Below are positions 1-64,000 of a DNA stretch of 64,000 nucleotides, piece after piece. Location: positions 784,834 to 848,833 of the forward strand of contig OZ220677.1 in NCBI GenBank assembly GCA_965116335.1. The letters run 5' to 3'. Each line of letters opens with the position of its first letter. Positions within the stretch are counted from its first letter, which is position 1. This DNA comes from Arenicellales bacterium (GTDB lineage Bacteria; Pseudomonadota; Gammaproteobacteria; Arenicellales; Poriferihabitantaceae). Position numbers and translations under genes: made by a program. The notes below the pieces were generated by a model, which saw only the letters and a list, made by a program, of their open reading frames with translations, had not been told where the DNA came from and ran no database searches.

Positions 1-1184
<1,184 letters not shown>

Positions 1185-1240
1185 TCATCCGGGTATCAGG
1201 CGCGTGTTTGTCAGGGAACCGGAGCAATCGATCTCCCTTT

Positions 1241-1320
1241 TGCTGCTTGTTTCCTACGGAGGTCCTAGCCTCTTCAGGTTCTACGGGTTTTATCTCAGCC
1301 TGCGTGCAGCACCCCGACAA
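1241..1320 (-). promoter_or_regulatory. TPP (THI-box) riboswitch in the thiC leader
   Basis: The minus strand reads GUCGGGGUGCUGCACGCAGGCUGAGAUAAAACCCGUAGAACCUGAAGAGGCUAGGACCUCCGUAGGAAACAAGC. It carries the conserved GGGGUGC, CUGAGA, ACCC..GAACCUGA and CGUAGGAA blocks of the TPP aptamer and ends ~110 nt upstream of the thiC ATG. Confidence 0.85.
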
Positions 1321-1435
1321 GTACACCGGACAGTAGCATAAACCCGGCTCTCATGTCCATCAAAATTCCACCGGAACAGCAGGGCGAGGTAATTTGACAA
1401 TGCGTAGCTGCGGCTCTCTGTGGTATAGTTTACAG

Positions 1436-1942
1436 ATGGCAGCCTGGATTGACAAAGATGGATACAGAAAGAATGTAGGTATTATCGTCTGTAATCACGA
1501 CCAACAGGTCTTGTGGGCACGGCGCTCCCGTCGTGATGGCTGGCAATTTCCACAAGGCGGAGTTGAGCGTGAAGAGTCGCCGCGTGAAGCAGCATTCAGG
1601 GAACTCTATGAAGAACTCGGTCTTATGGATCAGGATGTCAGGCTGCTGGGTAATACTGGAAGCTGGTTACGCTATGACGTACCATATACCATTCGATCCC
1701 GGCGTTATTTACAGAACAGAAAATTCCGTGGGCAGAAACAAAGGTGGTTCCTGTTTCAACTGATTGCCCAGGAATCCAGGGTTCGGCTGGATGTTTCTGA
1801 ACAGCCGGAGTTCGATTGCTGGGAATGGGTGGATTACTGGCAACCGCTGGATCATATCGTAGAGTTCAAAAGACAGGTCTATAAAAAAGCGCTGACCGAG
1901 TTGGAACCATTGTTGACGATCCACGGGCGAGGCCTGCAATAA
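1436..1942 (+). CDS. rppH: RNA pyrophosphohydrolase RppH (Nudix)
   Basis: ORF 1394..1942 has the RppH-type N-terminus WIDKDGYRKNVGIIVCN..WQFPQGG and the Nudix box GGVEREESPREAAFRELYEELGL. Start moved to ATG 1436 (MAAWIDKDGYR) to match normal RppH length. Confidence 0.9.
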   Translation: MAAWIDKDGYRKNVGIIVCNHDQQVLWARRSRRDGWQFPQGGVEREESPREAAFRELYEELGLMDQDVRLLGNTGSWLRYDVPYTIRSRRYLQNRKFRGQKQRWFLFQLIAQESRVRLDVSEQPEFDCWEWVDYWQPLDHIVEFKRQVYKKALTELEPLLTIHGRGLQ

Positions 1943-1974
1943 CGGTTGCAGGCGGGCATGATCGCCCGCGCCAG

Positions 1975-3366
1975 TCACTCGCCTGCGACCGTCAGGTTCT
2001 CGATCAGGATGGATCCCACCCGGATGTTTTTGCGCAGATCGACATCCGAACCGACTGCGGCGACTGCCTTGAACATCTCTTTCAGGTTGCCAGCAACGGT
2101 AAACTCTTGCACCGGATACTGGATTTCCCCGTTCTCCACCCAGAAACCGAACGCGCCTCGTGAATAATCCCCGGTTACCGTGTTTACGCCGAAACCGATG
2201 AGCTCACTGACTACAAGCCCCCGACCCATATCCCGCATTATCTCCTCCAGGTTACCGGGAGTGCCGAACTGGCCCGCATTCGTGCTGACAGTCAGATTAT
2301 GCACGCCTCCCGCATTGCCGGTGGTTTGCAGGCCCAACTTTCTGGCGGAATAACTGTTCAACAACCAATTTTCAAGCGTCCCGTCACAAACAATCCGGTT
2401 TGGCTGTGTGGCGACTCCTTCGTGATCGAATACCGCGCTGCCCATCGCCCTGGGAAGATGAGGCTGCTCCACAATCCCCAAGCCACGCGGGAAAATACGC
2501 TGACCTTTACAGTCCAGCAGGAAGCTCGCCTTTCGATACAGACTCGAACCCTTGATGGCAGAGATCAGATGAGAAATCAGGCTGGATGAAACCCCGCAAT
2601 CAAAAATCACCGGATACTCTCCGGTCCTTACCTTGCGAGCGCCGAGCCTGCGGACGGTTCTTCTGGCAGCCTCGAGTCCGATTGCTTCACAAGACATCAG
2701 ATCATCCGCATGACGCTTGCTGTCATACCAGTAATCACGATGCATATCTTCACCCGCCCCGGCAATCATCGAACAACCAATGCTATGCCGACTTCCTCGC
2801 GATAACCCGAGAAAGCCGTGGGAATTAGCCAGTATACTGACTCCGTTGTGGCTGGATACAGTAGACCCTTCGGTATTGCTGATGCGGGAATCACTGTCCA
2901 TGGCGGCCGTTTCACAGCTTGTCGCAATTTCGGTCATCTGGTCAACCGCGATCGACCACGGGTGATTCAGGTCAAGGTCCGGAAATTCGGTGGCCAGCAA
3001 TTCAATATCCGCCAATCCATTGCACGGGTCCTCTTCGGTATACCTGGCGATATTACACGCCGACCGGACGCAGGAATGGAGTGCTTCATCAGAAAAGTCG
3101 GTAGACGAGGCTGTACCACTGCGATGCCCGAAATAGACCGAGAGGGCGATACTCTTGTCCCGATTGTGCTCAATGGTCTCTACTTCCCCGTGCCGCACGG
3201 TCACCGACCGGCCCTGATCCTGGGATATCGACACTTCCGCCCACTCGGCGCCCTGCTGTTTTGCCTGCTCCAACGCGCCAGACGCGACGCTGACCAGGCT
3301 TCGTTCTACGTCGGACTGTGCATCAGAAAGCCATGTCGGTTGCGGCGCCTGATCGGGTCGCGCCAT
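1975..3366 (-). CDS. pmbA: metalloprotease PmbA/TldE
   Basis: 463-aa ORF with PmbA-family C-terminal blocks (GDYSRGAFGFWVENGEIQYPVQEFTVAGNLKEMF). It is adjacent to, and overlaps by 1 nt with, tldD. Confidence 0.9.
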   Translation of the reverse strand: MARPDQAPQPTWLSDAQSDVERSLVSVASGALEQAKQQGAEWAEVSISQDQGRSVTVRHGEVETIEHNRDKSIALSVYFGHRSGTASSTDFSDEALHSCVRSACNIARYTEEDPCNGLADIELLATEFPDLDLNHPWSIAVDQMTEIATSCETAAMDSDSRISNTEGSTVSSHNGVSILANSHGFLGLSRGSRHSIGCSMIAGAGEDMHRDYWYDSKRHADDLMSCEAIGLEAARRTVRRLGARKVRTGEYPVIFDCGVSSSLISHLISAIKGSSLYRKASFLLDCKGQRIFPRGLGIVEQPHLPRAMGSAVFDHEGVATQPNRIVCDGTLENWLLNSYSARKLGLQTTGNAGGVHNLTVSTNAGQFGTPGNLEEIMRDMGRGLVVSELIGFGVNTVTGDYSRGAFGFWVENGEIQYPVQEFTVAGNLKEMFKAVAAVGSDVDLRKNIRVGSILIENLTVAGE

Positions 3367-4814
3367 CAGACCGACACCCCGCCCACGGTAAGCCCGTCAA
3401 TACGCATGGTCGGCTGGCCCACACCGACCGGGACGCTCTGCCCGTCTTTCCCACAAACCCCTACTCCCGAATCCAGCGCCAGATCATTTCCGACCATGGA
3501 CACACGGGTTAATACTTCGGGGCCATTGCCAATCAGGGTAGCACCCTTGACCGGCCAGGTTACCTTGCCTTTCTCGATCATGTAGGCCTCAGAAGCGCTG
3601 AAGACAAATTTCCCGGAGGTGATATCGACCTGCCCACCCCCGAAATTAACTGCGTACAGACCCTTATCGACAGACGCTATAATCTCTTCAGGGTCATGCT
3701 TTCCGTTATGCATATAGGTATTGGTCATTCTCGGCATCGGCAAATGCGCGTAGGATTCCCTGCGGCCATTGCCGGTAGGCGCCATGCCCATCAATCGCGC
3801 ATTCAGATTATCCTGCATATAGCCAGTCAGGATTCCGTTCTCGATCAACGTCGTATTCTGGCCAGGCGTCCCCTCGTCATCAATCGACAATGATCCGCGG
3901 AGGTTGGCGATGGTTCCATCATCCACCACAGTACACAGCTCGGAAGCCACCTTTTCCCCGATCCTGCCACTGAATGCGGAAGTGCCCTTGCGGTTAAAGT
4001 CACCTTCCAGCCCGTGACCAATCGCTTCATGCAGCAGGATTCCCGGCCAGCCCGGTCCGAGCACAACCACCATTTCCCCTGCTGGCGCCTCCCGCGACTC
4101 CAGCGCAACCAGTGCCTGACGAACCGCCTCCTCTGCATATCCGTGCGCCCGCCCATCTTCCGTGAAAAAATCGTAGCCATAGCGTCCGCCGCCACCGCCG
4201 GAACCCTGTTCCAGCCTACCATTATGCTCGACAATGACGTGCACATTCAGTCGTACCAGCGGACGGATGTCTGCGGCCAGTATACCGTCCGACCGCACCA
4301 CCATCACCACATCGTGCAGACCGGCCAGGCTGACCATAACCTGTGTGATACGGCTGTCGATTGCCCTTGCTGTCTGCTCAACCTCCCTCAACAACGCCAC
4401 CTTATCTGCATCACGCATCGAATCAGGCGGATTAAATGGCTGGTACAGACGGGCAACCGGCTGATCGTAGGGCTGTATTTTGATTGCACGGTGATTGTTG
4501 CCACTCCGGGCGATGGCCTTTGCCGTGTCTGCGGCACTGGTCAAAGCCGGCAGGATGATTTCATCGGAGTAAGCAAACCCGGTTTTTTCTCCACTAACCG
4601 CCCGCACCCCAACCCCCTGATCAATGCTGTAACTCCCTGACTTGACAGTTCCCTCGTCCAGCAACCAGGATTCCTGACGGGAATGCTGGAAATACAAGTC
4701 TGCATAGTCAATCCTCGGCCCCATCACCTGATTGATAGTCCGGGTCAGGGCATGGTCACCCAACCCTGCGGGTTCAAGCAATAACTGCATTGCAGTTTGA
4801 ATCTGGTCAGACAT
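3366..4814 (-). CDS. tldD: metalloprotease TldD
   Basis: 482-aa ORF with the TldD motif [24 protein letters not shown] (HExxxH) and a conserved C-terminal beta-rich region. Confidence 0.92.
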
Positions 4815-4985
4815 GGGCGAAGCACAAATGGATTAAAGTCAAAACAGGTCGAAATGACAATTCGCAAACGAAGAACCCATTATAACAGTATGCCCCGGAG
4901 TTTTGCGTTTTTATGTTGCCCATTCACCTTGCAGACCTGGCGATCAGCGCAATCTATCGTAAGAGGTGACATTCAAGACCGTGCC

Positions 4986-6305
4986 CTATGCTATCGAACG
5001 CACCAGTTTCGGGTAATAATAATACAGGGTGAAGGCTCTTAATATCATGAAGCCGGTCAAGCCGATAAAGAGCCCGTGATTGCCGTAAACGGCCTGAAAG
5101 ACTATTACCAGAATCAGATACCCCGCTGTCGACACAATCATGGCGTTACGCATTTCCCGCGCATGCCCCGTACCGATGAATAGTCCATCGAGCTGGAAAC
5201 TCCAGCAAGATACGAGCGGAGAGATAACCATCCAGATCAAATACTGGTCTGCCGCCCGGATAACTTCATCCGCATCAGTAAACAGCGACACGAACCAATT
5301 CCCGAACAGGAGATAAACGACACTGACCAGCGCCGCCATCCCCCCCGACCAAAGCGTGGTCAACCAGGCCGCCCGCTTGAATCGGGCACGATTCCTGGCA
5401 CCATACGCACTGCCTCCCATAGCCTCAACCGCATGAGCAAAGCCATCCAGCCCATAAGCCATGACCGTCTGGAAATGCAGCAAAACCGTATTCACCGCCA
5501 GAATCAACTCGCCGTGCGCAGCGCTTTGCGCAGTAAAGAACGCGAACGAGAAAACCAGGCAGATTGTACGGATGAAAATATTGCCGTTGGTACTCGCCAT
5601 TGCTCTCAATGCGCCAGCCTCGAATACATCAGACCAGCGCAATCTGTCGAGTGCCCGTAGCAATGGCTTGCGTAACAGGAAAAACCCGCAAAGCGCAGCA
5701 CTGTATTCTGCAATCAGGGTGGCCCAGGCCACTCCCGGCACGCCCCATTCAAGAATCGGCACAAACAACAGATCCAGCGCGACATTGGTAAGATTCAGAA
5801 CCAGTTGCAGAATCAGCGCCAGATGAGTCTGATGCATACCGACGAAAATCCCGGTAAAGACATAGACGCAGAGAGTGGCCGGTGCGCCCCAGACTCGAAT
5901 CAGGGCATACTCAGAAGCCAGCGTTTCAACCGCCTCACTGCTGTCAATCAGATACAAGGCCAGTCCGACCAACGGATTACCCAGCATGATCACAGCCAGT
6001 CCCAACACAATCCCCAGCAAAATAAAGCGCAGCATGGTGCCGGAAATCGAATCCTGATCATCGGCGCCGTAGGCACGGGCGATGAACCCGGTAATGCCCA
6101 TCTTCAAAAAACCGAATCCCCAGTAAATAAAACTGAAGATCAGTGCCCCCAGCGCGACCGCTCCGATGTGATGCAATCCCGGCAAATGACCCACCACAGC
6201 GGTATCCACTGCCCCCACCAGAGGCACCGAAATGTTCGAGATAATCATCGGCCCCGCCAGCGCCCAGACCGTGCGGTGAGAAATGTCCCTGGTGGGTGGT
6301 GTCAT
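4986..6305 (-). CDS. MATE family efflux transporter (DinF-like)
   Basis: 439-aa polytopic membrane protein. The N-terminus AGPMIISNISVPLVGAVDTAVVGHL and twofold-repeat architecture are typical of MATE/DinF. Confidence 0.85.
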   Translation of the reverse strand: MTPPTRDISHRTVWALAGPMIISNISVPLVGAVDTAVVGHLPGLHHIGAVALGALIFSFIYWGFGFLKMGITGFIARAYGADDQDSISGTMLRFILLGIVLGLAVIMLGNPLVGLALYLIDSSEAVETLASEYALIRVWGAPATLCVYVFTGIFVGMHQTHLALILQLVLNLTNVALDLLFVPILEWGVPGVAWATLIAEYSAALCGFFLLRKPLLRALDRLRWSDVFEAGALRAMASTNGNIFIRTICLVFSFAFFTAQSAAHGELILAVNTVLLHFQTVMAYGLDGFAHAVEAMGGSAYGARNRARFKRAAWLTTLWSGGMAALVSVVYLLFGNWFVSLFTDADEVIRAADQYLIWMVISPLVSCWSFQLDGLFIGTGHAREMRNAMIVSTAGYLILVIVFQAVYGNHGLFIGLTGFMILRAFTLYYYYPKLVRSIA

Positions 6306-6480
6306 AGAAAAAGATCGAGTCAGACCAGGTTGCCAGATTACAACAAACCTGCTCGGAAAACAGCCATAAAATTATTTGGAAATATTTAAAAATTTAATTG
6401 GAAAACCTGAAATATTATCTTTAGAATCCGCCTGAATATCCGCCGCTCATTTTAGCAATCACCCCTGGGAGAAACCTGTT

Positions 6481-7794
6481 ATGCTGAATGACCTTCGCGC
6501 TACCTGGGCATTGCTGATCGGCATCGGATTCATGATGTTGGGCAACGGACTTCAGGGAACCCTGCTTGGACTACGCGCCACTATGGAGGGCTTCCCCACC
6601 TTCATTACCGGCATCATCATGTCGGGTTACTTTTTCGGCATTCTGGCAGGCTCCATAGTCGCTCCGCGACTGGTAGAACGAGTCGGCCATATTCGGGTAT
6701 TTGCCGCGCTCGCTTCCATGGCATCCATTTCCATTCTCGTGCATGGTCTTCACGTTAGCCCGATCAGCTGGACCGCCATGCGATTCGTCACCGGCTTGAG
6801 TTATGCAGGACTGTACGTGGTAGCGGAAAGCTGGCTGAACGACCGCGCCAGCAACGAGACGCGTGGCCGTATTCTGTCTGTCTATATGGTGATTACCACC
6901 CTGGGACTCGGTTGCGGTCAGTTTCTGCTCAATCTGGGTGACCCACGGCAACTTGAGCTTTTCATTCTGGTTTCCATGATCGCGTCCGCCGGATTGATTC
7001 CAATTTTGCTCACAGCCAAGCCCGCACCCGGATTTGGCCCAACCGAAAAAATGTCCTTGAAAGAGCTCTATCGCGCTTCGCCACTGGCGGTGATCAGCAG
7101 CGCTTTGACCGGAGCAGCGCACGGCACTATTTTTGGGCTGGGGCCGGTTTATGCTGCCCAGATTCTGGAAAGAACCGATCTGGTTTCAATCTTCATGGCT
7201 TGTGTCCTGCTCGGCGGCCTGATTACCCAATGGCCAATCGGCTGGTTATCCGACCGAATTAACCGCAGAGTTACCCTATCCGTTCTTTGCATGGTTTCGA
7301 TAGTCGTTTGCGTCGCAGCGATGTTGCTGGCAAAGGGCAGTACCGCCTATTTTGTCGCGATTGCGATTCTGGGCGGAGCGGCAATACCCATGTATGCGTT
7401 AAACGTCGCTTATGCCAATGACCGATTGAGGCCAGATCAGGTCGTGGCGGCCAGCAGCAGCCTGGTAATGCTGACCGGAATCGGCCTGAGTACAGGTCCG
7501 ATTGCCGTGTCATTCCTGATGGGACAGTTCGGGTCTTCCCTCTTTTTCATTGGAATCGCAATATTCTTTACCCTGATTCTGGGATTCTCAGCCTGGCGTA
7601 TGAGGATTACCGAGGCCATTGCCCCCGGCGACCAAAGCCCGGTGATTGCAACGGGGTTGATCGGTACTCCGGTAGCCGAATATATCGCGCCCGATGCAGA
7701 AGATTATGTGGAAGCGCTGCTCCAGGATGAATTGCACCTGCTGGACGAACAAGACACGGACGACAATGAACGCGACACAACAGCCGCACCGTAA
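6481..7794 (+). CDS. MFS transporter
   Basis: 437-aa protein, ~12 hydrophobic helices, MFS-like loop motifs (e.g. VERVGHIRVF between TM2 and TM3), acidic C-terminal tail. Confidence 0.85.
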   Translation: MLNDLRATWALLIGIGFMMLGNGLQGTLLGLRATMEGFPTFITGIIMSGYFFGILAGSIVAPRLVERVGHIRVFAALASMASISILVHGLHVSPISWTAMRFVTGLSYAGLYVVAESWLNDRASNETRGRILSVYMVITTLGLGCGQFLLNLGDPRQLELFILVSMIASAGLIPILLTAKPAPGFGPTEKMSLKELYRASPLAVISSALTGAAHGTIFGLGPVYAAQILERTDLVSIFMACVLLGGLITQWPIGWLSDRINRRVTLSVLCMVSIVVCVAAMLLAKGSTAYFVAIAILGGAAIPMYALNVAYANDRLRPDQVVAASSSLVMLTGIGLSTGPIAVSFLMGQFGSSLFFIGIAIFFTLILGFSAWRMRITEAIAPGDQSPVIATGLIGTPVAEYIAPDAEDYVEALLQDELHLLDEQDTDDNERDTTAAP

Positions 7795-7922
7795 ACGGCT
7801 GCCTGCTGATCGCGATAGATTATGACTGACTCCATTAGCAAGTCAATAAAATTCACACAACCCGTAGAAACGCATACCCCCACAGGCAGAGTCAGGATCA
7901 GTGCATAACGACAGGGCGTGTT

Positions 7923-8519
7923 TCAAGAAGCGTTCACAAAACCCAGTAAACCTCGGAAGTCGTGCCTGTCGGCAGCTCTGAGCGCCGCAATATATTGATC
8001 GCGACGCTGATTCATACTTTCCAGATTGTGGCCTCCCGCCCAATCAATAGCAGACTCATTCATCAGCTTGGTCAATACGGCATCTGCCATAATACGTGCA
8101 TGACGACCATTCCCGTTTGAGAATGGATGGATATACACAAGCTGGTGGTGAAATCGTGCCGCGAGTTCTTTTGGCAAGTATGTATTGTTATCCACCCAAT
8201 ACTGCGCGTTGTCCAGAAGCTGACGCAACTGAATAGCGATCTGGCCTGGGTCGACACCGATATTCTTTCCTGTCCTGCGAAACTGCCCGGCCCATTTCCA
8301 GACCTTACCAAACAACCGTTTATGAAGATCACGTACAAACCCTTCTGTCAGCACATCGGGGGCCTTCTGCTTTGCAAGCCACTGCATTCCCTCTATGATA
8401 TTAGCCTGCTCAAGCTGATCAAGCTCACCCCGCGTTGAGATATGCTTAAAGCGAAGCCCTTCCATTTCATCAGGATCAAGAGGCGTTGCACCTTCGGGGT
8501 AACACATGACCCCACTCAT
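7923..8519 (-). CDS. Fic/DOC family protein ('mobile mystery protein B' type)
   Basis: 198 aa with the Fic core motif HPFSNGNGRHARIMAD. The N-terminal part (LDPDEMEGLRFKHISTRGELDQLEQANI) resembles the TIGR mob_myst_B family. A 4-nt ATGA overlap joins it to the upstream HTH gene. Confidence 0.85.
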   Translation of the reverse strand: MSGVMCYPEGATPLDPDEMEGLRFKHISTRGELDQLEQANIIEGMQWLAKQKAPDVLTEGFVRDLHKRLFGKVWKWAGQFRRTGKNIGVDPGQIAIQLRQLLDNAQYWVDNNTYLPKELAARFHHQLVYIHPFSNGNGRHARIMADAVLTKLMNESAIDWAGGHNLESMNQRRDQYIAALRAADRHDFRGLLGFVNAS

Positions 8520-8980
8520 TCATCACTCCATAAATCAGAAGGCATTTTTTCTCTGATCTCTGAGGCAATCCGTTCAACCTCAAAAGACAGCAACTCGTCA
8601 TTCAGCGCTTGATCTTCAAGCGCCATGTGAACAGATGCGGCCTCTATTCGCTCTCTGGCTTTTCGAACAGCTCTCTTTTGAATCAGACCTTCTATTTCCT
8701 GCTCAGGTAAAACAGCATAGACGAAACGACAATTCATCGCTCCAGCCATACTTTTCATAGACTTGAGTGTGATACTACCGGTCAATTCGTCTTGTTCCGC
8801 TCTGGAAACCCGCGCTTTTGTAACCCCTAACCGCTTAGCCAACTGTGGTCCCGACATACCCAGAGCATTGCGTACTGTCCGAAGCCACCCCTCAGGAGGC
8901 ATAGAAAGATCATTAACCTGCCTGATAGCCTGGTTAATCTTCTCTCTGTATTGTTGCGCGATAATCTTGTTAATACTCAT
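8516..8980 (-). CDS. XRE-type HTH protein ('mobile mystery protein A' type), likely partner/antitoxin of the Fic protein
   Basis: 154 aa with an HTH segment LRTVRNALGMSGPQLAKRLGVTKARVSRAEQDE; translationally coupled to the Fic gene. Confidence 0.8.
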   Translation of the reverse strand: MSINKIIAQQYREKINQAIRQVNDLSMPPEGWLRTVRNALGMSGPQLAKRLGVTKARVSRAEQDELTGSITLKSMKSMAGAMNCRFVYAVLPEQEIEGLIQKRAVRKARERIEAASVHMALEDQALNDELLSFEVERIASEIREKMPSDLWSDE

Positions 8981-9045
8981 GTATCAACCCTTACATTTAC
9001 TTTCATACATATATTGTAAACATAAATATATACAAGATAACTTAT

Positions 9046-9069
9046 TTAGTCAATATAAATATTGACTAA
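9046..9069. promoter_or_regulatory. 11-bp-arm inverted repeat TTAGTCAATAT-AA-ATATTGACTAA upstream of the HTH/Fic operon (candidate operator, or dgkA terminator)
   Basis: Read directly from the sequence. It lies in an AT-rich region between the dgkA stop (9066) and the HTH gene start (8980). Confidence 0.4.
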
Positions 9070-9455
9070 TATAACCCGTAGAGCGCATATACCCACAGAC
9101 CAGCACTCACAACCAGTGCCATCAGCACCGCGGCGCTGCCCGCATCCTTGGCTTTTTTGGCTTCACGATGAAACTCTTTCGTGACCATATCCACCACGGC
9201 CTCAACTGCAGTGTTCAACAACTCGGCCACCAATACCAGGGCATGACTAAACAAAATGATGATCTTGAGCCAGGGATCGAACGGCAGATACAGACACAAA
9301 GCGGATAGCAACGCGGCAACAACGACCTCCAGCCTGAAAGCGGCTTCCTCACGCCAGGCGGCCCGAAACCCGTCTATCGAATGAAACAACGCCCGCCACA
9401 ACCGGGGGGCGGTGACGGATTGGGGAATTTCCGGCTGCTTGTTCATACGGGACAT
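9066..9455 (-). CDS. dgkA: diacylglycerol kinase
   Basis: DgkA blocks AAWREEAAFRLEVV and LVLVAELLNTAVEAVVD. The ORF-track start (9512) would overlap the divergent gene, so the internal ATG at 9455 (MSRMNKQ) gives a normal ~129-aa DgkA. Confidence 0.85.
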   Translation of the reverse strand: MSRMNKQPEIPQSVTAPRLWRALFHSIDGFRAAWREEAAFRLEVVVAALLSALCLYLPFDPWLKIIILFSHALVLVAELLNTAVEAVVDMVTKEFHREAKKAKDAGSAAVLMALVVSAGLWVYALYGLY

Positions 9456-9510
9456 GATACCAGCCCCGCAAACCGTATGACAGGCCGGATTTATTGTATA
9501 CTGCGTTGCC

Positions 9511-10314
9511 ATGAAGATCGCGAGACTACAACCAGCAGAGAGGGCACCCTGTTACGCCATTGATCACGGCGGCCAGCGCTATACCGAGGCAGTGGGCAAT
9601 CTGTATCAGGGCCTGACAGATACCGGCAATACAGTTACCGGAAAGCTCCTGTCACCCATCCTGCCGACCGACATCTACTGCATCGGACTGAATTACGTTA
9701 AACACGCGCAAGAAGGAAAGCAGGAAATCCCGGATCACCCGGTGCTGTTCTTCAAATCCACGTCCTCATTACAAAACCCCCAGGACCCGATTATCCTGCC
9801 ACGTAAACTATCCAGCGAAAAAGTAGATTACGAGGCCGAACTGGCCGTGGTGATCGGCAAAACCTGCCACAATGTCTCCAGACAAGACGCGCTTGACCAT
9901 GTTCTGGGTTATACCTGCGCGAACGACGTCAGCGCCCGGGACTGGCAACGACTGGGCGGGGGCGGCCAGTGGTGCCGGGGGAAAACATTCGCCACATTCT
10001 GCCCACTCGGCCCGGTACTGGTTACCGCCGATGAAATCCCGAACCCGAACGCACTGGCTATCCAGAGTCATCTGAACGGAGAAACCATGCAGGACTGGAA
10101 TACCAATGACATGATATTCGATGTGCCGGCCCTGATCGAATTTTTGAGCGGAAGTACCCTGCTGAATCCGGGCAGCGTCATACTGACAGGCACTCCCCAC
10201 GGAGTCGGATTCGCCCGCAAACCGCCCGTCTATCTCCAACCCGGAGACCAAATCACCATAGAGATAGAAAACATCGGCAGCCTGACAAACCCGGTTGTTG
10301 AAGAAGAAGCCTGA
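9511..10314 (+). CDS. fumarylacetoacetate hydrolase (FAH) family protein
   Basis: 267 aa with FAH-domain blocks IYCIGLNYVKHAQE, VDYEAELAVVIGK, ANDVSARDWQ and LTGTPHGVG. Confidence 0.88.
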   Translation: MKIARLQPAERAPCYAIDHGGQRYTEAVGNLYQGLTDTGNTVTGKLLSPILPTDIYCIGLNYVKHAQEGKQEIPDHPVLFFKSTSSLQNPQDPIILPRKLSSEKVDYEAELAVVIGKTCHNVSRQDALDHVLGYTCANDVSARDWQRLGGGGQWCRGKTFATFCPLGPVLVTADEIPNPNALAIQSHLNGETMQDWNTNDMIFDVPALIEFLSGSTLLNPGSVILTGTPHGVGFARKPPVYLQPGDQITIEIENIGSLTNPVVEEEA

Positions 10315-10408
10315 TGGTATTCCATCAAACAACCATCAAATAAATCCGAAAAGTCTCCCGCGCCATCCAGACAGTCGGTGAATGTTCCACGCTTTGATCC
10401 CGGTCGTA

Positions 10409-11167
10409 TCATGAAAATTGAGTTGCAGGGTTAATCAATCGCTGTGCGTGCAAATGCTCGTAATGCGGCCAAGCCGCTTCATACACTTGTTTTACCCGGT
10501 CGGGAGCGCTCGCGATGTCGATATACTTCCTGCGCTGTCGTTTCAGTCCATCGGAATTACGCAGATTAGCATGGAATGATCCCCCGTCCCACCAGCTGAC
10601 TTCATCGCGGGCACCCGGTTCCCAGCGCAAGGCACTCTCTATAAAAGGGATTTTGACAGCCTCGCACCACTGGCGCACCATCTCATAAGGCGCTTCCAGC
10701 AAATCATCACTATCGAGAACTGGCGGCGCAACGCCATCCCGTTCACAGAGCCGGTCAAAGAGTTCTCTTTGTTCCTTGAATCCGACTTCGTCCGCGTGGA
10801 AATCCGGCCATTTGCTGAACATGGACGTGATCGTTTTCGCCGGATCACGAATCAGGAAAGAATGTTCAAACAGGTTCAGCAATTCGTCATCCAGGATATG
10901 AGAGACATAGTGCGGGAAATCCTTTGAAAAAACAGCCCCCTCCCTCGCCGTGTCTTTTAGTTTTTTCAGTACACTTGCCAGAGTCAATCCGGGAGTCCGC
11001 AAGCTCTGTGCCGTCACTCGCGGCCATAACGGATTCTCCCCCTGATACCATGCCTCGCCAAAGGGCTCATGGAAACAGATCATATCCCCGCGCTGGCGCA
11101 TCATCCACTCAAATGCAGTAGAGGTAGAACGCGGCACCGCCCATAATACCAGTATCCGGTTCATCAT
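10409..11167 (-). CDS. sulfotransferase-like family protein (function unknown)
   Basis: 252 aa. The N-terminal ILVLWAVPRSTSTAFEWMM resembles the PAPS 5'-phosphosulfate-binding loop (PxSGTT-like) of sulfotransferases. Assignment by motif only. Confidence 0.45.
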   Translation of the reverse strand: MMNRILVLWAVPRSTSTAFEWMMRQRGDMICFHEPFGEAWYQGENPLWPRVTAQSLRTPGLTLASVLKKLKDTAREGAVFSKDFPHYVSHILDDELLNLFEHSFLIRDPAKTITSMFSKWPDFHADEVGFKEQRELFDRLCERDGVAPPVLDSDDLLEAPYEMVRQWCEAVKIPFIESALRWEPGARDEVSWWDGGSFHANLRNSDGLKRQRRKYIDIASAPDRVKQVYEAAWPHYEHLHAQRLINPATQFS

Positions 11168-12006
11168 TCGGACTCCGAAAGTGTGGACAGCAATGTGCCC
11201 TGTCGCGTGACCGGACTCAATCCCAGAGTCTTGAAAATTCGCCAGTAGAGTGCATTGTCATGAGTCACTACCGGCTTACCGAGGATGGATTCCAGGCCGA
11301 CCTCAAGAGAAACAAAGCGCTCAGCCAAACCGTCTGTCGCACGTCGAAAGTTACACATGCCATTGGCCAGATAGGCGTCAACGTTGGGTGCTTTATCCGC
11401 AACATAGCGCATGGATTTCTCCGCCAGATCGCCATCGAAACACCAGATCTGCGCGTTGCAAACCTGCTGACTTTCTATAAAACCCTGATCAACGAAATTA
11501 CCGGCCCAGACGACATCGAACCCGGCTTCCTCGAGAAAGGCGACCGTTCCCCGCCACCAGTCTGGCCAATGATAAACCCCGTTCAGAGCCACCTTTTCCA
11601 CATTGAGTTCCCTTAAGGCTTCCACCATGGCATACCCGGCCATGTGAAACGGGGTTTCGTAGGTTTCACTCAATCTCTCACAGTATTGACGCACGCCTTC
11701 AACGCCCAATCCACACGCATGCACCCAGTTCGATCCGACCTGCCCGCAGACATCGGCACCGTTGTTTGCCATACACTCGACAAATTCCTCAAGCAAGCTG
11801 AAGTTTTGTTTGCGTTGATCCAACTCATGGCGATAATCAGGAACATGCAGCATCCGCCCATGTACGCCGACCGTTGCCGGAGCAATCCGCAGAAAATCGG
11901 TCGGCGCCGCATCAAAATCATGCGGCGGGCAGGTAAATCCCACCTGGTGAGGGAACAGTTTATTTTTCGGGTTAGACCAGTGAGCCGGTTTCTTGTAGCT
12001 GGACAT
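11164..12006 (-). CDS. Asp/Glu racemase superfamily protein (maleate isomerase / arylmalonate decarboxylase-like)
   Basis: 280 aa. The C-terminal GKPVVTHDNALYWRIFKTLGL resembles the maleate isomerase family ending. A 4-nt overlap joins it to the downstream sulfotransferase-like gene. Confidence 0.45.
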   Translation of the reverse strand: MSSYKKPAHWSNPKNKLFPHQVGFTCPPHDFDAAPTDFLRIAPATVGVHGRMLHVPDYRHELDQRKQNFSLLEEFVECMANNGADVCGQVGSNWVHACGLGVEGVRQYCERLSETYETPFHMAGYAMVEALRELNVEKVALNGVYHWPDWWRGTVAFLEEAGFDVVWAGNFVDQGFIESQQVCNAQIWCFDGDLAEKSMRYVADKAPNVDAYLANGMCNFRRATDGLAERFVSLEVGLESILGKPVVTHDNALYWRIFKTLGLSPVTRQGTLLSTLSESE

Positions 12007-12140
12007 GATTGCACCTTATCAGGATGAACGAACAGTACCAAACAGCAGCGAGAGTCGTATAATCAGGAGCAGCAAGCATAAAGCACCTACTCTATACGAG
12101 CACGTATGTTACTGGCACCCATTATAATCAAATTCCCCGC

Positions 12141-13415
12141 ATGAAAGTGCTTTGTGCCAACGCCAGAATGAACTCGATTTCCGAGCAGGGATTGTGTGCG
12201 GGTTGCGGCATTTGCCAGTCCATCGCAGGAACTGACAAAATCCGTTTCACCAAATCGTCGAATGGCTATGAGCGACCCGTGATTGTCGGTGATCTGGAAG
12301 ACGCAACCGTAGACCGGATTTTCGACATCTGTCCCGGCACCCGGATTGAAGGATTACCTCACAGTGAGATCACCCCGGAAACGAGGGTAGACAATGTCTG
12401 GGGGCCGTGGCGACGTATGGTACGAGCCTGGGCCAGCGATCCGATAACACGGTTTGAAGGTTCCACAGGCGGTGTACTGACAGCTTTGGCCCGATTCCTG
12501 CTGGCCGATAATCGGGTTCAATTCATACTGCATGCCAGGGCATCCAGCGCAGAGCCGACTTTCGGGCAGCGGCATATCAGTTTTACAGAAGCCGATGTGC
12601 TTGCTGCCGCCGGGTCGCGTTACGGCCCAACGGCTCCGTTAATTGATATTAATGAAGTTCTGGAGCGCAACCAACCCTTCGCTTTTATCGGCAAGCCCTG
12701 TGACATCGCCGCCCTGCGTAACCTCGCCCGCCATCACACGCGCGTAAACGATCTGGTGAAATACTGGCTGACTCCGGTTTGCGGTGGATTCATGCCACCG
12801 TCGTCAATGGATGACTTTCTGGAACGCGCCAGAATCAACCGAACAGAAGTCACCGCTTTTCGCTATCGCGGACACGGCTGCCCCGGACCGACCCGTGTTG
12901 AAACCGTGGATAAGGTGAAGGAGTTTCACTACCTGGATCTATGGGGAGAAGAGGCAAGCGCCTGGCATCTCCCCTTTCGTTGCAAGATTTGCCCGGACGG
13001 CATCGGCGAGGCAGCTGATATCGCCGCATCAGACACCTGGCCGGGGGGCTCGCCCACACGCGAGGGCAACGAGGATGATGCAGGAGTCAACGGCGTAATA
13101 GCACGTACAGATGCTGGCCTTGAGTTACTGGAATCGGCGGTACAAGCCGGAGCGGTCACCATAGAGTATGACATCACCCCTGCTGACATGAACATCTACC
13201 AGCCTCATCAGATGCGTAAGAAATACGCCGTCCATGATCGCCATAAGGGGCTGGGTGATGAGGGCCGCATCGTGCCGCAAACAGACCGCCTGCGTATTGA
13301 CAAACTGGCGGCAGAGCTACCCGACAGTGTTCGCGCCCATCAACGCGAAGGCACCCGAACGAGAATCCGCTCCGGCAAAGCGACAGAACCGAAACCAGAA
13401 GCATCGGGAGTGTAG
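12141..13415 (+). CDS. coenzyme F420 hydrogenase/dehydrogenase beta-subunit (FrhB) family protein
   Basis: 424 aa with an N-terminal Cys cluster GLCAGCGICQS and the FrhB-type blocks STGGVLTALARFLL and FIGKPCDIAALRNL. The true start may be the internal MNSISEQ (12168). Confidence 0.7.
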   Translation: MKVLCANARMNSISEQGLCAGCGICQSIAGTDKIRFTKSSNGYERPVIVGDLEDATVDRIFDICPGTRIEGLPHSEITPETRVDNVWGPWRRMVRAWASDPITRFEGSTGGVLTALARFLLADNRVQFILHARASSAEPTFGQRHISFTEADVLAAAGSRYGPTAPLIDINEVLERNQPFAFIGKPCDIAALRNLARHHTRVNDLVKYWLTPVCGGFMPPSSMDDFLERARINRTEVTAFRYRGHGCPGPTRVETVDKVKEFHYLDLWGEEASAWHLPFRCKICPDGIGEAADIAASDTWPGGSPTREGNEDDAGVNGVIARTDAGLELLESAVQAGAVTIEYDITPADMNIYQPHQMRKKYAVHDRHKGLGDEGRIVPQTDRLRIDKLAAELPDSVRAHQREGTRTRIRSGKATEPKPEASGV

Positions 13416-13437
13416 CTTGTTCCGACATCCCAGACAG

Positions 13438-13480
13438 ATTATGTGTAAATCAGGAGTTGAGGTCCTGATTTACACATAAT
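13438..13480 (+). terminator. 18-bp perfect stem hairpin (ATTATGTGTAAATCAGGA / TCCTGATTTACACATAAT, 7-nt loop) after the FrhB-like gene
   Basis: Read directly. No clear U-tract follows, so it could be a terminator, an RNA stabiliser or an insertion scar. Confidence 0.35.
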
Positions 13481-13491
13481 ATAATGATTGC

Positions 13492-14661
13492 ATGATTTTT
13501 CGTGACTTATCCGGGGAACTGCTCCGACAACTCAGGGAATACCCGATCGTAACCGTATTGGGGCCAAGGCAAGCCGGGAAAACGACACTGGCGCGGGAAT
13601 TGCTGAAGGACTATACCTACGTCAGTCTGGAAACACCCGATATCCTGGCTATTGCCCGTGAAGACCCAAGGGGGTTCCTCGCTCGCTATCGAGAAACTGT
13701 CATTTTTGACGAAATTCAGCGAGCGCCTCATCTCATCAGCTACCTGCAAGGGATCGTTGATGATTCCGGGCGGAACGGTCAGTTTGTTCTGACCGGCTCC
13801 CATCAGCTTGAATTGCGATCTTCCATTACCCAATCACTGGCGGGTAGAACCGGGATTCTCAATCTGCTTCCCTTCTCTATCGCCGAATTGAGAACGGCGA
13901 TGCATACATTCGATACCTTCGAGGAATATGTCTTTACCGGATTTCTTCCCCGTATATATGATCAGAATCAACGCCCCAATACCGCATGGGCAAATTATTA
14001 CCAAACTTATATTGAAAGAGACATTCGCCAGATCATTCAGCTAAAGGATGCCAGCCTGTTCGATAAATTCATGCGTCTGCTGGCCGGAAGAACCGGCCAG
14101 ATCATCAACTACCAATCTTTGGCGGCGGATGTCGGTGTGAACGCCAAAACGGTGAAGGAATGGTTATCCATTCTGGAAGCATCATTTGTGGTATTCAAAC
14201 TTTCACCATATTTCAGGAATTTCGGTAAACGGGTCGTCAAATCTCCCAAATACTACTTCACAGATACCGGATTACTAACCTATCTGTTAGGCATTGAGAA
14301 ACCGGAGCAGGTAACTCGTGATCCTCTGGTTGGTCAGTTGTTTGAAAATCTGGTGGTTCTGGAGGCAATCAAGGCTCGATATAACCAGGGCAAAACACCG
14401 AACCTGTATTTTTACCGGGACAGTCACGGCAATGAGATTGATCTGTTGTATGCGAGCGGCCGCAGTCTGACTGGCATCGAAATCAAATCCGCAGCGACAT
14501 TTCATTCTCATTTCAGGAAAATGCTGAACCAATTCTCACAAAAACAGCAACCCCTCCAGTCAGGCTATATCGTTTATAACGGAGAGGAGAAGATATTCAG
14601 CGATGGCATCAAGGCAATCAATTTCCGTGATGTCGGAGCGATTTTCGGGTCGGACAAGTAA
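13492..14661 (+). CDS. AAA+ ATPase with C-terminal DUF4143 (nuclease-fold) domain
   Basis: 389 aa with Walker A GPRQAGKTTLAR, Walker B VIFDEIQRAP and a C-terminal GNEIDLLY...GIEIKSAATF typical of the COG1373/DUF4143 family. Confidence 0.8.
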   Translation: MIFRDLSGELLRQLREYPIVTVLGPRQAGKTTLARELLKDYTYVSLETPDILAIAREDPRGFLARYRETVIFDEIQRAPHLISYLQGIVDDSGRNGQFVLTGSHQLELRSSITQSLAGRTGILNLLPFSIAELRTAMHTFDTFEEYVFTGFLPRIYDQNQRPNTAWANYYQTYIERDIRQIIQLKDASLFDKFMRLLAGRTGQIINYQSLAADVGVNAKTVKEWLSILEASFVVFKLSPYFRNFGKRVVKSPKYYFTDTGLLTYLLGIEKPEQVTRDPLVGQLFENLVVLEAIKARYNQGKTPNLYFYRDSHGNEIDLLYASGRSLTGIEIKSAATFHSHFRKMLNQFSQKQQPLQSGYIVYNGEEKIFSDGIKAINFRDVGAIFGSDK

Positions 14662-14688
14662 GACGTGGTAGCCCGAAGCCCCGTTATG

Positions 14689-15969
14689 CTACCCGCGAAA
14701 AACGGTATTTGGCAACCATAGCGCAATATCAGGAACAAATGTAATCATCAGCAGCACAATAATTAACGGGATCAAAAATGGCATGGTTGCCTTGACACAG
14801 TTCTCAAAGCTGACGCCAGACACTTCTGATAGCACATACAAAACCATCCCGATCGGGGGTGTCAGTAGCCCAAGCATGAGATTGAGTATCACAATGATTC
14901 CAAGATGTACCGGGTCTATGCCAACGGTCAGCGCAATGGGCATCAACACAGGCACAAGAATGGTGATCGCTGCAATGGTTTCCATGAACAACCCGATCGC
15001 GAGCACGATTGCCATGATCATCAGAAGAATCAGATGCTTGTTTTCGGTAAGCCCCAACAGTGCGCTCCCCAGTAAATCCGCAACCTGATTAGCGGTCAGA
15101 ATCCAGGCAAAGATGGTGGCCGCGGAAACGATCATCAGAATTGCGGCGGAGGTTTCGATGGTGTCAATGGACACTCTCACTATATGCCGCCACGAAAGAG
15201 TCCGATACACCACCAGACCTAAAAACATTGCATATATGACGGCTGCAATAGCAGCTTCAGTGGGAGTAAATACACCGGTAGCAATACCACCGATGATAAT
15301 TGCAGGCGTTAATAGCGGGAAGAATGCCGCCTTGAACGTGCGCCAGATAACACGAAGATCAAATCTGGCGTCACGCGGATAATTTCTTCTCTTTGAGTAC
15401 CAGGCAACCATGACCATGAGTGATACAGCCATCAACAAGCCGGGGATGAGTCCCGCGGCAAACAATTCCCCTATCGAAACAGACGCCATTACGCCAAAAA
15501 TCACCAGTGGCAGCGATGGCGGAATAATCGGACCAATTGTTGAAGAGGCCGCAGTAACTCCAACCGCGAAATCGGTATCATACCCGGCTTCCCGCATTGC
15601 TTTTATTTCGACATTGCCGAGTCCTCCCGCATCTGCGACCGCGGCGCCGGACATTCCTGCGAATATGACACTGGCGCCCACATTGACATGACCAAGTCCG
15701 CCCGGTGTCCATCCCATCAAGGCACGGGCGAATGCGAATATCTTGGTGGTTATGCCTCCTGTATTCATCAAATGTCCAGCCAGAATGAAAAACGGGATAG
15801 CAAGAAGCGGAAAGCTGTCAACCCCCGTGATCATATTGTGTATCAACACAACTTCGGGCACATCAGAAATCAATATATAAGAGAGTGACGCAAGTGCCAG
15901 TGAGACCGCAACCGGAACCCCCAATATCAGGCAACCAGCCAGTACTGCAAACAGAATCCACAGACCCAT
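14689..15969 (-). CDS. TRAP transporter large permease (DctM-type)
   Basis: 426-aa polytopic protein with the DctM-family N-terminus and glycine-rich loops (GMSGAAVADAGGLG). Confidence 0.9.
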   Translation of the reverse strand: MGLWILFAVLAGCLILGVPVAVSLALASLSYILISDVPEVVLIHNMITGVDSFPLLAIPFFILAGHLMNTGGITTKIFAFARALMGWTPGGLGHVNVGASVIFAGMSGAAVADAGGLGNVEIKAMREAGYDTDFAVGVTAASSTIGPIIPPSLPLVIFGVMASVSIGELFAAGLIPGLLMAVSLMVMVAWYSKRRNYPRDARFDLRVIWRTFKAAFFPLLTPAIIIGGIATGVFTPTEAAIAAVIYAMFLGLVVYRTLSWRHIVRVSIDTIETSAAILMIVSAATIFAWILTANQVADLLGSALLGLTENKHLILLMIMAIVLAIGLFMETIAAITILVPVLMPIALTVGIDPVHLGIIVILNLMLGLLTPPIGMVLYVLSEVSGVSFENCVKATMPFLIPLIIVLLMITFVPDIALWLPNTVFRG

Positions 15970-15980
15970 GGGGTATCCTC

Positions 15981-16535
15981 CTAATCTATATTACTGAGTT
16001 TCTCTGCGGCGACATCACTCGCAGACATCTTGAAAAGTCTGAATACGCGATACGCTGCAAACAGAGCCATTGCAATACAGGCTATCACCACGATGTAATA
16101 GATAACGCTCTTCGGCAAATCGAGCGAGACCATTCTTTGTGATCTGGTTTTTTGGGCGAGTTCTATTCCCAACCAGGCCATGTAACCGAACATTCCAAAG
16201 ACAACGATCTCTACAAATGTTGAAACCGGTTTTATGAGCCCTTCCGGCAAATATCGGTAGAAAAATTCCAGATAAATGTGCTTGCCCTTTCGTACACAAC
16301 TTACCGAACCGACAAACGCCAGTAAAATCAAGAGATAGCGTGCGATTTCCTCTGTCCACCCGAGGCTGTCGTTCAATACGTAGCGGGTGAAAAATTGCAG
16401 GGCCACGATAATGAATAACAACACAAACACGATCAGCACTGGAAAATCGAGAAGCCCGACATCTGAAATATCATCGGTTACTTCTTCGATTTCACTAAAA
16501 ACGTCTTCCTTCTCTGAAGCATTTTCATTATTCAT
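15981..16535 (-). CDS. TRAP transporter small permease (DctQ-type)
   Basis: 184 aa, four hydrophobic helices, located between the DctP and DctM genes. Confidence 0.85.
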   Translation of the reverse strand: MNNENASEKEDVFSEIEEVTDDISDVGLLDFPVLIVFVLLFIIVALQFFTRYVLNDSLGWTEEIARYLLILLAFVGSVSCVRKGKHIYLEFFYRYLPEGLIKPVSTFVEIVVFGMFGYMAWLGIELAQKTRSQRMVSLDLPKSVIYYIVVIACIAMALFAAYRVFRLFKMSASDVAAEKLSNID

Positions 16536-16617
16536 TGTGTGTAACCTCTGATCAAAACCGCATGGCGTATGGTCCGCAATTTGTTCGCCACTAACTAACC
16601 GCGGACCATATCTTCAA

Positions 16618-17625
16618 TTAGCCAGCGTCAGGAATAGCCTGGAGACGTTCGTAAACATCGTTGCTGAACGGCATGTCATCTCCGAGTAACGCGGGTTTCA
16701 CGACATCCATGAATGGCTGGCGGTCCACTTCATTGACATTTACGCCCTGCCCCCTGAACCAGTCAACAAGCTCGGCCTCGGATTGGACGATCTGCTCTGT
16801 AACCCAGTCAGCGGATTCCTGCAAGGCTTTGATTACAGCGGCGCGGTCCGTATCACTCATACTTGACAGGCTTGACCCGGACGCGACAGTCAGGGTTGAG
16901 TTTGTAATGTGTCCGGTGAGATTTATGTCAGTTTGTACTTCGTGAAATTTTTTCGCCTGTATGGTCGGCAGTGGGTTTTCCTGAGCATCCACTACCCCTT
17001 GCTGCAACGCGAGATACACTTCCGCGAATGCCATCGGAGTCGGGTTGGCTCCGGCTGCTTTGGGAAACAACACATAAGCGGGGGCGTTTGGCACTCGGAT
17101 TTTGACATCCTTGATATCCGCGGGAGTCAGTATGGGTCGGTTCGAGGTAACATGGCGTGTTCCATAATAGCTGATTGCAGTAACCACACTGCCACCGGAT
17201 GCCTCTGCAAACCCGGCGGACAATTCCTTGAACAAATCGCTCTGTCCGTAGGCTTTCCAGTGATCAAGACTCCGTAGTGTAAAAGGAAAATCCGTAATTG
17301 AAATCGGACCGTATATGGATCCGGCAAATCCGGCTCCCGTATAAATAATATCTACAGTGCCCAACGTCAGTCCTTCGTTGAGGCCCGCTTCCTTACCTAA
17401 TGAGGAGGCAGGGAAGACTTCCACCTCATAGCGACCCTCGGTAGCCTCGTTAATAGCCTCGGCTGCCATTAACGCGCCTTTGTGAAGGGGGTGGCCTACC
17501 TCATAGACATGAGCGAATTTCAGCTTTTGAGCGGCATGTGAAATACCGAATGGCAATGCAAGTAAACTACATGCCAAAGCGCTGAAAAGTACCTTTTTGA
17601 ACGTATTGCGTTTGATTGAATTCAT
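16618..17625 (-). CDS. TRAP transporter substrate-binding protein (DctP-type)
   Basis: Signal peptide MNSIKRNTFKKVLFSALACSLLALPFGISHA followed by a DctP-family body. Start set to ATG 17625, which has a GGAG RBS, rather than the ORF-track extension to 17682. Confidence 0.9.
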   Translation of the reverse strand: MNSIKRNTFKKVLFSALACSLLALPFGISHAAQKLKFAHVYEVGHPLHKGALMAAEAINEATEGRYEVEVFPASSLGKEAGLNEGLTLGTVDIIYTGAGFAGSIYGPISITDFPFTLRSLDHWKAYGQSDLFKELSAGFAEASGGSVVTAISYYGTRHVTSNRPILTPADIKDVKIRVPNAPAYVLFPKAAGANPTPMAFAEVYLALQQGVVDAQENPLPTIQAKKFHEVQTDINLTGHITNSTLTVASGSSLSSMSDTDRAAVIKALQESADWVTEQIVQSEAELVDWFRGQGVNVNEVDRQPFMDVVKPALLGDDMPFSNDVYERLQAIPDAG

Positions 17626-17681
17626 TTTTCTCCTCGTCATGTTATATCTAATGGTTGAATAGTCCGCTAATTTATAGCACA

Positions 17682-17721
17682 ATATAATAAAAAATAAAAT
17701 ATATTTTATTTTTTATTATAT
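17682..17721. promoter_or_regulatory. perfect 40-bp A/T-only palindrome in the divergent TRAP / GntR promoter region
   Basis: atataataaaaaataaaatatattttattttttattatat equals its own reverse complement (checked base by base). Confidence 0.6.
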
Positions 17722-17784
17722 GATATATACGCACAGCGATACAACGCATATTTTATTTCCGAACCAAAAATACAAGCGCCTACA

Positions 17785-18519
17785 ATGAAATCAAAGAAAC
17801 TCAATCTGGTCCGGGAGACTCTGACTCAACAAATTTGTGCGCTGCTCAAGTCAAAAATCATCAACGGTGAACTGGTGGCGGGCAGCCGCATCTGGGCAGA
17901 TGAGTTGGCAACCCAATTGGAGGTTAGCATCGCCCCGGTCAAGGAAGCGTTACTGATTTTGTCGGGTGAAGGACTGATCGTTAATGTCCCTCGGCGCGGC
18001 TCGATTGTCCGCAGCTTTACCTACCGGGAAATGTCCGAACTCTACGATGTAAGGAAATTACTTGAGCTGGAAGCGTTGGAAATCATGTTCAAGCGCTCCT
18101 TGATAACCGATGAACTCGTACTTGATCTGCGGGAAGTCAATACAAAAATTGGCAGACTGCGTAAAAACGGAGAGTTCAAGGATAGAAGCGCGGCTTACGA
18201 ACTGGACTGGAAGTTTCATGAACGCTTTGTCGCCAGTTGTGAGCATGGGCTTCTTGCTGAACTGTACGCCAGATTGAATACCCAGGCTCAGATTATTCGT
18301 TATTCCAGTTGGAATATCGGGCCTCGCGGCGACAAAACATACTTCGAGCACGATGCGATTGTCCAGGCGCTTGCACAAAGAGATATTGTCAATGCCAGGG
18401 ATGCGATTTCCGCTCATCTTGGTTCCATATTACAGGACTTTGCCAAAGCCATCGAAAAGGGCGAGCACGGTGACCCAACTCACAACGACGTTGACCTGAT
18501 CATTAGTGGCCGCAGATAA
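17785..18519 (+). CDS. GntR family transcriptional regulator (FadR/FCD subfamily)
   Basis: 244 aa with an N-terminal winged HTH (ELATQLEVSIAPVKEALLILSGEGLI) and a helical FCD-like C-terminal domain. Confidence 0.88.
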   Translation: MKSKKLNLVRETLTQQICALLKSKIINGELVAGSRIWADELATQLEVSIAPVKEALLILSGEGLIVNVPRRGSIVRSFTYREMSELYDVRKLLELEALEIMFKRSLITDELVLDLREVNTKIGRLRKNGEFKDRSAAYELDWKFHERFVASCEHGLLAELYARLNTQAQIIRYSSWNIGPRGDKTYFEHDAIVQALAQRDIVNARDAISAHLGSILQDFAKAIEKGEHGDPTHNDVDLIISGRR

Positions 18520-18565
18520 AACGATAAGGTTTGATCATTCGCTTACGCACGAAACGTGACTTAAC

Positions 18566-19663
18566 ATGAGTCCTCCAACGATATCGAACGTAACCAACAC
18601 ACTGTTCCGGGTTCCGCTAACTGAAGTTCTCAGTGATGCCAGGCACGGCGACCATAGTCACTTTGAGCTGATAACTACGACGATTGAGCTATCAGATGGA
18701 AGTTCGGGCACCGGGTATACCTACACCGGCGGACGTGGAGGCCAGGCGATTCTGGCTATGCTTGAGAAGGATTTGAAGACTTTTTTGCTGGACAGGGCGG
18801 GTGATGAGATTGCCCGACTTTACGATCAAATGTTTTGGCATATTCACTATGTAGGACGCGGCGGCATATCTTCGTTTGCAATATCCGCTGTAGATATTGC
18901 GCTGTGGGACATCAAAGGCAAAAAAGAGCAAAAACCATTGTGGCAACTGGCGGGCGGAGCGAACTCCACAACCCGTGCATATTGCGGCGGCATTGATCTC
19001 AATTTTTCGTTGCAAAAGCTGAAAGCAAATGTATCGGGATACCTTGAGTCAGGATTTAATGCAGTGAAAATCAAGGTGGGGCAGGAAAGTCTGGATGAAG
19101 ATGTTGCACGAGTCGCCGCAATCCGGGAGTTGGCAGGCGAAGATACCACTTTCATGGTCGATGCCAACTGTTCCATGTCTGTTGAAGAAGCGATCAGGGC
19201 GGCGCAAGCGTTTAAGGAGTTTGATATTTACTGGTTTGAGGAACCCATAGAGCCGGACAATTACCGGGGCTACGCTGAGATTGCCCGAGCCACGGACGTA
19301 CCCCTGGCGATGGGAGAAAATCTCCATACGATCCATGAGTTCCAGTTTGCGCTCGACCAGTCGAATCTTTCATTTATCCAACCGGACGCTTCCAACTGCG
19401 GCGGTATCACCGGCTGGCTTCGTGTGGCGGAACTGGCATTGGAAAAAAATATTCCGGTATGTAGCCACGGCATGCAGGAGCTGCATGTCAGTCTGGTTTC
19501 AGCACAGCAAAATGCCGGTTGGGTTGAAGTGCACAGCTTCCCGATTGATCAGTATACGAATCGACCGTTGCAGGTCGAGAACTTCCGCGCTGTCGCTCCC
19601 GATACTCCGGGAACAGGCGTTGAATTTGATTGGGAGAGACTCTCGCAATTCAAACTTTCCTAG
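18566..19663 (+). CDS. enolase-superfamily enzyme (mandelate racemase/muconate lactonizing family; probable sugar-acid dehydratase)
   Basis: 365 aa with blocks [29 protein letters not shown] and FIQPD matching the MR/MLE metal-ligand pattern. Confidence 0.85.
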
Positions 19664-19767
19664 GTGCCTCCGAATGACATTTGCGTTCAGATTATGTTGA
19701 GTGATTTTCCTGCGTAGCGCCGATTGATTTTCAAGGTTTGGCTTTAACTGTAATAAGAGATTAGCGA

Positions 19768-20799
19768 ATGAAGGCTTCATATTATAATTGTGACAAGACG
19801 TTTACTTTAGGCGCATGCAAACCCATCAGTCCCAATCCCGGAGAAGTTCGAATCCGGGTAGCCTATTGCGGACTTTGCGGTACTGACTTGCATGTTTATC
19901 ACGGCAACATGGATGCGCGAGTGGGGTGCGAGAGGATAATCGGACATGAAATGTCCGGCATTGTCGATGCGGTCGGGTTGGATATATCCGATATTTCTGT
20001 TGGCGACAAGGTTGTAGTGCGGCCATTGGATCACTGTGGTGATTGTGCAGCTTGTAAAAATGGAAACAGCCACATTTGTCACAATCTGAAGTTTCTCGGA
20101 CTGGATACCGATGGCGCCTTGCAGCAAAGCTGGACAGTACCCAGGCATACTGTTCACGTAGTGCCTAAGGAAACCTCTCTCAAACACGCGGCTTTGGTCG
20201 AACCGGCTGCCGTGGCCTGCCATGACGTCAATCGGAGCCGCCTGGTCGAGGGTGAGGATGTTCTGATAATCGGCGGCGGCCCGATTGGAATTCTGATTGC
20301 AATGGTTGCAAGACAAAAAGGCGGCAAAATCACAATTTCCGAGGTCAACGAACAACGGCTTGCGATAGCCGGAAGACTCGGGTTCAATACCGTCAACCCG
20401 AATAATGTGGATGTTGGCAAATATATGTATGAAACCACCGGCCAGAAAGGTGCTGACGTCATATTTGAGGTATCGGGAAGCCGTGCAGGCGTGGAATGTA
20501 TGACATCGGCTGCCGCCGCACGTGCCCGCATTGTTATGGTTGCGATCCACCCGGTGAAGCCGCCGATTGATCTGTTTCAGTTTTTTTGGCGGGAAATCGA
20601 ACTTCTGGGCGCGCGCGTTTATACGCCCGATGATTTCGATGCAGCCATTGAGTTGATTGCATCCGGACAGATCGACTGCGAAGCAATCATCACCAACATT
20701 CAACAGCTCGACAAGGTTGGAGAGACGCTGGCGGACCTGAGCATAAACCCGAAAGCGCTGAAAAGCCTGGTTCAAGTGGGAAGCGAGGCGCCGGCATGA
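19768..20799 (+). CDS. zinc-dependent alcohol/polyol dehydrogenase (MDR family)
   Basis: 343 aa with Zn ligand blocks CGLCGTDLH and GHEMSG, a structural Zn site CGDCAACKNG and the Rossmann motif IIGGGPIG. Confidence 0.88.
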   Translation: MKASYYNCDKTFTLGACKPISPNPGEVRIRVAYCGLCGTDLHVYHGNMDARVGCERIIGHEMSGIVDAVGLDISDISVGDKVVVRPLDHCGDCAACKNGNSHICHNLKFLGLDTDGALQQSWTVPRHTVHVVPKETSLKHAALVEPAAVACHDVNRSRLVEGEDVLIIGGGPIGILIAMVARQKGGKITISEVNEQRLAIAGRLGFNTVNPNNVDVGKYMYETTGQKGADVIFEVSGSRAGVECMTSAAAARARIVMVAIHPVKPPIDLFQFFWREIELLGARVYTPDDFDAAIELIASGQIDCEAIITNIQQLDKVGETLADLSINPKALKSLVQVGSEAPA

Positions 20800-21566
20800 G
20801 TGTTCTGGAGCATTTTTCATTAGCCGGGAAAACAGCGTTAGTCACAGGGTGTAAACGAGGTATCGGCAAGGCCATGGCGTGTGCCCTTGCAGAAGCGGGG
20901 GCGGACATTATCGGAGTCAGCGCGACATTGGAGAAAAACGGCAGTGAAGTCTCGCGGGCCGTATCGTCTCTCGGTCGCAGCTTTACGGGGTATGCCTGTG
21001 ATTTCAGTGACCGGACTGCGCTGCATGGCTTCCTCCTGGAACTACACGAAAACCATTCGACCATTGATATTCTCGTGAATAATGCTGGCACGATCATGCG
21101 AGCGCCTGCGATTGAACACTCTGATGAATACTGGGATACAGTAATTGAAGTAAACCTGAATGCCCAGTTCATTTTGTCCCGATCTATTGGTAAAAGAATG
21201 GTGGACCGAGGGTCCGGAAAAATAATATTCACGGCTTCCCTGCTTACCTTTCAAGGCGGAATTACTGTCCCCGGATACGCGGCCAGCAAGGGAGCTATCG
21301 GGCAGTTGACCAAAGCGCTCGCGAACGAATGGGCGGGAAAAGGCGTGAACGTAAATGCGATTGCGCCGGGCTACATAAAAACTGACAATACACAGGCGCT
21401 GCAGGATGATCCAGTCAGGAATCGGTCCATCCTGGAACGAATCCCCGCTTCCAGATGGGGCGAACCGGAAGACTTTGCCGGACCCGTTGTTTTTCTGGCA
21501 TCATCCGCCTCAAACTACATGCACGGTTCGATAATTACAGTTGACGGCGGATGGATGAGTCGTTAG
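20796..21566 (+). CDS. SDR oxidoreductase (KduD / 2-deoxy-D-gluconate 3-dehydrogenase-like)
   Basis: 256 aa with TGCKRGIGKA (TGxxxGIG), NNAG and YAASKGA (YxxxK). An ATGA overlap joins it to the upstream dehydrogenase gene. Confidence 0.85.
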   Translation: MSVLEHFSLAGKTALVTGCKRGIGKAMACALAEAGADIIGVSATLEKNGSEVSRAVSSLGRSFTGYACDFSDRTALHGFLLELHENHSTIDILVNNAGTIMRAPAIEHSDEYWDTVIEVNLNAQFILSRSIGKRMVDRGSGKIIFTASLLTFQGGITVPGYAASKGAIGQLTKALANEWAGKGVNVNAIAPGYIKTDNTQALQDDPVRNRSILERIPASRWGEPEDFAGPVVFLASSASNYMHGSIITVDGGWMSR

Positions 21567-21624
21567 TGAGGGCTGCTGGCGCTAAATCGTTGATGGTAAC
21601 CGTGTGTCACCAGGATAATTTCGA

Positions 21625-22278
21625 GTGAATTCTGTGATTGATATTGAATCCGTTCGGTCGCACCCACTGATCCCTGTAATCGAGATCGACAACGCAAAAT
21701 TCGCACAGCCGCTGGCTGAAGCTGTTTTGAAAGGCGGTATTTCCATTATCGAGATCGTACTGCGAACTCGCGAAGCCCCGCAAGCAATAGAAATAATTCG
21801 TAAGAATTACCCGGACTGCCTGGTCGGAGCGGGGACTGTGGTCACTCTGGGGGAAGCGGCAATGGCGTTAAATGCCGGCGCTCAATTTTGTGTCAGCCCG
21901 GGAATGGATACGAACATTGCGGATTACTTTCGAGACTGTAATGTTCCTTTTATTCCCGGAGTTATCACCCCATCGGAAATACAGACTGCCATGAATCACC
22001 ACTGCAAACTGTTGAAGTTTTTTCCGGCAAGCGCTGCTGGCGGAGCGCAATTTCTCAGGGCGATTACCATTCCATTTGCCAGATTCGATGTGCAGTTTTG
22101 TGCAACCGGCGGGGTGACACCGGAGAATATGAATCAATACCTTGAGATACCGGATGTTTGTTCGGTCGGAGGTACATGGTTCGCATCCGCAGAACAAATC
22201 AGGAATCAGGACTGGAAAGCTATAACCCGGCAGGCTTCGCTGGCTCGAGCTCGTCTTGCACGGAAACCGGGGCGTTAG
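21625..22278 (+). CDS. eda: 2-dehydro-3-deoxyphosphogluconate (KDPG) / 4-hydroxy-2-oxoglutarate aldolase
   Basis: 217 aa, GTG start. Eda-family blocks IPVIEID, IEIVLRT, GAGTV and KFFPA (Schiff-base lysine region). Confidence 0.85.
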   Translation: MNSVIDIESVRSHPLIPVIEIDNAKFAQPLAEAVLKGGISIIEIVLRTREAPQAIEIIRKNYPDCLVGAGTVVTLGEAAMALNAGAQFCVSPGMDTNIADYFRDCNVPFIPGVITPSEIQTAMNHHCKLLKFFPASAAGGAQFLRAITIPFARFDVQFCATGGVTPENMNQYLEIPDVCSVGGTWFASAEQIRNQDWKAITRQASLARARLARKPGR

Positions 22279-22281
22279 ACG

Positions 22282-23196
22282 ATGGCGGATATAGTTTGTT
22301 TGGGCGAACCGCTCATTGAGTTCAATCAAAAGGAACAAGGTAAAATCGTCAAGGGTTTCGGTGGAGACACTTCAAACTGTGCGATTTCAGCGGCCCGCCA
22401 AGGCGCAAATGTCGCTTATATCTCCCGTATCGGAAGTGACCGATTCGGAGACGACCTGATTGCGTTATGGGAAGAAGAAGGAATCGACACATCGCAAATC
22501 ACTCGGGATTCGACCGCTCCTACAGGAATATATTTTGTTTCGCATGATGAACAGGGCCACCACTTCTCATATTACCGAAAACACTCAGCCGCAACAAAAA
22601 TCAAACCACAGCATTTGTCACCCTCATATATCGCAGACGCGCAAATTCTCCACGTTTCAGCCATAAGCCAGGCGATCAGTTCATCCGCGGCGGACTCGGT
22701 ATTTGCCGCAATCGAGATCGCAAACAGCAATGGAACCAGACTTTCGTATGATACAAACCTGAGGTTGAACCTGTGGCCCGAGGAAAGAGCGCGGGCAATC
22801 GTACATGAAGCGATGAAACACTGTTATATTGCCCTGCCAAGCATTGAGGACGCGAAAGTTTTGTCAAAATTAGCCGACCCTGACCGGATTGTCGATTTTT
22901 ATCACGATCTGGGTGCTGAAATAGTGGTTCTGAAACTGGGTTGCGAAGGCGCTATTGTCTCTACCGATTCGAAACGAAAAAAAGTCGCTGGCATCCGGGT
23001 AAACAGTATCGACGCAAATGGCGCGGGGGATACTTTTGCGGGAGCCATACTGGCTGAACTGGTCAGAGGCCAGGACCCCTTTGAGGCGACTGCATACGCG
23101 AACATTGCAGCGGCGTTATCGACCTGCTCGGATGGCGCGGTAAATGCAATACCCGACCGCTCACAAACTGAAGCATTTATCCGTTCTGTCCACTAA
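22282..23196 (+). CDS. kdgK: 2-dehydro-3-deoxygluconokinase (PfkB family)
   Basis: 304 aa with PfkB signatures GGDTSN and DANGAGDTFAGA; lies directly downstream of eda. Confidence 0.85.
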   Translation: MADIVCLGEPLIEFNQKEQGKIVKGFGGDTSNCAISAARQGANVAYISRIGSDRFGDDLIALWEEEGIDTSQITRDSTAPTGIYFVSHDEQGHHFSYYRKHSAATKIKPQHLSPSYIADAQILHVSAISQAISSSAADSVFAAIEIANSNGTRLSYDTNLRLNLWPEERARAIVHEAMKHCYIALPSIEDAKVLSKLADPDRIVDFYHDLGAEIVVLKLGCEGAIVSTDSKRKKVAGIRVNSIDANGAGDTFAGAILAELVRGQDPFEATAYANIAAALSTCSDGAVNAIPDRSQTEAFIRSVH

Positions 23197-23582
23197 TATA
23201 CATCGAGACCCAGTAAATCAGCCATTGCATCAAAATCCCGATCACTATGCAGCAGCGTATGATCATTGCGAATACAAAATGTCGCTATCAAAACATCTAC
23301 AGTCTTTCTGACAGTAATACCCTGTTTACGTAGCTTCCTGTAATTTCCAGCACTGATAACGGCAATCTCCCGACCGATCATTTCAGCGCAAGCCAGTCGC
23401 ATGAGTGCACTTTCCGCTAATTGATAATCCTGGTCTTTCCGAAAGCCCTGAAGGATTTCTGTCAAGATCAAATCCCCCATTAAAATACGATGTGACGCTA
23501 AAAGTTTATCAAGAATATCCGTTTCACGGTTTTGTGCGCCATTGAAATAATTTATCCAGACTGATGTATCCGCAATAATCAC
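23193..23582 (-). CDS. vapC: type II toxin VapC (PIN domain)
   Basis: 129 aa with the PIN N-terminus MIIADTSVWINYF (acidic D5) and a C-terminal HSDRDFD. A 4-nt overlap joins it to the upstream antitoxin gene. Confidence 0.88.
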   Translation of the reverse strand: MIIADTSVWINYFNGAQNRETDILDKLLASHRILMGDLILTEILQGFRKDQDYQLAESALMRLACAEMIGREIAVISAGNYRKLRKQGITVRKTVDVLIATFCIRNDHTLLHSDRDFDAMADLLGLDVY

Positions 23583-23773
23583 TTGTCTGATCGCATCTGC
23601 TCCAGCGAACCTTCCCAGTGTAGCTTACCCCGAAGACTACGAAGCCCGGACTGTTGTTCGATCTGGATAAGTGTTTCCAACCCTTTCTCCACAGTCGCCT
23701 TCTTCGTCCTGGCACCACAGGCTTTCATTGCATGGGTCATCAGTTTATCGTCAATTTCTATATTTGTACGCAT
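23579..23773 (-). CDS. vapB: type II antitoxin VapB
   Basis: MRTNIEIDDKLMTHAMKA is the typical VapB N-terminus. Start set to ATG 23773, which has an AAGGAG RBS, rather than the ORF-track 23815. Confidence 0.8.
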   Translation of the reverse strand: MRTNIEIDDKLMTHAMKACGARTKKATVEKGLETLIQIEQQSGLRSLRGKLHWEGSLEQMRSDK

Positions 23774-23922
23774 ATTGGCTCCTTTATGTGTATAACTGCA
23801 AGATATTATACACATAAAACGGTCACTGATGACACGTCACACAGGGCACTTACGCAGGAACCATAACCCAGCCAATCGGGGCTCCTCCCGCATGATGACA
23901 CTAAAACATCATTTTGATCATA

Positions 23923-24144
23923 TCACCAACTATCCAGAACGTTGCTCCACTTGCCCGACAGTAATCGTAGGGGAGGGTCTCCGTGCCCTCTCGCTATTGT
24001 TGATATTCGTTCCGATATTTTACTGGCCGGTACGTAATATTTGCCTCCAGCGCGCGCAGAATCAAATTCCCGTCCATCCTTTCCGGAGGTTTGACAAACT
24101 GTCGCGGGGGTTTCCCAGATAGGGCAAACTTTATCGTCACGCAT
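23923..24144 (-). CDS. hypothetical small protein, probably truncated (C-terminus encoded by a REP-like repeat)
   Basis: 73-aa ORF MRDDKVCPIWETPA...DSARAGGKYYV. Its last residues (GHGDPPLRLL) are read from the repeat module at 23964..23990. No family recognised. Confidence 0.25.
   Translation of the reverse strand: MRDDKVCPIWETPATVCQTSGKDGREFDSARAGGKYYVPASKISERISTIARGHGDPPLRLLSGKWSNVLDSW
23964..23990. repeat. REP-like repeat family, single hairpin module (atcgtaggggagggtctccgtgccctc)
   Basis: It shares the CGTAGGGG + GC-hairpin module with the clusters at 33708, 35226 and 41024. Confidence 0.6.
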
Positions 24145-24226
24145 TTGTTATCCAATACTTTGATCATGTGATTGCTGGTATATATACACATACACACTAA
24201 CGGGCGGCCAAAATGACCGTTTGAAA

Positions 24227-24303
24227 TGGTGGGCCCGGTAGGACTTGAACCTACGACCAATGGATTATGAGTCCACTGCTCTAACCAACTGAGCTACAGG
24301 CCC
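24227..24303 (-). tRNA. tRNA with CAU anticodon (elongator Met or, more likely, lysidine-type tRNA-Ile2)
   Basis: The minus strand GGGCCTGTAGCTCAGTTGGTTAGAGCAGTGGACTCATAATCCATTGGTCGTAGGTTCAAGTCCTACCGGGCCCACCA folds as a cloverleaf (7-bp acceptor, D stem GCTC/GAGC, anticodon loop CTCATAA, T stem GTAGG/CCTAC). The C4-G and C5-G acceptor pairs, the TGGTC variable loop and the position after rpoD resemble E. coli ileX. Confidence 0.9.
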
Positions 24304-24369
24304 GTACAAATAAGGATATGTGGCGGCTCCGCCCCAAAATGCCGAAACACCTGGCCTGCCAATGAACCG

Positions 24370-26265
24370 TCAACTGTTTTCCAGAAAGCTTCTCAAATGC
24401 TCTGAACGACTCGGATGACGCAGCTTCCTGAGTGCCTTGGCTTCGATCTGCCGAATGCGCTCCCGGGTAACATCGAACTGCTTGCCGACTTCTTCCAGAG
24501 TATGATCCGTATTCATGCCTATGCCGAAACGCATTTGCAGCACTTTCGCCTCGCGCTCGGTCAGCAACTCCAGAATTCCTTCTGTTGCGTCTTTCAAGCC
24601 AGACGTAGTGGCAATATCAATCGGCGCCTTGATATTCTTGTCTTCAATAAAATCGCCAAGATGTGAATCTTCATCATCGCCCACCGGCATTTCCATCGAG
24701 ATCGGCTCCTTGGCAATTTTCAACACCTTGCGAACCTTGTCTTCGCTCAGTTCCATACGCTCAGCCAACTCACAGGGCAATGCCTCGCGTCCCTTTTCCT
24801 GGAGAATCTGGCGTGACACGCGATTGAGCTTGTTGATGGTTTCGATCATGTGTACCGGAATACGGATGGTCCTGGCCTGATCCGCGATGGAGCGGGTGAT
24901 GGCCTGGCGAATCCACCAGGTGGCATAGGTGGAGAATTTATAGCCGCGCCGATATTCGAACTTGTCAACAGCCTTCATTAAGCCGATATTGCCTTCCTGA
25001 ATCAAATCCAGGAATTGCAACCCACGGTTGGTATATTTCTTCGCAATCGAGATAACCAGCCGCAAGTTAGCCTCAACCATTTCTTTCTTGGCGCGCCGCG
25101 CCTTGGCTTCACCGATTGAAAGTTTCCGGCTCAGGTTTCTCAGATCCGACATTGCCAGCCCAGCCTTGCCCTGAACCTTGAACAGCCGATCCGTATAGAC
25201 TGAGACCCGCTCCCTGTGTTTCTCCAGCCGTGCCCGATCCTGGCGACTTTCCTCCACCAACTGGTCAAACCATTCCATGCTGGTTTCGTTACCGCGAAAA
25301 ACCTCCAGAAACCGCTTACGGGAAACCTTGCCATAGTTGACGCAATAATTGGCAATTCCGCGTTCACACTCCTTTACCTCGGTCATACATTCCCGTAACG
25401 TTGCGGCCAGAACGTCCAGCTTTACCGGCACGAATTTAATCTGCAACAACTCATCACCGAGTTTCTTGCGGTTTCGCAATGCCTGTTTGCTGCCCAGGCC
25501 ATGCGTCTCAATCGCCTTGTTCAGGAAATTCCAGGTCCGCCTCATTCTCTTGAAACGAGCGATCGCATCATCGAGATCAGGGCCGCTTGGCAAGCTTTCC
25601 GATTCCGCCGCATTCTGGCCGGGTTCTCCGGGAGTTGCTACGGTTTCATCGTCCAGCGCATTCAACTCCATAAAGTCGACGACCACATCCGACAACTTGA
25701 TTTCGCCAGATTCGATCTGATCGGCAAAATCCAGAAATTGCCGAATAGCCGCCGGAGTCAGCGCAATCGCGGACGTGCTCTCACGGTTACCGGCTTCAAT
25801 TCGTTTGGCAAGGGCAATTTCATCCTCGCGAGTCAATAACTCCACAGTTCCCATTTCCCGCATATACATACGCACCGGGTCGGTGGTTCTACCGAACTCA
25901 CTTTCAACAACGGTTTTCAGCGCGACACTGACTTCTTCTGCAACCTCCTGATCCTCGGGGTTGTCTCTTTTCAGTGTCATGATATCGACGTCCGGAGCCT
26001 TGTCCACTACCTCGATGCCCATGTCGTTGATCATGTTGACGACGACCTCGATCTGATCCGTGTCGTGCATGTTTTCCGGCAAATGATCGTTGATCTCGGC
26101 ATAAGTCAAAAAGCCCTGATCCTTGCCCTTGAGGACCAGCTTTTTAAGATCGGATTGGGATTCGGACGAAGCCTTTTGCTCAGAGACAAGCGTAAGAGCC
26201 GGGGGATCTTTGGCTTCCTGTCCGGGCTTCGGAGTGGCTTTGCTGGATTGACTGTCTTTACTCAT
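24370..26265 (-). CDS. rpoD: RNA polymerase sigma-70 factor RpoD
   Basis: Region 2 block [30 protein letters not shown] and region 4.2 block [30 protein letters not shown]. Start set to ATG 26265 (MSKDSQSS). Confidence 0.95.
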
Positions 26266-26390
26266 TGATTTAAGCTTCCTCGGTTTGTAAAGCAACCGCA
26301 TATTGTAGTCTGGAATCAGGTGAAAAGCAATGAAAATGACCCGATCAGAGCGTCAATACTGCTGCCTGAACGGTCTCGCTCGCACAGTCA

Positions 26391-28172
26391 TCAACTCCGC
26401 GGATTACGGACTCTGGTTTTTAACAATCGGCTCAGTTCCGCCGATTCTTCAGAGGATAATTCCGCTTCTCGCGCCTTTTCCAGCAATTCCCGTCTACGAA
26501 GGTCATAATGCTCTTCGAGCAAATGGCTCAGGGTATCCGTGAACTGCCTCTCCAGCACATTCTCGTCAATCAGGTTGGAGCGCATCGCCAGTCTACCCAG
26601 ATAGTCATGCACCGGAGTCTCCCGGAAGAACTCCAGCAACCCGGCGGTAGTCAGATCAGGCTGGCTCCGGGCCCGCTCAATGATTTCTGTCAGGACATCT
26701 GCCCCGGGGATTTGCAGTTGCTTCAGTTCGTCCTGGGCTTCCACCGATTGTGCGAGCACAGGGTTTTGCAACAACAGGCTGACAGCGAGCGCCAGCGGAG
26801 ACACCTGTCCGTCCTGGATTTGCCCGGATTGCGGGTGCCCCCTGGATACCGATGCCCGCCTGCCGGTCGCTGCGGCTATTTCCGCGAACCGGCTGGTCGG
26901 CAAGCCGGTCAATGACGCGAGCTTGGAATTCATCATGTCCCGGAATACCCCGTCAGGCAACTGTTCAATCAACGGCAATACCTGGCTTACCAGAGAGGCC
27001 TTGCCATCCACTCGGCTCATGTCAACCCGCGAGGTCAGCGTATTGAACAGAAAATCAGATAACGACAGCGCATCGTCCACCCTTGCGATGAATGCTTCGG
27101 CCCCTTCGGCGCGCACTGCGGTATCCGGGTCTTCACCTTCGGGCAGAAACAGGAATCTGATCTGGCGTTCATCCCGTATTTCAGGAAGAGAAACCTCCAT
27201 CGCCTTCCAGGCCGCATCCCTGCCTGCGCGGTCACCGTCAAAACAAAACACAATTTCCGGCGCGAGACGGAACAGGCGTTGCAGGTGGGTACGGGTGGTC
27301 GCGGTTCCCAGAGTCGCTACCGCATTATTCACCCCGAACTGCGCCAGGCTGACAACATCCATGTACCCCTCTACCACAATACTCCTGTTCTTAATACCGA
27401 TCTCCCGGCGGGCACGATGCAAGCCGTAGAGCTCCGCGCCCTTGTGGAACAGCGGGGTTTCCGGGGAGTTCAGATATTTGGGGTTGCCATCACCCAATGC
27501 CCTGCCGCCAAAGCCTGCGACCTGGCCCTTATGGTCCTCAATCGGAAATATGATACGTCCGCGAAAGCGATCGTAGTATCGAGCTTTAGCACCATCCTCT
27601 TTTCTGGCGATCAGGCCGGCCTTCTGCAGATGCTCAAGCGACCGGGAGTTGATGCCCAGAACATCAACCAAGCCACTCCAGCTATCCGGTGCATAACCGA
27701 TGCCGAAGTCCGCGGCCACTTTGCCGTCCAGCCCTCTGGATTTCAGGTAGTCAACGGCCTGCCTGGCTTCGGGATGGGTGCGTAACTGTCCCTGGAACCA
27801 GTGGTTCGCCTGTTCAATGACTTCTCGTCGTTGGTCCGCGCCTTCTCCGGCAGGGTTTGACCGGACAGAGCCTCTATCCGGCAGTTCCATTCCAATTCCA
27901 TTGGCCAAGTCTTCGACCGCTTCAACAAATCCCAGATTGGCATAGTCCATCAGGAATCCGATCACGGTGCCATGAGCCCCACAACCGAAGCAATGATAGA
28001 ACTGTTTGACCGGGCTGACCGTAAATGACGGCGTTTTCTCCTCATGAAACGGACAACAGGCGATATATTCCCGACCTTTACGAGTCAGGGGTACTCGCCG
28101 GTCAATCACATCCACGATGTCTGTCCGGGCAATCAGGTCATCTATGAAGGATCTGGGAATATTGCCTGCCAT
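26391..28172 (-). CDS. dnaG: DNA primase DnaG
   Basis: 593 aa with zinc ribbon CCPFHEEKTPSFTVSPVKQFYHCFGCGAHG and TOPRIM block VVEGYMDVV; lies upstream of rpoD. Confidence 0.95.
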   Translation of the reverse strand: MAGNIPRSFIDDLIARTDIVDVIDRRVPLTRKGREYIACCPFHEEKTPSFTVSPVKQFYHCFGCGAHGTVIGFLMDYANLGFVEAVEDLANGIGMELPDRGSVRSNPAGEGADQRREVIEQANHWFQGQLRTHPEARQAVDYLKSRGLDGKVAADFGIGYAPDSWSGLVDVLGINSRSLEHLQKAGLIARKEDGAKARYYDRFRGRIIFPIEDHKGQVAGFGGRALGDGNPKYLNSPETPLFHKGAELYGLHRARREIGIKNRSIVVEGYMDVVSLAQFGVNNAVATLGTATTRTHLQRLFRLAPEIVFCFDGDRAGRDAAWKAMEVSLPEIRDERQIRFLFLPEGEDPDTAVRAEGAEAFIARVDDALSLSDFLFNTLTSRVDMSRVDGKASLVSQVLPLIEQLPDGVFRDMMNSKLASLTGLPTSRFAEIAAATGRRASVSRGHPQSGQIQDGQVSPLALAVSLLLQNPVLAQSVEAQDELKQLQIPGADVLTEIIERARSQPDLTTAGLLEFFRETPVHDYLGRLAMRSNLIDENVLERQFTDTLSHLLEEHYDLRRRELLEKAREAELSSEESAELSRLLKTRVRNPRS

Positions 28173-28290
28173 ATCCTGAATTGTACTGTAAACATCCGGG
28201 CAGCTTGCCAGGATTTGACCGGATTATGTACGCATAGCCGGTTAATCGGTTAAAATCCGTGCCCGTGAACAGCCCCCAAACCACGCCAAT

Positions 28291-30765
28291 ATGATCGACC
28301 CATACAATCCTGCCCAAATTGAGTCCGAGGCTCAGAAATACTGGGACGATAAACAAAGCTTTGCGGTGTCAGAAGATACAGACCGCGAGAAATACTACTG
28401 TCTTTCCATGCTGCCTTACCCTTCAGGGAAATTGCACATGGGGCATGTCCGTAATTATACCATTGGCGATGTGATCAGCCGTTACCAGCGTATGCTCGGC
28501 AAGAATGTATTGCAACCAATGGGTTGGGACGCATTCGGGTTGCCTGCGGAAAATGCCGCAATCGCAAACCGCACCCCCCCGGCGAAATGGACCAACGCCA
28601 ACATTGATTACATGAGGACCCAACTGAAACGCCTTGGCTTCGGCTATGACTGGAATCGTGAGCTGTCTACCTGCTCACCACAATACTATCGCTGGGAGCA
28701 ATGGTTCTTCAACAAACTGCTTGAGAAAAACCTGGCTTACAAGAAAATGGCGGTAGTCAACTGGGACCCGGTGGAACAGACAGTACTTGCCAACGAACAG
28801 GTCGAAAACGGGCGTGGCTGGCGCTCGGGAGCGATTGTAGAACGCCGGGAAGTCTCCCAATGGTTCATCCGCATTACCGCCTATGCCGAAGAATTATTGA
28901 ATGAAATTGACCATCTTGAAGGCTGGCCGGATGCGGTTCGCACCATGCAGCGCAACTGGATTGGCCGCTCCGAAGGGGTTGAGTTTTCATTCCGTGTCGA
29001 AGGTGGGGAGCCACTGGAAGTCTATACCACCCGACCCGACACAATCATGGGAATTACCTTTATTTCGGTGGCCGCGGAACACCCTCTGGCGCAATCTGCA
29101 GCCGCAAACAACCCGGACGTAGCCGCCTTCGTCGAATCCTGCAAGAACATCCAGGCTACGGAAAAGGAAATGGAAACCATGGAAAAGAAGGGCATTCCTC
29201 TCGGCATAACCGGGATTCACCCGATCAGTGGCGAGGAAATCGGCATCTGGGTAGCGAATTTTGTTTTGATGGAATACGGCACCGGTGCCATCATGGCGGT
29301 GCCCGCACATGATCAGAGAGACTGGGAGTTCGCTAAAAAACACGGCATCGAGGTAAGGCCGGTTATCCGCCCGGCGGACGGCAGCGAACATGATTTCAGT
29401 CAGTCCGCTCTGACCACGAAGGATGGGATCACATGCAATTCAGGAACATTCGACGGACTTGATTACAAGGCTGCCTGCGAGGCCGTTGCCGAATATCTTG
29501 AAACCCACGGCGTCGGCAGAAAAACTATAAACTACCGGCTGCGCGACTGGGGCGTATCACGCCAGCGATACTGGGGCTGCCCTATTCCGGTGGTATATGA
29601 CGATGCCGGGGAAGTATTTGCCGTAGCCGACGATGAGCTGCCGGTACTATTGCCCGAAGATGTCGAGTTCTGCGGAGTTCGGTCACCAATCCAGGATGAT
29701 CCGGATTTCTGCAACACCACACTGCCCGGTAGCAACCAGCCTGCGACACGCGAGACGGACACATTTGATACCTTCTTCGAGTCATCCTGGTATTACGCGC
29801 GCTATTGCTGCCCCGGCTCGGATCATGCCATGCTGGATGAACGAGCCAATTACTGGCTGCCCGTGGATCAGTATGTCGGCGGCATCGAACACGCCGTATT
29901 GCACCTGCTGTACGCGCGTTTCTTCCATAAACTGATGAGGGACGCTGGCCTGGTCGACAGTGACGAGCCTTTCACCAATCTGCTTTGCCAGGGGATGGTG
30001 CTGAAAGACGGCTCGAAGATGTCGAAATCGAAGAATAATACGGTCGACCCGCAGTCGATGATCGACAAGTATGGGGCGGACACAGTGCGGCTGTTCATGA
30101 TGTTCGCATCGCCCCCTGAACAACCGCTGGAATGGAATGACGACGCAGTGGCGGGTTCCTTCCGTTTCCTGAAGCGATGGTGGGCGCTGGTTCATCGCAA
30201 CAATGAGGCGGTGGCTAACGCCAGAGAATTATCGTCTGACCCGGGCCGGGCTAATGCAGACTGCACCGACCAGACAGCCAGGGAATTACGGCGAATCACC
30301 CATCAAATTTTAGGCAAGGCGGATCGAGACTACCAGAGAATCCACTACAATACAGTGGTTGCGGGAGCGATGGAACTGCTCAATTCGCTGGAACGGTTTG
30401 ACCCTGGTAAAAACCAGAATTGCCTGTTGGCTTTCCGGGAAAGCATGGTCATTCTGGGCAAAATTCTGGCTCCTGTTGTGCCGCATATTGCCCACCGGCT
30501 ATGGCATGTGATGGGCGAGGCCGGTGATGTACTGGATGCAGACTGGCCACAGGTGGATCAGCAGGCCCTGCAAAGCGATACGGTCAAATGGGTGATTCAG
30601 GTCAACGGCAAATTGAGAAGCGAAATTGAACTGGCCGCCGATTGCAGCGAGCCGGATATCCGCGCCAAGGCGGTCGCAGACCGAAAAATCCGCAATTTCA
30701 TTGGCAACGCCGAAGTCCGGAAAATCATTATCGTCCCCGCGAAGCTGATCAACATCGTAATTTAG
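28291..30765 (+). CDS. leuS: leucine--tRNA ligase
   Basis: 824 aa with class I motifs [13 protein letters not shown] (HIGH) and [10 protein letters not shown] (KMSKS). Confidence 0.96.
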
Positions 30766-30853
30766 TGGAAAATGCGCCGGATGTCCGCCCTGTTCAGGCA
30801 GGCCTTGTCTTATAATCACAGCAACTGAAAACCACCCGATTGAAGGACGCTCC

Positions 30854-31336
30854 ATGTCAAAACGCCTGTTTCTTGTATTGATTGGCCTGTCTTTTCTTTC
30901 CGGTTGCGGATTCAAACTACGCGGCAGTTTCCATCTGCCCCCACAACTGGCCGAAATATCCATCCAGGGTGGAGAACGGGAGCTGGTTGAACAACTCACC
31001 GGAATATTAACGGGCAACGGGGTTACTGTAGTCGCTAGCGATGCCAGCGCCAACGCGGCCATCCTGTCCCTGTCGCGGACTGAGTTCGTCCGGGAAACCA
31101 CCAGTACCGATGCGGCCGGTATTGCGACCGAGTTCGAATATAGCTGGCGGGTCGAATTCAGTGTAATGGATGCTAACGGAGAAACCCTGCTGTCCCAATC
31201 TTCGCTATCCGTGTTCAATACTCTCGAATACGACCCCGAAGACGAACTCGAATTCGAGGAAGAAGAAGCATTCCTGGAAGAGGAGATGACCAGAGATGTC
31301 GCTCTGCAAATCATGCGGGAACTTACCCGCCTGTAG
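30854..31336 (+). CDS. lptE: LPS-assembly lipoprotein LptE
   Basis: 160 aa with the lipobox LSFLSGCGF; conserved position between leuS and holA. Confidence 0.85.
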   Translation: MSKRLFLVLIGLSFLSGCGFKLRGSFHLPPQLAEISIQGGERELVEQLTGILTGNGVTVVASDASANAAILSLSRTEFVRETTSTDAAGIATEFEYSWRVEFSVMDANGETLLSQSSLSVFNTLEYDPEDELEFEEEEAFLEEEMTRDVALQIMRELTRL

Positions 31337-31369
31337 ATTACAACCCCTCGCAACTCCTGAAACTTGACA

Positions 31370-32386
31370 ATGCGTATCACCTCGCCCGCCCTGTCAACAC
31401 AATTGAAACAGGGGATTGCTCCCCTGTATCTGTTGTTCGGCCCCGAGACATTGCTGATCGAGGAAGCACTGGACCAGATTCGTGGCCAGTGCACTCAGGC
31501 AGGCTACAGTGAACGGATACGCCTGACCGCTGAGACCGGATTCGACTGGAATCGACTGCAACATGAAAGCAGCACCCTGTCATTGTTCGCCGACAAGCGG
31601 CTGATTGAGCTAAGGCTGCCAACCGGCAAACCGGGGGAAGCGGGCAGCAAGGCACTGGTAAACTTCGCACAGAAACTTGCCCCGGACACGACTCTGATTG
31701 TGGTCACCCATGCCATCGACAAACGCAGTCAGACGACAAAATGGTTCAAGGCGATCCAGGACAATGGTCTGGTGATCGAGTGCCCTGCTATCGGCAGCGC
31801 AAACCTGCCCGGCTGGATCAGCCGGAGAATGAGTGCCCAGGGGCTGAAACATGAACCCGGCGCTGCGGAGCATTTAAGTCAACTGGTTGAAGGCAACCTG
31901 CTGGCGGCAGCACAAGAAATCAACCTGCTTGGATTGCTTTATCCTGATCAGACCATTACCCCCCCGATCATCGAACAGACAAACGCCGATCATGCGCGTT
32001 TCAATGTATATGTTTTCGTCGATGCCTGTCTGGGCGGAACAATCGAGCGCACGATCCGCATTCTGCAAAACCTGAAACACGAGCAAGCGGAGCCGATCAT
32101 CATTCTGTGGGCGCTGGCCCGGGACGTGCGGACGCTATGCCAGCTCTCGGCAGCGATTGATCAGGGAGAACGCCCCGGCGGTTCCCTGTTCAAACGTCAT
32201 GGCATCTGGAGCAGTCGGAGCGCTCTGGTCAGTTCAGCACTGAATCGTCTCCCCAAAAGCCGCTGGGAGAACATCCTGCAACGCATCGGACATGCAGACC
32301 TGATGGTGAAAGGCCGAATCAGCTTCCGGCGCAAGGACATCTGGGAGGAAATCGAAAGTATTTCACTGGCGATATGTGGTTTATAA
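31370..32386 (+). CDS. holA: DNA polymerase III subunit delta
   Basis: ~338 aa with the HolA-type N-terminus ([20 protein letters not shown]) and leuS-lptE-holA synteny. ATG 31370 preferred over TTG 31364. Confidence 0.85.
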
Positions 32387-32426
32387 TAGTGCCCGTACCA
32401 GGCAACCCGATCCCGTTGGTCCTACT

Positions 32427-33695
32427 ATGACAGCGAATAACGACATTAAGGAGTATATGACTCGGCTCGGCCGTCAGGCGCGGGCCGCCTCGGCAACAGT
32501 AGCCAGAGCCACGACCGAACAGAAAGACGCGGCCCTGCATCATATCGCCAACTCCATAGAACGGCGTTGCGAAGACATCCTGGCTGCCAATGCCAGAGAC
32601 ATGGAGGCCGCGCTTGGCAACAACTTGACCAACGCGCTGCTGGACCGGCTTGAGCTGAATCGTACACGGGTATCCGCAATCGCCGAAGGCTGTAGACAGG
32701 TTGCCTCCCTGCACGACCCTGTGGGCGATGAGTCCGGGTTCAATGAACGCCCGAGCGGCCTGCGAATCAGCAAGATGCGGGTGCCTCTGGGAGTCATCGG
32801 CATCATTTATGAATCCCGCCCCAACGTAACCGTGGACGCAGCGATTCTATGCCTGAAGTCCGGTAATGCCGCTATTTTGCGCGGCGGCTCTGAGGCCATC
32901 CATTCCAATCTCGCGCTGGCTGTCTGTCTGTCCGAAGGGTTGCAGGAATCGGGTCTCGGCAGACACTGCATACAAGTGGTTGAAACCACAGACCGCCAGG
33001 CGGTTGACCAACTCATCACCCTGTCGAAGTATGTGGACATCATTGTCCCGCGAGGCGGCAAGAGCCTGATTGAACGGATCAGCGCGAGCGCCACCGTACC
33101 TGTGATCAAGCATCTTGAAGGACTTTGCCATGTCTATATTGATGATGACGCAGACCCGGACAAGGCGATTGCGGTCGCTTACAACGCCAAGGCCAGACGC
33201 TACGGAATCTGTGGCGCGATGGAAACCCTGCTGGTAGCCAAATCCGTTGCCGGAGAAATCCTGCCCCCGCTTTGCGCCCAATACCGCAACAAGGGCATCG
33301 AACTCAGGGGATGTGAAAAAGCCCGCGGGATTGTGCCTGAAATGGTCCCGGCCAGCGAAACCGATTGGAGTACCGAATACCTGGACGGCATTTTATCTAT
33401 TCGTGTGGTCGATGGTATTAACCAGGCAATCCGGCATATCGGAGATTATGGCTCACATCATACCGACGCGATTGTCACTGAAAACCCTGATCATCAACGC
33501 CAGTTCCTGCAACAGGTTGATTCCAGCTCGGTCATGGTCAATGCCTCCACCCAGTTTGCCGACGGCTTTGAATATGGTCTCGGCGCCGAAATCGGCATCA
33601 GCACAGATAAACTCCATGTGCGCGGCCCGGTCGGACTCGAAGGTCTGACCAGCCAGAAATACATCGTCATCGGCGATGGCGCGATTCGAGACTGA
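32427..33695 (+). CDS. proA: gamma-glutamyl phosphate reductase
   Basis: ProA blocks [34 protein letters not shown] and HHTDAIVT. Start set to ATG 32427 ([11 protein letters not shown]), because the ORF-track start would overlap holA. Confidence 0.93.
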
Positions 33696-33707
33696 TCACC
33701 GATCATT

Positions 33708-33897
33708 ATCGTAGGAGAAGGTCTTGTACCCTCCCGCGAATGTTGGAACAGGTATCAACGATAGCGGGCACCCACAGAGGGGCGCCCCTACGCATCGGTA
33801 ATTGCAGATTCAGTATGGTTGTGGATTCCCGCTTGTGCGGGAATGACGGGACAGGCGCAACGGGTCATCGTAGGGGCGGGTCTCCGTGCCCGCCCGC
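33708..33897. repeat. composite REP/MITE-like repeat cluster (four hairpin modules)
   Basis: cgtaggagaaggtcttgtaccctccc ... gggcacccacagaggggcgcccctacgcatcggtaattgca ... attcccgcttgtgcgggaat ... cgtaggggcgggtctccgtgcccgccc. The same module order occurs at 35226..35430 and, inverted, at 41024..41120. Confidence 0.8.
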
Positions 33898-34497
33898 AGT
33901 CGTTGCCTCAAGCAGAAAAACGCTCAGTTTCTCCCGCGCCTCAATCACTCCCAGCCGGTTGCTTGAGGAAAACAGTTGCACAGTGGTCTGCGGACTCGCG
34001 CTGACCTGCCGAACCACCGACTGGAAGATATTGGCCGCCTTGCCACGCTTGAATTTATCCGCCTTGGTCAACAGGATATGCGCTGGCAACTGTTGTTGCC
34101 AACAGTACTCCAGCATGGTGATATCGAGCTCGGTCAAAGGTCTGCGAATGTCCATCGGGATCACCAGCGCGCGCAGGCATTCCCGATTAAACAGATATTC
34201 CGTTATAAAATCCTGCCAGTGGCGGCGTAATGATTGCGGCGCTCTGGCGTAGCCGTAACCGGGCAAGTCGACCAGTCGATGGATAATATCCAGATCGAAA
34301 AATACGATTTGTCGGGTACGCCCCGGAATCTTGCTGGTTTTAGCCAGGTGATTCTGCCGGGTTATCGCATTGATAGCACTGGACTTGCCGACATTGGAAC
34401 GACCAGCGAAGGCAACTTCAGCGCCGATGTCCTCCGGCCATTGGGCAGGATAGTGCGCCGCAAGAGAATATTGTGCCCTGGAAAAGTCAATCATCAT
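33865..34497 (-). CDS. yihA: ribosome biogenesis GTP-binding protein YihA/EngB
   Basis: 210 aa with the G1 motif GRSNVGKSSAIN, G3 DLPGYG and G4 TKADK. The last ~10 codons (GGHGDPPLR) are read from the REP-like repeat. Confidence 0.9.
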   Translation of the reverse strand: MMIDFSRAQYSLAAHYPAQWPEDIGAEVAFAGRSNVGKSSAINAITRQNHLAKTSKIPGRTRQIVFFDLDIIHRLVDLPGYGYARAPQSLRRHWQDFITEYLFNRECLRALVIPMDIRRPLTELDITMLEYCWQQQLPAHILLTKADKFKRGKAANIFQSVVRQVSASPQTTVQLFSSSNRLGVIEAREKLSVFLLEATTAGGHGDPPLR

Positions 34498-34623
34498 TTC
34501 AGTTTTTCTGGTAAATATTGATATAATCGCGGCCTGAACCGATGTCTTCTCTCCTAATCCGGGCGAAGCTATTTATTCAAGTCGGGTATTCTATCCGACC
34601 GAATCCACAATCAGGGCTTTTAA

Positions 34624-35229
34624 ATGATTCGATTGTTTACATTGATGGGTGTATTTGCACTGCTCGTCACTATGAATACCGTCGGCATGGCACAGGATGC
34701 AGACGCGGGCAAGGCAAAATCCGAAACCTGCGTCGCCTGTCATGGCGTGGATGGCAACAGCCCACTGGATCAGTTCCCCAAAATTGCCGGTCAGGTGCCG
34801 GGCTATATTGCCGACCAGTTGGCCAAATTCAAGTCCGGGGAACGTGCCAGTACAGTGATGATGGGACTGGTTGCCGCCCTCAGCGAACAGGATATGGCCG
34901 ATATAGATGCCTGGTATTCCAGCCAGAGCATGACTGTTGGTTCAGTCTCTCCCGATCAGGAAGCGGAAGCCCGCGCCGGCGAAGCTATTTATCGTGGCGG
35001 CATCGCCGAATTTAACGTGCCATCCTGCATGGGCTGCCATGGCCCATCCGGCAGCGGCATCCCTCCCTTGTACCCTCGACTGGGCGGACAACACGCGAGT
35101 TATACCGAGACCGAGCTAAAAGCATTCAAATCCGGCGCCCGTGAACACCCGATCATGCAATCAATCGCCTTCGTCCTGAGCGAACAGCAAATCAAACAAC
35201 TCGCGCTATACCTGTCCGCGCTACAGTAG
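34624..35229 (+). CDS. di-haem cytochrome c4
   Basis: 201 aa with a signal peptide, two CxxCH sites (CVACHG, CMGCHG) and the repeated YPRLGGQH / FPKIAGQ motif of cytochrome c4. Confidence 0.9.
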   Translation: MIRLFTLMGVFALLVTMNTVGMAQDADAGKAKSETCVACHGVDGNSPLDQFPKIAGQVPGYIADQLAKFKSGERASTVMMGLVAALSEQDMADIDAWYSSQSMTVGSVSPDQEAEARAGEAIYRGGIAEFNVPSCMGCHGPSGSGIPPLYPRLGGQHASYTETELKAFKSGAREHPIMQSIAFVLSEQQIKQLALYLSALQ

Positions 35230-35430
35230 GGAGGGTCTTGTACCCTCCCGCGAATGTCGGAACGGGTATCAACGATAGCGGGCACCCACAAGGGGCGCCC
35301 CTACGCATCGGTAATTGCAAATTCCATATTATCGTGGATTCCCGTTTTCACGGGAATGACGAGAGGGGGCAGGAATTGACGGGGTAAGGCCGTAAACGTC
35401 ATCGTAGGGGAGGGTCTTGTACCCTCCCGC
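35226..35430. repeat. composite REP/MITE-like repeat cluster
   Basis: gtagggagggtcttgtaccctcccgcgaatgtcggaacgggtatcaacgatagcgggcacccacaaggggcgcccctacgcatcggtaattgca ... attcccgttttcacgggaat ... cgtaggggagggtcttgtaccctccc. Near-identical to 33708..33897 over the first ~100 bp. Confidence 0.8.
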
Positions 35431-35446
35431 TGTCGGTGGGAGAGCG

Positions 35447-36334
35447 TCAGCCAATCGCTGACGGTACTTCGATGCCGTTTTGCCGACAGGCCGCAATGAT
35501 CGTATTACGCAACAGACAGGCAATCGTCATCGGGCCAACCCCACCGGGCACCGGAGTCACCGCGTCCGCCACCTGCATCGCCGACTGGTAATCGACATCT
35601 CCGGTCAATCTGTTTTTGCCATCATCCCCGGCGACCCGGTTTATACCGACGTCAATCACCGTGGCGCCGGGTTTGATCCAGTCGCCCTTGACCAATTCAG
35701 GAACCCCCACTGCCGCTACCACGATATCCGCCTGACGGCATACCGCAGGCAGGTCCCGGGTTCTCGAATGCGCTATCGTGACCGTGCAGTTTTCCCGCAG
35801 CAACAGGATCGATACCGGCTTGCCGACAATATTCGAGCGACCTACGATGACCGCGTTTTTCCCGCTTAAATTCCCTAAATGATCTTTCAGCAGCATAATA
35901 CATCCTGCGGGCGTGCAGGGAACCAGTGAATCTTCCCCAATGCTGAGTCGGCCCACGTTCTGGATGTGAAATCCATCTACATCCTTGTCCACGTGGATGG
36001 CATTGATCACCTTGCTTTCGTCTATCTGCTTCGGCAACGGCAACTGTACCAGTATACCGTTGATTGCCGGATCATCATTCAATCGGTTAACCAGGGCCAG
36101 CAAATCTTCCTCTGAAGTATCCACGGGCATCTTATGTTCAATCGAATCCATACCGACTTCGACAGTCTGCTTCGCCTTGTTCCTGACGTAAACCTGACTG
36201 GCCGGGTCTTCTCCCACCAGGACGACAGCCAGACCGGGTTTGACGCTATGTTCGTTGCCGATTTGTTGAACCGCGCCTGCGATACGTCCTCTCAATTTCG
36301 TCGCGAACGCCTTGCCATCAATTACTGTTGCCAT
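35447..36334 (-). CDS. folD: bifunctional methylenetetrahydrofolate dehydrogenase/cyclohydrolase FolD
   Basis: 295 aa with blocks [36 protein letters not shown] and [10 protein letters not shown]. Confidence 0.95.
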
Positions 36335-36461
36335 TAGCCTTACCTGAATAAATATCGAAATTAAAAAGCCGCTATTTTACCCGTTTATTTCAACCGAATC
36401 TGAACCAGATTGAAAATCCGGGATATAATCAGACCAGAAAATTGCTCTTTATTCCCTGCCA

Positions 36462-37445
36462 ATGACTCCACCCAGAATCGCATTCCTTTTCCCCGGTCAG
36501 GGGTCTCAATATCCCGGCATCGGCCACGACCTGTATCAGCAGCATACCAGCGTCAAGGACACCTACACCGAGGCCAGTGACGCACTTGGCTATGACATCG
36601 CCAGACTGTCTTTTGAAGACCCGGACGGGGAGATCAACCTGACTCGCTACACTCAGCCGGTATTGTTGACTCACTCCACCGCCTGCCTGCGACTGTTGAC
36701 TGAACAACTTGGCCACGAAATCAGGCCAGTACTGGCGGCTGGTCATAGTCTGGGGGAATATTCCGCTCTGGTAGCAACCGGTTCTTTAAGTTTTGAAGCC
36801 GGATTGCAGCTGGTAAAAACCCGCGGTGAACTGATGGGCGAATTTGGAGAAGGTGAAATGGAGGCGTTGATGATTGACCTCGAATCGGCGACCCAACTTG
36901 CCGAACAACACTATTGTGGCATCGCCGCCTGCAATCTCCCGGAGCAAAATGCAGTAGGCGGACGCGCACAGGACCTGGATGCGCTGGTAGCCGACATGGC
37001 CGGGAAGTTTCCCGGTAAACGAAGCGCAAGACTGAAAACCGAAGGCGCGTTCCATACCTATTACATGGTCGAGGCCGCACAAAGATTCAGAGAGGTACTG
37101 GAACAGGCGGAACTTGCCGTACCTTCGGTCGATGTCCTGTCCAACTTCACCGGGAAGGCGCATGACCGCGACCCGGATTCGATCCGTTCCCGATTGTTTT
37201 TACAGCTTTTCAATCCGGTACTGTGGCATCAGAACCTGATTTGCGCCAGTCAATATGGCGTCGATCTGATGATTGAGTTCGGTGGCGGCATCGGTAAAAG
37301 CGGAGCGGTCAAGCGTCCTAACCTGGAAGGCATCGTGAAGCGGGCTTTCAGGGGTAGCGAATCAGCACCTGAATACCTGGCCGTGATCAATCCCGACAGT
37401 CTCGAGCAGACTGTTGCCAGGGTTTCCGGGCTGATTCAGGATTGA
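36462..37445 (+). CDS. FabD-like acyltransferase (ACP S-malonyltransferase family), outside a fab cluster
   Basis: 327 aa with FLFPGQGSQ and the active-site GHSLGEYSAL. No fabH/fabG/acpP neighbours. Confidence 0.8.
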   Translation: MTPPRIAFLFPGQGSQYPGIGHDLYQQHTSVKDTYTEASDALGYDIARLSFEDPDGEINLTRYTQPVLLTHSTACLRLLTEQLGHEIRPVLAAGHSLGEYSALVATGSLSFEAGLQLVKTRGELMGEFGEGEMEALMIDLESATQLAEQHYCGIAACNLPEQNAVGGRAQDLDALVADMAGKFPGKRSARLKTEGAFHTYYMVEAAQRFREVLEQAELAVPSVDVLSNFTGKAHDRDPDSIRSRLFLQLFNPVLWHQNLICASQYGVDLMIEFGGGIGKSGAVKRPNLEGIVKRAFRGSESAPEYLAVINPDSLEQTVARVSGLIQD

Positions 37446-38380
37446 CTCAATACCCGGACGTGTTCGGTGACTGATTCCGCCAATGCTGTGAGGTCGTAAC
37501 CGCCCTCGAGAACGGAGATCAATCTGCTCTCGCAACACTGGTCAGCCAATTCCATCATCATTTGGGTCATCCAGACGTAGCTTTCGTTTTCCAGATTGAT
37601 AGCGCCCAGAGGGTCTGCTCGGTGGGCATCGAAACCTGCCGAAATCAGCACGGCATCCGTGCAAAAGGCGCGTGCTCGCGGCAATATGATTTCCTCGAAC
37701 GCCTGCCGGTACTGATGATCTCCCAGACCGGGACTCATCGGGCAATTCAGAGTTGTCCCTTCGCCTTCACCGATTCCCGTTTCTGCCAGCGAGCCGGTTC
37801 CGGGATAATGGGGAAACTGGTGCAGGCTGATATAAAACACCGATGAATCGCGCTCGAAAATATGCTGCGTACCGTTACCGTGATGCACGTCCCAGTCCAG
37901 AATCAGGATTCGTTCCAGTCCGTATCTGCTTTGCAGATAGCGGGCCGAAACGGCAATACTGTTGAACAGGCAGAACCCCATCGCCTCCGCCACTTCCGCA
38001 TGATGTCCGGGAGGCCGTACCATCGCGAAACCATTGTCCATATCACCGGCCATGACCTGATCGGCCAGTTCAAGTACGCTGCCGGTCGCGTTCAGCGCAA
38101 CCTCACAGGATTCTGCACAAACCGAAACGTCAGGGCTGTCTATCCGACTCGCACCGGACTCGCAGGCCTGTTGCACCCGATCAATGTACTCGGCATCGTG
38201 AACCAATCGCACAATGTCGGGGCACGCCTTCTTGGGCGAGCATTGATGCAGGGATTCAAACCACTCCTGAGCGCTCAACCGATCATGCGCGGCAGTCAGG
38301 CGCTGACTGCGCTCTGGATGACCAAATCCGGTGTCATGAGACAGGAATAGCGGATCATAGATGTATGCGGTTCGTAACAT
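37436..38380 (-). CDS. histone deacetylase family (HDAC-like amidohydrolase) protein
   Basis: 314 aa with RPPGHHA and ILDWDVHHGNGTQ motifs. Confidence 0.88.
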   Translation of the reverse strand: MLRTAYIYDPLFLSHDTGFGHPERSQRLTAAHDRLSAQEWFESLHQCSPKKACPDIVRLVHDAEYIDRVQQACESGASRIDSPDVSVCAESCEVALNATGSVLELADQVMAGDMDNGFAMVRPPGHHAEVAEAMGFCLFNSIAVSARYLQSRYGLERILILDWDVHHGNGTQHIFERDSSVFYISLHQFPHYPGTGSLAETGIGEGEGTTLNCPMSPGLGDHQYRQAFEEIILPRARAFCTDAVLISAGFDAHRADPLGAINLENESYVWMTQMMMELADQCCESRLISVLEGGYDLTALAESVTEHVRVLSQS

Positions 38381-38383
38381 GAT

Positions 38384-38842
38384 TCAGTTTTTCCCGGTTG
38401 AACCGAAACCTCCGTCGATGCGTTCGCTGTGCCCGAACGAATCAACCACATTGAACTCCGCCTGAACCACCGGAACAATCACCATCTGGGCAATGCGGTC
38501 ACCCGGCCGTATAGTGAACTCCGTACCGCTACGATTCCAGCAGGAGATGAATAGCTGCCCCTGATAATCAGAATCAATCAATCCGGTCAGATTGCCGAGC
38601 ACAATCCCCTGTTTGTGTCCGGTGCCGGAACGCGGTATCAAAACTGCTGCAAATCCGGGATCGGCGATATGAATGGCTATTCCGGTCGGGATCAATTCCG
38701 TCTGTCCGGGCTTGAGCGCCAGTGCCTGCTCAATACAGGCACGCAGGTCAAGTCCCGCCGAACCCGGCGTGGCATATCCGGGCAGGCCGAATTCGTTCTC
38801 TATCCGCGAATCCAGAATCCTGACATCAATCCTTTTTTTCAA
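38384..38842 (-). CDS. dut: dUTP diphosphatase
   Basis: 152 aa with blocks [26 protein letters not shown] and a C-terminal GGFGSTG. Confidence 0.95.
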
Positions 38843-38863
38843 CGTCGCGTGGCCCTGGGGACG

Positions 38864-39019
38864 CTATTTGATTTTTGCTTCCTTGTACGCAACGTGTTTG
38901 CGGACCACCGGATCGTACTTGCGGATCTCCATTTTCTCGGTCATGGTGCGTTTGTTTTTGGTAGTCGTGTAGTAATGGCCGGTGCCGGCACTCGATACCA
39001 GTTTGATCTTGTCTCTCAT
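38864..39019 (-). CDS. rpmG: 50S ribosomal protein L33
   Basis: Below the ORF-track length cutoff. Hand translation of the minus strand gives [51 protein letters not shown] (51 aa), directly downstream of rpmB. Confidence 0.92.
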
Positions 39020-39072
39020 TTGCAAATGTCTCCTGGAACGTTCCTCTTACAACAAATCCCCGTCAAAACGCC

Positions 39073-39309
39073 TCAGGCGGTTTCACCTCGAGACCGGATT
39101 TCCCCCAGCACATGGTCAATGCCTTTCTTGTCGATGGTTCGCAGTCCGGCAGACGATACACGAAGGCGCACCCAGCGATTTTCACTCTCAACCCAGAAAC
39201 GACGGCTGTGCAAATTGGGCAGGAACTTGCGCCTGGTTTTATTGTGCGCGTGAGAAACATTGTTGCCGGTTACGGTTCGTTTCCCGGTTACTTGACAGAC
39301 TCTGGTCAT
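39073..39309 (-). CDS. rpmB: 50S ribosomal protein L28
   Basis: 78 aa [33 protein letters not shown]... is canonical L28. Confidence 0.95.
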
Positions 39310-39405
39310 GGCCTTACCTTGAACTTCATTAAATTAACGGATCGGGGCGCGATTTATACCAGAAAAAAGCCCGGTTGGGTAGTGATAATGACGGAAATGA
39401 GTGTT

Positions 39406-39897
39406 TCAGACGCTAAATTCATACAGTGAGACCGACTGATCCGACTTCTTGTTAAACTCCTGCCACATTTGATCATAGGTTTTGCCCGTGACCGGATGCA
39501 ACATTTGAGGATGCAGGTCGGCCAGCGGCTTCAACACATAAGCGAACTTCTCGATTCCGTACCGGGGAATATCATACCCGTCAGAACGCAGATCCTGTTC
39601 CCCGAACAGAATCACATCAATATCCAGCAATCGGTTGTCAAACGATTTGTCTCCCCGTACACGCCCCACATCCGACTCAATTCCGCGCAGGGACTCACGA
39701 ATCCGGAGAAGATCGTCCCCGGAATAAAACCCAAGCACAAGATTCAGAAATGGCGGCCCCTCGAACCCGACAGAGGCAGTCTCATAGACCGGAGACAGAT
39801 TGATCTCACCGTATCTCGCTACGATTTCATGAATTGCGTAACGGATGTTTTTATCGCGCTCGATATTACTTCCAATACTGAGCAGTATGTAAGTCAC
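39406..39897 (-). CDS. folK: 2-amino-4-hydroxy-6-hydroxymethyldihydropteridine diphosphokinase
   Basis: 163 aa with LLSIGSNI, the PVYET..VG block and LDIDVILF; downstream of folB. Confidence 0.88.
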   Translation of the reverse strand: MTYILLSIGSNIERDKNIRYAIHEIVARYGEINLSPVYETASVGFEGPPFLNLVLGFYSGDDLLRIRESLRGIESDVGRVRGDKSFDNRLLDIDVILFGEQDLRSDGYDIPRYGIEKFAYVLKPLADLHPQMLHPVTGKTYDQMWQEFNKKSDQSVSLYEFSV

Positions 39898-39900
39898 GGT

Positions 39901-40257
39901 TCACTCCTTATGCCCACGCTCAATAATAATACCGACATCCCCGGCTCCCCTGATTGCCCCGAATTTGTTGATTTTGACCCGACACCACTTGATACCAAAT
40001 TCGCCGGTCAGGATTCCGGCAACCTCTTCCGCCAGTTTCTCCACTAACTGAAACCGCGAATCGCGAATAAATGACTCGACCCGCTTGGACACGTCCCGAT
40101 AACTCAATGTATCCCGGATTTCATCGCTGTTGGCGGCGCTTGTGATGTCAAAACCCATGTCAAGATCAATCGTGATGCTCTGGGTAATCTGTTTTTCCCA
40201 CTCCCAGACCCCGATAACACAATCGACTTTCAAACCGTGAAGGTAAATAATATCCAT
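39901..40257 (-). CDS. folB: dihydroneopterin aldolase
   Basis: 118 aa MDIIYLHGLKVDCVIGVWEWEK...DTLSYRDV... typical FolB. Confidence 0.88.
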   Translation of the reverse strand: MDIIYLHGLKVDCVIGVWEWEKQITQSITIDLDMGFDITSAANSDEIRDTLSYRDVSKRVESFIRDSRFQLVEKLAEEVAGILTGEFGIKWCRVKINKFGAIRGAGDVGIIIERGHKE

Positions 40258-40376
40258 GACTTTTTCCTTATACTTCTACAATGTTTCTACTGTAGGTTTT
40301 ACTGTAATCTCAACCCGAAAGCAATGGTATGGATCCGAACTGATCCAGACGGCAATCATACCCGATATTACCGCCA

Positions 40377-40964
40377 ATGATAGACTACCTTCTACCTCTA
40401 CTTGCCTATTGTTTTGGTTCTGTTTCCAGTGCCATTGTAGTCTGTCGGGTAATGGGGCTGACCGACCCCAGAAGCACTGGATCAAACAATCCCGGAACAA
40501 CCAATGTATTGCGAATCGGAGGCTGGCCAGCGGCAGCCATCACCCTGATCGGCGATGTACTCAAAGGATTGATTCCAGTCCTGGTAGCCAGAGAATTGAC
40601 TGACGGCACACTCATCGTTTCACTGACCGGAGCAGCCGCTTTCCTGGGGCACCTGTACCCCGTATTTTTCGGCTTCCGGGGAGGCAAGGGAGTCGCCACC
40701 GCCTGTGGCGTGTTGTTGGCAATCAGCGGGGTTCTGACTCTGATACTGATAGCAACCTGGCTGGCTGTAGCCGTCCTGTTTCGATACTCATCACTGGCCG
40801 CCCTCACGGCAGCGGCACTGGCACCCGTGATGGTTCTGTGGCTACTGTCAGACCCTTCGCTGCTGGCTATGAGCCTGATCATCACGGCACTGCTTTTCTG
40901 GCGTCATCGCGGCAACATAACCCGCCTGCTGGCAGGAACCGAAAGCAAAATCAAACTCCGATAA
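40377..40964 (+). CDS. plsY: glycerol-3-phosphate acyltransferase PlsY
   Basis: 195 aa with blocks GSGNPGTTNVLR, DVLKG and GFRGGKGVAT. Confidence 0.92.
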   Translation: MIDYLLPLLAYCFGSVSSAIVVCRVMGLTDPRSTGSNNPGTTNVLRIGGWPAAAITLIGDVLKGLIPVLVARELTDGTLIVSLTGAAAFLGHLYPVFFGFRGGKGVATACGVLLAISGVLTLILIATWLAVAVLFRYSSLAALTAAALAPVMVLWLLSDPSLLAMSLIITALLFWRHRGNITRLLAGTESKIKLR

Positions 40965-41023
40965 TAACGATTACCAACCGTCTTTCCCTTGATAAGCGGG
41001 GATCCACAACCATACGGAATCTG

Positions 41024-41120
41024 CAATTACCCATGCGTAGGGACAGGCCTCTGTGCCTGTCCGGTATCGTTGATACCCGTTTCGATCATTCGCGGGAGGG
41101 TACAAGACCCTCCCCTACGA
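41024..41120. repeat. REP/MITE-like repeat, inverted orientation relative to 33708 and 35226
   Basis: The reverse complement reads cgtaggggagggtcttgtaccctcccgcgaatgatcgaaacgggtatcaacgataccggacaggcacagaggcctgtccctacgcatgggtaattg. Same module order, with a compensated second hairpin. Confidence 0.8.
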
Positions 41121-41152
41121 CATCATTTCGATCCCTGTGTCATCCACTCGAA

Positions 41153-41677
41153 TTACAAAATGTAGAAAAAATGATTGCCGACCTGGGCGATGAGTCTGCC
41201 TTCTGCTGTCCAGTAGGGCTTTACATACGAAGCATGATAATGAGTGGCGTTGCCAACCTCGGTCACAGTCTCCCCGTCAAGAAATGACTGCGCCAGTGCC
41301 AGTGACTGCCGCCATGCCTTCAAATCATTGACCGAATGATATTTCAAGGCGGTATGGGTCCAGCTGAATTGTTTCCATTGCCACACAACCTCACAGATTG
41401 CATTCGGATAGCTCTTGCTCTTGACCCGATTCATGATGACCGCCGCGATTGCCAACTGCCCTTTTATACCCTCGCCGCGACCTTCATGATAAAGAGTCAA
41501 TGCCATACAACCCAATTCCTGTCCCGGAGTCAAATCAGAAAAATCCAGCTTCTGCCTGAAATGGGTGTGATCCGCATGACTGACACTGGATAACAGGATA
41601 CCGGCTACCAATCCTGAGATCACCAGGATTCTCACGAAAATCTCCCCAACGGTAAGTTTAATGTGCATATCTGCCAA
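41153..41677 (-). CDS. cell wall hydrolase (SleB / Hydrolase_2 family)
   Basis: 174 aa with an N-terminal signal/anchor and blocks LTLYHEGRGE, ICEVVWQWKQFSW and ATHYHASYVKPYW. Confidence 0.75.
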   Translation of the reverse strand: MADMHIKLTVGEIFVRILVISGLVAGILLSSVSHADHTHFRQKLDFSDLTPGQELGCMALTLYHEGRGEGIKGQLAIAAVIMNRVKSKSYPNAICEVVWQWKQFSWTHTALKYHSVNDLKAWRQSLALAQSFLDGETVTEVGNATHYHASYVKPYWTAEGRLIAQVGNHFFYIL

Positions 41678-41767
41678 TTTTCATCACATAACAGTCATTC
41701 CGCCACAACTATACCATAACTATGCAATATTCTCGCAATAATAAAGTTTCTGTTGTAACGGGTACGT

Positions 41768-43348
41768 TCATACTTCGCGAGTAGCGAGAAACTCCACATC
41801 GGGCCAGCGTTGACTCACAAGTTGCAGATTGGCTCGATTCGGAGCGATATAGACCAGCGTTTTTTGTCCGTCCAGTGCCAGATATTGCTCATTACGTTTG
41901 ATGAACCCGGATTCATCCGCAGGATTTGTGAACTTGACCCAGCGAGCGGTAGATACCGGCACGGCCTCGAACATACAGTCCACACTGTATTCTGTCTTCA
42001 GACGATGCGCCACCACATCAAACTGTAAAATCCCCACCGCACCGAGGATCAAGTCATTATTGGCCAGCGGTTGAAATACCTGGGTAGCGCCTTCTTCGCT
42101 GAGTTGAATCAGTCCTTTTTGCAGAGCCTTGGCGCGTAACGGGTCCTGCAGACGCACTCTCCTGAATAATTCAGGGGCGAAATTCGGAATCCCGGTAAAT
42201 TTAAGGGACTCCCCCTCAGTAAAGGTATCACCAATCCGGATACTGCCGTGATTATGCAGCCCGAGTATGTCTCCGGCAAAAGCGTCCTCTGCCTGTCCGC
42301 GTCTGGCCGCCATGAAAGTATGGGCATTCTGGACAGTCAGAGTCCTTTGCGCCCGTACATGACGGATTTTCATGCCTTTTCGAAATTCGCCGGAAGTGAT
42401 CCGCAGAAAAGCGACCCGGTCATGGTGCGCCGGGTCCATGTTGGCCTGTATCTTGAAAACAAACCCGCTGAATTTTTCCTCCCCGGCCCGGACCATTCGG
42501 GTTTCAGTCGCCCGTGACCGGGGGGACGGCGCGTACTCCACAAAATTATCCATCAGTTCATCAGTGCCCTGACGGTTCAGGGCGGAACCGAAAAACACCG
42601 GAGTGAGTTCCCCGGAACGATAAGCCGACAGATCGAATTCGTGACTGGCCCCCCGGACCAGTTCCACCTCGTCACGCAGGGTTTCAGCCAGACCGCCCAT
42701 CCTTTCATCCAGCGCCGGATGATCCAGCCCGCGGACAAATTCATCCTGATCAAGCCCCCCACGCCCCTTGAACAAATGCACCACGTCATCATACAACCGA
42801 TACACTCCGATGAACAGCTTTCCGCAACCGACCGGCCAGGTCATCGGGGCGCATTTGATTTTCAGAACCCGCTCCACTTCATCCATCACATCAACCGGAT
42901 CAATCCCCTCCCGATCCATCTTGTTGACGAACGTCATGATTGGCGTATCGCGCAGGCGGCAGACCTCCATCAGATTGACTGTTCTCTCCTCTACCCCCTT
43001 GGCAATGTCAATCACCATCAACGCCGAATCAACCGCAGTCAGAGTGCGATAGGTATCTTCGGAAAAATCCGCGTGACCGGGGGTATCGAGCAAATTGACA
43101 ATGCGTTCCTTGTAAGGGAATTGCATCACGGAAGAAGTCACCGATATGCCCCTCTGCTTCTCCAGTTCCATCCAGTCCGATGTCGCATAACGGCTGCTTT
43201 TGCGCGCCTTGACCGTACCGGCAAGCTGGATCGCCCCTCCATACTGCAGCAGGCGTTCAGTCAGGGTCGTCTTGCCGGCATCCGGGTGCGATATGATCGC
43301 AAATGTCCTTCGCCTGGTAATTTCTCCAGCAGGATTCTGATTGCTCAT
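41768..43348 (-). CDS. prfC: peptide chain release factor 3
   Basis: GTPase blocks [28 protein letters not shown] and NKMDR. Start set to ATG 43348 (MSNQNPAGE), dropping the 45-codon ORF-track extension. Confidence 0.94.
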
Positions 43349-43451
43349 TGTGTTCGCTCCCCGACTCCGGGAGCCGCTTGAAAAGTGCGCTATTGTACAG
43401 TCTGTCGGGCTGTAAATCGCGCTAAAATAGCCTGTCTTGCCGGTCGCACCT

Positions 43452-45332
43452 ATGTCTTTGCTTACTATATCCAGATTATCCATCGCCTTCGGTCATCACA
43501 AACTGCTGGACAATGCCAACCTGTCTTTGGACAAGGGGCAGAGAATCGGGCTGATTGGCAGAAACGGCGAAGGGAAATCGACATTGCTGGCTATCCTGAA
43601 GCAGAAAATCATTGCGGACGAAGGAGTTTTCAGGGCAAGTCCCGGCCTGAAGATCGCCCTTCTGGATCAGACTCCAGAGTTGATTGGAAATGAATCTGTA
43701 TTCGATCGGGTTGCCAGAGGATTAGGGGACTCCGGTCAGGCGCTGGCTGAATACCATCAGGTTTCAGCCCTGGCCGCCACGGACCCTGTGCAACTGAAGC
43801 GGTTGGATGAGTTGCAGCAAAAGCTCGACAGCAGCGATGGCTGGAATGCACATGCCCGGATTAACAAGACGATCAGCCGATTGAACCTGAATGCGGATGA
43901 CAAAGTCTCTGAATTGTCCGGGGGCTGGCAACGCAGAACCGCCCTGGCTCAAGTCCTGGTCTGCAACCCTGACGTTCTGTTACTGGATGAACCGACCAAT
44001 CATCTGGATACCGATGCCATTATCTGGCTGGAACGTCAACTCATCACATTCCAGGGCGCTCTTTTGTTAGTCACACATGACCGTGAATTCCTGCAAAATG
44101 TCTGTACCGACATTGTCGAGCTTGATCGTGGAAAACTGGTCAACTGGCCCGGCAGCTATACACACTATCTATCCCGGAAAGCGGCATCGCTGGAGCAGGA
44201 AAGCAGACAAAATGCAGCCTTTGACAAAAAACTCGCAAAGGAAGAAGCCTGGATCAGACAGGGTATCAAGGCCCGGCGGACACGTAACGAGGGACGCGCC
44301 AGAGCACTGCAAAAACTGCGCGAAGAACAGGCACGCAGAAGAAACCGGGTATCGAATGCGCGACTGGAAATAAACAAGGGAACAGAGAGCGGAAAAATCA
44401 TCATTGAGGCGGAAAATATCAACTTTGCAATCAACCAGCAGATTATCGTCCGGGATTTTTCCACCCGCATCCTGCGCGGCGACCGAATTGGCTTGATCGG
44501 GCCGAACGGCATCGGCAAAACAACCCTGCTGAAACTCCTGCTAAAGGAAATCGAACCCCATACCGGCTGCGTCCGACACGGCACTCATCTCGAGATTGCC
44601 TGCTTTGATCAATCACGCACACAACTGGACCTTGAACAAACTGTCGTCGACATGATCGGCCAGGGCCGGGAACAAATCAACATAAACGGGAAAAACAAAC
44701 ATGTGATCAGTTATCTTGCGGATTTCCTGTTCTATCCTGCTCGTGCCCGTTCGCCGATCAAATCATTATCCGGGGGCGAGCGTGCCAGAGTACTGCTTGC
44801 CATGCTATTCAGCAAGCCGATCAACTTATTGATCCTGGATGAACCCACCAACGATCTGGATATCGAAACCCTCGAATTACTGGAAGAGCAGCTTCTTCAA
44901 TTCGATGGCACACTACTGATGGTCTCGCATGACCGCAAGTTTCTCGACAACGTAGTCACCAGCACCTTGTCTTTTGAGGGAAAGGGCGAAATCAATGACA
45001 ACGTGGGCGGCTATTCCGACTGGCTGAAGCGCGTCAACAACGCCCTCTCCCCAGAAACAGCAGAGAAATCCTCAAAGTCTGCATCTTCGCAACCGAACCG
45101 GAAAATCACAGAAAAGAAGAAGCCCGGATTCAACGAACAACGAGAACTGTCCGCGCTGACAGCGCAAATCGAACATCTGGAAAGTCAACAGAACAATCTG
45201 ACCCGAATCATATCGGAGCCGGACTTCTACAATCGACCCGGTGACGAAATCAATACCACCTTGCAGGAAATCAAGTCTGTCGGTAATCAGCTGGAACAGT
45301 GCTGGCAGCGCTGGGAAGAACTGGAACCCTGA
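43452..45332 (+). CDS. uup: ABC-F family ATPase Uup
   Basis: Two ABC cassettes (GRNGEGKST / LSGGWQRR / [11 protein letters not shown] and GPNGIGKTT / LSGGERAR / [11 protein letters not shown]) plus a C-terminal coiled-coil tail. ATG 43452 preferred over TTG 43437. Confidence 0.9.
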
Positions 45333-46112
45333 TCATTTTTTCAGGCAAATGGCACTCACCTGGCGGCCATAGCGCGACTCCCCTTTATGACATGCCCGGC
45401 GATAACTGAAAAACTGCCGCTCATCACTACAGGTATCCTCAAGCATTCGATGGATTTCTGTAATGCCCGCCTTTTGCAGTCTTTTTTCAACATATAAAGG
45501 CAGGTCAAACATCCGTTTGTGAGCTTCTCTGGCCGCACTGAAACAATCATCGAATCCAGTACCCGGCTGGCGCAATACCTGGTCTTCGACCTCGATGCCG
45601 ACCTCGTAGGAAAGAGGCCCGATAGCGGGACCGATTACGGCGAGGATATTCCCGGTTTCGGCACCGAGGCTGTTCATGACGACAATGACTTGATCGGTAA
45701 TGCCGATGAGCGCCCCCTTCCATCCAGCGTGAGCCGCCCCTATAACCCGATTCTCCGGGTCCAGAAACAATACCGGCGCACAGTCCGCCCCTAAAATACC
45801 GAGTGCCACTCCCTTCTCACGGGTAACCATTCCATCTCCCTGCAAGATATTGTTTGCATGTGATTTCTGGCTAATCTCATGCACCACAGTACCGTGAACC
45901 TGCCGCAGACTGACCACACTGTCGCAACGCAGTGCAGCAGCCACTCTGGCGCGATTCTCCAACACATGTTGCAGATGGTCACCCGAATACTGACCGCAAT
46001 TCAGAGAATCAAACTCCCCCTGCGACACTCCGCCCTGGCGAGTAAAAAAACCATGACCAATCTCCGGCTGGTGCTTCAATAACGGGCTTTGCAGAAAAGG
46101 CGGCGAGGTCAT
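45333..46112 (-). CDS. pgeF: peptidoglycan editing factor PgeF (YfiH family)
   Basis: 259 aa with blocks HGFFTRQGGVS, LRQVHG, DGMVT, ADCAPVLF and HAGWKG. Confidence 0.88.
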   Translation of the reverse strand: MTSPPFLQSPLLKHQPEIGHGFFTRQGGVSQGEFDSLNCGQYSGDHLQHVLENRARVAAALRCDSVVSLRQVHGTVVHEISQKSHANNILQGDGMVTREKGVALGILGADCAPVLFLDPENRVIGAAHAGWKGALIGITDQVIVVMNSLGAETGNILAVIGPAIGPLSYEVGIEVEDQVLRQPGTGFDDCFSAAREAHKRMFDLPLYVEKRLQKAGITEIHRMLEDTCSDERQFFSYRRACHKGESRYGRQVSAICLKK

Positions 46113-46209
46113 CAGACAAATTTACCAATAAAATCACATCGAATCCATTGCCGGTTGGTAGCCTGTACAATCCGGGTCATATATAATCCGCCCCAGCACG
46201 ACCTGAATC

Positions 46210-46297
46210 GGAGAGTTGGCAGAGCGGTCGAATGCGGCGGTCTTGAAAACCGTTGACTGTAACAGGTCCGGGGGTTCGAATCCCTCACTCTCCGCCA
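46210..46297 (+). tRNA. tRNA-Ser (UGA anticodon)
   Basis: GGAGAGTTGGCAGAGCGGTCGAATGCGGCGGTCTTGAAAACCGTTGACTGTAACAGGTCCGGGGGTTCGAATCCCTCACTCTCCGCCA has acceptor GGAGAGT/ACTCTCC, anticodon loop CTTGAAA, a long variable arm, T loop TTCGAAT and an encoded CCA. Confidence 0.93.
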
Positions 46298-46470
46298 TTA
46301 GGTGTTCAGAATCTGTATGGAATCTGGTCGGATGCGGTTGGTTTAATGTGATGCAAACGTTTGTCATCACCTGATGAAAAAGTTACTATACGCAATCATC
46401 ACATCGTCAATCTTGTGAGAAGATAAGATATGTGCAGTATCCATGTAACAATAATTGCGCGGGCAGTGAG

Positions 46471-47361
46471 ATGAGTAGCTCGCAGCCTGCGCTGAGCCCA
46501 AGTGAGGTGGACTTGACGTCGAAAGTCAAGCGGTTGCAGAGAGATGCTAAAGCACAAATCGTATGTCAAGACAATCTCAAGTTCATGCGTGGGTTACCAG
46601 GTGGGTCAATGAGCTTAATCGTGACCTCGCCACCTTACAATCTACGTAAAACCTATGAGACACGGCAGTCGCACGATAAATACATTGAGACTCAAGCATC
46701 CTGTATTGCGGAAGCTGTGCGTTTGCTTACGCCAAAAGGGGCAATTTGCTGGCAGGTGGGCAATTACGTTGACAACGGTGAAATCTATCCACTAGACATC
46801 TCGCTCTACCCGCTGTTCAAATACCACGGTTTGAAGCTTCGAAACCGTATTGTCTGGTCTTTTGGACACGGACTGCATTGCCAAAAACGTTTTTCCGGCC
46901 GATATGAAACTATATTGTGGTTCACGAAATCGGAGCAATATACCTTCAATCTTGACCCGGTCCGCATTCCTCCAAAATACCCAAACAAAAAATATTTCAA
47001 AGGACCAAACAAGGGCAAGCTATCCTGTAATCCTCTAGGGAAGAATCCGTCTGATGTCTGGGACATTCCTAATGTAAAATCCAATCATGTCGAGAAAACC
47101 GAGCACCCCTGCCAATTCCCTGTAGGTCTCGTCGAGCGCCTTGTGTTGGCACTGACTAACCCAGGCGAGAGCGTCCTAGACCCTTACCTCGGCGTTGGTT
47201 CTTCAGCTATCGCCGCCTTAAAACATGGTCGCCATGCCTTTGGTTGCGACCTGGATCGCCGCTACATCGAGATTGCTTGGGAGCGTATCCATCAGCTTCG
47301 CGCTGGGACGTTGCGTACGCGTCAGATGAACAAGCCCGTGTTCGATCCCTGCACAAAGTAG
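46471..47361 (+). CDS. site-specific DNA methyltransferase, beta-class N4-cytosine/N6-adenine type
   Basis: The catalytic motif IV (LIVTSPPYNL) precedes the AdoMet motif I (VLDPYLGVGSSAIAA), which is the beta permutation of the N6_N4_MTase family. Start set to ATG 46471 (MSSSQPAL). Confidence 0.88.
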   Translation: MSSSQPALSPSEVDLTSKVKRLQRDAKAQIVCQDNLKFMRGLPGGSMSLIVTSPPYNLRKTYETRQSHDKYIETQASCIAEAVRLLTPKGAICWQVGNYVDNGEIYPLDISLYPLFKYHGLKLRNRIVWSFGHGLHCQKRFSGRYETILWFTKSEQYTFNLDPVRIPPKYPNKKYFKGPNKGKLSCNPLGKNPSDVWDIPNVKSNHVEKTEHPCQFPVGLVERLVLALTNPGESVLDPYLGVGSSAIAALKHGRHAFGCDLDRRYIEIAWERIHQLRAGTLRTRQMNKPVFDPCTK

Positions 47362-47366
47362 AATCC

Positions 47367-47831
47367 GTGAAATTAGCATTTACCTACGATGATCATCATC
47401 GCGCGGGAGCTAAGTGGGAAGTACGTAATCTCAAGTACTGGCTGACAAATATCTTTGAAGCACCGGATATCCAAGTTGCGCGGCGCTGTACGCCGGCTAT
47501 ACGCGAGCACGTAGAGACTAAGTTTCTGAACGACGGTTGGGCACTCAACGTCGATCTCGACCAGTCGCATCGACTTAAAATCTTTGCCGAGAAAGACGGC
47601 TTCGCATTCCAACTGCAAACAGGAAATATGAGCCGTGCGCCGTATGACCTGCTTAAAATGCAGTATCTATTTCAAGGCCAACGTATAGATGCCGCTGCTC
47701 TAGCTCTTCCAACCAAAAGTGCTGCACGAAAGATCGGAGATAATATTGCTAATGCAGATCGCGTAATTAGTGAGTTGCAACTCTTCGAGCGAGTGCTTAC
47801 CGTTCCGATTCTTGTTGTTGCCTTTGAATGA
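47367..47831 (+). CDS. small BglII/BamHI-like restriction endonuclease-fold protein (putative R subunit; start uncertain)
   Basis: This is the in-frame part of ORF 47244..47831 downstream of the MTase stop. GTG 47367 is the first plausible start, giving 154 aa. The core EKDGFAFQLQTGNMSRAPYDLLKM resembles the D..(E/Q)xQ-(F/T)GN..(Y/R)DLxK block of BglII/BstYI/BamHI-type enzymes. Confidence 0.5.
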   Translation: MKLAFTYDDHHRAGAKWEVRNLKYWLTNIFEAPDIQVARRCTPAIREHVETKFLNDGWALNVDLDQSHRLKIFAEKDGFAFQLQTGNMSRAPYDLLKMQYLFQGQRIDAAALALPTKSAARKIGDNIANADRVISELQLFERVLTVPILVVAFE

Positions 47832-47846
47832 TGACGTAAAGATAAA

Positions 47847-49184
47847 ATGGCCTATAATTTTAGGATTACACCGCGTGCCGAACGCGAAGCTTTAATCAAT
47901 AGACGACTGGAAAGTTCCAGAGAATTCGGCGAGATTATCTACGATTTCCGGAGTGACAATTACACTCCCAAGGTAATTTCACTGCCCATAGGAATACCGG
48001 TCTACCGTATGGAGAACTGCCGCACGTTCACTGCCCAACAGAACGATATTGCCACCCAAAGTCTGGACAATGACTTCTTTGCAAAGGGACAGGAGTTCTC
48101 GACGGCCCAGCAAGCCCAACATGAAATCTTGTTTAAACTCGCCAAGCAGAGTACCGAATCGGTTACATCCATCTACGATGTTCTTGAGAAGGATGGACAG
48201 CGCGAACCAATTCTGATTACCAGCACTGGAGTTGTAGTCAACGGAAACCGCCGCCTCAGTGCAATGCGAGAATTAATGCGCCAAAAAGACGACTCTGTCG
48301 ATGAGCGATTCAGCCATATCCGTTGTGCAGTTTTGCCACCGGACATCACCCCTGACGAAGTCGATGATATCGAGGCCGATCTACAAGCTAGGCCACAAAC
48401 CAAACTGGACTATGATTGGATTGGTGATGCGCGTCTTATTAGTCGCCAGGTTAACAAAGGTCGTTCGACAAAGGAGGTAGCTGATCGACTTCGGCGTAGT
48501 AAAACCGAAATTGAAAATGTCTTGCAGTCACTCGATGAGGCCGACTTATATTTAACGGAATGGGTCGAGAAACCGAGAGAGTACCATCTCTTGAAAGACG
48601 GAGAGCAAATTTTCAGCGACATCCCTAAAAATATCGACAAGAAAGACCCACAACTTCAGGAAGCTAGTCGTGCTATCGCTTGGTCGATATATGAAAATCG
48701 CGACCGTGTCCCGGGACGTGTCTACAGTTTGAATGCGGCTTTTGGAAGACTCGCGCCGAAGGTGCTGGATATCATTGAAGACCGAATAGATATTGAGCAG
48801 GAGGACAAAGAACATTCGGATGATGAGGATGATTTTTCTATCGACATTGTGGGCGATATCGATGATAGTGGTAAGAATTATAAGCCGATCATTAACGCCC
48901 TCAAGAATGAGGTCACCAAAGACGATACTGTAAATGTACTTCTTGAAGCTTGCGAAACTGCTATCGAGTCTGCAAGAGGGGAAAGGAACGAAAAGGCTCC
49001 ATTAAAGACGCTCTCTCAAGTCCATGCAAGAATCATAGGAATAGATACAAATGCAGCAGGCCAGGACACATTATCCCCTATGCTAAAACAGATTGAGGCG
49101 ATCAGGATAGTTCTCAAAAAGATAGAAACGACTATTCAGATGCGTCAAGCCGGCGAGTCAGCGGGCGACAAATCTGATGAGTAG
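47847..49184 (+). CDS. ParB/sulfiredoxin-like N-terminal domain protein
   Basis: 445 aa with LPIGIPVYRMENCRT ... REPILITSTGVVVNGNRRLSAMREL (ParB GxxR box). It continues with a helical middle region and the acidic tract EQEDKEHSDDEDDFSIDIVGDIDD. Confidence 0.7.
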   Translation: MAYNFRITPRAEREALINRRLESSREFGEIIYDFRSDNYTPKVISLPIGIPVYRMENCRTFTAQQNDIATQSLDNDFFAKGQEFSTAQQAQHEILFKLAKQSTESVTSIYDVLEKDGQREPILITSTGVVVNGNRRLSAMRELMRQKDDSVDERFSHIRCAVLPPDITPDEVDDIEADLQARPQTKLDYDWIGDARLISRQVNKGRSTKEVADRLRRSKTEIENVLQSLDEADLYLTEWVEKPREYHLLKDGEQIFSDIPKNIDKKDPQLQEASRAIAWSIYENRDRVPGRVYSLNAAFGRLAPKVLDIIEDRIDIEQEDKEHSDDEDDFSIDIVGDIDDSGKNYKPIINALKNEVTKDDTVNVLLEACETAIESARGERNEKAPLKTLSQVHARIIGIDTNAAGQDTLSPMLKQIEAIRIVLKKIETTIQMRQAGESAGDKSDE

Positions 49185-51102
49185 CGCCCAAATGCGCAAA
49201 GCGCCGACCTCTGTTGATATTTATTTCAGTCACGATAATACGGGTACACTTGCTATACCGGCAGAAGAACTTGAAACGGCGATCTGGTCACGTCTGAAGC
49301 TATCAATCCGATCAAAAAAACTTCATTACACGATATCAGGAAGCGAAATAAATCTTTCATGGACTGACACCCTCGGCTTAGTGCGCGAATTTGGTAGCCG
49401 AGATACTCAGCAAAACTTGAATTTCCGGTTTAGGCCAAAAGCAGAAGCAGCCGAGAAACTCCGAGCGTTTGCCACAGAACTTAGGAAAACGCGCACGCAG
49501 CGCTCCACACTTACAACCAGCATCCTCCCTGAGGAAATACAGACACGTCTGAAGGATGCAGGATTTTCCAGGCGCGAATTGAAGCCTTTCCAACTTCGGG
49601 ATTTGTCTCATATTCTCTCACTTAGTAACGGGGCAAATTTCTCTGTCCCGGGAGCTGGCAAGACTACTGTGACGTTTGCCCTTCATACACTTACGTACAA
49701 GCCGAACCAATTTTTTATTGTCGTTGCACCAAAGTCTGCATTCCAAGCATGGATTGATGTTGTTGGTGAATGCATGGATGATAACGCTCTGGACAGCCAC
49801 ACTGAATCATTCACTATTTTGGATGGTAGTGACGAGGACACAAGTTTGGCCTTAACTTCTGGAGCTAGTCGGTTTGTTATTTCTTATGACCTCATGGTGC
49901 GCCAGCAGGGAGTACTGACATCACATTTTGCAGTGACGCCAACCCATCTCGTCCTCGATGAGTCTCACCGCATGAAAGCGGGCTGGCAGTCGCAACGCGG
50001 CGCCTTCCTTCTCAGCATCGCCAGCCTCCTGGTCCGGCGGGATATATTGACCGGAACACCTATGCCCCAAGCGGCATCAGACATTGAGTCTCAGTTGGAT
50101 TTCCTCTGGCCCGGCCACGGTCTCGGTTTTGAAGTGGTGAGGGGCACGTCTCCACGGCGGGTCCTGGGGAACCTTTATGTGCGCACTACAAAAAAGGAAC
50201 TCGAACTTCCAAGAGCTGAACGACACTTCATTGATGTGGCGATGGAACGGGGTCAATTGGCACTGTACTCGATCGTTCGTAATGAGTTCCTACGTAATTA
50301 TTCCAAGCATATTTCGCGTGGTATGGGTGATGGGCAATTACTAAAAGCCCGCCGCTCCGTCATGCGTCTCCTGCAGTTATCGGTTAATCCTGTCCTCGCG
50401 TTAAGTGCTATGGCATATGACGATGTGAAGATAGATTCAGCAATAATCGAACAAGTACTTGAGGAAGGTCATTCGGCAAAGATGCGAGCCGTGATGGATC
50501 ACGCGCGCAAACTGGCAAATCAGGGCAACAAATCCGTAATTTGGACGATTTTCACCGACACGATTCACAGCCTCTTTTCGTCGCTTGCAGATCTAAATCC
50601 AGTCTATATTCATGGCGGTGTTTCGTCTGGATCTGCTAGTGATCCTGAGAGTCGTGAAGGTAAAATCCGCCGCTTTCATAAAGATAGTAGTTGTTTTGTC
50701 CTTATCGCAAACCCAGCAACTGCGGGTGAAGGCATTAGTCTCCACAAAGTCTGCCATAACGCGATTTATGCCGACAGGAGTTACGTTTCTACACACTACC
50801 TCCAATCCATCGACCGAATTCACCGGCTTGGCCTCATGCAGAACCAGGAAACACATATACATATCTATCGTTCTAAAGCTCCGCCAGTTATTGGAAGTAT
50901 CGATATGTCTGTGAGCCGAAGGCTGGTCGCAAAAATCCGCAACATGCAGATATTGCTCGACGATCCTGATCTCCATGAAATTGCCTTCGACGAGGAGCAA
51001 GTTGGCGATCCGATTGATTATGACATCGAACTACAAGACCTTATTGATCTTGTTGCCGAACTCGAAGGAACTGCCGGAGACGCACAGTTGGAGGATATAT
51101 GA
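49177..51102 (+). CDS. SNF2/Rad54-family helicase (superfamily 2 translocase)
   Basis: 641 aa with motif I VPGAGKTT, motif II LVLDESHRMK, motif III LTGTPMPQ, and C-terminal motifs ATAGEGISLH and QSIDRIHRLG. It overlaps the upstream gene by 8 nt. Confidence 0.85.
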   Translation: MSSAQMRKAPTSVDIYFSHDNTGTLAIPAEELETAIWSRLKLSIRSKKLHYTISGSEINLSWTDTLGLVREFGSRDTQQNLNFRFRPKAEAAEKLRAFATELRKTRTQRSTLTTSILPEEIQTRLKDAGFSRRELKPFQLRDLSHILSLSNGANFSVPGAGKTTVTFALHTLTYKPNQFFIVVAPKSAFQAWIDVVGECMDDNALDSHTESFTILDGSDEDTSLALTSGASRFVISYDLMVRQQGVLTSHFAVTPTHLVLDESHRMKAGWQSQRGAFLLSIASLLVRRDILTGTPMPQAASDIESQLDFLWPGHGLGFEVVRGTSPRRVLGNLYVRTTKKELELPRAERHFIDVAMERGQLALYSIVRNEFLRNYSKHISRGMGDGQLLKARRSVMRLLQLSVNPVLALSAMAYDDVKIDSAIIEQVLEEGHSAKMRAVMDHARKLANQGNKSVIWTIFTDTIHSLFSSLADLNPVYIHGGVSSGSASDPESREGKIRRFHKDSSCFVLIANPATAGEGISLHKVCHNAIYADRSYVSTHYLQSIDRIHRLGLMQNQETHIHIYRSKAPPVIGSIDMSVSRRLVAKIRNMQILLDDPDLHEIAFDEEQVGDPIDYDIELQDLIDLVAELEGTAGDAQLEDI

Positions 51103-51932
51103 ATGCAGGGATATCTACCGAGCGTGTGTTCTCTTTATCTTGCTTCGAAGGTGTACGCCTGCTGCGATATTATGGAGAAATGCATCCTGAACTTAGTGTC
51201 GCCGAACTTATTGTACTAGTCGAACGTATTGAAGCGGACGGAGCTAGCCTCGATCTAAATGCTTCCGCTCATCTTGAACCTCTTGTCGAACATGATTGTT
51301 CGATGGAGGGCAAGGCGTTCTATCAAGCTTGCATCAAAGCAGTCTTGGTCAAGCACCAGCCGATATGGTCTAGATCCATGCGTTCGGGCCGTGGACGCTT
51401 CACTCGAACACTTAATGTAAATGAACAGGACATTTTTTCTGCTGCTGGTTTGACAGATAATCCTCCGCCGATTGAAGTAGTCCGGTGGTGGGATGATGTC
51501 TCTGGACATGCTCGATTGATAATCGATCAGGTAAAAATGGGGCAGGCTCGCGAAGCTGAACTCCTCACATTGGAGCATGAACGCAACAGGCTTGCCAGTA
51601 TATGTGTTGCGAAGGAACCGGAATGGCCGGGGCTTGATGACAACTACGCAGGATATGATGTGCTGTCTTATGATATAGGAGAATATGGTCTGGTCAATCG
51701 CATGATCGAAGTAAAGTCTACGGTTGCTTCTCCACTTCGCTTCTATGTGACACGCAACGAGTGGGAAACGGCCAAAGATGCCGCATCGGCTTACCTTTTC
51801 CACATCTGGGATATGAAACAGCAACCTCCGGTCCTGTACGTGAGGACAGTTAAAGATGTTGCCCCACACATTCCTATCGACAACGAGAAGGGAAAGTGGA
51901 GCACTACTGAAATTCTGATTGTGAGCTCCTAG
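51099..51932 (+). CDS. DUF3883 (NO VEIN C-terminal, restriction-endonuclease-like) domain protein
   Basis: 277 aa. The C-terminal AGYDVLSYDIGEYGLVNRMIEVKSTVASPLRFYVTRNEWETAKDAASAYLFHIW matches the DUF3883 pattern. A 4-nt ATGA overlap joins it to the helicase gene. Confidence 0.75.
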   Translation: MNAGISTERVFSLSCFEGVRLLRYYGEMHPELSVAELIVLVERIEADGASLDLNASAHLEPLVEHDCSMEGKAFYQACIKAVLVKHQPIWSRSMRSGRGRFTRTLNVNEQDIFSAAGLTDNPPPIEVVRWWDDVSGHARLIIDQVKMGQAREAELLTLEHERNRLASICVAKEPEWPGLDDNYAGYDVLSYDIGEYGLVNRMIEVKSTVASPLRFYVTRNEWETAKDAASAYLFHIWDMKQQPPVLYVRTVKDVAPHIPIDNEKGKWSTTEILIVSS

Positions 51933-51952
51933 TGATCCCTCCCCGTAATCTA

Positions 51953-53171
51953 GTGTCTCGTCATATTTCCTGTGTCGGATATAGTCGTTTTAGTTTGATG
52001 CGTGCGTCCTCAGTTGTGAACTGCCAATCCACCTGAGTCTGTAGGCGGTCCCGTGAGGCTTGCCAGGCAGCGACTTCACGTGCGAGTATATCCATACGGT
52101 CGATACGCCGATTCAGGCATTGGCGGTTCATGACGTTGAGTTCGATTTCAGCCACATTCAGCCAACTACCGTGCTTTGGGGTATAAACGAACTCGAATCG
52201 GTCCCATAGTGCCTTGGCTTGTGCCGGTGGGTAGGCTTCATAGAATGCACCGGGACGGTGGGTATTGAGATTGTCCATGACCAGGGTGATGCGGGTGGCA
52301 TCCCGATAGTGTGCGGCAATGTCGGAGAGGAACTGCGCCCAATCGGTTCGGGTTCTGCGTTCGGTCACTTGGGTCATCCGCTTGCCAGCCAAAGGTTCGG
52401 TGGCCATGAAGACATTGCAGGTTCCACAACGCTGGTACTCGTAGTCGTATCGGGCGGGCTGTCCCGGACCCATGGCAACCGGCGCACGAGTCTCCCGAAT
52501 CAATTGGCGCGGTGTCTCGTCCATGCACACCACCGGGAAAGCGGCATCGTAGGGACGCCGGTAAACATCCAGAACCTTTTCCATCGCGGCGACGAACTCG
52601 GCGTTGCCTTGTGGCGGAATCACCCACCCGACCCGCCGCCATGGCTTGAGTTCGTTTTTTTTAGAACCCGGCGCACGGTTTCATGGGACACCGCATCAAT
52701 GTAACCCAGTTCCACAACCCGGTCGGCCAAAAGCCGCAACGACCATTGCGCGTAACCCGCCGGAGCTTCACCACAGGCCAAAGCCACCAGACGCGCCTCG
52801 AATTCACCGTCAGCCTTACGAATATAGGTGAGCCTGCGCCCTTGGCGGCCTCCTAGCGCCGCATCCAGACCTTCTTCCACAAACCGCTTCTTCACTCGAC
52901 CCACCTTGCGCATGCTGATACGGAGTATGTCCGAAATGGCTTCCCCAGTGGAATGCCGATCATTGAACTCCCCTGCATCGCAGTTGAGCAGGATCAATGC
53001 ATTGATCACCTTTTGCGACCGATGCGAACCCTTGTTCGTGATACTCGTCAATTCATCCCGCTCCGCTTCGTCCAACGTCACCCTATAGCGTTTCATACAT
53101 TCAACCTCGTCTTAACAAGAAAACGAGGAATCTATCATACTATATCCGACATATCATGCATGACGGGACAC
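51953..53171 (-). mobile_element. IS630-family insertion sequence, copy 1 (1219 bp, TA-flanked)
   Basis: Terminal inverted repeats GTGTCTCGTCAT...TGTCGGATATAGT (left) and GTGTCCCGTCAT...TGTCGGATATAGT (right, reverse complement). TA lies on both flanks (51951-52 and 53172-73). I saw no difference from copy 2. Confidence 0.9.
51961..53096 (-). CDS. IS630-family transposase, two frames (OrfA 52620..53096 HTH, OrfB 51961..52623 DDE) bridged by an A8 slippery run
   Basis: OrfA ends ...RRVLKKTNSSHGGGSGG. Slipping -1 on the minus-strand A8 run (52655..52662) reads ...VLKKNELKPWRRVGWVIPPQGNAEF, the canonical IS630 LKPW..W.IPP junction. DDE blocks VCMDE, VMDNLNTH and LNVAEIE are present. Confidence 0.88.
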
Positions 53172-53188
53172 TAGTCGACCTGCCGTTT

Positions 53189-53215
53189 GGAAATTTCCCT
53201 TATAATGGAAATTTC
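53189..53215 (+). promoter_or_regulatory. TATAAT box flanked by two GGAAATTTC(C) boxes (candidate autoregulated promoter of a decayed higBA-like locus)
   Basis: ggaaatttcc (palindromic) ct tataat ggaaatttc, read directly. A third ggaatttc lies at 53279..53286. Confidence 0.3.
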
Positions 53216-53339
53216 TGATGAAACAAAAACTCTACTCAGAAGAGCAGATAATAGCTAACTCTCCGCCACTACCCCTTTGGAATTTCTGCACCAGAGTCTC
53301 ATTGATTTGACCGGATAGAAAACGCTATAAAATCAGTAT

Positions 53340-53582
53340 ATGAACAAACCTGTCACTCCCGGCGAAATTCTCATTGCGGAATACCTTAAGCCCATGGGTA
53401 TTTCACAGACCGACATGGCTCGCGCCATCGGGGTTGCGCCGAAGACCCTGGCATCTACACTAGCATCCATCACCCTGCAACCGATTCAGGATGGGTATAT
53501 AATGCCCGGATGTCTGAAATTGAAACCACATTGTCAGGGGCGGAAGAACTTGAACTTCTGTTCAATTCTGGAGAGGGCGTGA
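53340..53582 (+). pseudogene. HigA-family antitoxin (XRE HTH) remnant
   Basis: The first ~37 codons ([37 protein letters not shown]) match the HigA N-terminus and HTH. The rest diverges into unrelated sequence that overlaps the next gene. Confidence 0.55.
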
Positions 53583-54739
53583 AGCCCCCGTGGTTTTCCG
53601 GAAGAAAAAAAGAGAAGGACTATTACAATAAAGCCATCCGAAGGCTGGTTACGGATAAACCGCCTGGCGCCAGCATTATTGTTTTTGGTCCGCGTGGGAA
53701 TGGCAAAACATCCCTACTTCGTCATTTGGAGTCGAAAACCAGGGAGGAATATGGTCAGAGCATAGACCTGTTATGGACAACTCCGGTGGATATTTCAAAC
53801 AGAAGCCAGTTAATGAGTCTGCTCGTTTCCGGTGTTGCCGAGAAGGGAATAAAAACCATGGTTAACGCCATCAGCAAACTGGTCAGGATAAGAGTGGAAC
53901 ATGACGCAGGTTTTATTGAAGCAGGTATCCCGGGCATCAAGGACAGAATATATACAAATGAAACCGAGATTTTGAGGGAACGATGCAGGCTGAAACCCTT
54001 TGTGTTGATGATTGATGAAGCGCATGAACTGGACCCGGAAGTGGCTAAAGGGCTGCTCAACGCCAGTCAGAATGTACGTGGCGAAGGATGCAAGTTTTTG
54101 CTTGTTTTGGCGGGAACGCCAAATATCAAAGTGACATTCAGCAAGGCCAGTTCAACTTTTTGGGATAAATGCGCCTGTTTTTCGTTGGGGAGATTATCGA
54201 ATCGGTTCGCTGTTGAAGCGCTTGGCAAACCATTGCTTGACCAGAAGATCAGTTTTACTCCAGATGTGGCAGAAGAAGTGGCTGTGGTGCGCGCGCAGGG
54301 TTATCCGGTATTTATTCAACAGTGGGGCGAAGCCCTCTCCCACAATCTAATCAAAACAGGAAGCAAAACCATTACCATGGATACTGTGATGGCAGTGGAA
54401 AAGGACGTGACCATGCAAAGAAATATGATCTATGAATCACGAAAAACGGAAATAAAGGAAGCTGGATTGTTACTCGTTGCCGAGGCTCTGGCTGCCACTT
54501 TTTCGCAACAGGAACAAATTCAGGTGATTGCAGCCGAAAAAATAATCGAAGATTTTTTGCTGAAAAATCCGTTGCCTGAAACTGTAAATGATCCGGTTCG
54601 GTATACTCTTGAAACCTTTAATCATACCGGATTCATCTGGCAAACAATTGGCGGAGAAAATAACGACATGGATTATTATGAACCCGGCATCCCCAGTTTA
54701 ATGTCGAATATATTGAAAAATAAAGTCGAGGGAGCTTGA
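53510..54739 (+). CDS. orphan AAA ATPase (Arch_ATPase / ORC-Cdc6-like P-loop protein)
   Basis: 409 aa with [18 protein letters not shown]...[19 protein letters not shown] (Walker A) and [11 protein letters not shown] (Walker B), followed by a helical C-terminal half. Confidence 0.75.
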
Positions 54740-54754
54740 GGTATTACGGGGTCA

Positions 54755-55918
54755 TCAAGCTCCCTCGGTTTCCACCCGTGTCTCCGCTATCAACTGGTCG
54801 ACTACGTGGCGCAATGCTTCCTCGTGAGTATCTCCTTCCAGGCGACGCAGGTTGTAGAAGTCCAGCTGGCGGTCCGCACTGGCTCCTTGCTTGACGATAG
54901 TCAGTGTGTGGCGCATCTCGGACTCACATTCCAGTGCCTGAGCATCGACCGCCAACTCCTCAACAAGCCTGGCCAGATAATCCTGAATGTCGATTCGAGC
55001 GCCGCTGCCGCGCCTGTCGCCGAAAAAGGAGAATATTCCATAACGATGCGCTATCCAGCGGTCCTCTGTGATGAACTCAGTCAATGGCTCAGGCGGCAGG
55101 GCGCCCTCCATATCCTGACGCATCAGCCACCGAATCAAAGACGCATAAAGCGCAGCCACACTCACCGCATCCTCCAGTCGCGTGCAGACATCACAAATAC
55201 GCATTTCCACTGTCGGATAAGCGTGAGAAGGGCGGATGTCCCACCATAGCTCGCTGCCATTGGTAAGGTAATTGTAACGTTGGAACTGTGCAAGCAAGTC
55301 CTCATACTCCGCCGCCGAATAGAGCGGGCCGGGCATACCCGATCGTGGCAGACCTCCAACAATGGTCAATCGCCAGGATTTGAACCCGGTGCTACGCCCA
55401 TCGCTGAACGGCGAGGATGTGGACAAGGCATGGAATAACGGCAGGTATTGCCGAAGTGCCGTCATCACCCGCACTCGCGTATCTGCATCTGCGAATCCCG
55501 CATGGATGTGCATGCCTCCGATCAGGAAACGGCGCAAATTATCCTGATGAATGGTCGCAAAGTGCTGGTAACGTTCACCCTGCGTAACAGCCTGTGTCTG
55601 CCAGCGCGCAAATGGATGAGTAGAAGCAGCCATCACAGCCACTTCATACTGCTTGGCCGCTGCGATAATAATGCGCCGGGTCTCGACCAAAGCCTCGCGC
55701 AACTCAGCAACCGATGCACAGACTCGGGTGTTGGTTTCGATCTGGGAGCGCAATGCCTCGCGGACAATCTTGTGTGGCCCGCGAGTCGCCTCACACATCT
55801 CGAAAATGCCTGAATCGGGGTCAACCAGAAGATCACGAGTCTGTGGATCCACCAGGAAACACTCCTCCTCGATTCCGAGCGTAATCTTCAGGTCATCGCA
55901 TTCAACCACCGCCGTCAC
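54755..55918 (-). CDS. carboxylate-amine ligase (GCS2 / YbdK family)
   Basis: 387 aa with the GCS2 blocks TLGIEEECFLVD, LRSQIETNT, ASTHPF and GMHIHAG. Confidence 0.85.
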   Translation of the reverse strand: MTAVVECDDLKITLGIEEECFLVDPQTRDLLVDPDSGIFEMCEATRGPHKIVREALRSQIETNTRVCASVAELREALVETRRIIIAAAKQYEVAVMAASTHPFARWQTQAVTQGERYQHFATIHQDNLRRFLIGGMHIHAGFADADTRVRVMTALRQYLPLFHALSTSSPFSDGRSTGFKSWRLTIVGGLPRSGMPGPLYSAAEYEDLLAQFQRYNYLTNGSELWWDIRPSHAYPTVEMRICDVCTRLEDAVSVAALYASLIRWLMRQDMEGALPPEPLTEFITEDRWIAHRYGIFSFFGDRRGSGARIDIQDYLARLVEELAVDAQALECESEMRHTLTIVKQGASADRQLDFYNLRRLEGDTHEEALRHVVDQLIAETRVETEGA

Positions 55919-56045
55919 TGCACCCTCCCAAGACCAGCACGCTTGTCGTTAAAATTATTTCGTCCCCCGATACTTGGACATTATATACCGAGTATCAGGA
56001 ATCAAACCCTCTCAAATCGAAACATAGATTCAGTTAATTATATTT

Positions 56046-56086
56046 CATTTGCATAAAGCATCTAAAAATGATACTTTTTGCAAATG
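56046..56086. promoter_or_regulatory. 13-bp inverted repeat (CATTTGCATAAAG ... CTTTTTGCAAATG) overlapping the abiEi start codon; candidate AbiEi operator
   Basis: Read directly; 12 of 13 positions are complementary with a 15-nt spacer. AbiEi antitoxins are known to autoregulate through promoter inverted repeats. Confidence 0.4.
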
Positions 56087-56887
56087 AGATACAACTCTCG
56101 TCAGCTACGCGCCAAGGACTACATAAACGACCTCGCCGCCTCCGGGCGTTATCACTTCCTGTCGAGTGAAGCTCGTGAAGCGCTTGGCGTGTCCGCTGAA
56201 GCGACCAGACTTGCCCTGAACCGCCTGGCTCATCAGAACAGAATCGCTCAGCCCGCGCGTGGTTTCCATGTAATCCTGCCACCGGAGTACCGCTCTGTGG
56301 GATGTCTGCCTCCAGATCAATTCATTCCAGCACTGATGCAGAAGTTTCGGCAACTATACTATATCGGGCTGTTGTCAGCCGCACAGTATCATGGCGCTGC
56401 CCATCATCGGCCACAGGAATTTCAGGTGCTGATAGAAAAGTCACGCCGACCCATTCGCTGTGGTCAAGTACGTGCAATGTTCATTGTCCGAAAGCATCTT
56501 AAACAGGTTCCCGTGCAAAACTTCAATACGCCCCGAGGCACAATCCACGTCTCAACGCCTGAAGCGACGGCCGTTGACCTCATCGGTTATTGTCATCGTG
56601 CGGGAGGACTTGATCAAGTGGCAACTGTTCTTTCCGAGCTTGCCGAACAAATTGATGCGAAAAAACTGGTGACAGCCGCGCAGACCGCGCCTGTCGCATG
56701 GTCGCAAAGGCTCGGATACCTGTTTGAGCGTGTCTGTGCATACGAACAGGTCACCCCGCTTAAAGCATATATCAAGGACAAAGCCCGGCAATCAGTTCCG
56801 CTTATCCCGGGGAGAACTCACAAGGGAGCATCACGCGACGCGAATTGGAAGATTCTCGTCAACGCCAGGATCGAGCTGGACTTATGA
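56084..56887 (+). CDS. type IV toxin-antitoxin system AbiEi-family antitoxin
   Basis: N-terminal winged HTH (EAREALGVSAEATRLALNRLAHQNRIAQPARGFH) plus AbiEi C-terminal blocks (YYIGLLSAAQYHGAAHHRPQEFQV). ATG 56084 preferred over TTG 56078. Confidence 0.82.
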   Translation: MRYNSRQLRAKDYINDLAASGRYHFLSSEAREALGVSAEATRLALNRLAHQNRIAQPARGFHVILPPEYRSVGCLPPDQFIPALMQKFRQLYYIGLLSAAQYHGAAHHRPQEFQVLIEKSRRPIRCGQVRAMFIVRKHLKQVPVQNFNTPRGTIHVSTPEATAVDLIGYCHRAGGLDQVATVLSELAEQIDAKKLVTAAQTAPVAWSQRLGYLFERVCAYEQVTPLKAYIKDKARQSVPLIPGRTHKGASRDANWKILVNARIELDL

Positions 56888-57303
56888 TTCCACATGACTA
56901 CATTACGGAGTGGCGGGCACATGCACCCTGGGTGCAAGATTTCCAGGTAGAACAGGACCTCGTCATCAGCCGAGCACTCATTGCAATTTTCACTCACCCC
57001 GTTCTTGCGAACGCACTGGCATTCCGAGGTGGTACGGCACTCTACAAACTTCACATTCATCCACCAGCCCGTTATTCTGAAGACATTGATCTTGTGCAGG
57101 TCAGGGCCGAGCCAGCTGGCCCGATGATGGACGCGATAAGGAAGGTTCTTGATCCCTGGCTTGGCAAGCCAAGATGGAAGCAGACAGAAGGCCGAGTGAC
57201 GTTCGTCTACCGATTCCATTCTGAAGATACGCCTCCACTAACCCTCAGGCTCAAAGTGGAAATCAATTCGAGAGAGAGGTGGCTCCGTTCATCTGGACAA
57301 TAA
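56884..57303 (+). pseudogene. AbiEii/AbiGii nucleotidyltransferase toxin, 3'-truncated (~139 of ~290 codons)
   Basis: MIPHDYITEWRAHAPWVQDFQVEQDLVISRAL...ALAFRGGTALYKLHIHPPARYSEDIDLVQ is the canonical AbiEii N-terminal half, joined to abiEi by an ATGA overlap. The reading frame ends soon after LKVEINSRE in unrelated sequence. Confidence 0.8.
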
Positions 57304-57701
57304 GATAAATCCGGCCATACGGTTATAGATCAATTTTTTCATTTTGGATTCCCGGTTGTGACCACAAAACCCGGATACGCTCGATTATCCCGGTTTCAGA
57401 ACTGAAACCGGGTTTCTGAACGCGTCGCCGGTTTTCCAAGCTCCACATTTGCCCTGTATCGCATTTTCAGGGGTTACCCTTGCGTTGGTATTCCCGGATT
57501 GCAAGGTTTCAGATTGTGCCGCATTGGACGCGCTGGACGGTGACCATGCCATCCATTGAAACGGTAACCTTCCCGGAATGAATGGCTACACGCTGGACAT
57601 CGACCACCGCCGGATTGCCGGGTTCAGCCTGTACCGCGCTGGATACGCTGGACGGTGACCGCTCCATCCACCGAAACGAGAACCTTCCCGGATTGTCGGA
57701 T

Positions 57702-57887
57702 TCAACCTGTACCAGGCTGGAAAGTCCGATAAAACATCTCGCTATCTCGTCTCGTGTAGCTTACATCGGATAGGTCTGCATCGGATAGGTCTGCACCGTA
57801 TAAATTCGTACCGGATAGGTTCGCACCGTGTAGGTCTTTATTGCTTAAATCCCTATCGGCCAAAGATTCAGAAACCGCCGTATTCAT
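57702..57887 (-). CDS. short pentapeptide-repeat protein (possibly a remnant)
   Basis: 61 aa. The segment DLSNKDLHGANLSGTNLYGADLSDADLSDV forms six consecutive A(D/N)LSx-type pentapeptides. The gene starts 4 nt after the stop of the upstream gene. Confidence 0.55.
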   Translation of the reverse strand: MNTAVSESLADRDLSNKDLHGANLSGTNLYGADLSDADLSDVSYTRRDSEMFYRTFQPGTG

Positions 57888-57890
57888 ATA

Positions 57891-58571
57891 TCAAGTATTT
57901 TCATTTATGGCAGTGACGGCTTTATAAGTCCGGTCAAGCAAACAATAAAAATCTTCCTCGGAATGTCTCGTATAGGAAGGATGGTAAAAATCAATAACTT
58001 GTATGCCTTCATGTAAGGCTATACGCATATCATAATCCTTGTCCCAGGGCGGGAAAATACCGGACTGTTGAAAACTAATATCCGGGAAAAGTAACGACCA
58101 TAAACGCCCATCAAACCCGATTCCCCCGACAATCACATCAGGACTTATTATTGATACCTGCCGTTGTAGAAATTTCTGGTTATCCTCCGTAGCTTTCAAA
58201 ATTTCATCATAATCTGATGATCTTCCGCCTCCCGTTTTCTTGAGATTCATAAAGGCAATGGACTGAATACTTTTCCGGCATTCATCATCGGAAACCGGAA
58301 GGGATGGAAACCCGTTTAATATACCGTTCGCCCATCGACTCAAACGCCAACTAAATAAATAATCTATCTCCCCTTTTGCCCAATACTCCCTAACATCCCA
58401 CGTTTCCCATTCCGGGTTGTTCGGCTCTTTCATAATAAAAAGAATCTTCGGTTTAGTCTTGTTGTAGGTTTCTTCGCAAATGATACCGTCCGGGTGCATA
58501 CGCTCCGATTCTTCGGGTCTTTCTTTCTTCCACTCTGAAAACAAAACATTCAATTCATCGGTTTTATTCAT
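57891..58571 (-). CDS. hypothetical protein with UDG-superfamily-like motifs
   Basis: 226 aa. KILFIMKEPN at residues ~41-50 and DFYHPSY near residue ~200 resemble UDG-fold motif A (GEAPG-like) and motif B (HPSPL-like) with the usual ~150-aa spacing. Assignment by motif only. Confidence 0.35.
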   Translation of the reverse strand: MNKTDELNVLFSEWKKERPEESERMHPDGIICEETYNKTKPKILFIMKEPNNPEWETWDVREYWAKGEIDYLFSWRLSRWANGILNGFPSLPVSDDECRKSIQSIAFMNLKKTGGGRSSDYDEILKATEDNQKFLQRQVSIISPDVIVGGIGFDGRLWSLLFPDISFQQSGIFPPWDKDYDMRIALHEGIQVIDFYHPSYTRHSEEDFYCLLDRTYKAVTAINENT

Positions 58572-58612
58572 TTCTGTTTTATCGGTTATTGATCGAACCG
58601 TGAATATAATCA

Positions 58613-59804
58613 GGAATCTCTGATTAATTGATCCTCTATTGTATAATGATTTTTTTCATTTTTTATGGCTGGAGATATTTCATGATGCGCCAGAGCACAT
58701 TTTCTGAGATTGGGTTTGATAAATACAGTAAGAGGACACGCAAGGAGCGTTTTCTGGAAGAGATGGAGGAAGTGATTCCGTGGTCGGATTTGTGTGCGGT
58801 GATTGAACCCTTTTATCCGCAACCCAAAGGAGCGGGGCGCAGGCCGATTGGAATAGATCGGATGTTGCGTATTCACTTTTTGCAACACTGGTTCAATCTT
58901 TCGGATCCGGCGGTTGAAGAAGCGTTATATGATTCTCGTTGTATGCGCTGTTTTGCGGGTATTGATCTGGGTCGGGAACCTGCGCCGGATGAGACCACGA
59001 TTTGCAAGTTTCGTCATTTGATGGAGAAGCACAATCTGGGGAGGCGGTTGTTTGTTCTGGTCAATGAGTATTTGGGCGAGAACGGACTGGCAGTGAAGCG
59101 AGGCACGATTGTAGACGCCAGTATTATCGAGGCGCCGAGTTCGACCAAGAACCGGGAGAAAGCACGAGACCCACAGATGCACTCCACGCGCAAGGGCAAC
59201 CAATGGCACTTTGGCATGAAGGCCCATATTGGTGTAGACAGTCACAGCAAGTTGATTCACTCGGTAGCGGCTACGCCAGCGAATGTTCATGATTCACAGG
59301 TTCTGCCTGTTCTTTTGCATGGGAAAGAGACTCGTGTATGGGGAGATTCGGCGTATACGGGTCAGAAGGCGGTGATTGCAAGGGTGGCACCGGATGCGAA
59401 GGACTTTACCCAGGCGAAGGGGGCGCGTAATCGAAAGTTGACGGAGAAGGAACGCGCAATGAATCGCACCAAGTCCCGGGTACGGTCGAAGGTAGAACAT
59501 TCATTTGGCATCATCAAGCGACGGTTTGGTTTTACCAAAGTGCGTTATCGGGGTTTGGAGAAGAACACACATCGACTGGTGGTGGCTTGTGCCTTGAGCA
59601 ATCTGGTGATGGCGAAGAAAGTGCTGTTGAAACCTGGAAGATTGAAACCGCAGGCTACGTGCGCCTGAAATAGGGAAATAAAGAGAAAATCCCTGCCTTT
59701 CCCCGCTCCGGGGTGCTGATTTCAGTCCATTTCGTCCTTCCTGTCTGATGAAATCCCGAATCTATAAAAAATCCATCACAAAACCTGTATTGATCAGACT
59801 TTCC
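58613..59804 (+). mobile_element. IS5-family insertion sequence (1192 bp) with 4-bp target duplication ATCA
   Basis: Terminal inverted repeats GGAATCTCTGATTAATTG (left) and GGAAAGTCTGATCAATAC (right, reverse complement), ~14/17 matching. ATCA lies immediately outside both ends (58609-12 and 59805-08). Confidence 0.8.
58682..59668 (+). CDS. IS5-family transposase
   Basis: MMRQSTFSEIGFDKYSKRTRKERFLEEMEEVIPW...RMLRIHFLQHWFNLSDPAVEEALYDS... is a typical IS5-group (DUF772 + DDE_Tnp_1) transposase. Start at ATG 58682. Confidence 0.9.
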   Translation: MMRQSTFSEIGFDKYSKRTRKERFLEEMEEVIPWSDLCAVIEPFYPQPKGAGRRPIGIDRMLRIHFLQHWFNLSDPAVEEALYDSRCMRCFAGIDLGREPAPDETTICKFRHLMEKHNLGRRLFVLVNEYLGENGLAVKRGTIVDASIIEAPSSTKNREKARDPQMHSTRKGNQWHFGMKAHIGVDSHSKLIHSVAATPANVHDSQVLPVLLHGKETRVWGDSAYTGQKAVIARVAPDAKDFTQAKGARNRKLTEKERAMNRTKSRVRSKVEHSFGIIKRRFGFTKVRYRGLEKNTHRLVVACALSNLVMAKKVLLKPGRLKPQATCA

Positions 59805-59821
59805 ATCATACTTTGCACTAT

Positions 59822-61403
59822 GAGTCTACGCTGTAGGACGATTTTACAGAAAAGCCGATGATTTGGCACAGGATGTAGAATGGGGATGTGGAATGGGTTG
59901 AGAGTTATGCGAATCCTGACGGGCTTTCGGTTGGGTGAACGAGGATCGGGCAGCCCCTCCCCGGAATGTGTCGTAAGGGGCGTTGCAAAGGGCGGTTGCG
60001 ACCGGCAATCCGCCTTCTCAGGGGGTCGCGAGCGTCTGAAGCCGTCTGATGTTCAATGCCAGGCACACAAGCTCCCACTCGCATCGCACCGGGTCGAGAC
60101 CCCGCAGGCTGAAACGACGAAAACCCAGTACTTCCTTGATCCACCCGTTGGGTGCTTCCGACAACCACTTGCGTTGCGCGTATTGTTTGCGTCCCGCAGG
60201 GGTCGACAGTTTCTCGGCCATGCGCGCTTTTGCCGGACACTTCCGGGCATCTACCGCAATGTCCCTCCGCGACTCCCGACCCAAGGCCACATAGCCGTCT
60301 ACGCCGCGACCCTCCAGCGTCGCAAGATCCGACTCGTTGCAGTAGCCCGCATCCGCCAGCACCGTATCTGGACGTTCCCCATAGACCGTCTCCACTTCGT
60401 CCAGCAGCCCCACCAGATGCCCTTGATCACTGGCGTTCGATGTCACCCCACTCGCCACAATCAACTGGTGACTGCCATCCACCACTACCTGCGCGTTGTA
60501 GCACTGTTGGTAGCCTTCCGATGAGGTCTTCATGATCCGGCTCTCGCAGTCTGTGAAATTATCCTGCGCCCGATCGTCCGGCTTGCCGTATTCACGCTTG
60601 TAGGGCCGCCCCCCCTTGGGATTACACCGGCTCCCCGGCTCCCGACCCCGCGCATCGTCCGATTCCCGTTGCCGTGCCTCCAGACGCGCCTTCGCCGCCC
60701 GAATCGCCGCCAACCGATCCTCCCGACGACGCAACGCCTCCGGCAATTCGTCTCCCCGAACCGAATGACCCAGCAATTCGTCCTCCGCAGCATCCGTCCT
60801 CCGTGCCTGTTCCAACAAACCCTCAATCTCCGCCTCCAACTGACCCGCTTTCTCAACCATCCGACCATAGCTCATCGCCTTGCGCTTGCTCGCATTCGCG
60901 CGAACCTTGGTGCCATCAACCGACAACTTGCCAAACTCAACCAAACCCACCTCCCGCGCCAAACGCACCACCTGGGCAAACAAACCTCCAAAATCTACAA
61001 GATGACGACGCCGAAACTCGCAGATCGTCCGGTGACTCGGAAAATTGCCCGCACCCAACAACCGAAACGCCACATCTTCCTCCAGCTTGCACGACAACTT
61101 GCGCGAAGAAAATACACCCGTCGCGTAGCCGTAAATCAGTACCTTCAGCATCATCCGAGGCTCGTAAGGCGACTTGCGCCGACCATCTCCCAGGTAGGGC
61201 GCGTAAAATGCCGTCAAATCCAACCCGTCCACCAAATCACTCACATGGTGTGCCAAATGTCCTTCCGGCAACCAGTCCCGCAAGTCCGGCGGCAATAACA
61301 GTTTCTGATCCGGGTGGTAAGGGCGAAATCTCGTCGGCATCTCAAATATCCTCAATCATTCATTCCAAATATTATCCCAAACCCGTTCCTACAGCGCAAA
61401 CTC
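59822..61403 (-). mobile_element. IS1182-like (IS5/IS1182 superfamily) insertion sequence
   Basis: Inverted ends GAGTCTACGCTGTAGGA (59822) and GAGTTTGCGCTGTAGGA (reverse complement of 61403), enclosing one transposase gene. Confidence 0.7.
60018..61340 (-). CDS. IS1182-like transposase
   Basis: MPTRFRPYHPDQKLLLPPDLRDWLPEGHLAHHVSDLVDGLDL...YEPRMMLKVLIYGYATGVFSSRKL... is the N-terminal DUF772-type domain. It is followed by a coiled-coil and a DDE domain (DAGYCNE). Confidence 0.85.
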   Translation of the reverse strand: MPTRFRPYHPDQKLLLPPDLRDWLPEGHLAHHVSDLVDGLDLTAFYAPYLGDGRRKSPYEPRMMLKVLIYGYATGVFSSRKLSCKLEEDVAFRLLGAGNFPSHRTICEFRRRHLVDFGGLFAQVVRLAREVGLVEFGKLSVDGTKVRANASKRKAMSYGRMVEKAGQLEAEIEGLLEQARRTDAAEDELLGHSVRGDELPEALRRREDRLAAIRAAKARLEARQRESDDARGREPGSRCNPKGGRPYKREYGKPDDRAQDNFTDCESRIMKTSSEGYQQCYNAQVVVDGSHQLIVASGVTSNASDQGHLVGLLDEVETVYGERPDTVLADAGYCNESDLATLEGRGVDGYVALGRESRRDIAVDARKCPAKARMAEKLSTPAGRKQYAQRKWLSEAPNGWIKEVLGFRRFSLRGLDPVRCEWELVCLALNIRRLQTLATP

Positions 61404-61406
61404 CTA

Positions 61407-62625
61407 GTGTCTCGTCATATTTCCTGTGTCGGATATAGTCGTTTTAGTTTGATGCGTGCGTCCTCAGTTGTGAACTGCCAATCCACCTGAGTCTGTAGGC
61501 GGTCCCGTGAGGCTTGCCAGGCAGCGACTTCACGTGCGAGTATATCCATACGGTCGATACGCCGATTCAGGCATTGGCGGTTCATGACGTTGAGTTCGAT
61601 TTCAGCCACATTCAGCCAACTACCGTGCTTTGGGGTATAAACGAACTCGAATCGGTCCCATAGTGCCTTGGCTTGTGCCGGTGGGTAGGCTTCATAGAAT
61701 GCACCGGGACGGTGGGTATTGAGATTGTCCATGACCAGGGTGATGCGGGTGGCATCCCGATAGTGTGCGGCAATGTCGGAGAGGAACTGCGCCCAATCGG
61801 TTCGGGTTCTGCGTTCGGTCACTTGGGTCATCCGCTTGCCAGCCAAAGGTTCGGTGGCCATGAAGACATTGCAGGTTCCACAACGCTGGTACTCGTAGTC
61901 GTATCGGGCGGGCTGTCCCGGACCCATGGCAACCGGCGCACGAGTCTCCCGAATCAATTGGCGCGGTGTCTCGTCCATGCACACCACCGGGAAAGCGGCA
62001 TCGTAGGGACGCCGGTAAACATCCAGAACCTTTTCCATCGCGGCGACGAACTCGGCGTTGCCTTGTGGCGGAATCACCCACCCGACCCGCCGCCATGGCT
62101 TGAGTTCGTTTTTTTTAGAACCCGGCGCACGGTTTCATGGGACACCGCATCAATGTAACCCAGTTCCACAACCCGGTCGGCCAAAAGCCGCAACGACCAT
62201 TGCGCGTAACCCGCCGGAGCTTCACCACAGGCCAAAGCCACCAGACGCGCCTCGAATTCACCGTCAGCCTTACGAATATAGGTGAGCCTGCGCCCTTGGC
62301 GGCCTCCTAGCGCCGCATCCAGACCTTCTTCCACAAACCGCTTCTTCACTCGACCCACCTTGCGCATGCTGATACGGAGTATGTCCGAAATGGCTTCCCC
62401 AGTGGAATGCCGATCATTGAACTCCCCTGCATCGCAGTTGAGCAGGATCAATGCATTGATCACCTTTTGCGACCGATGCGAACCCTTGTTCGTGATACTC
62501 GTCAATTCATCCCGCTCCGCTTCGTCCAACGTCACCCTATAGCGTTTCATACATTCAACCTCGTCTTAACAAGAAAACGAGGAATCTATCATACTATATC
62601 CGACATATCATGCATGACGGGACAC
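61407..62625 (-). mobile_element. IS630-family insertion sequence, copy 2 (same orientation as copy 1, offset 9454 bp)
   Basis: All six ORF-track translations are identical to those of copy 1 and the nucleotides match wherever I compared them. TA flanks at 61405-06 and 62626-27; A8/T8 run at 62109..62116. Confidence 0.9.
61415..62550 (-). CDS. IS630-family transposase (two frames, A8 slippery run), copy 2
   Basis: Identical to 51961..53096. Confidence 0.88.
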
Positions 62626-62652
62626 TAGGAAAGAACTGACAGGCACCGAAAC

Positions 62653-62931
62653 ATGGCAATAGTAGCGATTGACACACTGGCCGCAATGCGGAAGCTGGAA
62701 AAGGCCGGATTCAAGACCGAGTAGGCCGAAGCAGTGGCCGAGGTTATGGCGAACCAGTCCAGCGAACTGGCGACAAAGAGCGATATTGTCTGGCTGCGTT
62801 GGATCTGCGGAGCCATACTTGTGATTGTGGGCGCATTAACCTGGCAAGTGTGCCATCGGCCAGGATGTGGCCGCCCTGGTAGCCACCTTGACGGCGGGCG
62901 GTTGATAGTGCCGTTATCCCGGACTGGATAA
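62653..62931 (+). pseudogene. DUF1640-family protein gene interrupted by an in-frame amber codon
   Basis: MAIVAIDTLAAMRKLEKAGFKTE-TAG(62722..62724)-AEAVAEVMANQSSELATKSDI... The same frame continues as ORF 62734..62931. The N-terminal AIDTL..LEKAGF..AEAVAE pattern is DUF1640-like. Confidence 0.55.
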
Positions 62932-62990
62932 AATCACGGCCAGTGCATCCACAACCCGGCCAGTTGGGAATCCCATCCTACCCGTCCAGA

Positions 62991-63114
62991 TTATATGATT
63001 CCCGTTGCTGCGTCGTTTTGCGGGTATTGATCTGGGTCGGGAACCTGTGCCTGATGAGACCACGATTTGCAAGTTTCGTCATTTGATGGAGCAGCAAAAT
63101 CTGGGGAAGCGGTT
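62991..63114 (+). mobile_element. ~124-bp internal fragment of an IS5-family element (roughly 90% identical by eye to 58925..59048)
   Basis: ttatatgattcccgttgctgcgtcgttttgcgggtattgatctgggtcgggaacctgtgcctgatgagaccacgatttgcaagtttcgtcatttgatgga... aligns with the intact IS5 transposase gene. Confidence 0.8.
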
Positions 63115-63340
63115 AGGTTTTAATGTCTGATCGGTATTCCCGATCAATGCCACCCCTGGTTCCTCCAGTGAACTTGATACTACCGTTTGAGCTTACAATT
63201 TTGACCTGTATGCGTATCAAGGAACCTTCGTCTGTTTCTACGACCATATCGTAAGTGGAATGGAGCAGGTCAACCCGTGAAACGTTGTATCCTCGCTCAA
63301 GTAGTGTGACCAGTAGTCGGCTCTCGTTGAGTGTCCTCAA
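63113..63340 (-). CDS. PD-(D/E)XK endonuclease-fold protein, probably 3'-truncated at the IS5 fragment junction
   Basis: 75 aa. LLVTLLERGYNVSRVDLLHSTYDMVVETDEGSLIRIQVK matches the pattern of small 'group I intron-associated' PD-(D/E)XK nucleases (D...QVK). The stop codon sits exactly at the IS5-fragment boundary. Confidence 0.45.
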   Translation of the reverse strand: MRTLNESRLLVTLLERGYNVSRVDLLHSTYDMVVETDEGSLIRIQVKIVSSNGSIKFTGGTRGGIDREYRSDIKT

Positions 63341-63564
63341 TCACTTGGGATCGGTGGATGTGGGGCTCCTTTTGCTTGTAAACATTTGGCCAGTTTATAG
63401 TACAGATTCGGATTCCCACGTTTACTTTTTGGATCGGGACTGACCGTAGAAATAAATGGAAAAATTCCCTGAGCGGTTATACGAATCCTTCCATCTTTCT
63501 GATTCCAGAAGATGCCTACCTTGTCCAAGTAGACTGTTTTCCCATCTTGGCTGCTTTTTTCCAT
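63337..63564 (-). CDS. hypothetical small protein, 4-nt overlap with the downstream PD-(D/E)XK gene
   Basis: Internal ATG 63564 gives MEKSSQDGKTVYLDKVGIFWNQKDGRIRITAQG...NPNLYYKLAKCLQAKG (75 aa). No family recognised; the ORF-track extension to 63699 is Cys/Arg-rich and looks non-coding. Confidence 0.35.
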   Translation of the reverse strand: MEKSSQDGKTVYLDKVGIFWNQKDGRIRITAQGIFPFISTVSPDPKSKRGNPNLYYKLAKCLQAKGAPHPPIPSD

Positions 63565-63856
63565 GAGTGAGATATTACAACATCTCCTTGATAGTTGCAC
63601 TAAACAGCAGAAGTCACTCGGCATCAAAGCGTTGCCTGAAGCATCTCGGTCTGTATGCACGACACAAGGCCGGTAAGCGATTGTCGTTCTTGCGGGCAAA
63701 ATAGATGCTGGCTGGCAGGGTCGTCTATAATTGCATGGTTTTTGTTGTAGCCCAAAACCGATAACAAGAGCCGATAATACTAAAGTCTCCCCATTTTTCA
63801 GTTATGTACTATATAAGCGTTTGAAAAGGTTGTAGAAAGGTTGGTTATTTTGTGGG

Positions 63857-63922
63857 ATCAGAGTTCTGCTTTTGGTACAATGGTTTTATCGTAAACTACT
63901 GAAACCAAAAGAGAACTCTGAT
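63857..63922 (+). promoter_or_regulatory. 19/20-bp inverted repeat whose right arm covers the first two bases of the ATG of the last (partial) ORF
   Basis: atcagagttctgcttttggt ... 27 nt ... accaaaagagaactctgat (one bulged g), read directly. Confidence 0.35.
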
Positions 63923-64000
63923 GACGAATGATAGCCGGGAACGTAATAAATGGAAAGTCCGAATTACCGATTGTGTGAATCAATCGAGTGAAGTAATCAG
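63921..64000 (+). CDS. partial ORF running off the right edge (MTNDSRERNKWKVRITDCVNQSSEVI...)
   Basis: An open frame from ATG 63921 to the window end; no recognisable family in 26 codons. Confidence 0.2.
   Translation, partial: MTNDSRERNKWKVRITDCVNQSSEVI

Follow-up and report, generated by a model that had tools for sequence, protein, structure and literature searches.

A conserved five-gene cassette in an Arenicellales bacterium predicted to encode a restriction-modification-type defence system

Overview

Five genes in a 64,000-nucleotide stretch of the genome of an Arenicellales bacterium (contig OZ220677.1, positions 784,834 to 848,833; hereafter the window) are read here, with a probability of roughly 0.6, as one self-contained, horizontally transferred defence system of the restriction-modification (R-M) type, the mechanism of which we infer. 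The genes fill positions 46471-51932 and code for a DNA methyltransferase (MTase), a small protein with a restriction endonuclease fold and a triad comprising a ParB-like protein, an SNF2 helicase and a DUF3883 protein (Table 1). The initial annotation of this DNA suggested that the MTase is functionally linked to the triad rather than being its plain neighbour. This coupling is supported, as every assessable locus keeps the MTase, no conserved genes flank the cassette and the five proteins diverge in step.

Table 1. Features of the cassette and its surroundings in the window
Feature	Position	Strand	Basis
tRNA-Ser(tga)	46210..46297	+	ARAGORN
Sigma-70-like promoter match, TTGTCA-17-TACTAT	46361..46389	+	consensus scan, 9/12 matches; pattern only
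Beta-class N6/N4 DNA methyltransferase, 296 aa	46471..47361	+	Pfam N6_N4_Mtase 7e-50; PADLOC MTase_II 2e-78
BstYI/BamHI/BglII-fold protein, 154 aa	47367..47831 (GTG start)	+	AlphaFold2, Foldseek, Pfam
ParB/Srx-superfamily protein, 445 aa	47847..49184	+	sub-threshold ddrB-ParB, tblastn, Foldseek
SNF2-family SF2 ATPase/translocase, 641 aa	49177..51102 (start maybe ATG 49192)	+	Pfam
DUF3883/NOV_C PD-(D/E)xK nuclease, 277 aa	51099..51932	+	Pfam NOV_C 2e-14
Imperfect direct repeat of tRNA-Ser 3' end	53250..53271	+	repeat search (family D1), 18/22 identical to 46279-46300

Gene packing and genomic context

The open reading frame listing and direct reading of the junctions confirmed the reported gaps of 5, 15, -8 and -4 nt, in order from the MTase to the DUF3883 gene and all on one strand. 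One public annotation instead begins the helicase at its second ATG, which changes the ParB-like/helicase gap from -8 to +7; the spacing is tight with either start. The helicase and DUF3883 genes are joined by an ATGA start/stop overlap, preceded here by GGAGGA and found in most loci, while the MTase has an alternative GTG start at 46432. This packing is far beyond chance, because 43 independent genomes show the same gene order with almost identical spacing.

The initial annotation saw no obvious internal promoter or terminator, and this holds on consensus scanning: no terminator-like site lies between the five genes, the sole such site being weak and within the MTase gene (47224-47236), and promoter-like matches are no commoner than in shuffled sequences (8 observed against 9.7 +/- 3.1). 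One of these matches (47831-47858) overlaps the start codon of the ParB-like gene and therefore cannot drive it. The sigma-70-like match located approximately 80 nt upstream of the MTase start is a candidate operon promoter. Co-transcription of the five genes as a single operon is likely, although the coupling does not depend on one shared transcript, since variants carry the MTase on the other strand.

The tRNA-Ser(tga) gene is the probable integration site of an island of roughly 7 kb containing the cassette. The downstream repeat of its 3' end may be a distal attachment-site scar bounding this island, but is a lead only, as a two-copy short repeat such as this can occur by chance. The GC content is 47-49% over 46-52 kb, compared with 53-55% in the flanks. 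Elsewhere the cassette is chromosomal in most cases, and is also found in small islands and on plasmids.

Conservation of the five genes as a unit

Homologous loci were compared in genomes from at least six phyla-level groups (Alpha- and Gammaproteobacteria, Nitrospirae, Bacteroidota, Planctomycetota and Latescibacterota) and in a second, more divergent metagenome sample with 34 fully assessable loci. All 43 genome loci which could be assessed, with upstream DNA, carry the MTase, small-protein, ParB-like, SNF2 and DUF3883 genes colinearly and with equal spacing. The MTase is likewise kept in 34/34 metagenome loci, of which 29 are colinear, two are rearranged, one lacks the small protein and two are decayed. 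Homologous triads commonly occurring without an MTase, which the initial annotation had named as evidence against the coupling, were thus found in neither set, and the coupling withstands this check. In five loci (L095, L096, L101, L111 and L122) the MTase has been relocated, either onto the other strand or to the cassette's far end, yet is kept. Three of these (L095, L096 and L122) hold the MTase and the triad with no homologue of the small protein, which is therefore dispensable there, and methylation must be sensed by something else.

There are no conserved flanking genes, with no flanking family common to more than 4/45 loci. The pairwise distances of the five proteins correlate (r 0.56-0.97), and a Mantel test of the MTase and small protein against the triad gave r 0.81, which was exceeded in none of 2000 permutations. 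The association remains intact across several phyla where ParB-like identity drops to ~30%, and decay is joint, several genes being broken together at L080/L100 and L068-L070, a truncated MTase among them. The gene set is thus inherited as a unit, and the MTase is never lost from an intact set.

These patterns bear on the reading that two independent systems are hitch-hiking together, namely an R-M pair of the usual kind, perhaps in decay, and a stand-alone effector resembling a split HmaA, for which methylation is not needed. HmaA alone protects against phage T4 without HmaB or HmaC (PMC11232893), defence genes also cluster in islands for non-functional reasons, and no MTase motif is found within 6-7 kb of two very distant ParB-SNF2 pairs (E. 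faecalis L221 and Streptomyces L218). However, the co-occurrence is total over a wide evolutionary range with unrelated flanks, the genes are translationally coupled and strongly co-divergent, the MTase is retained even after relocation, and the association persists in a distant clade which has swapped its MTase for a C5 type. The small protein, whose mean pairwise distance (0.30) is below those of the triad proteins (0.33-0.43), is also under strong purifying selection and so is not decaying. Independent hitch-hiking is accordingly considered improbable.

The small protein as a putative DNA reader

The AlphaFold2 model of the small protein (pLDDT 93.9, pTM 0.89) yielded 16 significant Foldseek matches in the PDB, all of them to BstYI, BamHI, OkrAI or BglII (TM 0.66-0.82, E 1e-9 to 8e-6), while its match to the Pfam Endonuc-BglII family lies just below the cut-off (1.5e-5; 25.3 bits against 26). 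The BstYI/BamHI/BglII fold is thus confirmed. In a profile alignment, Q82/Q84 fall on BstYI E128/Q130 and BamHI E111/E113, and V72/F73 on BstYI D119. The catalytic D...E-x-Q of the family is replaced by F/T...Q/H-x-Q in 114/114 copies (D to F/T, E to Q/H), with Q (94/114) or H (20/114) at position 82 and Q at position 84 throughout; position 82 is C in three further, more distant cassettes. The BamHI base-contacting residues N116 and S118 are kept as N87 and S89, and the length of 154 aa is constant over more than 580 clusters. By comparison, four stand-alone relatives in MTase-endonuclease pairs lacking the triad (L149, L153, L161 and L173) all have E-x-Q at the aligned catalytic positions, two of the four also showing the upstream D nine residues before (D-x9-E-V-Q), and are longer (ORFs of 212-314 aa); the cassette protein is 50-70 residues shorter than active family members.

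The initial annotation took this protein for a nuclease. It is better read as a non-catalytic, sequence-specific DNA reader and is probably non-cutting, since both metal-binding carboxylates are replaced in every copy while the stand-alone relatives keep theirs; for the same reason a plain type II R-M pair beside an unrelated triad, the alternative named in the initial annotation, is disfavoured.

A rather unlikely alternative is an active type II R-M pair with an accessory triad, in which the small protein cuts by means of unconventional or in-trans residues and the triad processes or degrades the cut DNA or guards against anti-restriction. Genuine type II enzymes have this fold, and the homologues are named BglII/BstYI family restriction endonucleases by NCBI. 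A protein without the canonical motif may still be active, and some restriction endonucleases, for example in the Cfr10I/NgoMIV group, supply an acidic residue from elsewhere. Against this stand the family-wide replacements and the shortened protein described above, while the BamHI E111 and D94 substitutions, equivalent to those in the cassette, abolish cleavage. Furthermore, the MTase and reader of the cassette occur as a pair without the triad only as a truncated phage remnant.

Distantly related triads

Distant triads are found on Rhizobium, Mesorhizobium, Azospirillum and Kozakia plasmids (SNF2 32% identity, E 2e-80; ParB-like 30%, E 9e-22), each with a C5 Dcm MTase with Vsr within 1-4 kb. 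Upstream of each is a gene for a 280-320-aa protein that has a homologue encoded immediately downstream of a Dcm gene; this Dcm-linked homologue contains the motif AIELKG, and the triad-linked copies (I/V)IQKG (4/4). This may represent an independent parallel, in which an upstream nuclease-like protein again lacks its glutamate; the protein has no Pfam or PDB match in this clade (clade B), and its endonuclease fold is thus putative. In keeping with the active type II alternative, modules also adjoin apparently complete R-M systems, with Dcm and a GIY-YIG nuclease on the Mesorhizobium and Kozakia plasmids and, as a ParB-SNF2 pair, appended to a type III Mod-Res operon on E. faecium p1818-a. On these plasmids the triad or pair could be accessory to active R-M, rather than its only nuclease.

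The ParB-like, SNF2 and DUF3883 proteins

In the ParB-like protein, an N-terminal domain carrying an invariant GNRR motif is followed by an HTH region of ParB/KorB type in the centre and by a C-terminal region that is helical. On its own the protein in the window has no significant Pfam match. The only Pfam family matched by many members is ddrB-ParB (7/21 close and 26/44 distant homologues), at best with E 1.8e-5 and 24.5 bits against a cut-off of 27.6. A tblastn search retrieved plasmid genes whose annotation reads ParB/RepB/Spo0J or ParB N-terminal domain (E 4e-12 to 2e-14), and Foldseek with a poor model (pLDDT 57.6) was enriched in Spo0J, ParB and KorB, at a probability of up to 0.97 but with E >0.4. 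Across 44 distant homologues, drawn as a sample from a family with 1240 clusters at 50% identity, residues G133-N-R-R136, E176, Q180 and W191 do not vary. This weak but consistent evidence suggests membership of the ParB superfamily, and the protein is proposed to be an NTP-dependent DNA-binding adaptor or clamp.

The initial assignments of the MTase, SNF2 and DUF3883 domains were borne out by Pfam. The helicase matches SNF2-rel_dom (6.7e-11) and Helicase_C (3.4e-6) downstream of an uncharacterised N-terminal region of ~130 aa, and conservation reaches at least 97% in its motifs (Walker A G159-A-G-K-T-T164, D261-E-x-H264 and motif VI Q543...R547..R550). PADLOC gave only partial helicase matches to ZorD, DpdE and DrmD, and none to an Hma model at E<0.01. 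NOV_C was matched in 26/26 members of the DUF3883 family, in which D187...E204-V-K206 is invariant and follows an uncharacterised N-terminal domain of ~150 aa. All catalytic motifs of the SNF2 ATPase and DUF3883 nuclease are thus kept, and the latter is proposed to be the effector nuclease. In HmaA, where the homologous domain is fused to SNF2, it is a nickase that defence depends on (PMC11232893).

Proposed mechanism

In the preferred reading of a single R-M-type system, the MTase would mark a short target sequence wherever it occurs in host DNA. This target would probably be a palindrome that contains GATC, as do the sites of BamHI, BglII and BstYI, and the SPPY motif suggests N4-methylcytosine as the modification. 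The inactive endonuclease homologue would bind these sites when unmethylated, as on incoming phage or plasmid DNA, and recruit or license the ParB-like protein and the SNF2 motor, which would then translocate on DNA with ATP and bring the DUF3883 nuclease to nick or cut. In the least supported step, the ParB-like protein, with its nucleotide-binding GNRR motif and ParB-type HTH, may serve as an NTP-gated clamp or adaptor between reader and motor.

Comparison with known systems

The closest described system is Hma (DUF499 BREX-related type 1), comprising HmaA (SNF2 fused to NOV_C), HmaB (DUF1156 MTase) and the HmaC DUF499 ATPase (PMC11232893, PMC12839542, PMC3710099). HmaA defends against T4 and its nickase activity is needed (PMC11232893), and DUF499 BREX-related systems have been interpreted as R-M-like, the SNF2-nuclease being the effector and the MTase giving protection (PMC12839542). 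The cassette shares the SNF2 motor, DUF3883/NOV_C effector and DNA MTase, and the predicted logic whereby methylation protects self and the helicase-nuclease restricts. However, its motor and nuclease are two translationally coupled genes rather than a fusion, its MTase is of the unrelated beta-class N6/N4 type (RsrI-like, SPPY), and it lacks the DUF499 ATPase, adding instead the ParB-like and inactive BstYI-fold proteins.

With BamHI/BglII/BstYI type II systems the cassette shares the fold, the QTGN/S recognition-loop residues and the classical M-R layout, and both genes have stand-alone relatives that form ordinary pairs, but its small protein is shortened and has lost the catalytic D and E family-wide. 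The BREX- or DISARM-like character initially suggested stands at the level of logic, with a multi-gene operon in which an MTase marks self and helicase/nuclease-type proteins act on unmarked DNA. No defining protein of either system is present (DrmA/DrmB of DISARM; PglZ/BrxC/BrxA/BrxB of BREX), and the weak, partial similarity of the SNF2 protein to DrmD and BrxHII covers only the C-terminal lobe that is generic to helicases. The division of labour proposed here between reader, MTase, SF2 motor and a PD-(D/E)xK nuclease acting away from the site resembles that of the ATP-dependent type I and III R-M enzymes, in which recognition and nuclease-motor subunits are separate, type III being the type to which a distant ParB-SNF2 pair is appended; the cassette nevertheless has no HsdS/HsdR or Res homologue, its motor is of the SNF2 type, and recognition would come from a type II endonuclease fossil rather than a TRD-bearing subunit.

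ParB-superfamily conflict proteins (DndB, GmrS/DUF262, Osa, DdrB-like ParB and ParB-MTase fusions; PMC5512222, PMC10853773) share the ParB/Srx-type domain, conserved arginine motif, modification/restriction context and absence of ParA. In contrast, the cassette protein belongs to a distinct family (~440 aa) that has an HTH and a helical C-terminal region of its own; an SNF2 helicase always accompanies it, and it matches the ddrB-ParB model only, below threshold. The ParB-MTase fusions, which were initially invoked in favour of coupling, are established fact (PMC5512222), but provide an analogy only and did not decide the coupling.

The methyltransferase and its phage-borne copies

The MTase has SPPY as motif IV and DPYxGxGS as motif I, with M.RsrI as its closest PDB match (6e-36). 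Across 44 loci 128 of its 296 residues are at least 97% conserved, including S53-P-P-Y56 and D237-P-Y-x-G-x-G-S244, and it is proposed to be the self-marking component. An MTase with 71% identity is encoded in a phage contig together with a terminase, resolvase and sliding clamp, where the reader gene is a remnant truncated at codon 104, and the MTase occurs alone in 66 of the 81 viral contigs examined. Phage-borne copies may thus be a counter-measure, as expected for anti-restriction.

A module without a defence role, acting in DNA maintenance, partition or epigenetic regulation of a mobile element, is very improbable. Partition is the classical role of ParB proteins, SNF2 proteins remodel protein-DNA complexes, and the cassette does occur in small islands and on plasmids; however, it has no ParA partner and is mostly chromosomal, an intact PD-(D/E)xK nuclease is always present, some loci adjoin the known defence genes Qat, retron, AbiE, type IV restriction genes or GmrSD, and phages carry the MTase alone.

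PADLOC and NCBIfam named nothing in the cassette beyond the MTase. This conserved, horizontally mobile unit looks like an undescribed anti-phage system among the multi-gene, methylation-gated restriction systems.

Organisation and genomic setting of the cassette

The five cassette genes are located between a tRNA-Ser(tga) gene and an IS630-family element, in a region with a GC content of 47-49% versus 53-55% in the flanks. Direct reading of the junctions confirmed the intergenic distances of 5, 15, -8 and -4 nt given in the initial annotation; in the public gene call the helicase starts at the second ATG (49192), giving a gap of +7 rather than -8 nt. The lack of obvious internal promoters or terminators, also noted there, agrees with a consensus scan, which found no intergenic terminator and no excess of promoter-like sites, and which places a promoter-like site ~80 nt 5' of the methyltransferase (MTase) gene. 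Enrichment analysis of k-mers and palindromes 5' of the MTase gene yielded a single clade-specific motif, resembling ACCAGATATCGT, which occurs about 100 nt 5' of the MTase start in loci of the Rhodobacterales type (L006, L008-L010, L012 and L015) and has no clear counterpart in the window. It could represent a promoter element or operator.

Features of the cassette and its surroundings (window positions)
Feature	Position	Strand	Remarks
tRNA-Ser(tga)	46210-46297		5' boundary of the five-gene stretch
Beta-class N6/N4 DNA MTase	46471-47361	+	Pfam N6_N4_Mtase, 7e-50
154-aa protein	47367-47831	+	GTG start; Endonuc-BglII, 1.5e-5, 25.3 bits (just missing the cut-off of 26)
445-aa protein	47847-49184	+	No significant Pfam, NCBIfam or PADLOC match
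SNF2-family helicase	49177-51102	+	
DUF3883/NOV_C protein	51099-51932	+	
IS630-family element	51950-53174	-	36-nt terminal inverted repeats, 81% complementary
Transposase ORF of the IS630 element	52620-53096		Overlaps the other transposase ORF
Transposase ORF of the IS630 element	51961-52623		Overlaps the other transposase ORF
Repeat of the tRNA-Ser 3' end	53250-53271		18/22 nt
HigA-like antitoxin N-terminus, then 409-aa AAA/Orc1-like P-loop ATPase	53340-54739	+	39 residues matched (TIGR02607, 8.5e-11)

The last 22 nt of the tRNA-Ser(tga) gene (window 46210-46300) are repeated ~7 kb downstream, and the tRNA-Ser 3' end and its repeat enclose the cassette and the IS element, all of low GC content. 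The stretch looks like a small tRNA-integrated island from which the integrase is gone. The IS630 element is inserted 18 nt 3' of the DUF3883 stop codon. Just beyond the putative island repeat, the HigA-like and ATPase stretch may constitute a further small defence or TA module; in NCBIfam, the ATPase has only a weak match to a model named 'anti-phage protein' (4e-5, well short of its cut-off).

Conservation of the five genes as a unit

A scan with an alignment of homologues of the 445-aa protein, retaining one genome per species, yielded 45 loci spanning the Alpha- and Gammaproteobacteria, Nitrospirae, Bacteroidota, Planctomycetota and Latescibacterota. The same five genes are present in the same order and with near-identical spacing in all 43 loci with upstream DNA, the remaining two being interrupted by a contig end. 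No match was obtained in E. coli genomes. No family among the flanking ORFs is common to more than four of the 45 loci. The conserved unit thus consists of the five cassette genes and no others. The proteins they encode show strongly correlated pairwise distances (r 0.56-0.97), and a Mantel test comparing the MTase and 154-aa protein with the triad (the 445-aa ParB-like protein, SNF2 helicase and DUF3883 protein) gave r 0.81, with 0 of 2000 permutations higher. The five genes diverge as one set, not through the shuffling of restriction-modification (R-M) pairs.

The 445-aa family comprises 1240 clusters at 50% identity, from 1.84 billion cluster representatives searched. A contig scan with an alignment of 44 distant members yielded 80 metagenome loci, the ParB-like proteins of which share 30-50% identity with that of the window. 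Among the 34 loci with sufficient flanking sequence at either end, the colinear five-gene set is found in 29, while all five genes with a convergent MTase at the far end occur in two (L101 and L111). The small protein is absent and the MTase divergent in one (L096), as in the shorter contigs L095 and L122, and the last two (L080 and L100) are decayed, with the MTase, ParB-like gene and helicase all broken. No assessable locus is without an MTase. The initial annotation had put forward this comparison as a check on the proposed link between MTase and triad, which survives it.

In the decayed cassettes (L080/L100, L068-L070 and L042), the MTase is reduced to its last 136 aa and the ParB-like and helicase genes are split, the helicase of L042 being in two pieces; several genes have decayed together, not singly. 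The MTases of the four-gene variants (L095, L096 and L122) are encoded on the opposite strand and share ~50% identity, no homologue of the 154-aa protein is encoded, and a GmrSD_N (DUF262) gene adjoins the L096 locus. The existence of these variants implies that the 154-aa protein, here read as a non-cutting reader, cannot be the sole route to methylation sensing.

The 154-aa protein as a probable non-catalytic endonuclease homologue

An AlphaFold2 model of the 154-aa protein, built with 49 homologues (pLDDT 93.9, pTM 0.89), shows the endonuclease fold of the BamHI/BglII/BstYI family, and a Foldseek search of the PDB gave 16 significant matches, every one to BstYI, BamHI, OkrAI or BglII (TM 0.66-0.82). 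In the profile alignment, an invariant QLQTGN motif corresponds to E128-V-Q130 of BstYI and E111-F-E113 of BamHI, so that Q82 occupies the position of BstYI E128 and BamHI E111, and V72/F73 that of BstYI D119. Among 114 aligned copies, residue 82 is Q in 94 and H in 20, residue 84 is invariably Q, and F, T or S occupies position 73; in three cassettes of greater divergence residue 82 is C. None of the 114 copies has the catalytic D...(E)-x-(Q/E/K) metal ligands of the type II family. The initial annotation had taken this gene for a small nuclease; the restriction endonuclease (REase) fold is present, but the catalytic residues are replaced in 114/114 copies, and the protein, having lost both metal ligands, is probably not a nuclease.

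As a control for this catalytic loss, viral contigs were scanned with the MTase alignment. Four (L149, L153, L161 and L173) lack the triad and encode, beside a related MTase, a BstYI-like homologue of the small protein that is longer (ORF length 212-314 aa) and has intact catalytic residues. The sequence kaDykk..vqvEVQFGN occurs in two of these stand-alone relatives, and its E-x-Q recurs in the remaining two; at the aligned positions this is the catalytic D-x9-E-x-Q signature known from BglII and BstYI. As the residues missing from the cassette copies are kept in the stand-alone relatives, the cassette protein is a shortened derivative of an active enzyme. A few restriction enzymes take an acidic residue from another element, which makes inactivity of the 154-aa protein likely rather than proven.

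The base-contacting loop residues of BamHI are retained (N87 and S89, equivalent to N116 and S118), the length is fixed at 154 aa in >580 clusters and the protein is more conserved than those of the triad. This combination fits a DNA-binding reader under selection, not gene decay. A C-protein-like controller role was rejected, since the protein has a full REase fold and no HTH. An ordinary type II R-M pair would agree with the presence of a cognate MTase with intact catalytic motifs 5 nt from an endonuclease homologue, but the cassette departs from such a pair in its catalytic residues and in its autonomy. In the 43 genome and 34 metagenome loci the pair never occurs without the triad, and its sole triad-free instance is a truncated remnant in a phage.

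The methyltransferase, motor, nuclease and ParB-like proteins

The SPPY and DPYxGxGS motifs of the MTase are invariant, and among relatives of solved structure M.RsrI is the best match (6e-36). N4-cytosine enzymes, the partners of BamHI and BglII among them, usually have SPPY as motif IV. An analysis of palindromic hexamers in the DNA surrounding the cassettes (852 kb, all from cassette-bearing hosts) gave observed/expected ratios of 0.55 for AGATCT and 0.64 for GGATCC, but most palindromes are likewise depleted. The helicase retains its Walker A (GAGKTT), DExH and VI motifs, and the DUF3883 protein D187...E204-V-K206, while the N-terminal regions of the helicase (~130 aa) and DUF3883 protein (~150 aa) have no Pfam match.

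The 445-aa protein contains the sequence VVNGNRRL, an arginine motif of the GxxR/GERR type as found after a beta-strand in the active site of the ParB/Srx superfamily, and all 44 distant homologues taken from the 1240 clusters retain G133-N-R-R136. Among Pfam families, ddrB-ParB alone is matched widely, in 26 of the 44 (best E 1.8e-5, 24.5 bits, under the cut-off of 27.6), and tblastn searches recovered plasmid genes annotated as ParB/RepB/Spo0J or as containing a ParB N-terminal domain (E 4e-12 to 2e-14). The AlphaFold2 model, built from 21 sequences, is poor (pLDDT 57.6, with the N-terminal 160 residues <50), and Foldseek matches to it are enriched in ParB, KorB and Spo0J (probability up to 0.97, E >0.4); phmmer and hmmsearch against PDB sequences gave nothing significant. 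These lines of evidence, individually weak, converge on possible membership of the ParB superfamily. A function in partition was rejected as there is no ParA: such a partner is absent from the cassette and its conserved flanks, and the SNF2 helicase is always the partner.

Distant ParB-SNF2-nuclease modules

A distant version of the triad, in the order ParB-like, SNF2 and DUF3883 and preceded by a gene for a 280-320-aa protein, is plasmid-borne in Rhizobium ruizarguesonis, Mesorhizobium mediterraneum, Azospirillum and Kozakia baliensis (clade B; L214 on Rhizobium pRL11, L215 in Mesorhizobium, L216 in Azospirillum and L217/L219 in Kozakia). The SNF2 proteins share 32% (E 2e-80) and the ParB-like proteins 30% (E 9e-22) identity with those of the window. 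A C5 (Dcm-type) MTase with Vsr is located within 1-4 kb of each of these triads, and two of the clade-B loci adjoin a GIY-YIG nuclease gene. The 280-320-aa proteins, which have no Pfam or PDB sequence match, are homologous (29%, E 9e-23) to a protein encoded right after a Dcm gene on the Rhizobium plasmid. The Dcm-linked copy reads AIELKG and all four triad-linked copies (I/V)IQKG, so that, judged from these motifs, the clade-B protein looks like a second, independent REase-like protein that lost its glutamate on coupling to a triad.

A still more distant ParB-like-SNF2 pair follows a type III Mod-Res operon on Enterococcus faecium p1818-a (L220), and on Priestia megaterium p1 (L222) a PLD nuclease is fused to the helicase, with a divergent Dcm gene and a Sau3AI-like endonuclease gene adjoining. 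No MTase motif was found within 6-7 kb of the pairs in E. faecalis (L221) and Streptomyces (L218). Because distant relatives occur alongside complete R-M systems, the triad may, less probably, have an accessory role. The best-supported reading is that the cassette is a single R-M-type system.

Viral and defence context

Some loci adjoin genes for Qat, a retron, AbiE, a type IV restriction enzyme or GmrSD, and integrases, transposases and relaxases are also encoded beside some. Relatives of the cassette MTase are encoded in 185 viral contigs. In the 81 examined (L133-L211), the MTase occurs alone in 66 (45-72% identity), and eight, predicted to be viral or prophage, contain the whole cassette. 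Retention of the MTase alone is expected in phages if methylation shields their DNA from the rest of the system. One phage-like contig type in IMG/VR (L051, positions 7114-8315; also L052 and L190) encodes a cassette-type MTase with 71% identity, together with a terminase large subunit, Holliday-junction resolvase, sliding clamp and helicase. A remnant of the gene for the 154-aa protein, truncated at codon 104, abuts the terminase gene in L051. This stump indicates that the MTase gene was captured from a cassette, and the phage enzyme looks like a captured anti-restriction MTase.

Comparison with known systems

Among the five proteins PADLOC v2 recognises only the MTase, and none is covered by a family-level or anti-phage model in NCBIfam (June 2026). 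The full-text literature search found the Hma and BREX-related (BR) systems and no description of the five-gene set. The closest described system is Hma, a DUF499-centred, BREX-related type 1 system with an SNF2 helicase fused to NOV_C, a DUF1156 MTase and a DUF499 ATPase (PMC11232893, PMC12839542, PMC3710099). The cassette shares the motor-nuclease effector and, as judged from its genes, an R-M-like logic, but its SNF2 and NOV_C/DUF3883 components are encoded by two adjacent overlapping genes. HmaB is a DUF1156 N6-adenine MTase, whereas the cassette MTase is a PF01555 beta-class enzyme with no DUF1156 match; the DUF499 ATPase HmaC has no counterpart among the five genes, and the ParB-like protein and fossil restriction enzyme are additional to Hma.

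The initial annotation had likened the cassette to BREX and DISARM. That comparison holds for the predicted logic, the cassette being best classed with the multi-gene, methylation-gated restriction systems. The defining features of the two named systems are lacking: the DrmA-DrmB core of DISARM is missing, with no DUF1998 protein and with weak partial DrmD/DrmA matches (E 7e-5 to 3e-3) confined to the helicase C-lobe, and the PglZ phosphatase and BrxC ATPase of BREX are absent from all five proteins in Pfam and PADLOC searches.

Proposed mechanism and significance

The data show that the cassette is a unit, that its reader is degenerate and that its effector is intact. In the proposed mechanism, the MTase would mark self DNA, the dead BstYI-fold protein would read unmarked sites, and the ParB-like protein, SNF2 motor and DUF3883 nuclease would then carry out ATP-dependent restriction; how these steps follow one another, what the ParB-like protein does and which sequence is recognised are inferred. 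A probability of about 0.35 is assigned to the fuller reading that the cassette represents an unrecognised R-M class. A fossil type II REase would here serve as a methylation-sensitive address label, and a ParB-like nucleotide-gated DNA clamp would link this label with the SNF2 translocase and with the DUF3883 nuclease as a separate protein. On this reading the ParB-SNF2-nuclease core is a portable 'restriction engine' that different lineages have plugged into beta-class N4/N6, C5 and type III Mod-Res modules, and it has twice independently been paired with a REase homologue minus its catalytic glutamate.

At 5.5 kb the cassette is compact and self-contained. The five-gene form is known from six or more phyla-level groups as well as from predicted prophages, and the ParB-like family counts >1200 clusters at 50% identity. 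If the reading is correct, a widespread gene set is currently mis-annotated as an orphan or ordinary type II MTase with hypothetical proteins. A type II REase would have lost its catalytic function and been taken over as the recognition subunit of a machine driven by ATP, nucleotide switches of the ParB type would have a role in immunity, and a modular motor-nuclease core would have been attached to three different kinds of MTase.

Follow-up and report, generated by a model that had tools for sequence, protein, structure and literature searches.

A mobile five-gene cassette that probably encodes an undescribed kind of restriction-like anti-phage system

The window (the whole stretch of 64,000 nucleotides that was analysed) contains a five-gene mobile unit that encodes a DNA methylase, a degenerate restriction-enzyme homologue, a protein of the ParB clamp type, an SNF2 motor and a nuclease. 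This unit probably represents a restriction-like anti-phage system of a kind not described before. The domains of the encoded proteins and the genomic context both point to a function in defence.

Extent, conservation and genomic setting of the cassette

All five genes lie on the plus strand, and all coordinates are window positions. The transferable unit occupies 46374-51932: blastn homology to its closest relative (locus L006), which has other flanks, starts at 46374 and stops exactly at the NOV_C stop codon at 51932, and the cassette flanks are otherwise unrelated between loci. The left edge is formed by an upstream leader (46374..46470, plus strand) with a promoter-like site, the sigma-70-like match TTGTCA-17-TACTAT at 46361-46389. 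Such matches in the leader are no commoner than in shuffled sequence, and no conservation of the upstream DNA was found across more distant loci. The three open reading frames on which the initial annotation had focused are present at 47847-49184, 49177-51102 and 51099-51932 with the motifs quoted for their proteins, and their junctions read as claimed, with overlaps of 8 nt and 4 nt. The stop codon TAG of the ParB-like gene (49182-49184) overlaps the SNF2 gene starting at ATG 49177; the alternative ATG 49192, which leaves an 8-nt gap, is an equally good start because most homologues have 636 aa. The stop of the SNF2 gene and the start of the NOV_C gene share the directly read ATGA at 51099-51102, with GGAGG 8 nt upstream.

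Conservation was counted over 86 non-redundant loci, which represent at least six phyla. The full five-gene set is found in 81/86 loci and is colinear in 79/86, in which neighbouring genes overlap or are separated by gaps of 5-15 nt; among the genome loci with enough flank, every locus has all five genes in identical order. Partner shuffling is absent down to about 35% identity, and the co-occurrence is far beyond chance. Moreover, the five genes co-diverge, with correlations between pairwise-distance matrices of r = 0.72-0.97 where permutation gave at most 0.24, which is evidence of co-inheritance and weaker than evidence of physical interaction. The proposal that the ParB-like, SNF2 and DUF3883 genes recur as neighbours and form one conserved unit is thereby borne out, but that unit was drawn too narrowly: the upstream “R-M pair”, described as a separate neighbour, belongs to the cassette itself at about 94% of loci, and it co-diverges with the triad.

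The cassette also exists in other architectures. In divergent cassettes of a second type, the methylase lies at the 3' end, and the gene of the 154-aa BamHI-fold protein (termed the reader for its proposed role) is still directly upstream of the ParB-like gene; the reader thus belongs with the triad. Reader-less variants occur at loci L051, L052, L111 and L122, and a third, plasmid-type architecture has the trio of ParB-like, SNF2 and NOV_C genes without a recognisable methylase or reader. As these variants indicate that the trio is workable with other partners, the reader is not universally required. The trio is also found with an unrelated front-end gene, and is therefore regarded as the older core. 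The distribution is patchy, spanning Alpha-, Beta- and Gammaproteobacteria, Nitrospirae, Planctomycetes, Bacteroidota and Latescibacterota. A search of 72,556 plasmid records gave one full-length match (at least 80% of the query), a 1.7-Mb Paracoccus replicon; the five other matches, which come from the divergent third architecture carried by plasmids, span about half of the query.

The cassette is set in a mobile island. Just upstream lies a tRNA-Ser(TGA) gene (46210..46297, plus strand, ARAGORN), which is context rather than a functional part and is the likely integration site of the island. An IS630-family insertion sequence (51950..53100, minus strand, with HTH_32 and DDE_3; right boundary approximate) abuts the 3' end, and its first 300 nt have a second, 100% identical copy at 61404-61703. 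AbiEi and a truncated AbiEii lie downstream, and the G+C content of the cassette region is 0.47-0.49 compared to 0.50-0.58 upstream, in agreement with the AT-richer tRNA-Ser island described initially, with insertion sequences and toxin-antitoxin debris downstream. The neighbours in other genomes include integrases, insertion sequences, relaxases and occasional defence systems; many are housekeeping genes, and the flanks are defence-like in part only. Altogether, the tRNA island, the insertion sequence, the AbiE remnants, the mobile-element neighbours and the patchy spread fit a defence cassette.

Alternatively, the cassette might serve its mobile element as a maintenance, partition-like, anti-restriction or addiction module, in which the ParB-like protein would handle DNA, the methylase would protect the transferred DNA and the SNF2 protein would act as in polyvalent proteins. 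Indeed, ParB, N6-methylase and SNF2 are hub domains of the polyvalent proteins of phages and conjugative elements (PMC5512222), prophages are enriched in ParB-methylase fusions (PMC12704722), mobile-element genes often adjoin the cassette, and PGAP labels some family members partition proteins. However, the cassette comes without a ParA partner or a replicon, no conserved parS-like site was found in or around it, and its dedicated nuclease has intact motifs. It is also near-absent from phages, with no full match in 50,697 phage records and five loci in 2.9 million viral contigs, has the single full-length plasmid match mentioned above, and is cargo-like in that its carrier elements are otherwise unrelated. 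We thus consider a service to the mobile element very unlikely.

The methyltransferase and the BamHI-fold protein

The first gene (46471..47361, plus strand) encodes a beta-class N6/N4 DNA methyltransferase that matches PF01555 (8.1e-50) and the PADLOC profile MTase_II (2.7e-78). Its longest open reading frame begins at GTG 46432; the probable start is ATG 46471, which gives a protein of 296 aa, and the homologues, of 294-299 aa, align to the window protein from its residue ~14. The enzyme keeps its catalytic motifs, including an invariant SPPY motif IV, which suggests N4-methylcytosine as its product. Of the five genes, it shows the strongest conservation (mean pairwise distance 0.24), and it is found in 85/86 loci.

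The second gene (47367..47831, plus strand) encodes the 154-aa reader, which family profile matches assign to the BamHI/BglII/BstYI fold and which has a degenerate active site, Q82-L-Q84. The protein itself scores 24.8 bits against Pfam Endonuc-BglII, below the cut-off of 26, and its family profile matches BstYI (1.6e-4), BamHI (1e-3) and OkrAI (4e-3). The catalytic motif of BamHI is E111-x-E113, and the segments EFETGN, EVQFG and EWETGN of the matched enzymes are aligned to QLQTGN of the reader. Among 106 unique reader sequences, the residue equivalent to E111 is Q in 88, H in 17 and C in one, and that equivalent to E113 is Q in all 106. By contrast, the base-contacting TGN segment is kept, with G86, N87, R90, D94 and K97 invariant and T85 and S89 nearly so. 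Readers that are only 28-36% identical show this pattern as well. The candidate position of the catalytic Asp is acidic in 85% of sequences if it is residue 65, and in 0% if it is residue 73. Because the catalytic carboxylates of the family are missing, the protein is probably a sequence reader rather than the working restriction enzyme of the supposed R-M pair, and we propose that it may read unmethylated sites.

That the canonical carboxylates are lost is no proof that the protein is inactive. PD-(D/E)xK enzymes can relocate their catalytic residues, Q, H and C are all capable of metal ligation, and the other conserved acids D78 (93%), D94 (100%) and E136 (100%) could be substitutes. With such an alternative catalytic site, the methylase and the 154-aa protein might form an active Type II R-M pair beside an independent three-gene ParB-like/SNF2/NOV_C system, the two being linked either as defence genes that cluster and move together or with the trio as a back-up layer. 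NCBI indeed annotates the protein as a BglII/BstYI family restriction endonuclease, the trio occurs on some plasmids with neither methylase nor reader and at a few loci with no reader, and auxiliary effectors beside R-M-like systems are a described theme (PMC12839542). However, the tight colinearity with unshuffled partners, the co-divergence of the reader with the ParB-like protein (r = 0.875) and their adjacency upon methylase relocation all argue against separate systems, as do the two glutamates missing from every reader and the inconstant Asp position. Two independent systems are thus a possible but doubtful explanation.

The ParB-like protein, the SNF2 ATPase and the NOV_C nuclease

The third gene (47847..49184, plus strand) encodes a 445-aa ParB/KorB-like protein. 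It consists of an N-terminal ParB/Srx NTPase-fold domain with box II (G133-N-R-R136) and a box III-like motif (E176-x-x-L-Q180), an HTH region (residues ~191-239) and a helical C-terminal part, in addition to a variable acidic loop (residues 318-341). Foldseek search with its AF2 model (pLDDT 92.4, pTM 0.86) revealed KorB (8qa9) as the best match (2.5e-4), along with Spo0J (1vz0), ParB-CDP (6sdk), Noc (7ng0) and ParB (6t1f), over alignments of 200-265 columns. The protein matches PHROG ParB families (4.3e-8), 22/105 family members match Pfam ddrB-ParB (PF18763), and ParBc (PF02195) gave no match to it. The residues of the nucleotide pocket are conserved, and R54, N57, R59, G133, N134, R136, R141, E176 and W191 are invariant in 105 sequences of 22-62% identity. 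The ParB-type assignment made initially therefore stands on PHROG, ddrB-ParB and the model rather than on the ParBc profile, and its restriction to a ParB/nuclease-type N-terminal domain was right about the fold but too narrow: the protein resembles a complete NTPase-plus-HTH protein of the ParB/KorB type. Proteins of the ParB-CTPase fold bind CTP, ATP or GTP in many contexts (PMC12704722). Judged from fold similarity, we infer a clamp or licensing role for the ParB-like protein, as opposed to that of a nuclease, a regulator or an NTP depleter.

The fourth gene (49177..51102, plus strand) encodes a 641-aa SNF2-family ATPase, a predicted dsDNA translocase with an N-terminal extension of ~130 aa. 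It matches SNF2-rel_dom (PF00176; 42.3 bits against a cut-off of 24.9, 6.7e-11) and Helicase_C (PF00271; 27.7 bits against 23.5, 3.4e-6), its nearest solved structures are DDM1/HELLS and ISWI, and Walker A GAGKT, DExH, TGTP and QxxxRxxR are conserved across 50 sequences. The last gene (51099..51932, plus strand), at the right edge of the unit, encodes a 277-aa protein composed of an N-terminal part of ~150 aa and a C-terminal NOV_C/DUF3883 PD-(D/E)xK nuclease domain (PF13020; 53.8 bits against 22.1, 2e-14), which also matches PADLOC PDC-S36 (4.4e-10) and PD-T4-1 (4.8e-7). In its motif D187 ... E204-V-K206, the E-V-K residues are invariant and D187 is conserved in at least 90% of 50 sequences. 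These profile matches confirm the SNF2 and DUF3883 assignments, and with intact catalytic motifs both enzymes look active.

As KorB, its closest structural match, is a repressor clamp that depends on CTP, the ParB-like protein could instead be a nucleotide-gated regulator outside the effector complex, timing the expression of the methylase and an SNF2-NOV_C restriction enzyme in the role of a C-protein. Its HTH and the absence of a separate C-protein from the cassette are in line with this role. Nevertheless, conserved operator-like DNA upstream of the cassette is absent across loci, and the protein is large. In addition, it diverges fast (mean pairwise distance 0.48), and its distances track those of SNF2 (r = 0.967) and of NOV_C (r = 0.947) almost in lock-step, a pattern more readily explained by interacting effectors than by a repressor bound to a DNA site. 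A purely regulatory role is therefore unlikely.

Relation to known systems and proposed mechanism

No model or name for the cassette was found in PADLOC 2023 (PADLOC-DB 2.0), NCBIfam 2026 (20.0) or the searchable literature, although a recent name may exist. The initial claim that the triad matches no named system thus holds for these sources, with the qualification that one part of it has a relative in the fused SNF2-NOV_C protein HmaA. The closest known system is Hma, composed of HmaA, HmaB and HmaC (Payne et al. 2021; Halomonas meridiana study, PMC11232893), in which HmaA by itself confers protection from T4 and has a NOV_C part that nicks DNA in the presence of Mn2+ (PMC11232893). Both systems couple an SNF2 ATPase to a NOV_C/DUF3883 nuclease as effector, a predicted function in the cassette, and both have an operon that includes a DNA methyltransferase gene and lies in an island. 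However, SNF2 and NOV_C are fused in Hma (~1180 aa) but encoded by two translationally coupled genes here; HmaB and HmaC are a DUF1156-type methylase and a DUF499 ATPase, respectively, whereas the cassette has a PF01555 methylase and no DUF499; and the ParB-like and BamHI-fold proteins are absent from Hma. The PADLOC Hma models gave no match to the cassette proteins at E <= 0.1.

The front end resembles Type II systems of the BamHI/BglII/BstYI/OkrAI family, in which a beta-class N6/N4 SPPY methylase adjoins a small BamHI-fold protein, and the reader retains both the base-contact segment TGN and the YDL..K helix. Compared to the E-x-E/Q of that family, every reader has Q/H/C-x-Q with no invariant Asp before it; moreover, it is shorter (154 aa against 194-213 aa for the matched solved members) and always forms part of a five-gene unit that also encodes an ATPase and another nuclease. 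The ParB-like protein shares with ParB/Spo0J, Noc and KorB the N-terminal fold and HTH, a GxRRxxA-like box II and a box III-like E..LQ with an invariant Glu. It differs from these clamps in a ~60-residue insertion that separates the first conserved Arg motif from box II, another long helical C-terminus, a motor and a nuclease as partners, the unmatched ParBc profile, and surroundings without ParA, a parS-like site or partition context.

In overall logic, with modification marking self and an ATP-driven translocase plus nuclease attacking unmarked DNA, the cassette resembles DISARM, Type I/III R-M, Dpd and Zorya ZorD. Nevertheless, the matches of its SNF2 protein to the DrmD, DpdE and ZorD models are weak and partial (20-27 bits against equivalog cut-offs of 500-1500), and the signature genes DrmA/B/C, HsdS/HsdR, DpdA-C and ZorA/B are lacking. 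ParB-DUF262 sensors, which are found in GmrSD, SspE, DndB and Menshen NsnA (PMC12065111), similarly place a ParB-superfamily NTPase followed by a DNA-binding domain as DNA sensor ahead of an ATPase and a nuclease. However, the ParB-like protein belongs to another ParB clade without the DUF262/DGQHR motif, the cassette proteins are unmatched by the PADLOC models of these sensor families, and the partner is an SNF2 rather than an ABC ATPase. Unlike the proposed logic of the cassette, these systems sense modified or phosphorothioated DNA.

On balance, we lean towards reading 46374-51932 as one horizontally mobile five-gene cassette that encodes a modification-controlled, NTP-driven restriction-like defence system. 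The methyltransferase would mark a short, probably palindromic host site, probably with N4-methylcytosine, and the BamHI-like reader would bind this site only if it is unmethylated, without cutting, much as laboratory E-to-Q mutants of restriction enzymes bind tightly without cleavage. Incoming DNA would thus be flagged through reader binding, and the ParB-like protein, whose gene always adjoins the reader gene, may be recruited or loaded at the reader-bound site as a nucleotide-gated clamp. This clamp would license the SNF2 motor, which would deliver the NOV_C nuclease, its translationally coupled partner, for nicking or cleavage of the DNA, the two together representing a split version of HmaA.

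A conserved five-gene unit

The three ORFs singled out in the initial annotation all lie on the + strand and encode a ParB-like protein of 445 aa (47847-49184), an SNF2 protein of 641 aa (49177-51102) and a NOV_C protein of 277 aa (51099-51932). Their proposed translational coupling was borne out by direct reading of the junctions: the ParB-like stop codon TAG (49182-49184) overlaps the SNF2 start codon ATG at 49177, forming an 8-nt overlap, and the SNF2/NOV_C overlap is the 4-nt ATGA (51099-51102), with a GGAGG 8 nt upstream. The 8-nt overlap depends on the SNF2 start; as most homologues have 636 aa, a start at the second ATG (49192) is no less plausible and would turn the overlap into an 8-nt gap.

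The three genes, hereafter the trio, are indeed tightly linked; however, the unit comprises five genes (46374-51932) and includes the two that had been set apart as an R-M pair, namely a PF01555 methylase (46471-47361) and a 154-aa BamHI/BglII/BstYI-fold protein (47367-47831), termed the reader. The methylase (PF01555 at 8.1e-50) lies 5 nt upstream of the reader as its adjacent cognate methyltransferase. Its translation could begin at GTG 46432, but ATG 46471 is the likely start, since its homologues measure 294-299 aa and their alignment begins at residue ~14. The closest relative has quite different neighbours, and nucleotide homology to it starts at 46374 and ends exactly with the stop codon of NOV_C (51932). 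The more distant loci share no conserved DNA beyond the ORFs, and a search around the cassette found no conserved operator or parS-like site. These limits of homology, together with the unconserved outside DNA, define a transferable unit of ~5.56 kb, consisting of a ~100-nt leader and five genes.

In unrelated genomes, the ParB-like homologues are repeatedly found within one and the same array, in which genes for an N6/N4 methylase (~296 aa) and a BglII/BamHI-like protein (154 aa) precede those for the ParB-like protein, SNF2 and NOV_C. A scan of one genome per species yielded 45 loci from Alpha-, Beta- and Gammaproteobacteria, Nitrospirae, Planctomycetes, Bacteroidota and Latescibacterota, with all five genes in the same order wherever the flank sufficed. 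We added 80 metagenome loci, with ParB-like identities down to 35%, and scored all loci with purpose-built HMMs. The five genes are complete in 81 of the 86 non-redundant, adequately flanked loci and colinear on one strand in 79, which makes the conserved unit a directly supported result and the recurrence of the three families as neighbours stronger than had been stated. The cassette is represented by over 1,000 protein clusters, which come from six phyla or more.

Co-divergence was assessed over 92 loci by correlating the pairwise-distance matrices of the five proteins. The ParB-like protein correlates most closely with SNF2 (r 0.967) and NOV_C (r 0.947), followed by the reader with the ParB-like protein (r 0.875) and the methylase with the other four (r 0.72-0.79), against a permutation maximum of 0.24. 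The lowest mean distances are those of the methylase (0.24) and the reader (0.33), and the highest those of the ParB-like protein (0.48) and NOV_C (0.50).

Several alternative architectures were also found. The most divergent members (loci L137, L138 and L139) have a second architecture in the order of reader, ParB-like, SNF2, NOV_C and, at the end, methylase. Here the reader remains directly upstream of the ParB-like gene, often overlapping it, whereas the methylase is relocated; that the reader stays beside the ParB-like gene when the methylase moves argues that it works with the trio more than as the partner of the methylase. The methylase lies on the opposite strand in a few loci (L053 and L135), and a few others have no detectable reader (L051, L052, L111 and L122). 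Directly beside the reader-less variant of L122 is a GmrSD_N (DUF262) gene (4680-5819 of that locus); genes of this type are ParB-superfamily components of Type IV restriction. A third architecture, on plasmids of Rhizobium, Mesorhizobium and Azospirillum, has no recognisable methylase, and a Cys-rich protein of ~285 aa precedes the trio. On a Streptomyces plasmid, the ParB-like and helicase genes occur with only a divergently transcribed HTH regulator upstream of the former. In very divergent ParB-like proteins, the similarity to the window protein is confined to the N-terminal ~300 residues. Altogether, these arrangements lacking the reader or the methylase mark the trio as the deeper conserved core, and a front end of methylase and reader defines the large clade that includes the window cassette.

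The Cys-rich front gene of the plasmids (L145 530-1396, L146 503-1348 and L056 5132-5974) is translationally coupled to the ParB-like gene. Its product has the conserved motifs IQKGCPDGAHSS, IFHN..CG and RPCPK and gives no Pfam match; the possibility that it is a hidden relative of the reader was rejected at an hhalign probability of 0.4. The PGAP label of the plasmid-type ParB-like gene is partition protein.

The ParB-like protein, the reader and the motor-nuclease pair

The assignment of the 445-aa protein to ParB holds, though not by the family originally named for it: PF02195 (ParBc) matches neither the window protein nor the plasmid members. TIGR00180 likewise scores 14.3 bits, far under its cut-off of 58, and PDB sequence searches with the protein or its profile gave nothing usable. 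The assignment is supported instead by PHROG ParB families, several of which match residues ~100-150 and one of which covers residues 85-353 at 4.3e-8, by PF18763 (ddrB-ParB), which matches 22 of 105 family members at E <= 0.01, and by structure prediction. An AlphaFold2 model from a shallow 20-sequence alignment (pLDDT 56) was set aside; that from a diverse 105-sequence alignment reached a pLDDT of 92.4 and a pTM of 0.86.

Structural similarity search of this model against the PDB using Foldseek revealed KorB (8qa9) as the best match (2.5e-4), followed by Thermus Spo0J, pNOB8 ParB-N, Bacillus ParB-CDP, Noc and Caulobacter ParB, the alignments covering 200-265 columns each. KorB, Spo0J, ParB-CDP and Noc have a probability of 1.00, with E values from 2.5e-4 to 1e-2, which directly supports a ParB/KorB fold. 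A viral structure library returned phage ParB/Spo0J and DdrB-like proteins. As the matches span both the N-terminal nucleotide-binding domain and the HTH region, the modelled protein resembles a complete ParB/KorB-type protein, and is more than a ParB-nuclease domain.

The N-terminal alpha/beta fold and the GxxR box II pocket of the ParB/Srx superfamily are both present. Among 105 sequences of 22-62% identity, residues R54, N57, R59, G133, N134, R136, R141, E176 and W191 are invariant, and conservation points to R59, G133-N-R-R136 and E176..L179-Q180 as the candidate nucleotide-pocket motifs. In terms of the known ParB boxes, G-N-R-R...A is presumably box II (GERRxRA) and E176..L179-Q180 presumably box III (ENLQR). 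An acidic, length-variable loop of pLDDT ~61 (residues 318-341, window 48798-48869), the least conserved stretch of the family, divides the conserved body from the C-terminal helices. The cassette does not have the composition of a ParABS system, with its ParA partner and parS site, in that no ParA-like gene occurs in any cassette examined. The plasmid genes labelled as ParB partition proteins were dropped as an independent ParB comparator, as they belong to the same family with the same helicase downstream.

The reader family adopts the BamHI/BglII/BstYI fold: a profile of 29 members matched BstYI, BamHI and OkrAI in the PDB, and its homologues carry precomputed Pfam matches to PF09195/PF02923, the window reader itself scoring 24.8 bits against a cut-off of 26. 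However, among 106 unique sequences the catalytic triad D ... E-x-(E/Q) of the BamHI/BglII/BstYI family is absent. The catalytic strands EFETGN of BamHI, EVQFG of BstYI and EWETGN of OkrAI align to QLQTGN of the reader. At residue 82, equivalent to BamHI E111, the 106 sequences have Q (88), H (17) or C (1) and never D or E, and at residue 84, equivalent to E113, all 106 have Q. The position of the upstream Asp is 85% acidic if placed by BamHI spacing (residue 65) and 0% acidic if placed by the OkrAI alignment (residue 73).

The degenerate site, itself a direct observation, is accompanied by strong conservation nearby in the same sequences: G86, N87, R90, D94 and K97 are invariant, and T85 and S89 almost so. 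N87 aligns with BamHI N116, a base-contacting residue. The motif Q/H/C-x-Q-[TF]-G-N recurs even in readers of just 28-36% identity, indicating an old and fixed change of the active site. Restriction enzymes with an E-to-Q substitution, such as EcoRI E111Q, can bind their site tightly with no cutting. From these sequence comparisons we lean towards a catalytically inactive reader, which may sense the site and its methylation state with no cleavage. A caveat is that PD-(D/E)xK enzymes sometimes relocate their catalytic residues, and that the conserved acids D78, D94 and E136 remain. The NCBI annotation describes the reader as an ordinary BglII/BstYI family endonuclease.

The two remaining assignments of the initial annotation stand, and catalytic motifs are intact in three enzymes of the cassette. 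The SNF2 protein exceeds the curated cut-offs for both SNF2-rel_dom PF00176 (42.3 versus 24.9 bits) and Helicase_C (27.7 versus 23.5), keeps its ATPase motifs in 50 sequences and has DDM1 and ISWI as its nearest solved relatives. The 277-aa protein matches the DUF3883/NOV_C family PF13020 (53.8 versus 22.1 bits) and has the D...ExK nuclease motif, with E204-V-K206 invariant and D187 at least 90% conserved. SNF2 and NOV_C are separate genes in every locus examined. An apparent fused long helicase in locus L104 was rejected, as the contig runs into phage tail-fibre sequence.

Genomic setting and relation to known systems

The cassette lies downstream of a tRNA-Ser (46210-46297) in DNA with a G+C of 0.47-0.49 over 46-52 kb, compared to 0.50-0.58 in the preceding core genes. 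It is followed by an abutting IS630-type element, an AAA ATPase gene, AbiEi and a truncated AbiEii, so that the setting is as originally described. A search for att-like repeats of the tRNA-Ser end found none. Elsewhere the cassette neighbours serine/tyrosine recombinases, IS66/IS21/IS110, phage genes, RadC and toxin-antitoxin genes; it is mobile cargo. When 139 ORFs flanking the cassette in 24 loci were scanned in bulk, they included integrases, transposases, relaxases, HipA and some defence genes (one complete Qat system, NERD+UvrD, DpdB/DpdE-like and mad3), in addition to many ordinary metabolic genes, with no conserved neighbour gene among them. The scan thus lends moderate support to a defence-island setting. 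Phage records lack the cassette almost entirely and few plasmids carry it, which argues against a housekeeping role for phages or plasmids.

Two IS630-family copies with HTH_32 and DDE_3 ORFs (51950-53100 and 61404-61703), 100% identical over at least 300 nt, bracket ~9.4 kb in a composite-transposon-like arrangement that holds the AAA ATPase, a GCS2 ligase gene and the AbiE remnants. The ATPase (409 aa, 53340-54739), preceded by a short overlapping HTH_3 ORF, is an AAA_22/AAA_16 protein of ORC-Cdc6-like or STAND-like type, similar to the defence models mad8 and DS41_1 only at the P-loop level; possibly it is a piece of another defence gene. The AbiE pair (56078-57303) consists of a 269-aa AbiEi antitoxin gene and an AbiEii toxin gene cut to 152 aa, spanning profile positions 2-112 of 238, and represents a decayed type IV toxin-antitoxin. 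A region with only short ORFs contains a 76-nt imperfect direct repeat of 79% identity (57505-57580 and 57620-57695, 115 nt apart).

That the trio corresponds to no named system holds for PADLOC-DB 2.0 and NCBIfam 20.0, although Hma is a partial known relative. PADLOC-DB 2.0 gave zero matches to the window ParB-like protein and only scattered ones, all at E > 1e-4, to 105 relatives; partial low-scoring matches of the SNF2 protein to ZorD, DpdE and DrmD and nothing more; and, for the NOV_C protein, two single-gene candidates, PDC-S36 and PD-T4-1, which have this domain in common with it. At the level of families, NCBIfam 20.0 contains nothing that matches the trio. We found no description of the gene combination in the literature, and it appears in none of the surveys on the ParB-CTPase fold (PMC12704722), ParB-DUF262 sensors and Menshen (PMC12065111), polyvalent proteins (PMC5512222) or BREX- and Dnd-related systems (PMC12839542, PMC10853773).

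Hma is the closest described system. HmaA, a fused SNF2-Helicase_C-NOV_C protein, confers protection from T4, and plasmid DNA is nicked by its NOV_C part in the presence of Mn2+ (PMC11232893); an older comparative study described an SNF2 helicase-DUF3883 fusion in R-M-like operons with a DUF499 ATPase (PMC3710099). Compared to Hma, where SNF2 and NOV_C form one polypeptide, the cassette has two genes with an ATGA overlap. Moreover, HmaB is a DUF1156 methylase whereas that of the cassette is PF01555, and HmaC is a DUF499 ATPase whereas the cassette has no DUF499-type gene; the ParB-like protein and the BamHI-fold reader are its additions. No Hma model is among the PADLOC matches of the cassette proteins.

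Other systems are more distant. None of the DISARM signature proteins DrmA (helicase), DrmB (DUF1998) and DrmC (PLD) is present, and the SNF2 protein has only weak C-terminal DrmD-type matches (NF038317, 26.7 bits versus a cut-off of 610). The signature genes of Dpd (DpdA-C), Zorya (ZorA/B), MADS (mad1-8) and BREX (PglZ/BrxC) are unmatched in PADLOC/NCBIfam save for partial SNF2 similarity. PD-lambda-5, weakly matched in PADLOC by a few family members, was rejected, being described as a compact prophage system of the RM+Abi type. The cassette shares the fold and an adjacent methylase with Type II BamHI/BglII/BstYI R-M, but its reader lacks the catalytic triad.

A proposed modification-controlled restriction-like system

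The five genes are likely to work together as a single system directed against foreign DNA. The domains, mobility and partial island context point to defence, and we favour one five-component, modification-controlled, NTP-driven restriction-like system. In this system, the reader would bind unmethylated sites and leave them uncut, the ParB-like protein would serve as a nucleotide-gated clamp or licensing factor at the reader-marked sites, and SNF2 and NOV_C would carry out cleavage. This specific clamp-loading chain is put forward tentatively. With similar reserve, and as a somewhat doubtful extension, the cassette might represent a new restriction class, in which a Type II enzyme permanently disarmed by a change from E-x-E to Q-x-Q is reused as a sequence-and-methylation reader; acting like a protein 'parS', it would place a nucleotide-gated clamp of the ParB type on foreign DNA, and the clamp would in turn license a split SNF2-NOV_C motor-nuclease. 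If true, a ParB/KorB-type clamp would for the first time be seen to act in defence, and a dead restriction enzyme to serve in nature as a specificity subunit.

Public annotation, in which the reader is an ordinary BglII/BstYI endonuclease and some of the ParB-like members are partition proteins, would then need correction. A DNA reader that binds tightly, responds to methylation and does not cut might also find use as a tool. If the cassette restricts phages or plasmids, it would be a widespread addition to the modification-based defences, such as Type I/III R-M, DISARM, BREX and Hma, with two parts new in such a role: a ParB/KorB-type nucleotide switch and a restriction-enzyme homologue that apparently reads rather than cuts. 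The cassette is best seen as a putative multi-gene, modification-based defence with two unusual components, standing further from known systems if the mechanism holds. It would provide a natural model for studying how recognition of a site is relayed to a motor and a nuclease, and would add to the recently broadened biology of the ParB-CTPase fold.
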